A DNA stretch of 16,682 bases from a virus. Below, one piece after another: positions 1 through 16,682 of this stretch. The stretch lies in IMG/VR virus record IMGVR_UViG_3300045988_094222; one strand, written 5' to 3'. A model generated the notes under the pieces. It was not told the DNA's origin, did not search any database, and saw only the letters and a list, made by a program, of their open reading frames with translations. Within the stretch, counting starts at the first letter, position 1; every line of letters begins with the position of its first letter. The translations under genes and the position numbers were made by a program.

Positions 1-119
1 ACGATTGCCGATTTCCGAGAATCCCTCAAAGGTTCCCTGAATTGCCATTGTTCGCCTCTTTTCGTTGCAATTCCGCCGTTTTCAGGCTTTTTTTATTTTT
101 GGTTGGGGGTGAAAAAAAC
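1..119. repeat. Left copy of the 119-nt terminal direct repeat (circular-assembly overlap or true terminal redundancy)
   Basis: Base-by-base identity with 16564..16682, checked by eye including the T7-A-T5 tract. Confidence 0.95.
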
Positions 120-164
120 TTGGCGCGGGGTGATTTCCAAGGCCGTCCGTTTAAAAAACGAGCC
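49..164. promoter_or_regulatory. Candidate cos / packaging-recognition region
   Basis: This is one of the few intergenic gaps. It lies between the HNH nuclease gene stop (165) and the start of the putative small terminase gene (maps to 48 on the circle). It is locally AT-rich, with a T7AT5 tract (88..100), A7 (112..118), A6 (153..158) and a G5 run (105..109). An HNH-cos-terS-terL order is typical of HK97-like cos phages. Confidence 0.35.
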
Positions 165-920
165 TCACCACTCGGGCCGTGAAGCAACAGACGTTGAACC
201 CGAACGAAGGCCAAGGGCAACGAGCTTCGCACGCCGCGCGGCCTGTCTCACGTCCACGAGCTGCTGCGAGAGATGCAGCGAATACCATTGCCGCGCCGTC
301 TGCCTAGCGCCCTCGTTGCGCTGCTGCGTCTCCAACCGGTCGAACACCACGGCAGCGCCGGGGTCAACAACGTGAATGTCATAGTCGAGCGCCAACCATT
401 CCTCAAGCAATCGAGGGTGAGCGTGGCTGGCCGGTATCGATTTGATAAGCCACACGTCAACAGGCGCGTTCATGCGCACCAGCTTGTTGTACGCGCCTTG
501 CCATGCGCCTTGGCCCGCCTGAATCAACGGGGCCGTGGGCTTGGCCTTCACGTCACCGCCAAGGGTAAGCGCCGAAGCCAACTGGTCGAAGTCCAGCACC
601 AGCGCGTCACTCGCCGCGTGTTGCGCCACATAGGAACTCTTACCGGCGCACGGCGGGCCGATAACCGCGTGGATAGTCGCGCCGTAACCGGATAGCACAC
701 GGTTGCTTCGGCTGATGTTGCACGCCTTGCACGCGCGCCGTATGTTCGCCACCGTGCCACGGCCACCGGCCTTGAACGGTATGATATGGTCGTCTTCCTC
801 GCCGTGGTGCGTGCATACCGGCAATTCCAGCCAACAGTCATTGCCCCATGTCTCTATGACCTCTTCGCGCACGCGGCGCGGTATCGTTCCACGCTGGCGC
901 TTCAATCCCCTTGTCGCCAT
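165..920 (-). CDS. HNH endonuclease fused to a C-terminal P-loop NTPase/kinase-like domain
   Basis: HNH-type motif: CWLELPVCTHHGEEDDHIIPFKAGGRGTVANIRRACKACNISRSN. Walker A: GPPCAGKSS, followed by LVLDFD. I prefer the ATG at 920 (2 nt after the upstream stop at 923..925, AAGG ribosome-binding site) over the ORF-track start at 953. Confidence 0.8.
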   Translation of the reverse strand: MATRGLKRQRGTIPRRVREEVIETWGNDCWLELPVCTHHGEEDDHIIPFKAGGRGTVANIRRACKACNISRSNRVLSGYGATIHAVIGPPCAGKSSYVAQHAASDALVLDFDQLASALTLGGDVKAKPTAPLIQAGQGAWQGAYNKLVRMNAPVDVWLIKSIPASHAHPRLLEEWLALDYDIHVVDPGAAVVFDRLETQQRNEGARQTARQWYSLHLSQQLVDVRQAARRAKLVALGLRSGSTSVASRPEW

Positions 921-922
921 TG

Positions 923-1117
923 TCACGCCTTGCCCTTCTGCTCCATCACCCACCGGTCAAGGTCGGCAACCTCGTACAGGCACGGCGAATTGATAGCGTC
1001 ACCGGCCTTGAACCAGACGGGGCCGGTGTTGTCCGCCCTCATGCGCTCCATCTGCCTTTGTGAACGATGCAAGTACCGTGCGGCCTGAGCGGTCGTGAGT
1101 TTCGCGCGCGGGTTCAT
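923..1117 (-). CDS. Excisionase-family / MerR-like helix-turn-helix DNA-binding protein (candidate Xis/RDF or packaging DNA-binding protein)
   Basis: LTTAQAARYLHRSQRQMERMRADNTGPVWFKAG...YEVADLDRWV matches the HTH_17 excisionase-type pattern (LT..eaA.yLgvs..tv.r.....P..k.G....f...dLd.W). It abuts the upstream stop codon directly. Confidence 0.7.
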   Translation of the reverse strand: MNPRAKLTTAQAARYLHRSQRQMERMRADNTGPVWFKAGDAINSPCLYEVADLDRWVMEQKGKA

Positions 1118-1540
1118 TCAGCACACCCCCGCGTAAGCCTTGAGCGAGGTCAACAGGTCGGCGCGGTCGAACACCTGAACACCGGCGCGCTTGCGAGGCC
1201 GCTGCACGTAGCCTTCACTGATAAGCTGCTGCAACACATGGTCTCCGGTCGGGTCAGCGGTCGGCGCAATCTTGCCGAGATGCAGCAGCTTGCACACCAT
1301 GCCACGCTCAATCGAGTCGGTGCCCGTGGTGTCATGCTCCAACTGGGCGACGTTCCACCTGATAGCGTTCTTCATGTCCTTCGTCCGCTGGGCCTTATTC
1401 GCCGGTGACTGACGCTTGGCACGCCGGGAAATCGGACGGCCGGAACGTTTGTAAGAGACTGCATAACCCATCTTGTTGCCTCGTTTCGTCGTAAGTGCTT
1501 GGTTGATGTTCTTGTGAATCGTGATTAACCGGGTTTTCAT
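1118..1540 (-). CDS. Hypothetical basic protein (function unknown; the only mid-sized early-region protein, so a candidate replication/DNA-binding factor)
   Basis: 140-aa ORF with a lysine/arginine-rich N-terminal third. The ATG at 1540 has GAAGG 9 nt upstream. An alternative ATG at 1471 (MGYAVSYK) has GAGG 7 nt upstream. I recognise no motif. Confidence 0.6.
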   Translation of the reverse strand: MKTRLITIHKNINQALTTKRGNKMGYAVSYKRSGRPISRRAKRQSPANKAQRTKDMKNAIRWNVAQLEHDTTGTDSIERGMVCKLLHLGKIAPTADPTGDHVLQQLISEGYVQRPRKRAGVQVFDRADLLTSLKAYAGVC

Positions 1541-1933
1541 TTCATGTGACCTTCGGGTGGTGAGCGGTTGAGCGGGGGAACCTAAGCCGGAAACAAGCGT
1601 TGAAGCGCAAGGCTTCGCCGTCGTTTCCAGTGAGGTTCGCCCAAATTGCTTCGTAACGGAGCCGCGTATATCGCTTTGAGGTCAGCGGCCGAAGCCGCGC
1701 GCAAGGTCACGACAAGAGGCCCGCCACGTATGACGGTGCTGCACCCTGTTGCGCCCTGACAATGCGCCCCAAGTCGTTCAGTAATCCCGCATGGCGTCCC
1801 CGCGCCGTCTTAACCACGCCCCCACAGGGCGTGTGTTTGTAACGCGGTGGGCAAGCCGCGCTAGGGTACTTTCACCGTGCTACGGGTCACCTAGAGTCGC
1901 CCCCGATTACGGCACATTCAGTTATCGGCACGC
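1541..1933. other. 390-bp non-coding GC-rich block with several stable hairpins (candidate structured RNA, late-operon control region or origin)
   Basis: There is no ORF of 60 aa or more, and by hand I found none above about 37 codons on the minus strand. Hairpins: GCGGC-CGAA-GCCGC at 1685..1698 (a C(UUCG)G tetraloop when read on the minus strand); a 7-bp stem CACGCCC/GGGCGTG at 1815..1833; GGAAAC...GTTTCC at 1589..1628; and a stem with a UCCCCG loop at 1791..1808 (plus-strand reading). Confidence 0.4.
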
Positions 1934-2128
1934 CTACCGTCGTCTTCGGCGGCGCAAATCGTCCTGAGCCAAAGCGTCGTTGATGGACGCGCGTAGCGCC
2001 TCAAGAGTCTGTCGGGTCGCCACCTGATTCAACGCAATATCTCCGCTGTCAGAATGAATCTCAAACAATCCCGGATACTCGGGGTGAGCGTTCGCCCACA
2101 CGCGCGTAGGTGTCTGGAACATGCTCAT
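1934..2128 (-). CDS. Hypothetical small protein with a poly-Arg C-terminus
   Basis: 64-aa ORF. Its ATG overlaps the upstream stop as ATGA (2128..2125). The C-terminus is DDLRRRRRR. Confidence 0.6.
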   Translation of the reverse strand: MSMFQTPTRVWANAHPEYPGLFEIHSDSGDIALNQVATRQTLEALRASINDALAQDDLRRRRRR

Positions 2129-2268
2129 AGTTCGGCCTCTACTTTCACCGCGCCCCTGTAACCGGCGCTAATCCACATGGCGGCTCGGGCACTGAACATG
2201 GCAACGGTCACAAGCGCGAACGCCAGCACCGCGAACGGTGCCGCAAGAACGGTTCTAATCCCTCTCAC
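2125..2268 (-). CDS. Small single-pass membrane protein (about 47 aa, GTG start)
   Basis: This is the C-terminal part of ORF 2125..2367. The GTG at 2268 is preceded by GAGGAAGGGG. The hydrophobic segment is VLAAPFAVLAFALVTVAMF. Its stop overlaps the next ATG (ATGA). The N-terminal 33 aa of the 80-aa track ORF are Trp/Arg/Gly-rich and look off-frame. Confidence 0.5.
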   Translation of the reverse strand: MRGIRTVLAAPFAVLAFALVTVAMFSARAAMWISAGYRGAVKVEAEL

Positions 2269-2416
2269 AATCGGCCCCTTCCTCGGTTTCGAGCCATACG
2301 ACGGCGGCAGCCGCCACCGCGAAGCCAAGAGCGATAAGCCACAACCGCCACGAAAGCGCCACCACAAGCAGCACCGCGCACAACGGAACCAACAGAATCT
2401 TTTCCCTTGTGGTCAT
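2255..2416 (-). CDS. Small two-pass membrane protein (53 aa; below the ORF-track cutoff)
   Basis: Hand translation: MTTREKILLVPLCAVLLVVALSWRLWLIALGFAVAAAAVVWLETEEGADCERD. The ATG (2416..2414) overlaps the upstream TGA (2415..2413) as ATGA. GAGG lies 7 nt upstream. Confidence 0.6.
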   Translation of the reverse strand: MTTREKILLVPLCAVLLVVALSWRLWLIALGFAVAAAAVVWLETEEGADCERD

Positions 2417-2673
2417 GCCATCACCTCGCCGTCATCATTGAGAGTCATTTGCACCACGTCCGGTATCGGCCTGATACGGCACACCAGTTCGTAACCGTCA
2501 TATTCGGGAATCTTGCCCGTGGTCAGAACGATTGCCGGGTCTTCGTTATCGTCCGTGAAGCAGCGCACGGTGCCGCACGTCCATTTCACGGCACCCTTCG
2601 TGGTCACGAGACGCATAACCGCGATATCGCCCGGCTCCACGTCCTTGGGTTCCTGTGAGACCTCATAGCGCAC
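2413..2673 (-). CDS. Hypothetical protein
   Basis: ORF-track 2413..2703 (TTG start). I prefer the GTG at 2673, which is preceded by AGGAAGGGG with 7-nt spacing. No motif recognised. Confidence 0.55.
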   Translation of the reverse strand: MRYEVSQEPKDVEPGDIAVMRLVTTKGAVKWTCGTVRCFTDDNEDPAIVLTTGKIPEYDGYELVCRIRPIPDVVQMTLNDDGEVMA

Positions 2674-2854
2674 TTCTACGCCCCTTCCTGATTGCCTCGG
2701 CAATGTGCTGGTTGATGGTCACGAGGTCGCCCAGACTCATGCCCGCGAAAGCGAAGTAATCGCCGTCAACGGTGATTCTGAAGCCAAACGAGTTGTCAAC
2801 CTCGAAATGGTCAACGTCGAAATGGTTGTGCGACTCCTTGGTGAAAACAGGCAT
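2663..2854 (-). CDS. Hypothetical small acidic protein
   Basis: 63-aa ORF. The ATG at 2854 lies 1 nt after the upstream stop (2856..2858). AGAGGTGA ribosome-binding site 8 nt upstream. Confidence 0.6.
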   Translation of the reverse strand: MPVFTKESHNHFDVDHFEVDNSFGFRITVDGDYFAFAGMSLGDLVTINQHIAEAIRKGRRSAL

Positions 2855-2855
2855 G

Positions 2856-3095
2856 TCACTTCACCTCTAACGGCTTGCGGCCAAGAAGAACATCAGTGCT
2901 GACGTTCAGCATTTTGGATAGCGCAACTACTTCGTCCGCTGTAAAGCGGGTATCACCATTGAGCTTTTTCGAGAAGGACGGCGGCGTGATACCCAAGGCT
3001 TTAGCCGCGTCCTTCTGCAAAATTCCGCGCCATGTAAGCAACGTCTTTATGCTCAGCGTGGCGGAATTAAGCTCAGCTTTATTAGATTTCGACAT
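2856..3095 (-). CDS. XRE-family helix-turn-helix regulator (Cro-like, first gene of the leftward operon)
   Basis: LLTWRGILQKDAAKALGITPPSFSKKLNGDTRFTADEVVALSKMLNVSTDVLL is a classic HTH_3/XRE pattern. The start is placed at the ATG 3095 (MSKSNKAEL), because a TATAAT box sits 6 nt upstream and the track extension to 3161 runs through the operator repeats. Confidence 0.8.
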   Translation of the reverse strand: MSKSNKAELNSATLSIKTLLTWRGILQKDAAKALGITPPSFSKKLNGDTRFTADEVVALSKMLNVSTDVLLGRKPLEVK

Positions 3096-3130
3096 GCCTT
3101 GATTATAGCATGAGAAGTTAAGCTGAGCAA
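3096..3130 (-). promoter_or_regulatory. Leftward promoter giving a leaderless cro-like mRNA
   Basis: Minus-strand reading: TTGCTC (3130..3125), 17-nt spacer, TATAAT (3107..3102), 6 nt, then ATG (3095). The -35 element lies inside copy 1 of the 31-bp repeat. Confidence 0.6.
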
Positions 3131-3176
3131 TCCGGCGTGTCGCAGAAGTTAAGCTGAGCAATCCGGCGTGTCGCAG
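3113..3176. repeat. Perfect 31-bp tandem duplication (2.06 copies) in the divergent switch region; candidate operator pair
   Basis: AGAAGTTAAGCTGAGCAATCCGGCGTGTCGC occurs at 3113..3143 and again at 3144..3174, plus AG. Each copy contains TTAAGCTGAGC. A related full palindrome, AAGCTCAGCTT, lies at 3069..3079. Confidence 0.9.
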
Positions 3177-3212
3177 TGGACAATTGAATTAGGCTGACGC
3201 TAATCTAATTGC
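3177..3212 (+). promoter_or_regulatory. Rightward promoter giving a leaderless repressor-like mRNA
   Basis: TGGACA (3177..3182), 18-nt spacer, TAATCT (3201..3206), 6 nt, then ATG (3213). An imperfect inverted repeat, CAATTGAATTAG (3181..3192) / CTAATCTAATTG (3201..3212), overlaps it. Confidence 0.5.
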
Positions 3213-3542
3213 ATGACACAAACAATTATTAGCCCTCGACCTACAGCGGAATCGAGGCAAAGTGAAAGTCTCCAAGAGATAGTGACGCGGAACATGCGCG
3301 TGGCTATCGCGCTGCGCGGCTGCGCGCAAAAGGACTTAGCGGCTGCTATGGGAATAACGCCCGCCAGCTTGTCTCAGAAGTTCGTCGGTAAGACCTTGTG
3401 GAACCTCGTAGATATAGAAAAAGCCTCAGGTTTCTTCAATGTGAAACCTGAGGCGTTGGTAGCGGGGCATGGATTTGAACCATGGACCTCTGGGGCTAAA
3501 CCACCTTGGATATATCCCGATTACTGGGCGCTGGTTGACTAG
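3213..3542 (+). CDS. XRE-family HTH protein (CI/repressor-like) whose 3' end is encoded by the attP core
   Basis: The HTH pattern is RNMRVAIALRGCAQKDLAAAMGITPASLSQKFVGKTLWNLVDIEKASGFFNVKPEAL. The last 28 or so codons (AGHGFEPWTSGAKPPWIYPDYWALVD) are read through the antisense tRNA 3' fragment and beyond. Confidence 0.8.
   Translation: MTQTIISPRPTAESRQSESLQEIVTRNMRVAIALRGCAQKDLAAAMGITPASLSQKFVGKTLWNLVDIEKASGFFNVKPEALVAGHGFEPWTSGAKPPWIYPDYWALVD
3411..3454 (-). terminator. Rho-independent terminator on the minus strand, immediately 3' of the tRNA-like fragment
   Basis: A perfect 12-bp stem, GCCTCAGGTTTC (3423..3434) / GAAACCTGAGGC (3443..3454), with an 8-nt loop. On the minus strand it is followed by TTTTTCTATATC. 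Confidence 0.6.
3457..3494 (-). other. attP core: 3' portion of a tRNA gene (T-arm, acceptor 3' strand, discriminator, CCA)
   Basis: The minus strand reads CCCAG-AGGTC-CATGG-TTCAAAT-CCATG-CCCCGCT-A-CCA. That is the anticodon-stem 3' strand, variable loop, T-stem/loop, acceptor, discriminator and CCA. There is no matching 5' acceptor strand or D-arm upstream, so it is a fragment. It lies 74 bp upstream of the integrase gene. Confidence 0.8.
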
Positions 3543-3567
3543 CTGCGCATGGTGGTAGCGTGCGGCC

Positions 3568-4392
3568 ATGGCGAAGAAAATGGTTATGCCCGTTGCGTGG
3601 GCGCAAGATGTTGATTGCTGGTTGGAGACGTTGAAGGCCGCTGGTTTCAGCGACGACACGGTGAGGTCGCGCCGGTACAAGATAGCGCGGTTGTGCCGTG
3701 AGCTGCCAAGCCCGATGGAGACAACCGGTGAGCAGATAACGCGGGTTTTCGCGGCGCATGATTGGAAACCCGAGACGCGCAAGGGCTATCGCAACACGAT
3801 AGCCGGGTTCTACCGCTGGTTCTATGAGACGGGTCGGCGTGGTGACAATCCCACGGCGAAGGTGCCGAAGGTGAAGAAGCCACAGGCGCACCCCCACCCT
3901 TGCCCTGACAAATATATTCTCATGGCGTTGGGGAAGGCCACCGAAGATGAACGGCGCATGATACGGCTCGCCGCCGAATGCGGCCTACGTCGTTCCGAGA
4001 TTGCCGCCGTGAACAGTGATGATGTGATGGACGATTTGCTAGGCAAGTCGCTTATCGTGCGAGGCAAGGGCGACAAGCAGCGCATAGTGCCGTGCCCTGA
4101 CGATTTGGCCGCTGAGATACAAGCGTGCGGCGGCTACCTGTTCCCCGGCAGATGGTCGGGACACGTCGAAGCGTCTTACGTGGGCAAGCACATTACACGG
4201 CTGCTGCCTGATGGCTGGTCGGCCCACTCGCTACGGCACCGGTACGCCACCAGAACCTATGAGTCAACACATGACCTGTACTTGGTGAGCAAACTGCTGG
4301 GCCATTCCTCGGTCGAGACAACACAAATCTACGTTGCGATGCCTGACAGCCGGTTACGCGCCGGCATGTCCGCCGTCACTCTGCAAGCCTGA
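3568..4392 (+). CDS. int: Tyrosine recombinase / phage integrase (small XerC/D-like type)
   Basis: Catalytic signature: GLRRSEI (Arg), HSLRHRYAT (His-x-x-Arg), LLGHSSVETTQIYV (His...Tyr). It is adjacent to the tRNA-type attP. Confidence 0.92.
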   Translation: MAKKMVMPVAWAQDVDCWLETLKAAGFSDDTVRSRRYKIARLCRELPSPMETTGEQITRVFAAHDWKPETRKGYRNTIAGFYRWFYETGRRGDNPTAKVPKVKKPQAHPHPCPDKYILMALGKATEDERRMIRLAAECGLRRSEIAAVNSDDVMDDLLGKSLIVRGKGDKQRIVPCPDDLAAEIQACGGYLFPGRWSGHVEASYVGKHITRLLPDGWSAHSLRHRYATRTYESTHDLYLVSKLLGHSSVETTQIYVAMPDSRLRAGMSAVTLQA

Positions 4393-4424
4393 TAAGATTC
4401 TGACAACCCAAAGAAGGATTAACC

Positions 4425-4838
4425 ATGAAAAAGATTATCGCAGCAGCCGTCACCGTTACCACCGTGTTGTCGTTGGCCGCTTGCGGCGGCAATACAGCCG
4501 TCGATAAGTCCGATTGTCTGGACGTGCCGCAAGACGTGCTGAATGTCGTGGCTTCAGGCAGCGACAGCAGCGGTTTAAAGCCCGAGACCGGCAAGGCCGT
4601 GAAGGGCGACACCGAAGGCACCTATTGGCTTGCCATGAAGTTCACCGCCGATGGTTTCAACGGTGATACCGAGACCGGTATATGGCTGGTGTCCGGTCTT
4701 GATGCCGCCAGCGCCGCGCCGGTCATGTCGGTTGACGGTTTCGCCAAGCAATTCACGCACTGGCCCACGCAAATCAACGGTACCGAGCTGAACGGCACCG
4801 AAGAGAAGGCGAAGGCCGCTGCCGCGTGTCTGGCCTGA
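4425..4838 (+). CDS. Secreted lipoprotein (lysogeny-expressed moron; candidate superinfection-exclusion factor)
   Basis: Signal peptide plus lipobox: MKKIIAAAVTVTTVLSLAAC-GG. AGAAGGA ribosome-binding site. It lies downstream of int on the minority strand and is followed by a strong terminator. Confidence 0.85.
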   Translation: MKKIIAAAVTVTTVLSLAACGGNTAVDKSDCLDVPQDVLNVVASGSDSSGLKPETGKAVKGDTEGTYWLAMKFTADGFNGDTETGIWLVSGLDAASAAPVMSVDGFAKQFTHWPTQINGTELNGTEEKAKAAAACLA

Positions 4839-4839
4839 T

Positions 4840-4879
4840 ATGCAACAGCCCCCCCCACATTGTGTGGGGGCTGTTGCAT
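4840..4879. terminator. Bidirectional stem-loop terminator between convergent lipoprotein and holin genes
   Basis: ATGCAACAGCCCCC (4840..4853) pairs perfectly with GGGGGCTGTTGCAT (4866..4879), giving a 14-bp stem. An inner ACA/TGT pairing is also possible. Confidence 0.8.
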
Positions 4880-5136
4880 CATTGCGCGTGCTTGGCGCGT
4901 GATTTCGGGGTGATTGGGTTGTCTTTCCACCATGCCCAGAGCGCGGCTCCCACGTTGAAGAGCAGCGCGACTAGCTGGTTCACGGTTTCGTCCGCAATCG
5001 GTATGGTGTCCACGCCGAACATGACAAGCGCCGCGTTGACAAGTCCCAAGAGAAGCACAATGAAGCGGGCGATTGTGGCCGCGCTGATGCCGGGCGTGCG
5101 CGGGTCGCCGCCTTCCACCTGTTCCTCGTTATCCAT
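4879..5136 (-). CDS. Holin (two-TM, phiLC3/Dp-1-like architecture)
   Basis: 85 aa. It has two hydrophobic segments (IARFIVLLLGLVNAALVMF and LVALLFNVGAALWAWW) and a charged C-terminus. It lies directly downstream of the endolysin gene, with a GAAGGAAGG ribosome-binding site. Confidence 0.75.
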   Translation of the reverse strand: MDNEEQVEGGDPRTPGISAATIARFIVLLLGLVNAALVMFGVDTIPIADETVNQLVALLFNVGAALWAWWKDNPITPKSRAKHAQ

Positions 5137-5139
5137 GGT

Positions 5140-6015
5140 TTAGCCTTCCTTCTCGGTCTTGCTGGTCGCGGTCACGTTGATTTCGAGCGCGTCCAGTTTC
5201 GCTTTCACGGCGGTTTCAACGGTTTTGGCGATATCGGCGGGGTTGCTGCCGAGCGCCTTGGAGAGCGCTTCAATCGCCGCCGCCTGAGCGGTGATTGTCG
5301 CGGTCATCTCACGCACGCGCTTGTCGATGTAGCACACGCGCGTGTAGATGTCGCCTCTGCTGCCGTCCTTGGTGCCGCCGTCGTCCGTGCGGGTGAGGAT
5401 TCGGTAGAGCGCGGCGGTGTCGTGATGTACCCAACTGAGCCTCACCCATGCGGGTAGGTTGTTCTTGCCGCTTGTGGCGTTCTCGCCAAGTCCGTAGTTC
5501 CAAACGTCTCCGGCGCTGGTCATGTCGTTTCCTTCCAGTATTTCGTTTGCCTTGTTGATTACGTAGATGTAGTTCAGCCCGTTCGGCGCGAGGTCGGGGC
5601 ATGTGGTGTGGTCTGAGCCGGGTATCTCACGGTGTAGAAACACGTTCACACCGTGTACGAGTTTCGGCCAGCCGTATCGGCGGGCGATGTCCGCGCACAG
5701 TCGCGCCGAAGCGTCGTGGCAAGCCTGAGTACAGGGTATGAAGTCCATTCCGCCCTGATGCTCGATGCTGATGGTCTGGCAGTTGCTGGCATGGTTGCTG
5801 TCGGTCCATGGCGCGTCAGATTCGGCTACGTACTGGTGTATTTCGCCGTTGGGGCCGATACCGTACGTGCTTGATGCCTGTCGGTTCGGGTTCTGAAACA
5901 GGCTGTCCGTGCCGGTCAGGTATCCGGCCATGATGTGCAAGGTGATGCGCGTCACCTTGTAGCCCAAGCGGCCGTTGTAGTGGTTCGGGCTTCCTATCCA
6001 CTTGATGCCATCCAT
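5140..6015 (-). CDS. Endolysin, N-acetylmuramoyl-L-alanine amidase (Amidase_2/PGRP type) with a C-terminal domain
   Basis: ITLHIMAG..., SIEHQGG, and HREIPGSDHTTCPD (a His...Cys zinc-ligand pattern as in T7-lysozyme-type amidases). AAAGGA ribosome-binding site. Confidence 0.85.
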   Translation of the reverse strand: MDGIKWIGSPNHYNGRLGYKVTRITLHIMAGYLTGTDSLFQNPNRQASSTYGIGPNGEIHQYVAESDAPWTDSNHASNCQTISIEHQGGMDFIPCTQACHDASARLCADIARRYGWPKLVHGVNVFLHREIPGSDHTTCPDLAPNGLNYIYVINKANEILEGNDMTSAGDVWNYGLGENATSGKNNLPAWVRLSWVHHDTAALYRILTRTDDGGTKDGSRGDIYTRVCYIDKRVREMTATITAQAAAIEALSKALGSNPADIAKTVETAVKAKLDALEINVTATSKTEKEG

Positions 6016-6024
6016 GTTTTCCTT

Positions 6025-6264
6025 TCAATTGTCGTGTTTGAACAAATCTTCTGGCGGGCTGGGTGGTGGCGGGCCTAGCCCTTTGTAGATGTGGTCAACC
6101 AACGCGCGGTTCCATTGCCATAGGCGTTGGTTGTCGGCTTGCATTTCCTGAGCCAGCTGGTAGGCTTCCAGCCGGTTTTTTGCGGCGGCGAACATGTTGG
6201 TCGTCATGGCTCCGACGATTGTTCCGGCCACGCCGACAATCGCCACTATGATTGCTTCGCTCAT
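6025..6264 (-). CDS. Single-pass membrane protein with coiled-coil and Pro-rich tail (second holin/antiholin-like lysis accessory)
   Basis: The start is placed at the ATG 6264, which overlaps the upstream TGA (ATGA). MSEAIIVAIVGVAGTIVGAMTTNMFAAA is the TM segment, followed by QLAQEMQADNQRLWQW and GPPPPSPPE. The track extension to 6390 is His/Arg-rich junk that overlaps the tail gene. Confidence 0.65.
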   Translation of the reverse strand: MSEAIIVAIVGVAGTIVGAMTTNMFAAAKNRLEAYQLAQEMQADNQRLWQWNRALVDHIYKGLGPPPPSPPEDLFKHDN

Positions 6265-6836
6265 ACAAGGCTCATTTTCCTTGTTCCGTACACTTGGGTG
6301 ATGGTGATGAAGTCGCCCATGGATGCGTTGTTGCTTCCGGCCGCGTTGACCTCGCCGGTCTGGTAAACGGTCGATGTGCTGCGCTTCCATGTGTTGATTG
6401 TCTTTCCGTCAATCAGATAGCAGCGGTTTTTCACGTAGAAGTAAGCGTTTCCGTTGTAGAAGCTCGTGGTGAGCGACACAATCTTCTTGTTCGGGTTGGC
6501 TACGTCCATGGACGCATAAACGTTGTCGTTGCTTTTGAAGCAGATGGTGAGTTTCTCGAAGTTCGCCGCCGACTCGTTCAGGGAGATTGCGCCTTGGAAG
6601 ACGTTGTTGTCGTTGTCGTACAAGGTCACGTAGTTCGATTTGATGTTGGACAACAGGGTTTCGAGCGATGCCACGCGCGCGGTGAGCGCGTTCTGGTCTC
6701 CGCCGCCGTAATCGAATTTCGCCAGTACTCTTTCGATGCCTTCGGCCTGTTGCTGAAGAATAGCGGGGAGATTCCTTATCGGCTCGTTGTCCTCGGGGTA
6801 CGGGAAACGGTATTTTTCCGTGGTTCCTACTGTCAT
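6261..6836 (-). CDS. Distal tail protein / candidate receptor-binding (tail fibre) protein
   Basis: It is the last tail gene before the lysis genes. Its ATGA overlaps the upstream gene. The N-terminus, TEKYRFPYPEDNEPI, resembles the conserved N-termini of actinophage minor tail proteins (from memory). The gene is visibly more AT-rich than its neighbours. Confidence 0.6.
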   Translation of the reverse strand: MTVGTTEKYRFPYPEDNEPIRNLPAILQQQAEGIERVLAKFDYGGGDQNALTARVASLETLLSNIKSNYVTLYDNDNNVFQGAISLNESAANFEKLTICFKSNDNVYASMDVANPNKKIVSLTTSFYNGNAYFYVKNRCYLIDGKTINTWKRSTSTVYQTGEVNAAGSNNASMGDFITITQVYGTRKMSLV

Positions 6837-8245
6837 GGTTCCTCACCTATTTTCGATACGTAGCGCAAAGCGCCAAGTTTCCAATTGCAGTCAGCGAATG
6901 TGGCCGTGCTGGTCATGGCCTTCATCTGGGCGCATGTCGGCGTGCCCGTTTTGGTGTTGACGGCGGGGAAAAGCCGCGCCTTATGCGTCCAGTGGCTTTT
7001 GCGGTTGGTCACGTCGTATGTGAGCGTGCCGCCGATTTTCGCCCACGGCCCGTATGCGGCCGGTGCCGAACGCTCGAATTTCGAGCCGATGAACACCATG
7101 ACCGTTGGGCGGCAGTACATGAAAAGCTGGTTGAGCCTGTCGCCCCTGAACGTGACTTCGGGGAGCCGCAAACGCCGGTTGCTTTCCCTGATGGTGTTCA
7201 TGGCAAGCGTGAAGTCGATTTTTCCGGGGTCGCTGTCCGCCTGATTGTCGTACTGAGTCCAATTGGCCTCGATGCTCAGGCATGTGTCACCCTCACGCGC
7301 CGACTGTTCGACCTGAACGGAACGGCTGCCGTCCTGATTGAACTCGACCGTCTTGTAGCCGCTGCCGTTGCCTCGGTGCGAATATTTGAACTCAAGTTGC
7401 GTGTAGTATTCGTCTGCTGCGCTCAACGACGGTTCGGGGTCGATAATCACGTCTCCAGCGTCCGCATAACGACTGTCAACGCCTATGTCTGTGTTGTCGT
7501 CGCCTGTGCGGATACGCGGGCCGGTCAGCACGGTGTCAATCGTCCATCGAAGATACAGCGCCTCGAAAGACGGTATTTTCTTCGGGTCGGCGCTTTGATA
7601 CGAGATGTAGGCTGTGCGGTCAATCTCGAACTGGTATTTGCTGTTGACCTGTCGTGTCCGGCAGCTTTGCGCCCAGTCGATGAAGCTCTTGCGTTGTTCC
7701 GCGCTGAATGGCGTGGGGAAAATACTCCACGGCCACCAGTAGTTTTGCACGCCGTCGTAGTACAGCCACTTCCGCACCGTTTCTGATGTCTGCCCTTGCA
7801 TCCACCATTGCCAGCCGCGCGCCATGTTCGCGGTGGTGTTCGTGTTCGGCCCTTGTCGGCAATCGGTCTTCAAGATATAGATTCTGTCCGATGCTGTCAC
7901 GCTCAACCGGTTTCGTCCGCCGTCATGGTCGAGAATCTGCACGTCGGTAACGTAGCCGTCGAACAGGCAGAAGTTCACCGGTGTGGCTGTGTTCCCCCAG
8001 TCGGGTGAGATGGTGAGCCTGTGGCCCATGAGCAAGTCGCCCGACTTACTGAAACGGTCTGCTTGGTCGATAAGCGTGATTTTCAGCACGTTCGGCGTGA
8101 TATCGTCCCACGGGTTCGACACGCCCCAAGTGATAGTGAAGGGGCTTAACGCCACGAGGTCGGCGCTGCCGTCCGATTGCAAAGGCAAGGGCGATAGGTC
8201 AAGATACACATGGCATGTTTCGGGCAAGGGGTTCGCGCTGCTCAT
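6833..8245 (-). CDS. Minor tail protein (distal tail/baseplate-hub-like)
   Basis: 470 aa, directly after the tape measure gene. The ATG at 8245 overlaps the tape measure stop (ATGA), so the track start at 8278 is rejected. Confidence 0.65.
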   Translation of the reverse strand: MSSANPLPETCHVYLDLSPLPLQSDGSADLVALSPFTITWGVSNPWDDITPNVLKITLIDQADRFSKSGDLLMGHRLTISPDWGNTATPVNFCLFDGYVTDVQILDHDGGRNRLSVTASDRIYILKTDCRQGPNTNTTANMARGWQWWMQGQTSETVRKWLYYDGVQNYWWPWSIFPTPFSAEQRKSFIDWAQSCRTRQVNSKYQFEIDRTAYISYQSADPKKIPSFEALYLRWTIDTVLTGPRIRTGDDNTDIGVDSRYADAGDVIIDPEPSLSAADEYYTQLEFKYSHRGNGSGYKTVEFNQDGSRSVQVEQSAREGDTCLSIEANWTQYDNQADSDPGKIDFTLAMNTIRESNRRLRLPEVTFRGDRLNQLFMYCRPTVMVFIGSKFERSAPAAYGPWAKIGGTLTYDVTNRKSHWTHKARLFPAVNTKTGTPTCAQMKAMTSTATFADCNWKLGALRYVSKIGEEP

Positions 8246-9942
8246 AACGCCAGCTCCTTGCCGCGCACGCGCGCCCAACGGTCGAGACTGTTGACGATTT
8301 CACCGGCCACCTTGTCGTTGTCAAGGTTGCCGTGAGCGTCCACGCTGATATTCACGTTCACCGTCGCGGGGCGCGCGGTGTCGGCCCGGTTGGCGGGAGC
8401 CACCAGAGCGCGCGTGAGATTGACGGTAGGCGCGGCGTACGTGGTCGGCTCCAATGGCGTGATTGCGCGGCTCATGGCATACTGGCGTACCGGCAGCGCG
8501 TAGGCGGCGGCTTGCGTGCTGTAGCTCTGGGCGCTCAAACCGCTTGCCTCACTCTTGGCACCGGTAATCTTGCCCCACAAGTCCGAAACCCACTTGAACG
8601 CGCCCTTGATTGCCCCAACGATGCTGTCGAACACGCCCAGCACCTTGTCTTTCAATCCGGTGAAGAAGCCGATAATACGGTTGATGGCGTCTTGGGCGGG
8701 GCCGGGCAGTGCGTTGAACATCTGCTGACCGGCCTGTTTCATGCCGTCGAAATTCAACGTGAACATGCTCAGCAGCAGCTTGAAATAGCCGCCCAGAAAG
8801 TCGGCCACCGGCTGGAACGCCTGACCTATCGCGTTCCAAGTGTCGATGCCCCACTGCTTCAGGCTGGCACCGATACCGGCAAGCCACCCCATGAAGGCGT
8901 TCCACTTGTCCGCTATCCACTGCGCCGCCGCCGCTCCAGCGGCCTTCACGCTGTCCCAGTTCATCACCAGCAGCGCGATTACCGCGACAACCGCCAGAAT
9001 CACGGCAATGACCGGCAGAAAAGCGAGATTCACCGAGCCTTGCGCGATTGCCACGACGGTAGCCACGGCGCTGTACGCGGTCATGGCCGCGTTCAACGTG
9101 ATGATAACCGCCGCAACCGCCGCTATGACACCGATAAGCGGCACCAGCCACGAGGTGTTCTGCTGCACCCAAGTGGCGAACTCGGCAAGTTTCGCCGCCA
9201 CCTGTGTGAGAATCGGCAACAATGCCTCGCCAAGAGTGGCCTTGGTGTTCTCGAACGCCGCCGCCATGCGCTGCTGCTGGCCCTGTAGGGTGTCGGACTC
9301 ACGCGCGAAGTTGCCCGTGGCCTTGCCGCTCTGCGCGGTGATTGCGGCCAGCGTGGCTTGCATCTTGGCGTTACGGTCGCCCGACTTGTACAGGTCACCC
9401 AAGCCCATCGAAGCCGCTTGGGCCTTCAACGTAGCATCGTTAAGAGAGATGCCGTATTTCTCGATTGGGTCCATTTCGCCCTTGAGCGCGGCGCTGAGCG
9501 CGTCCACAGCGTCGGCGGTGGTGCCGCCGAACATGGAAGACAAGTCGGCGCCAAGGGTGATAAGCTCGTTGGTCTTGTCGGCCGATTCGTCCACGCTCAT
9601 GCCGAAGTTCTGAAGCTGGGAGCCAACCAGCGTGGCGAACTCGTTGTACTCGTTCTTGCTGAGGCCCACGGCCTGTGCCGCGTTGTCGCTCCACTGCTTC
9701 ATCTTTCCGGCGCTGGATCCGAACACGGTTTCGACGCCGCCCACCGACTGCTGAAGGTCGGCGGCAGCGTCAACGCACACCTTCGCGCCCGCGCCGATGG
9801 CGGCGAGCGAGGCACCCGCCGCAACCGAAGCCTTGTTCAATCCTTCCTTGAAGGTCATAGACGCGGCCTTGGCCTTGTCCATGGCGGCCACGGCGCTTGT
9901 CGCGTCACCGATGATTCGGATGGCCAACACGGCTGATTTCAT
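8242..9942 (-). CDS. Tail tape measure protein (566 aa)
   Basis: It lies after the frameshifted chaperones. It is Ala/Gly-rich and helical, with a central hydrophobic block (LVPLIGVIAAVAAVIITL...IAVILAVVAVIALLV). The motif LKGEMDPIEKYGISLNDATLKA is typical of tape measure core regions. Confidence 0.85.
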   Translation of the reverse strand: MKSAVLAIRIIGDATSAVAAMDKAKAASMTFKEGLNKASVAAGASLAAIGAGAKVCVDAAADLQQSVGGVETVFGSSAGKMKQWSDNAAQAVGLSKNEYNEFATLVGSQLQNFGMSVDESADKTNELITLGADLSSMFGGTTADAVDALSAALKGEMDPIEKYGISLNDATLKAQAASMGLGDLYKSGDRNAKMQATLAAITAQSGKATGNFARESDTLQGQQQRMAAAFENTKATLGEALLPILTQVAAKLAEFATWVQQNTSWLVPLIGVIAAVAAVIITLNAAMTAYSAVATVVAIAQGSVNLAFLPVIAVILAVVAVIALLVMNWDSVKAAGAAAAQWIADKWNAFMGWLAGIGASLKQWGIDTWNAIGQAFQPVADFLGGYFKLLLSMFTLNFDGMKQAGQQMFNALPGPAQDAINRIIGFFTGLKDKVLGVFDSIVGAIKGAFKWVSDLWGKITGAKSEASGLSAQSYSTQAAAYALPVRQYAMSRAITPLEPTTYAAPTVNLTRALVAPANRADTARPATVNVNISVDAHGNLDNDKVAGEIVNSLDRWARVRGKELAL

Positions 9943-9955
9943 GTCTCACCTCACC

Positions 9956-10488
9956 TCACCTCGTTCTGCGTCGAATGTCTTCGGTTTCCTCGGCCTCTTG
10001 CCGCAAGAGGCTTACACAGGTGCCCCAGTCGGCCTCTTGCGGCTGTGATTCACGCCGCCATGCCCACGGCGTGCCGCCGAAACGCGCGGCCAGTACACAG
10101 CTCAGTTCACCGAAGCCGCCGCTGTCCCACCGGTCGCACCGGTCGAAAAACCCGGCGCGTCCGCCATGTCGCCGGAAGAGACCGGCACGGGGCCGTTCAT
10201 GGTTTCGGCCTGTTCCTCGGTGTCGGTCGGGTCGTTGTTCATGTCCACGACGGAAACCACGGTGTCGGCCCACTGCTCGAACGGAACAGAGGTGGCGCCG
10301 ATTTGGCGGCAGCGCACGTAGGCGGCGTAGGCGTTGAGCTTCACCACCGCGTCCAACGCGCTGCCCCAGCCCTTCGCCTTCGCGTGGGTTTCCGCTTGGC
10401 AGCGTTGCCACATGGTCACACAAACCTCGTCCGTGTGGCCGTCCAAGTAGGTGATACGGGTGTTCGGGGTCTTGGTCTCGTTGTTCAT
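9956..10488 (-). CDS. Tail assembly chaperone, -1 frameshift product (GT-like)
   Basis: ORF 9956..10423 is in the -1 frame relative to 10102..10488. Slipping at G_GGT_TTT gives ...APGFFDRCDRW..., and the product ends 14 nt before the tape measure start. Confidence 0.7.
10102..10488 (-). CDS. Tail assembly chaperone (G-like, zero-frame product)
   Basis: 128-aa acidic protein immediately upstream of the tape measure gene. It contains the slippery site near its 3' end. Confidence 0.75.
   Translation of the reverse strand: MNNETKTPNTRITYLDGHTDEVCVTMWQRCQAETHAKAKGWGSALDAVVKLNAYAAYVRCRQIGATSVPFEQWADTVVSVVDMNNDPTDTEEQAETMNGPVPVSSGDMADAPGFSTGATGGTAAASVN
10147..10153 (-). promoter_or_regulatory. Programmed -1 ribosomal frameshift slippery heptamer G_GGU_UUU
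   Basis: The minus strand reads CCG GGT TTT TCG in the zero frame (P G F S). This is the X_XXY_YYZ pattern, and the -1 frame stays open to 9956. Confidence 0.7.
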
Positions 10489-10492
10489 TTCG

Positions 10493-10897
10493 TTAATCTC
10501 CTGTCGTGATTCGGTTGATGATTTTCTGCACCGCGTCCGCGTAGAGTTGCGTCCACTGTGGTTCGGTGTTCTTAGCCGCCTTGTTGGCGAACATGGTTGC
10601 TTTGATGTTGTGCTTGGGCCAGCCGTAATTGATTACGCCCGCGTACTTCACCTTGCCGTTGTTGCCGGCGCGCACCACACCGGCCTTCTGTGTGGCACCC
10701 GCGCGTATCGATTTCGCGAGACGGCCCGAGCGTTGCGGGGCCAGTGCCTTGGCGGCTGGTGCCACGATTTGCGCGGCCTGTTCGTTGATGTCGCGCAAGT
10801 CCTTCAGGTCGGCACCGGCCTGTCTCAGGCCCTTGGCGAGCTGTGCCGCGCCCTTGAGCTGCAACTGGCTGTTGCCGCCAGAGGCTATGTCCGCCAT
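10493..10897 (-). CDS. HK97 gp10-family neck/head-tail joining protein
   Basis: SGRLAKSIRAG...VVRAGNNGKVKYAGVINYGWPKHNIKATMF matches the gp10-family pattern as I remember it (tG.L..SI.....v.vG....YA..vefG....i.a.pF). Confidence 0.6.
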   Translation of the reverse strand: MADIASGGNSQLQLKGAAQLAKGLRQAGADLKDLRDINEQAAQIVAPAAKALAPQRSGRLAKSIRAGATQKAGVVRAGNNGKVKYAGVINYGWPKHNIKATMFANKAAKNTEPQWTQLYADAVQKIINRITTGD

Positions 10898-10899
10898 GA

Positions 10900-11322
10900 T
10901 TAGGAGTGGGACGAAGGCGTGTAGTCTACGGCTTTAACGTCGATGGCGACGAACGAAAAATCATTGCTGTTCTTCGTCTTCACGTCGCCGCCGAACTGGA
11001 TGGACGCGATTACCACGTTGCCGGTGAGCTTCACGCTGCCCTCAAGGTTCGGCACCCACTCGAACGGCAGCGTCTTACCGCTGTTCTTCAGGCACCAGAC
11101 CTGTAGGCCGTTCATGGAGAAGTCCTCTTTGATTGAACCGGTCAGCGCCCAAGTCTCGGTCTGCGAACCGCCCTCGGTGTGGCCGTCCAGAAAATTGTCG
11201 TTGTCCTCGGTATCGGTCGAGGGTTCCAACGCGGTGTTGATGACGTCCGCGCTGAAGTCCTGTTCGCTGCCCGACGCGCCGATTTTCAGACTGCCGGGGC
11301 CAAGCGTGCGTGTCTTTGCCAT
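10900..11322 (-). CDS. Major tail (tube) protein candidate
   Basis: 140 aa. The motifs GPGSLKIGASGSEQDFSADV...LTGSIKEDF...LPFEWVPN...GNVVIASIQFGGDV resemble small actinophage/TP901-like tube proteins. AAAGGAA ribosome-binding site. Confidence 0.55.
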   Translation of the reverse strand: MAKTRTLGPGSLKIGASGSEQDFSADVINTALEPSTDTEDNDNFLDGHTEGGSQTETWALTGSIKEDFSMNGLQVWCLKNSGKTLPFEWVPNLEGSVKLTGNVVIASIQFGGDVKTKNSNDFSFVAIDVKAVDYTPSSHS

Positions 11323-11335
11323 GATTGTGTTCCTT

Positions 11336-11707
11336 TCAGTTGATTTCGAGTGGGTTCAGGGTGATTTCGTAGGCCGCTAGGTTGCCGACACCCGCGAGAC
11401 TGTAGGTGACGGGTTTAGCGGCCTTCATGTTCAGGTGGCGCTCATGCAAGCGCTCCAAGACGGGGATAATCAGGTCTAGGCTTTCGATCTGCGTGGCCGT
11501 GGTGCCCGCGATAAGGTTCACCGTCCACTCGGTGTTGACGAACTGCCAGCCTTCGTAGGTGATGTTCGGCGGGTCGATAAGCACCGCGACTTTGCCCGGC
11601 AGCGGGCGGGCTTCCTGAGCGTCGATGGTTACAACGGCCACGAGGTCGCCAATCATGTCGGTGAGCATGTCCATAAGCGCCTCACGTTCGCTGATAATCC
11701 GGCTCAT
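11336..11707 (-). CDS. Neck protein (tail terminator / head-closure-like)
   Basis: 123 aa. The ATG at 11707 overlaps the upstream TGA (ATGA). It lies between the adaptor and the tube gene. No firm motif was found. The track start at 11758 is rejected. Confidence 0.45.
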   Translation of the reverse strand: MSRIISEREALMDMLTDMIGDLVAVVTIDAQEARPLPGKVAVLIDPPNITYEGWQFVNTEWTVNLIAGTTATQIESLDLIIPVLERLHERHLNMKAAKPVTYSLAGVGNLAAYEITLNPLEIN

Positions 11708-12036
11708 GCAATCACCAGCCCGCCCGTGGGTACGCCAGCCGCGTTGAGCTTGGGCCACACGCTGCGCAACGGGTCGCTTGACACCCTGTAGGGTTCAAGC
11801 GAGCCGTCGCCAACGTCCATGACACCCAAGCGCGCGTCACGGCTGTTGTACAGGTCGGCGGCGCAACTCACGATGCAGTCGGCGCGAACTGCGGCGGAAA
11901 CGTTCGCGCCGCCTATCGCGCTGTCAACGTACTCGATTGCCGCCGTCACCTTGTCCACCAGCCGGTCATTGTCACCGGCTGGCACGTTGACTTCGGCGCG
12001 CAAGAGGCTTACGAGTTTCGCGGTATCGTCTACCAT
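11704..12036 (-). CDS. Head-tail adaptor (gp6-like connector)
   Basis: 110 aa, directly after the capsid gene. The LVSLLRAEVNVPAGDNDRLVDKVTAAIEYVDSAIG pattern is typical of gp6-like adaptors. Confidence 0.65.
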   Translation of the reverse strand: MVDDTAKLVSLLRAEVNVPAGDNDRLVDKVTAAIEYVDSAIGGANVSAAVRADCIVSCAADLYNSRDARLGVMDVGDGSLEPYRVSSDPLRSVWPKLNAAGVPTGGLVIA

Positions 12037-12052
12037 AATCAGTTACTCACGC

Positions 12053-13621
12053 TCAGGCGGTCTTGAACTTGACCGGGATAAGGCCGTCAACGTTTGTGGC
12101 GGCAACCGCCATATAGCCGTACACCGAATAGTTTTCGGTGAGCTTGGTCGGGTCGCCGTCGCTGAGCTGCGTGGGGCCACCGCTTTCCCACACCGTCACC
12201 GATTCGGGGTCGATGAAGCACGCCGTGCCAGCCGGGGCCTTGGGGAGCATCTGCACCGGCAGACGAAGGAACTTACCGGCGATGCCGGTCAGGTCGAAGT
12301 TGCCGATGGTGTCCGAGCCGTCGCCGGACAGGTCGAAGAATCGGGAACCGCTGTCTTTCAAGGCGATAAGCGAGGCCATAACGTCCTTGCTGACGCCAAG
12401 ACGGGTGAGGTTCACGTTACGGTCGTCGGCCAGTTCGGCGGCGTTCATAATCAGCGTGGCCCACTGGTCGATGGTCATGTTAGCAAGCGTGGCGGGCGCG
12501 TCGAGCTTGTTGGGGTTACTCGTCGCGTCACGCTGACCGGCGATGGTCGTATACAGGTAGTTGCGCACGGCGGTTTCGGTCGCCTTCGCGTAGGCGTTGC
12601 GCAATGCAGCCAATGCCGTGTTGAGCATTGGGGTGGTGGAACGCTCGATTACCTGACGGCTCATGGTGGTGTAGCCGCCGTAGGTGTCGATTGACACGCT
12701 CTTGGTGCCGAACGTGACCTTGCCGAACTTGAGCGCGTTGCCTTCCTCCGCCTGTTTCGTCGCGCCGGTGGTGTCGGTGCTGACCACGTTGTATTCCATG
12801 GTCATGCCCTTGTCCGGCAGTGTGTCGTGCGTGAGAATGTTCGTTACCTTGCGGCGCATTTCGATAAGCCGCAAATCGTCCGCAATCCAAGCGCTCGTGT
12901 TGCCGGTGCCGCCGGTGGCGATAAGGTCGCGGCATTCGTGCATGAGCGTCACGGCTGCTTCGTCTCCGCGAGAGAGCGCCTGTAGATAGTCTCCGGCGGT
13001 ACGGTATTCACCGCCCAAGGTCTTGTGTTCGGGGGTGCTGCCCTTGGCGATGGCGGCTTTCATGCTGCGCTGTTCGTCCTTGATGCCGTCAAGCATATTC
13101 TGTAGTTCCTTGTCCACCTTCGGTGCCTCGCTTTCGGTTGATTGGTTGTTGTTGGTGGTCTGCTGCGCGTTGCGCTGCCCGGTGATTTTCGCGGCCTCGT
13201 ACGCGGGCCATGACACCACCGACGTTTCCAACAGGCGCACGCGCTTGCGGTGCGTGATGCCCTGTTTGTCGGTCTCCGACTCGATTGGGATAAAACCGAC
13301 GCTCAACGAGTCCAGCGCGCCGTCACGCAACAATGCGACAGCGTCGCGGCCTCGCTGCGTGTCCGAGATTCGGGCCGTGATATGCAAGCCGTCTTCGCGG
13401 GGTTCGGCGTTGGTGATTCGTCCGATGGTCTCGCCATGCTCATAGCTGAGCTTGGCGCTGTCCACGTCATCGAACACGCAATCAGGGTCGAACGTCTCTT
13501 GGCCGTCCCATGTGTCGATAATCTGGCCGAACGGCACGGCGATGCCCTCAAGCGTGCGCCCGTCGCCTTCATCGCTGCTGCGAAGGCACACGCCACGCAA
13601 GCCGATATCGATTCTGTTCAC
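12053..13621 (-). CDS. Prohead protease (HK97/S78-type) fused to HK97-fold major capsid protein
   Basis: The N-terminal 150 or so aa (LEGIAVPFGQ...LSYEHGETIGRI...EDGLHITARI...DGALDSLSVGF...VSWPAYEAA) fit the prohead protease pattern. A Gln/Asn/Lys-rich coiled linker follows, then an approximately 330-aa capsid-like region. There is no separate protease or scaffold gene. A GTGA overlap links it to the portal stop. Confidence 0.8.
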   Translation of the reverse strand: MNRIDIGLRGVCLRSSDEGDGRTLEGIAVPFGQIIDTWDGQETFDPDCVFDDVDSAKLSYEHGETIGRITNAEPREDGLHITARISDTQRGRDAVALLRDGALDSLSVGFIPIESETDKQGITHRKRVRLLETSVVSWPAYEAAKITGQRNAQQTTNNNQSTESEAPKVDKELQNMLDGIKDEQRSMKAAIAKGSTPEHKTLGGEYRTAGDYLQALSRGDEAAVTLMHECRDLIATGGTGNTSAWIADDLRLIEMRRKVTNILTHDTLPDKGMTMEYNVVSTDTTGATKQAEEGNALKFGKVTFGTKSVSIDTYGGYTTMSRQVIERSTTPMLNTALAALRNAYAKATETAVRNYLYTTIAGQRDATSNPNKLDAPATLANMTIDQWATLIMNAAELADDRNVNLTRLGVSKDVMASLIALKDSGSRFFDLSGDGSDTIGNFDLTGIAGKFLRLPVQMLPKAPAGTACFIDPESVTVWESGGPTQLSDGDPTKLTENYSVYGYMAVAATNVDGLIPVKFKTA

Positions 13622-14754
13622 TGTTCGTCTCCAATCTGCTGGGGTTCCGGTGCCGGAACCAACGGGGGATATGATTCACGAGCGCGCACCTCGTTAACGG
13701 TTATCCACTTGGAATCAAGGGCGGTCTTGTAGGCGTTGAAACGGTCGCTCATGTCGGCGCGGCGGCTGCTGTCCCAATCGAAGCGGGCTTCGCGGCCACG
13801 CGGCAACAGGACGTTGAAAAGCTCCTCGATTTCGCCGGTGTAGGCCGAAAGCGTGTAGTCCGAAAACTCAATCCAGCTTTGCTCGATGTTGCTGTAGGTG
13901 AGGTTCGAGCCGTCGACGGCGGCAAGCATGATGCTTGCCGGAATGCCGAGCAAGCGGGCAATCTGCGTGGTGTCGAACTTCTGCGTCTCCAAAAACTGCA
14001 AGTCGGCGGGCTTCATGTCCAACGGGACATAGGTGAGATTGTTGCCCAGCACCTTCACGTCGGCGGCGGTGCCCTGTGCCTTCCAATCGTTCTTGGCCTG
14101 TTTCGCGTACTCGGGTGTCACCTTCTGCTCGGTCTTCAAGTAGCCCTTCAGGTTCGAGCTGTCCGTGTAGAAGCGTGCCTTGTAGTCGCGGGCCATTTTC
14201 GCGCCCTCAACCTCTTCGCGGGCGGCGCTGATTGGGCCAAGGCCACGCAAACGGCCCGGCACGTTCAAAAACTTGCAATGGACGATATCCGTGGGGCCGT
14301 AATCCTTGCCCAAGTAGCTGTATCGCAGTTTCGGGGCGGCGGGGTCGCTTCCATCGTCGGAAACGACAACCAGAGACGGCGGCAGCACCTCACACGACAC
14401 GATTTCACCGCCGAAACGCACCAACCGCACGAAGGCGTTGCCGTCCAACGCCATGCTTGCCACCATGTCCGCCAGAAAGTCACGACGGGAACGGTTCACG
14501 TCCGGCTGGGCCACGAGACTGCTGATAGAGTCCAGTTTGAGACCGGCGCGCGTCTCGTAAATCGGCAAGCCGGTTATAGCTGTCTGCAAAACCTGAATGC
14601 CGCGAAACACGGTGCTGAGCGCCAACGGGTCATGGGCGGTCGCACGGCTTGGCGGCATGATGCCAGCGGGCACGTCGGCCAACGCCTCGTTGCCGCGCTT
14701 CATCACGCCACCGGCCAGCTTCAAACGCTGCCACAAGCTCAAACGTCCATTCAT
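13618..14754 (-). CDS. Portal protein (HK97 family)
   Basis: LSTVFRGIQVLQTAITGLPIYETR...DGNAFVRLV... is portal-like, and the gene lies between TerL and capsid. I prefer the ATG at 14754 (MNGRLSLWQRLK). The track TTG start at 14826 lies inside the 10-bp repeat array. Confidence 0.85.
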   Translation of the reverse strand: MNGRLSLWQRLKLAGGVMKRGNEALADVPAGIMPPSRATAHDPLALSTVFRGIQVLQTAITGLPIYETRAGLKLDSISSLVAQPDVNRSRRDFLADMVASMALDGNAFVRLVRFGGEIVSCEVLPPSLVVVSDDGSDPAAPKLRYSYLGKDYGPTDIVHCKFLNVPGRLRGLGPISAAREEVEGAKMARDYKARFYTDSSNLKGYLKTEQKVTPEYAKQAKNDWKAQGTAADVKVLGNNLTYVPLDMKPADLQFLETQKFDTTQIARLLGIPASIMLAAVDGSNLTYSNIEQSWIEFSDYTLSAYTGEIEELFNVLLPRGREARFDWDSSRRADMSDRFNAYKTALDSKWITVNEVRARESYPPLVPAPEPQQIGDEQ

Positions 14755-14799
14755 GCCGCCCAGTATGCGAGAGTGGCGCGCCACGGGTCTAGCAGCGTG

Positions 14800-14850
14800 C
14801 CGCCAACTGCCGCCAACTGCCGCCAAGTACCGCCAAGTACCGCCAACAGC
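14800..14850. repeat. Five phased 10-bp tandem repeats CCGCCAA-NNN (minus strand: TTGGCGG every 10 bp)
   Basis: Reading frame-shifted by one base, the units are cgccaactgc x2 (14801..14820), cgccaagtac x2 (14821..14840) and cgccaacagc (14841..14850). The array is in the terL-portal intergenic gap. A perfect 12-bp palindrome, GTGGCGCGCCAC, lies at 14773..14784. Confidence 0.9.
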
Positions 14851-14866
14851 AACTAGGTGGTTGTTG

Positions 14867-16306
14867 TCAGTAGATTTGCAATGGGCCGTCTTCCTCTGGC
14901 ATGTGCGCGGCTCCCCACGCGGCCAACATGCACGATTCGAGCGGGCTGGTGAGACCGGTCGAGCCGCGTCGGGTCACGCGCCAAGCGTCACCGGCCCATG
15001 TGCGCGCGCTGTTGGCCGCGCTTGCGTCCAAGTCCGTGTCGGCGGCGTGAAGCACGGTGCCGTTGCTCAAACCGCTCACATAGGACTGGCCCACCGTGAG
15101 ATAGTCGGTGGCGGTCAAATCGCAGAATCGCACGGTTTCTTCGTCGCCCATGTGCCTCAACCGGTCGGCAAGGTCGGCGCTGGTGCCGCGTGTGTCAATC
15201 ACCAACGGCGCGGCGTATGTGTCGCACAACCGTTTGATTTCCGCGGGCGCGTGGCCGGTGCCGTCCATGATTTTGAGCAGTTGCGTGGTCACGCTGCCGT
15301 CATCGTTCACGATGCCCGCCGAAATGCTGGTGTGGGTCGCGTCCACGTCCACGGCGACACCGAACACCACCGGTCGCGCGCCCAGTTCGCTCGGGCTGAT
15401 AGGCGGAGCCGTGGTTGTGGCCCAAAGGTCGGCGTCAATCACCCTGTCGGTCACGCCTTCGTCTCGCTGGTTGCCGAATGCGCGCGCCCAGCCGCTCGGA
15501 TTGTTCCGCCATTGTTCGCGGAAGTCCGGCAGTTGGTCACGTCGCCAGAGCAGACCGGCGGCGGGGTGGTAGCGCATAATCATGTCAAGGTTCTCGGGGT
15601 CAGCGTCGGGCGGCAACCCGAAGTCAAACCAACAGGTACGCCGCGATTGGTCGCCCGCTCGGCATTCGTCAAGTTTCCGGTTGAAAAACGTGCTGTCCGC
15701 CGTGCCCTCGGTCGAGGTTATCCACAGCTGTGGCTGCACGCCGGTGGCTTGCAATCGTGTCGCCATGGTCGGCACGAAGCCGTCAAGAATCATGTTGCCG
15801 GTTTCCTCGCTTAGGCTAAACGCCTCGTCCAAGGTCACTTTGTCGCCCTGTACGCCGTGGCCTGATACCTTCGTCACCGATTTAGGCATGATGATGGAAC
15901 CGTTACGGAACGGCTGGGCCTCGCTGCCGCGTCCCATGTACGGCCTACCGGTGATGGGGGCGAGCGGTGAGGCTTGCAAAGTCTTCAGGAATTTCTTGAA
16001 GTGGTCGCCAGCGTCCTTGCCGGTCTGGGCGAGATAGTAGACATACCGGTTCGGTCCCCACTGCGTGTTCCGCGTGTCCCAAGCGTCCACCAGCGTTGAC
16101 TTGCCGCACTGGCGCGGCGTGCTGAGAATCACCGTGTCGTAGAAGTATGTTCCGGTGTCGGGGTCGATTTCGCCGGCCACGTCGGCCACGAGCCGTTGCC
16201 ACGGCAGCAAGGGCGTGCCCAGCAGTTCGGCAAAGCGGGCCACTATAGCGCCGTCAGTCCGGCGTTCCAAGTTCCGCGCGGTGCCGCCGCGCATTGGCAC
16301 GATCAC
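14867..16306 (-). CDS. terL: Terminase large subunit (Terminase_1-type)
   Basis: LLPWQRLVADV...ILSTPRQCGKSTLV is the Walker A context typical of this family. 479 aa. The GTG start overlaps the upstream TGA (GTGA). An alternative ATG lies at 16294. Confidence 0.9.
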   Translation of the reverse strand: MIVPMRGGTARNLERRTDGAIVARFAELLGTPLLPWQRLVADVAGEIDPDTGTYFYDTVILSTPRQCGKSTLVDAWDTRNTQWGPNRYVYYLAQTGKDAGDHFKKFLKTLQASPLAPITGRPYMGRGSEAQPFRNGSIIMPKSVTKVSGHGVQGDKVTLDEAFSLSEETGNMILDGFVPTMATRLQATGVQPQLWITSTEGTADSTFFNRKLDECRAGDQSRRTCWFDFGLPPDADPENLDMIMRYHPAAGLLWRRDQLPDFREQWRNNPSGWARAFGNQRDEGVTDRVIDADLWATTTAPPISPSELGARPVVFGVAVDVDATHTSISAGIVNDDGSVTTQLLKIMDGTGHAPAEIKRLCDTYAAPLVIDTRGTSADLADRLRHMGDEETVRFCDLTATDYLTVGQSYVSGLSNGTVLHAADTDLDASAANSARTWAGDAWRVTRRGSTGLTSPLESCMLAAWGAAHMPEEDGPLQIY

Positions 16307-16611
16307 GCCTTCGCCTCGGTCAGCAGCGCGGCCAGATTCTCGTCAAGCTCGGGGGCCTCGGGGTACAGTTCGCGCAAATGGTCGAAAGCGTTGTTATAGC
16401 TGTCTGCCAGCGTCGAAATGTTCTTGCCCAACGTCAGATAGCTATCGATGTTGTGCGCTATCGCGGTCATCAGCGCCGCGTAGGTGTCAGCGGCCTCGGT
16501 GACGGTCTTTCCATCGAAGAACGTCTTGAGGTTGGCGCGTGTGCGCGTCTCCATGAAGCCCTGACGATTGCCGATTTCCGAGAATCCCTCAAAGGTTCCC
16601 TGAATTGCCAT
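16303..16611 (-). CDS. Hypothetical protein in the small-terminase position
   Basis: 102-aa acidic helical protein translationally coupled to terL, with a GAGG ribosome-binding site. No DNA-binding motif was recognised, so the TerS call rests on position only. Confidence 0.4.
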   Translation of the reverse strand: MAIQGTFEGFSEIGNRQGFMETRTRANLKTFFDGKTVTEAADTYAALMTAIAHNIDSYLTLGKNISTLADSYNNAFDHLRELYPEAPELDENLAALLTEAKA

Positions 16612-16682
16612 TGTTCGCCTCTTTTCGTTGCAATTCCGCCGTTTTCAGGCTTTTTTTATTTTTGGTTGGGGGTGAAAAAAAC
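16564..16682. repeat. Right copy of the 119-nt terminal direct repeat
   Basis: Identical to 1..119. It contains the start codon (16611..16609) and the GAGG ribosome-binding site of the 16303..16611 gene. Confidence 0.95.

Follow-up and report, generated by a model that had tools for sequence, protein, structure and literature searches.

A conserved RNA of about 380 nt with two pseudoknots in the lytic operon of a minimal temperate actinophage

The window, by which we mean the whole 16,682-nt stretch of viral DNA analysed here, carries an operon with the order cro-like gene, small ORFs, a structured RNA, a winged-helix gene, an Xis-like HTH gene, HNH, terminase, head, tail and lysis. Among the products of the window's genes we recognised integrase, HTH regulator, HNH, terminase, portal, protease-capsid, tail, tape measure, endolysin and holin domains. 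Scans of the ORFs with Pfam, PHROG and NCBIfam revealed no replication genes, a result that undetectable homology keeps from being proof of absence. The likely cos region is the non-coding DNA that separates HNH from terS (window 1-164 and 16612-16682).

On the minus strand, between an early ORF of 64 aa (1934-2128), part of a mosaic early region, and a gene encoding 117 aa (1118-1471), lies a non-coding stretch at 1472-1933. The preliminary description had reported a GC-rich non-coding block at 1541-1933; its non-coding nature held up, but the true stretch is longer, and the GC content of the block (0.58-0.63, vs ~0.60 for the genome) is not elevated. Within the stretch we found a structured non-coding RNA domain of ~379 nt (1550-1928, minus strand), which has the same sense as the flanking genes. 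This core begins with CCGAUAAC and ends with CACCACCCGAAGG, as delimited by alignments, nhmmer and CM matches and structure statistics, and its 5' end lies 8 nt past the stop codon of the upstream ORF. The adjoining part, at 1472-1549 (minus strand), is a lower-GC spacer and 5' UTR containing the RBS GAGG at 1482-1479.

We found the RNA once in each of over 100 related ~16-kb genomes or prophages of temperate siphoviruses, which together yielded 86 unique copies. The hosts of the carriers are Bifidobacterium and other gut Actinomycetota, and relatives lie in Bifidobacterium genomes. Matches by nhmmer and CM span the full length of the RNA in every relative: the CM gave one full-length match per genome, at 124-193 bits, including for copies left out of training. 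Nucleotide identity of the RNA block is 70-99% in relatives in which the neighbouring protein is merely 55-74% identical, and the RNA takes up ~2.3% of the minimal 16.7-kb phage genome. BLAST of plasmid and cultured-phage collections found no copy, and full-text literature searches found no published account of the RNA. We found neither a conserved promoter or terminator of its own nor recognisable processing sites.

A test for open frames is uninformative at 60% GC, where open stretches occur in every frame. Column variability in the block, however, showed no 3-base periodicity (phase entropies 0.835/0.829/0.823, vs 0.77/0.64/1.14 in the neighbouring gene), and the majority of indels between relatives were not multiples of 3. 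The absent codon periodicity and the frame-shifting indels exclude a hidden ORF, as had been supposed when no credible ORF was noticed on either strand, and no relative encodes a small protein at this site.

Evidence that the block folds came from covariation. Across 62 copies, the 76 pairs of 14 helices were 92.1% paired, vs 79.1% after shuffling and 38-44% with slid partners; none of 500 shuffles reached the observed pairing. Compensatory changes on both sides occurred in 48 of the 76 pairs. Conservation and covariation among relatives, proposed earlier as a check, are thus both strong. In the well-aligned helices, G.U and A.C counts were 121 vs 1, 116 vs 0, 42 vs 0 and 45 vs 2; overall there were 462 G.U cells vs 94 A.C cells, the latter mostly from misaligned helices. 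Because G.U pairs far exceed A.C pairs, we conclude that the minus strand is the folded strand. The only signal on the plus strand was a terminator-like site arising from the antisense of helix S4, and no antisense promoter was found. Folding energies of the single sequence gave z = -0.76 for the minus strand and z = -2.7 for the plus strand relative to shuffles. The minus-strand energy is no better than that of shuffles, and therefore the hairpins by themselves are not beyond chance; we rejected thermodynamic stability as proof of structure, since the z-scores mislead, and relied on covariation instead. The idea that the block is a missed small protein gene, or neutral spacer DNA with chance hairpins, could draw on the open stretches in every frame and on the unremarkable folding energy, but it is effectively refuted by the lack of codon periodicity, the mostly frame-shifting indels, a nucleotide conservation above that of the neighbouring genes and the massive covariation.

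The covarying pairs define an elaborate fold, all of it on the minus strand. At its 5' end is a hairpin (1876-1916) made of S1 (1916-1912 with 1880-1876), which covaries but is partly misaligned and only 61% paired, and S2 (1905-1902 with 1886-1883), which is 94% paired and covaries in 3 of 3 counted pairs. The S2 loop, CUAGG (1894-1890), pairs with CCUAG (1865-1861) in a pseudoknot, PK1 (1861-1894), that crosses S2 and is 100% paired in 62 copies, with combinations such as GC:44/CG:18 and CG:42/AU:17/GC:3. Next comes the S3 hairpin (1843-1860; CGCGG-CUUGCCCA-CCGCG), which has a conserved loop and is likewise 100% paired, a C-G to G-C switch affecting one pair in 6 copies. S3 is followed by UUACA (1838-1842), the 5' portion of the motif UUACAAACAC (1842-1833), which extends into the 5' arm of S4 and showed no variation in 62 of 62 copies, nor in 26 copies retrieved independently via a 3' motif. 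The S4 hairpin (1812-1837; AACACACGCCC / GGGCGUGGUU) is 93% paired, with compensatory changes in 6 of 10 pairs, and the S5 hairpin (1793-1806; GGCG-CGGGGA-CGCC) covaries in 3 of 4 pairs.

A long-range closing helix joins GCGGG (1786-1790) to CCCGC (1576-1572). It is 98% paired and nearly invariant, and variants in the relatives L039 and L044, such as GGUGUG/CACACC, support it in part. A central three-way domain (1709-1777) is composed of S7 (1777-1766/1720-1709; covariation in 11 of 12 pairs), S8 (1764-1761/1745-1742; 4 of 4 pairs, 99.6% paired) and S9 (1736-1732/1725-1721; 95% paired). From the S8 loop, GCGCAA (1754-1749) pairs with UUGCGC (1704-1699) to form a second pseudoknot, PK2 (1699-1754), which is 94% paired, covaries in 4 of 6 pairs and occurs among the copies as GCGGAA/UUCCGC, GCGGUU/AACCGC, GACGAA/UUCGUC and AAGAC/GUCUU. 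The S10 hairpin (1685-1698; GCGGC-UUCG-GCCGC) is 98% paired and covaries in 4 of 5 pairs. The 3' domain (1572-1662) holds a small hairpin, GCU...AGC (1662-1660 with 1650-1648), helix S13, GAACCU/AGGUUC (1638-1633 with 1583-1578; 98% paired, covariation in 4 of 6 pairs), a variable hairpin capping S13 (1630-1587) whose length and sequence differ from clade to clade, and the 3' arm of the long-range helix (1576-1572). The 3' tail, CCCGCUC(U)AACC...CACCACCCGAAGG (1550-1576), consists of nearly invariant columns and is kept in all clades. Invariant junction nucleotides are found in UUACAAACAC, (A/G)UGCGGG and GGCUCC.

Three hairpins noticed in the preliminary description proved to be parts of this fold: GCGGC-CGAA-GCCGC (1685-1698), read as UUCG on the minus strand, is S10; the 7-bp stem CACGCCC/GGGCGTG (1815-1833) is the core of S4; and the composite hairpin GGAAAC...GAAGC-GCAAG-GCTTC...GTTTCC (1589-1628) is the variable hairpin capping S13. 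Its plus-strand reading fared differently. C-rich loops in the style of the 6C sRNA had been proposed, but the fold lies on the minus strand, where these runs are G-runs, and the UCCCCG loop at 1797-1802 is the S5 loop read on the wrong strand. The suggested pairing of the C-runs with GGGG-containing ribosome-binding sites depends on the same plus-strand reading, which the excess of G.U over A.C on the minus strand leaves unsupported. The RNA shares with 6C a high-GC actinobacterial setting and, if the plus strand is read, C-runs; it differs in size (~380 nt, against a small two-hairpin sRNA), in having the opposite functional strand and in matching no Rfam family.

The search of the whole window against Rfam, suggested earlier as a check, gave zero matches at gathering thresholds to any of 4227 families; Rfam 15 covers 6C, group I and II introns, RNase P, tmRNA, T-box, HEARO/omega RNA, ROOL, GOLLD, raiA and Collinsella-1, among others. 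Permissive thresholds over 1400-2100 returned noise only (E > 6), in 11 diverged relatives the flanking tRNAs were the sole real matches, and ARAGORN detected no tRNA or tmRNA. A tRNA-like 3' end (CACCA) was rejected when no acceptor-stem partner was found. We also rejected an IscB omega RNA (HEARO): the HNH protein has 262 aa, an AAA_33-like domain and no RuvC, it scored 19 bits against guided_IscB (cut-off 175 bits), and there was no Rfam match. Unannotated gaps of 255-509 nt occupy the same position in the Gordonia phages Emperor, SallySpecial, EricDab and Schiebs and by eye contain short look-alike motifs (UUACGAAGCC and UUCCGCUC..AAC..CCACCC), but homology was rejected because the motifs are not colinear. 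In these four phages, Arthrobacter Taj14 and Rhodococcus RRH1, all cultured tiny actinophages, nhmmer with full and 3'-tail profiles found nothing significant; CM R1 with filters off gave a best E of 0.93 in the same set and no match with E < 6 inside the gaps.

Together, these results leave us highly confident that the element represents a new family of large structured RNA: a ~379-nt minus-strand domain within a single long lytic operon, with at least 14 helices, two pseudoknots and a long-range closing helix, carried by a temperate siphovirus of ~16.7 kb whose integration site is tRNA-Met. The covariation in support of the RNA is unusually clean. In general appearance it recalls ROOL and GOLLD, which likewise span several hundred nt with many helices, pseudoknots, strong covariation and a phage or prophage location. 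Unlike these, the phage RNA is smaller, matches neither in Rfam, is confined to one ~16-kb actinophage lineage and occupies one fixed syntenic site in an operon, not near tRNAs. To our knowledge, large intricately folded bacterial and phage RNAs are rare, and nearly all characterised ones are ribozymes or central RNP scaffolds. Human-gut metagenomes commonly contain this phage family, and the minimal 16.7-kb phage genome, which lacks replication genes, makes the function of the RNA experimentally tractable.

The RNA lies at a boundary between mosaic early genes and a conserved packaging/head block. A recombination boundary maps to ~1926-1928, and the homology of three relatives (L007, L013 and L020) to the window begins at 1925-1927; in another (L150), the early region before the RNA is reduced to one 56-aa cro-like gene and one 52-aa ORF. 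The block kept in all clades comprises the RNA, as its 5' edge, followed by the winged-helix gene, the Xis-like gene, HNH, TerL, portal and capsid, and the RNA is inherited with this packaging/head block, not with any early gene. It was suspected earlier that the early/late junction of this phage, whose genome has no recognisable replication genes, holds a structured and conserved nucleic-acid element, and this is borne out. We also identified a 3.9-kb mini-element with att-like flanking repeats that lacks late genes altogether; besides the switch genes it carries only the winged-helix gene, the Xis-like gene and the RNA, which is intact. No other copy shares more than 79% identity with this RNA, yet its well-aligned helices (PK1, S3, S5, S8, PK2, S9, S10 and S13) are fully paired, as are 10 of the 12 pairs of S7.

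These features bear on whether the RNA acts on its own, processed from the operon transcript as a new ribozyme or a trans-acting RNP scaffold, which would make it comparable to ROOL and GOLLD; possible roles are pRNA-like DNA packaging or the binding of a host machine such as RNA polymerase or the ribosome. Its size, invariant junctions, two pseudoknots and closing helix are hallmarks of a defined tertiary fold, and it is inherited alongside the terminase, portal and capsid genes in exactly one copy per genome. We nevertheless consider a free-standing RNA unlikely: it has no promoter, terminator or recognisable processing sites, it is unlike all 4227 Rfam families, and its position rigidly just upstream of one gene is more typical of cis elements. 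The mini-element, which has the RNA yet no packaging genes, speaks against packaging in particular.

The gene that always follows the RNA (1118-1471) starts with the ATG at 1471 and encodes 117 aa in the window, where the family norm is 113 aa with the beginning MGY. Its product has a Lys/Arg-rich disordered N-terminus (MGYSVDYKPTRRRAKRTVPKNKAQRTK) and a winged-helix domain (AF2 pLDDT 79). No Pfam domain was detected in any of 156 homolog clusters, which have hundreds of member sequences each, and the protein was not found in plasmid or cultured-phage collections. Foldseek gave weak, non-significant matches (best E = 0.035) to the winged-helix domains of Cdt1, ORC/Cdc6, MarR and excisionase. 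Gene and RNA occurred together in 7 of 7 genomes. This constant adjacency would suit a long 5' leader that controls only the translation or stability of the winged-helix gene and plays no part in replication or antitermination, and a conserved CUGACCU(C) could, by inspection only, pair with the conserved RBS region ACGAGGU. We regard such a leader as quite improbable, however: the structured core stops 70-110 nt short of the RBS, the spacer between is poorly conserved, there is no RNA-RBS covariation, and 380 nt with two pseudoknots seem excessive for one 113-aa protein.

The spacer itself has a GC content of 0.43-0.57, vs ~0.60 for the genome (~46% over window 1469-1562). In most sister clades it holds 1-5 tandem TTATCCAC(A) DnaA boxes, in one orientation and directly 3' of the RNA. 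We counted 111 DnaA boxes in 9.3 kb of spacer vs 103 in 487 kb elsewhere, a ~56-fold enrichment over the remaining loci. A DnaA-dependent theta origin would combine DnaA boxes, an AT-rich unwinding element and an adjacent initiator gene; sister clades have a DnaA-box cluster in a low-GC stretch next to the winged-helix gene, a putative initiator. The window's own spacer has ~46% GC and degenerate DnaA-box-like repeats (TTAATCACG, 1528-1520, and GATTCACAA, 1520-1512, minus strand): it holds no true DnaA box within 1 mismatch, only remnants with 2-3 mismatches. The adjoining boxes could also indicate that the element works as DNA, whether as a single-strand initiation signal, as an array of protein-binding sites, or as an origin or packaging signal of another hairpin-forming kind; single-strand origins, too, have strand-specific hairpins that tolerate G.T. 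Two pseudoknots, a closing helix with a 210-nt range and abundant G.U pairs fit RNA better, and the likely cos region is sited elsewhere, which makes a DNA element very improbable indeed.

The conservation of the RNA in ~16-kb phages without replication genes suggests that it probably serves a core viral function, either the start of replication or late-gene switch-on, through RNA. Since no polymerase, primase, helicase or recognisable initiator was found, the host replisome would have to be recruited through a cis element. The reading that we prefer, and hold tentatively, is that the RNA, the lower-GC spacer and the winged-helix gene form a host-dependent replication-control module; we infer that the region may be an origin and that the RNA fold may take part in initiation. 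Early transcription would cross the folded RNA domain and then enter the spacer, which host DnaA, and possibly the winged-helix protein as well, would bind. The RNA might then serve as a pre-primer or R-loop former resembling ColE1 RNA II, opening or priming the origin. Alternatively, as a leader with pseudoknots it might determine how much of an initiator-like protein is made, as in the IncB/IncI-alpha rep leaders.

Both models have partial precedents. In ColE1/pMB1, RNA II is also a long structured transcript of hundreds of nt that runs into an origin, and there, too, the replicon encodes no replication protein; it depends on enzymes of the host. The ColE1 origin has a DnaA box a short way downstream, comparable to the arrays directly 3' of the phage RNA in sister clades, the window itself being without boxes. 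The two RNAs share no sequence similarity, however, and no antisense RNA I-like gene was detected in the phage; RNA II is not known for pseudoknots or invariant junctions, and it belongs to an enterobacterial plasmid, not a tailed actinophage. In the rep leaders of IncB, IncI-alpha and IncL/M, a long-range pseudoknot lies directly upstream of a small DNA-binding initiator gene. The phage arrangement of a structured leader ahead of a small DNA-binding gene is similar, the winged-helix protein being the putative initiator, but here we see no sign of an antisense RNA or a leader peptide, and there is no homology.

A role in replication had been among the functions initially considered for the block. 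Arrays of perfect DnaA boxes, which in sister clades follow the element directly on its 3' side, lend the origin idea independent support, and the window's own clade, with no true box in its spacer, counts against the module. The invariable presence of the winged-helix neighbour also argues for it, as do the weak top structural matches, which include winged-helix domains of origin-binding proteins. Similarly, the mini-element keeps the RNA without late genes, which would be expected for replication or regulation but not for late-gene expression in cis or for packaging. Since the DnaA boxes adjoin the RNA and are not part of it, they may be functionally unrelated neighbours. Invariant junctions and pseudoknots typify RNAs with a precise three-dimensional fold that bind macromolecules or are catalytic; an RNA that only primes or forms an R-loop does not obviously need them. 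Two further points weigh against the module: its RNA is inherited together with the packaging/head block, and no copy of it turned up on any plasmid.

An origin that includes the RNA would account for replication in the smallest temperate actinophages and would offer a compact host-dependent replicon for Bifidobacterium genetics. A bolder formulation, possible but doubtful, is that a tailed dsDNA phage lineage without replication proteins uses a double-pseudoknotted RNA of ~380 nt as the core of a host-DnaA-assisted origin or, equally, that early regulatory proteins have given way to an RNA of a new ribozyme or RNA polymerase-binding class; in both cases, this would be a new large, ornate RNA class with an essential role in Bifidobacterium phages that abound in the human gut. 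An antiterminator or a ribozyme would constitute a new mechanistic class.

The other candidate core function, late-gene switch-on, would make the RNA a cis-acting leader that modifies RNA polymerase for terminator read-through over the ~12-kb late operon, at the early-to-late switch. The RNA might act alone, like HK022 put and Bacillus EAR, or with the Arg/Lys-rich winged-helix protein in a layout resembling lambda pL-nutL-N. Lambda nut with N, put and EAR are likewise cis RNAs in long transcripts upstream of genes that depend on read-through, and in lambda, too, a small basic protein is encoded after the RNA site. The phage RNA is co-oriented with the operon, begins 8 nt past the upstream stop without a conserved promoter or terminator of its own and marks where the block shared by all clades starts on its 5' side. 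Moreover, the protein encoded next has an N-terminus that is basic and disordered, a terminator-like hairpin followed by T6 lies just past HNH (174-159), and the 3' tail contains a conserved CGCUC(U)AAC reminiscent of boxA. We judge this explanation somewhat unlikely. At ~380 nt and with two pseudoknots, the RNA is three to five times larger than put, nut or EAR and far more complex, and it has no Rfam match; we know of no antiterminator RNA near this size, put having about 70 nt and EAR about 120 nt. The mini-element has an intact RNA but no late operon, and the DnaA boxes would be left unexplained.

The resemblance to boxA and boxB is also weak. The boxA-like stretch overlaps the long-range helix in part, and in a comparison of 13 Bifidobacterium rrn leaders their conserved block (GGUGGUUUGAGAACUCAAGAGCGUGUUUGUACUAC) was unlike it. 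A boxB-like mini-hairpin, CCC-GAA-GGG, covaries in some clades (CUU-UAA-GAG) but is lost elsewhere (AUCCGAAAU). The nut analogy is thus weakened both by the rrn leaders and by one clade that has lost the mini-hairpin. We also rejected mimicry of sequences from the rrn leader or ITS, profiles giving no significant match; a 9-nt complementarity was left over as a curiosity.

The preliminary description had singled out a 390-bp non-coding gap with stable hairpins at window 1541-1933. That finding is real, and stronger than sequence alone could show: the gap holds a conserved structured element of about 379 nt (window 1550-1928, minus strand; hereafter the RNA). All three hairpins listed at the outset were found where they had been placed; on the functional strand, however, the sequence is predicted to fold no more stably than shuffled versions of itself (folding-energy z = -0.76), and the hairpins alone are thus not evidence. 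Nor does the gap deserve to be called GC-rich, as its composition is not raised relative to the genome. Column variability in the RNA lacks a three-base phase (0.835/0.829/0.823, compared with 0.77/0.64/1.14 in the adjacent gene) and most indels are not multiples of three (10 of 10 and 16 of 17 in two example clades). The region is therefore non-coding, as the lack of a credible ORF had suggested, and we give almost no weight to a coding sequence or to chance.

We fetched relatives first through the downstream protein, which yielded 3 Bifidobacterium genomes and 24 viral contigs; the gap sequence is present in all of these loci at 70-99% nucleotide identity, whereas the adjacent protein is only 55-74% identical. 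Two independent DNA-motif scans supplied further loci. The 5'-half motif recovered 66 viral contigs and seven genuine genome matches (six Bifidobacterium species and one Eggerthellaceae MAG); three of its matches were due to chance (genome matches L031 and L035, viral contig L084). The 3'-tail motif recovered 31 further viral contigs, each with a full-length RNA unless cut by a contig end. The total came to 86 unique copies, one per genome, and many of the contigs that carry them are 16-17 kb, matching the window in size. In several relatives homology begins at window 1925-1927, 8 nt past the stop of the upstream ORF. Four metagenomic viral contigs (L121, L131, L138 and L141) terminate within the RNA, near model positions 158-222, probably because assembly broke off where the central domain is variable or mosaic.

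RNAalifold, run on 62 unique copies, proposed 53 pairs, and compensatory changes occur in 31 of these; extra helices were added through a covariation scan and inspection of the more diverse 86-copy alignment. The collection of homologs and covariation check that had been proposed thus gave a final model of 14 helices and 76 pairs, 48 of which change on both sides. Paired cells amount to 92.1%, versus 79.1% after shuffling (none of 500 shuffles reached the observed value) and 38-44% when partners were slid by 1-3 columns; the covariation score is 0.354, versus 0.135 (shuffled) and 0.06-0.075 (slid). In well-aligned helices, G.U far outnumbers A.C (121 vs 1, 116 vs 0, 42 vs 0, 45 vs 2 and 32 vs 1), and the fold therefore lies on the minus strand, in the same sense as the surrounding genes. 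This removes the earlier idea of plus-strand, 6C-like C-loops, since the runs in question are G-runs on that strand. A DNA-level element we regard as highly improbable.

On the minus strand, with coordinates running from high to low, the model opens with S1 (1916-1912/1880-1876) and S2 (1905-1902/1886-1883), the latter crossed by pseudoknot PK1 (1894-1890/1865-1861). There follow S3 (1860-1856/1847-1843), S4 (1837-1827/1821-1812), S5 (1806-1803/1796-1793) and a long-range helix (1790-1786/1576-1572). A second pseudoknot, PK2 (1754-1749/1704-1699), crosses both S7 (1777-1766/1720-1709) and S8 (1764-1761/1745-1742), and its covariants include GCGCAA/UUGCGC, GCGGAA/UUCCGC, GCGGUU/AACCGC, GACGAA/UUCGUC and AAGAC/GUCUU. 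The remaining helices are S9 (1736-1732/1725-1721), S10 (1698-1694/1689-1685), a small hairpin (1662-1660/1650-1648) and S13 (1638-1633/1583-1578), capped by a variable hairpin at 1630-1587. UUACAAACAC (window 1833-1842, minus strand), whose 3' half lies within the 5' arm of S4, is invariant, also in copies fetched by the unrelated 3' motif. A covariance model built from the middle 190 positions scored 124-180 bits on copies outside its training set and found exactly one copy per locus.

Searches for a known family (6C-like or other) in Rfam gave no match in the window or in 11 diverged relatives, no tRNA or tmRNA was found, and BLAST searches of the plasmid collection and of cultured phages yielded neither the RNA nor the adjacent protein. 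Since the HNH nuclease is no IscB, an omega RNA was rejected. As far as the present evidence goes, the family does not extend beyond one gut-actinobacterial phage lineage. Together, these comparisons make it very probable that the element is a new, large, strand-specific structured RNA, and it represents a class of large RNA with two pseudoknots that had not been described before.

The window holds the whole genome of a very small temperate siphovirus, in attP form. On the plus strand a tyrosine integrase (3568-4392) follows a cI-like HTH gene (3213-3542), and a cro-like HTH gene (3161-2856, minus) opens a co-oriented series: several tiny ORFs lacking database matches, the gap, a mechanically called 140-aa ORF (1540-1118), an HTH_17/excisionase-like gene (1117-923) and a gene (953-165) for an HNH nuclease with a fused AAA_33-like P-loop domain. 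The series continues across the window ends with a small ORF, large terminase, portal, protease-capsid fusion and connectors, then major tail protein, tape measure, minor tail, endolysin and holin. The 35 nt at 3460-3494 exactly match the 3' terminus of a tRNA-Met gene that borders relatives, which makes them the attP core and the window an excised or circular form; this core falls within the 3' part of the cI-like ORF. The kinase-like C-terminal domain of the HNH protein lies just below the Pfam cut-off (E = 2.6e-5), and such a fusion upstream of terminase genes is unusual for cos-phage HNH. Head maturation protease and major capsid protein form a single 522-aa ORF (12053-13621, minus), an arrangement shared with Arthrobacter AN-cluster phages and other tiny actinophages. 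By terminase (30-34% identity), the closest cultured phages are 14-17-kb "tiny" actinophages of Gordonia, Arthrobacter and Rhodococcus. In a genome-wide comparison, early, integrase, lysis and tail genes are mosaic, and every clade has the RNA together with the three genes after it, terminase, portal and capsid. In this abundant family of minimal gut actinophages the RNA is a core component that keeps its syntenic place.

The gene after the RNA belongs to the same family in 7 of 7 genomes. Its homologs (156 clusters) are almost all 113 aa and start MGY, at the codon equivalent to the ATG at 1471, which has GAGG 7 nt upstream. The mechanical start at 1540 is thus probably wrong, 1472-1540 being 5' UTR or spacer, and the non-coding stretch is 1472-1933 rather than beginning at 1541. 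A purely translational leader is unlikely. The protein has no Pfam domain; in the predicted structure (pLDDT 79), the N-terminus is disordered and rich in Lys/Arg, and a long helix and a winged-helix domain come after it. Foldseek matches are weak (best E = 0.035) and are to Cdt1, ORC/Cdc6, MarR-type regulator and excisionase winged-helix domains. The spacer between the RNA and this gene is 60-105 nt, with a GC of 0.43-0.57, lower than the genome. In several diverged clades it contains DnaA boxes (TTATCCACA), 1-5 in tandem and in one orientation, that are perfect or nearly so; 111 occur in 9.3 kb of spacer, versus 103 in 487 kb of the same loci. Other clades show boxes in visible decay (TTACCCACT TTAACCGCC); the window spacer has no box within one mismatch, only the remnants TTAATCACG/GATTCACAA.

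No window ORF matches a replication protein family in Pfam, PHROGs or NCBIfam, and in prophage L150 the whole early region before the RNA is a 56-aa cro-like gene plus one 52-aa ORF; in this lineage there is simply no space left for replication proteins. Since a phage of this kind needs a cis element to bring in the host replisome, we rank a replication-control role first, though at somewhat less than even probability. The RNA-spacer block, which would be that element, is the major conserved non-coding region, DnaA-box arrays adjoin the RNA in most clades, and a small winged-helix gene comes next, much as initiator genes follow origins in plasmids. The RNA could serve as a ColE1 RNA II-like pre-primer or R-loop former or, alternatively, as a pseudoknotted leader setting initiator levels. 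Against such a role, the boxes are not part of the RNA and the window's clade lacks them, the RNA travels with packaging and head genes, and its tertiary-fold hallmarks are unnecessary for priming. A processed trans-acting ribozyme or RNP ranks third and seems doubtful.

Replication control gains further support from a 3.9-kb chromosomal mini-element (L115 7122-11009; also L116-L118), which keeps exactly the RNA-spacer-winged-helix module. It occupies the same site as L150, between metA(HTS)/the ATP-synthase operon and glgE, and carries a cro-like HTH gene, small ORFs, the winged-helix gene, an 80-aa ORF and an HTH_17 (Xis-like) gene; integrase, HNH, terminase and structural genes are absent. 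Two att-like repeats of ~150 nt, 77-79% identical to window 3327-3494 (the attP region), flank it, and the protein index lists it in 129 blocks. Its RNA (L115 9536-9917) is intact and full-length, yet no other copy is more than 79% identical to it. Pairing is complete in the well-aligned helices PK1, S3, S5, S8, PK2, S9, S10 and S13, in several of them by compensatory changes seen in this copy only, and holds at 10 of the 12 positions of S7. The mini-element may be a satellite, or else a deletion derivative that has become fixed.

Its retention of the RNA counts against the second-ranked reading, a put/nut-like processive antitermination or late-switch leader, as do the size of the RNA and a failed boxA comparison with the host rrn leader. 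This reading, to which we assign about one chance in a handful or slightly better, draws on the position and co-transcription of the RNA with the operon, the basic product of the next gene, and a terminator-like hairpin plus T6 (159-174, minus) directly after the HNH stop codon. The AT-rich non-coding stretch beyond that hairpin (1-164 and 16612-16682) probably contains cos. UUACAAACAC is complementary to 9 nt (GUGUUUGUA) of a conserved block, GGUGGUUUGAGAACUCAAGAGCGUGUUUGUACUAC, in Bifidobacterium 16S leaders (rrn loci L174, L197, L203 and others), with a rough post-hoc chance of about 0.002-0.01; profile search found no wider similarity between the RNA and these leaders, and the match may be coincidence.

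Cultured tiny temperate Gordonia phages have unannotated gaps of 255-509 nt at the equivalent map position, before HNH (Emperor, L109 15962-16286; SallySpecial, L112 2765-3076; EricDab, L111 2673-2927; Schiebs, L113 1726-2234). These have conserved blocks in common with one another and no homology to the RNA by nhmmer or covariance model; they may hold an analogous element. Within the family itself, the names of L148 (IMGVR_UViG_637000031_000001) and L007/L092 (IMGVR_UViG_2864509982_000001) suggest isolate-genome origin and point to cultured lysogens suited to experiments, the L007 RNA being 99.5% identical to that of the window.

Follow-up and report, generated by a model that had tools for sequence, protein, structure and literature searches.

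The 16,682-nucleotide stretch of viral DNA analysed here, hereafter the window, comes from a temperate Bifidobacterium longum siphovirus of 16.56 kb in its circular (attP) state. The 274-aa integrase of this phage recombines at a tRNA-derived core that lies antisense within the repressor gene. Integration replaces a 15-residue repressor tail with a single host-encoded residue, and the int, rep and cro-like genes appear, on balance, to constitute a three-gene switch of the integration-dependent immunity (IDI) type. This architecture, proposed in an initial annotation from the letters of the window, is now grounded in real attL, attR and attB sequences. IDI is the simplest known lysis-lysogeny switch, and to our knowledge all experiments on it come from mycobacteriophages. 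The defining features of IDI against which the window is compared below are those given by Broussard and Hatfull 2013 (PMC3694055) and by Villanueva et al. 2015 (PMC4557955). The genes of the switch and the region between them are as follows.

2856..3095, minus strand: cro-like HTH gene, 79 aa from the ATG at 3095, heading the minus-strand lytic and structural block
3096..3212, no strand assigned: divergent control region, 117 bp
3213..3542, plus strand: repressor gene (rep) in its viral (attP) form, 109 aa, XRE-type HTH (ORF list, Pfam, PHROG, AlphaFold2)
3568..4392, plus strand: tyrosine integrase gene (int), 274 aa, ending ...AVTLQA (Pfam, PHROG)

The two ends of the window have a 119-nt exact repeat in common; the assembly is therefore circular and its unit length is 16,563 bp. 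Pfam and PHROG recognise a complete small siphovirus gene set, comprising HNH, terminase, portal, capsid-protease fusion, tape measure, tail proteins, holin and amidase. The cro-like gene is followed on the minus strand by every replication, packaging, structural and lysis gene, and the plus strand carries only rep, int and a lipoprotein gene. The compact cassette of IDI phages is present, with rep, a co-oriented tyrosine integrase gene directly downstream, and the divergent cro-like gene past the 117-bp region; so are a genome size of ~16-18 kb, a predominance of structural genes, and the placement of int at attL and rep at attR. No nucleotide-level match (0) was returned by megablast of the whole window against GenBank phages. 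At the protein level, the capsid-protease fusion has 31-34% amino acid identity with its counterparts in ~17-kb Microbacterium and Curtobacterium phages, and a search of GenBank phage records with Rep found a sole homologue, at 38% identity, on a faecal contig without annotation. The exact Int protein of the window is annotated in B. longum genomes, and the contig collection lists it in 7883 index blocks. Scanning species-representative genomes gave no window-type junction; the rep-side junction was detected in B. cebidarum, B. phasiani, a B. angulatum MAG and one MAG labelled Eggerthellaceae.

The attachment site and the segment of rep beyond it are defined as follows.

3457..3494, minus strand: attP common core, the 3' 38 nt of the host tRNA-Met(CAT) gene (exact tRNA match, homology breakpoints)
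3495..3542, plus strand: tail AKPPWIYPDYWALVD and stop codon, found only in the viral form, split from rep by integration and remaining beside int in attL

The core reads CCCAGAGGTCCATGGTTCAAATCCATGCCCCGCTACCA on the minus strand from 3494 to 3457. It had been described as a perfect antisense tRNA 3' end within the XRE-family ORF, and the search for the host tRNA bore this out. A 2.2-Mb Bifidobacterium contig with an integrated relative (L001) carries a complete tRNA-Met(CAT) gene at 10287-10364 on its minus strand (ARAGORN), and the 38-mer of the window is identical to positions 10287-10324 at 38 of 38 nucleotides, a match that cannot be due to chance. The core covers the 3' strand of the anticodon stem, the variable loop, the T arm, the 3' strand of the acceptor stem and CCA. 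A C1/U72 mismatch, together with three G:C pairs that close the anticodon stem, suggests an initiator tRNA. ARAGORN and Rfam call no tRNA in the window itself, where only a partial tRNA gene is present. Within rep the core spans codons 82-94 of 109, with 15 codons and the stop beyond it, and its end is separated from the int start by 73 nt. The gene layout thus agrees with the proposal that attP lies within a repressor-like gene, close to its 3' end as in IDI phages, upstream of a co-oriented int and beside a divergent cro-like HTH gene.

Both junctions were found in integrated copies. On the attL side, the long chromosomal contigs L128-L132, which are 99.3-99.6% identical to the window, show the order host DNA, core, tail and int, and their homology to the window starts at 3453-3455. 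On the attR side (L133-L135), homology stops exactly at 3494. Two of these, L133 and L134, are B. longum isolate assemblies that are 99.4-100% identical to the window and end in the order cro, rep and core; L135 is diverged further upstream and 100% identical over the rep-core segment (window 3144-3494). Past the core, L134 continues into the 5' part of the tRNA, metA and the ATP synthase operon, and the succession of tRNA, metA (Pfam HTS) and ATP synthase genes is common to L134 and L001. Integrated copies at another site were not seen, and the 99%-identical prophages in B. longum break at the core. The layout of the integrated copies places int and the rep promoter region ~16.5 kb apart, in line with the suggestion that integration parts the two. 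Moreover, the Int and Rep accessions from the same assemblies (KAB7020680/KAB7020700 and KAB7025874/KAB7025893) are ~20 apart, which fits a ~21-gene prophage with int and rep at its two ends.

Searching IMG/VR with the core gave 120 loci, which together with other contigs cover all four junction types. A T variant at core position 26 is present in 13 attL junctions, in none of 59 attB or attR sites and in none of the 13 sampled attP junctions; the attP of the source phages is therefore outside the sample. A TCG variant at the left edge of the core was likewise observed at attL only. These polymorphisms confine the crossover to GTAGCGGGGCATGGATTTGAACC (acceptor 3' strand, T stem and T loop), with the exchange point probably at the T loop.

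The rep product matches PHROG 4583 'transcriptional repressor' at E=5.8e-10 and Pfam HTH_3 at E=4.8e-4, the latter under the curated cut-off. The start at 3213 is favoured over an internal Met by the conservation of L20, Q21, V24 and N27. The AlphaFold2 model contains a confident five-helix HTH fold at residues 20-84, and residues 85-109, which comprise the core-encoded segment and the tail, are of low confidence, devoid of secondary structure and predicted to be disordered. Integration thus edits a flexible C-terminal extension and leaves the DNA-binding fold untouched. The circular form encodes 109 aa and terminates in ...AKPPWIYPDYWALVD. The prophage form (P0067) has 95 aa, in which the first 94 residues of the window protein are followed, without change, by one Leu and a stop (...GHGFEPWTSGL). 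The TGA arises from the host, as the complement of the tRNA anticodon loop reads GGG TTA TGA. Hence the expectation that integration exchanges the C-terminal tail of the HTH protein for host sequence was correct, the host contribution being that one Leu and the stop; a reconstructed attR that leaves the C-terminus unchanged was not seen. P0067 is annotated in B. longum isolates beside the tRNA and metA and was found on 115 contigs, so that the shorter, prophage-encoded repressor of IDI systems is really present in lysogens. The viral form of Rep occurs on about 300 contigs as against about 650 for the prophage form, which makes attP junctions a common sight.

A further element is embedded in the 3' part of rep.

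3417..3454, minus strand: intrinsic terminator for the rebuilt tRNA, with a 12-bp stem, an 8-nt loop and TTTTTC (terminator scan, covariation)

This hairpin is located directly past the tRNA CCA and runs antisense within rep codons 69-81 (3454 to 3417). Across 19 distinct repressor alleles, 96% of cells are paired and 3 pairs show compensatory changes; the covariation score is reached by 0 of 500 shuffles, and slid controls are 27-56% paired. At unoccupied sites the host tRNA is trailed by its own, different terminator hairpin, which indicates that the phage copy substitutes for the host terminator in lysogens. The phage-borne core and the embedded hairpin thus rebuild a complete, terminated tRNA gene. 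Rep codons 69-94 are thereby under the combined constraint of the antisense terminator and the tRNA, which accounts for the nearly invariant ...DIEKASGFFNVKPEALVAGHGFEPWTSG in Rep proteins that are elsewhere 50-70% identical. The C-terminus of rep is accordingly one DNA stretch in triple use, encoding protein on one strand and the 3' part of the tRNA and its terminator on the other.

The control region between rep and the cro-like gene contains the following candidate elements.

-35 TTGCTC at 3130 to 3125 and extended -10 TGCTATAAT at 3110 to 3102, minus strand: candidate PR, inferred by reading the sequence
TGGACA at 3177-3182 and TAATCT at 3201-3206, plus strand: candidate Prep, inferred in the same way
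3067..3159, no strand assigned: operator candidates, four copies of the motif TTAAGCTGAGC (motif count against shuffles)
3113..3174, no strand assigned: perfect 31-bp tandem duplication, which doubles one operator candidate (window copy only)

The cro-like protein matches Pfam HTH_3 (E=1e-7 for the longer ORF) and PHROG transcription-regulator families (E about 3e-7). Candidate PR has a 17-nt spacer and its -10 ends 6 nt before the cro ATG; candidate Prep has an 18-nt spacer and likewise ends 6 nt before the rep ATG, so that from these candidate promoters the cro and rep mRNAs would be leaderless. A sigma-70 consensus scan of 2700-5200 called no promoter, and both candidates fail it. The rightward promoter proposed at ~3177..3206 is therefore present as a motif, but it agrees with the consensus at 8 of 12 positions and does not pass the scan. 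With up to one mismatch allowed, TTAAGCTGAGC has 4 matches, all within 93 nt, where 0.13 are expected and 0 of 200 shuffles reach 4. Two copies form an inverted pair in the 5' end of cro (3067-3081), and two are direct, at 3118-3128, overlapping the -35 of candidate PR, and at 3149-3159. The 31-bp duplication is seen in 0 of 9 related loci, all of which have the single-copy version. We also note that a 1-nt deletion in the window copy turns the cro -10 from TATAAA into the better TATAAT.

Int matches Pfam Phage_integrase (E=3e-18) over residues 126-258 only and PHROG 1 at E=1e-36. Pfam detected no arm-type N-terminal domain in the protein, and profile searches of the small ORFs of the window gave no match to Xis/RDF or HTH_17. 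By these absent matches, the phage appears to have the simple integrase of IDI systems, which lacks the arm-type domain and is unaccompanied by xis/RDF, cII or cIII. An HTH_17 gene is present in some relatives. The Int lineage of the window is 52-68% identical to the other lineages at the same core, and the C-termini of the family (TLQA, LLSA, TLAG, RLDV, RLI and TTAR) vary, with no conserved motif.

The tail of the viral form was compared among 39 core-adjacent sequences, obtained by translating the int side of the core at attP or attL junctions in the loci in hand; one junction with a stop codon right after WTSG is left out of the count. Twenty tails end in [IS]LAA, seven in ILTA and twelve, of the window type, in ...ALVD. 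Database homologues of Rep show a few further non-LAA endings. The tail of the window, ...PDYWALVD, has an acidic C-terminus with neither LAA nor an ssrA-like motif, so the tag of the IDI systems is absent. A loose resemblance of the repressor tail and the Int C-terminus to ssrA-type tags, which the initial annotation had suggested, finds no support in this acidic ...ALVD or in the unconserved Int ends. The degradation step, on which the logic of IDI centres, is hypothetical in this phage and is not one that its tail suggests. The family as a whole, to judge from the LAA tails of its sister lineages, appears to fit the IDI model better than the window phage does.

The LAA and LTA tails occur in five or six Int lineages on very different DNA, Int identity being 47-68% between these lineages and 93-95% within the lineage that has both SLAA and ILTA. 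The DNA behind these tails is a sense-strand copy of the tRNA T arm, which is read in two frames (..RGPRFKSM.. or ..QRSTVQIH..). The retention of LAA despite frame changes and different DNA indicates that the family is under selection for a C-terminal tag. The window tail has no such T-arm repeat. Every copy carries the same tail DNA over at least 90 nt, irrespective of repressor allele and host flank, and the tail together with the int leader is almost invariant across repressor alleles and hosts. This constancy indicates that the tail travels with int; it also means that purifying selection on the peptide cannot be shown. Each of the few variants seen in the window-type tail (W to R, W to G, I to M and A to V) is non-synonymous. 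Identical repressor bodies are found with LAA tails as well (P0070, P0006), which identifies the core as a module boundary. Derivation of the ALVD tail by frameshift from an LAA-type tail was considered on account of the out-of-frame CTAGCTGCG, which resembles LAA codons, and was unsupported: in local alignments to five LAA-type regions, 63 to 673 of 1000 shuffles reach the score. Among viral contigs containing a tmRNA, one tmRNA with the tag ANDNFVPAFAAAA was noted; its source is not tied to Bifidobacterium and it was left out of the comparison.

The mycobacteriophages BPs, Brujita and Charlie (PMC3694055, PMC4557955) have the same ~2-kb int-rep-cro cassette, in which rep and int are co-oriented and cro is divergent. 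Likewise, their attP, a tRNA 3' end, is in the 3' part of rep, their prophage Rep is shorter, and their Int is small with no Xis found. The likeness seen is one of layout. The truncation in BPs amounts to 33 residues as compared with 14 net in the window phage, and in contrast to the three mycobacteriophages, the window phage shows an ssrA-like end on neither Rep nor Int. The BPs repressor is stabilised by an A135E change (PMC4557955).

IDI has also been predicted for bifidoprophages. Mavrich et al. 2018 (Sci Rep, PMC6109161) reported the ~18-kb tRNA-Met prophages Bb423phi2 and 689b-1 of B. breve, with int at attL and rep at attR, predicted 18 extra residues with an ssrA-like tag in the viral Rep, and called the arrangement integration-dependent immunity. 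These prophages, as well as Bl-1 and Bbr-1, have the same att core TGGTAGCGGGGCATGGATTTGAACCATGGACCTCTGGG[T], identical at 38 of the 39 published positions (PMC6109161, Table 3). Compared by published description, Bb423phi2 and 689b-1 also have in common with the window phage the tRNA-Met adjoining metA, the small genome layout and the prediction of a viral Rep longer than the prophage Rep. The B. breve repressor homologues are ~63% identical (P0042) and have the invariant ...EALVAGHGFEPWTSGL end in common with the window Rep. Nevertheless, the window phage differs in its host, B. longum, in its size of 16.56 kb, in a tail of 15 residues ending in ALVD rather than 18 with an ssrA-like tag, and in the absence of an inverted T-arm repeat beside the core. 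A literature search for links between Bifidobacterium and IDI found none beyond Mavrich et al. 2018 (PMC6109161). The claim that the window brings the IDI architecture to a different lineage is therefore overstated, the design having been predicted in 2018 for prophages with this core; what sets the window phage apart is mainly the tail without the usual degradation tag. Mavrich et al. 2018 (PMC6109161) also report phams common to the bifidoprophages and the temperate Gordonia cluster CW phages, and IDI features in the latter. Cluster CW, Microbacterium cluster EE and Curtobacterium phage Barebow are also 16-18-kb siphoviruses with a capsid-protease fusion. In the search of GenBank phages with Rep, no match was found in the Microbacterium cluster EE genomes. 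Phages of cluster EE are lytic.

In the scheme that we propose, rep and int would be co-transcribed from a promoter right upstream of the leaderless rep. In the lysogen, rep reads from the phage into the tRNA in antisense and stops after one codon, which gives the 95-aa protein, and int is placed at the opposite end of the prophage. The 95-aa Rep may then act on TTAAGCTGAGC-type operators to repress the divergent lytic promoter. The disordered 15-residue tail would lower the activity or the stability of the viral form, so that immunity would have to await integration. The role of the tail is the weakest link of the proposed scheme. If the tail is a degron, the signal must be other than a terminal LAA, and by the ssrA/ClpX rule of a terminal Ala-Ala the acidic ...DYWALVD should not be recognised. 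It is conceivable, if doubtful, that the window represents a natural 'tagless' variant of IDI with an aromatic -VD tail, carried by the integrase lineage that is commonest at the Bifidobacterium tRNA-Met site. The viral Rep might then be inactivated in another way, for example by another protease class or through interference with oligomerisation. Alternatively the switch might be independent of proteolysis, in which case lysogenisation would be unusually high, in keeping with the prevalence of the phage in human-gut B. longum.

The same features of the tail bear on a serious though not a probable alternative, in which the overlap of rep and core is structural only: both forms of Rep would be stable and active, immunity would be of the ordinary CI/Cro kind, and the tail would be a neutral by-product with integration dependence lost. 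The lack of LAA or LTA in the window tail, which sets it apart from every other core-adjacent tail type in the loci in hand, speaks for this reading, and so do its disorder and its position outside the modelled HTH fold, the non-synonymous nature of the few variants seen, and the sufficiency of the antisense tRNA and terminator constraints to explain the last ~27 codons before it. An ALVD tail that travels with the most abundant Int lineage is, moreover, clearly not deleterious. Against this, the sister lineages retain LAA through frame changes and sequence turnover, which shows that the tail is of importance to the family; all other integration-dependent features are preserved in the cassette; and the tail, being aromatic and hydrophobic, could belong to another class of degron.

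The IDI-type switch also presupposes that the plus-strand HTH protein is the immunity repressor and that the junction of the window is that of a phage circle. As both HTH proteins are small and XRE-type, and the minus-strand one scores better against HTH_3, the divergent 79-aa protein might be the repressor instead, or the plus-strand one might control int or excision. We regard this as highly improbable, since the minus-strand gene heads the lytic block, which is the position of cro, whereas the plus-strand gene adjoins int, as it does in BPs, matches PHROG 'transcriptional repressor' families and is kept intact at attR in hundreds of lysogens. It is very unlikely, too, that the attP junction of the window is an assembly product of tandem prophages and that the viral-form protein exists in polylysogens only. 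One scaffold does carry two tandem copies with a regenerated internal attP rep-int junction (L127, L128), contigs with the viral-form Rep reach 592 kb, and a tandem repeat would also be expected to give the 119-nt terminal overlap. However, contigs of 10-20 kb with the exact Int number in the thousands, and several rep-bearing contigs are ~16.2-16.75 kb, which points to unit-length circles. A tandem junction would in any case be a true attP, made by the same recombination, with unchanged coding consequences.

The window phage shows the wiring known from mycobacteriophages in a prophage that is very common in a key commensal of the infant gut. The natural tails LAA, LTA and ALVD on identical repressor bodies offer a ready-made allelic series with which to ask whether the tag is essential. 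For annotation, the pairs of Bifidobacterium 'HTH proteins' of 95 aa and 109 aa (or 68 aa and 82 aa) are to be read as two states of one gene.

The repressor gene, rep, carries a tRNA-associated element on its opposite strand:

3417-3454, minus strand, intrinsic terminator for the rebuilt tRNA, antisense within the repressor coding sequence

This terminator is backed by compensatory changes in its base pairs among 19 alleles, and its antisense position inside rep means that a single stretch of DNA codes for protein and doubles as terminator and tRNA.

A further tRNA-derived sequence is observed in the relatives whose viral-form repressor ends in LAA or LTA. In all of them, the tRNA T arm recurs on the sense strand (CCAGAGGTCCAAGGTTCAAATCCATG) to the right of the core, and this copy forms with the core an inverted repeat of ~26 nt:

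10273-10340 in related locus L003, T-arm copy right of the core; present also in L026, L036, L044, L054 and L065

The copy is read in two frames across the lineages; nonetheless, the protein end is always LAA or LTA. The window, unlike these relatives, has no inverted T-arm repeat. The repeat may be a site of Int binding or may form an RNA hairpin upstream of int.

Deletion variants of this region were also recovered:

2752-3544 in related locus L143, deletion variant
proteins P0039, P0043 and P0049, deletion variants

Among these, int is absent from one contig, two proteins are Rep-Int fusions, and one variant has lost the core together with the viral-form tail, the break following ...EALVA. 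Judged from the sequence, this last deletion is tentatively attributed to two copies of TGGTAGCG (at 3457 and 3553 in the window).

Some prophage repressors are followed not by the 5' part of the tRNA but by a second, larger element:

10289-20288 in L133 and 10289-20288 in L135, loci with the second element after the repressor; likewise L007, L032 and L048

The second element has the core plus GTTATGA in common, diverges thereafter (TCCC...), and includes SSB, WhiB and DUF3310 in its gene content. The presence of a different element behind the prophage repressor indicates that arrays of different elements are stacked at the tRNA. Tandem integration of the window phage itself is observed on one 398.7-kb scaffold, in which two copies (L127 and L128) leave an internal attP in the chromosome, with a full-length repressor beside int; the largest contigs with viral-form Rep reach 592 kb.

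A tmRNA gene was found on one contig:

7110-7482 in L142, tmRNA gene, encoded tag ANDNFVPAFAAAA

The 3' end of the gene agrees with the att core published for Bifidobacterium tmRNA. This tag may not be that of the phage host, and it was left out as the host ssrA reference.

The cro-rep control region of the window contains a repeat:

3113-3174, perfect 31-bp tandem duplication

The candidate minus-strand -10 element at ~3104 is also altered, from TATAAA to TATAAT, through a 1-nt deletion. Neither change is present in 9 related loci, which have the single-copy sequence. Together, the two could constitute a regulatory variant (promoter or operator) particular to the window genome.

Two features follow int, the first of them immediately and on the lysogeny strand:

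4425-4838, plus strand, lipoprotein gene (signal peptide, then Cys), directly 3' of int
4840-4878, G+C-rich hairpin 3' of the lipoprotein gene

The lipoprotein may be the product of a superinfection-exclusion or moron gene, and the hairpin could act as a terminator for both converging transcription units.

At the level of the genome, two features were noted:

1-119 and 16564-16682, exact terminal direct repeat of 119 nt
12053-13621, minus strand, capsid-protease fusion protein

The exact repeat at both ends identifies the window as a circular assembly, in which one unit measures 16,563 bp. The fusion protein is 31-34% identical to its counterparts in the ~17-kb Microbacterium cluster EE and Curtobacterium phages, and is the only clear tie between the window and isolated phages.
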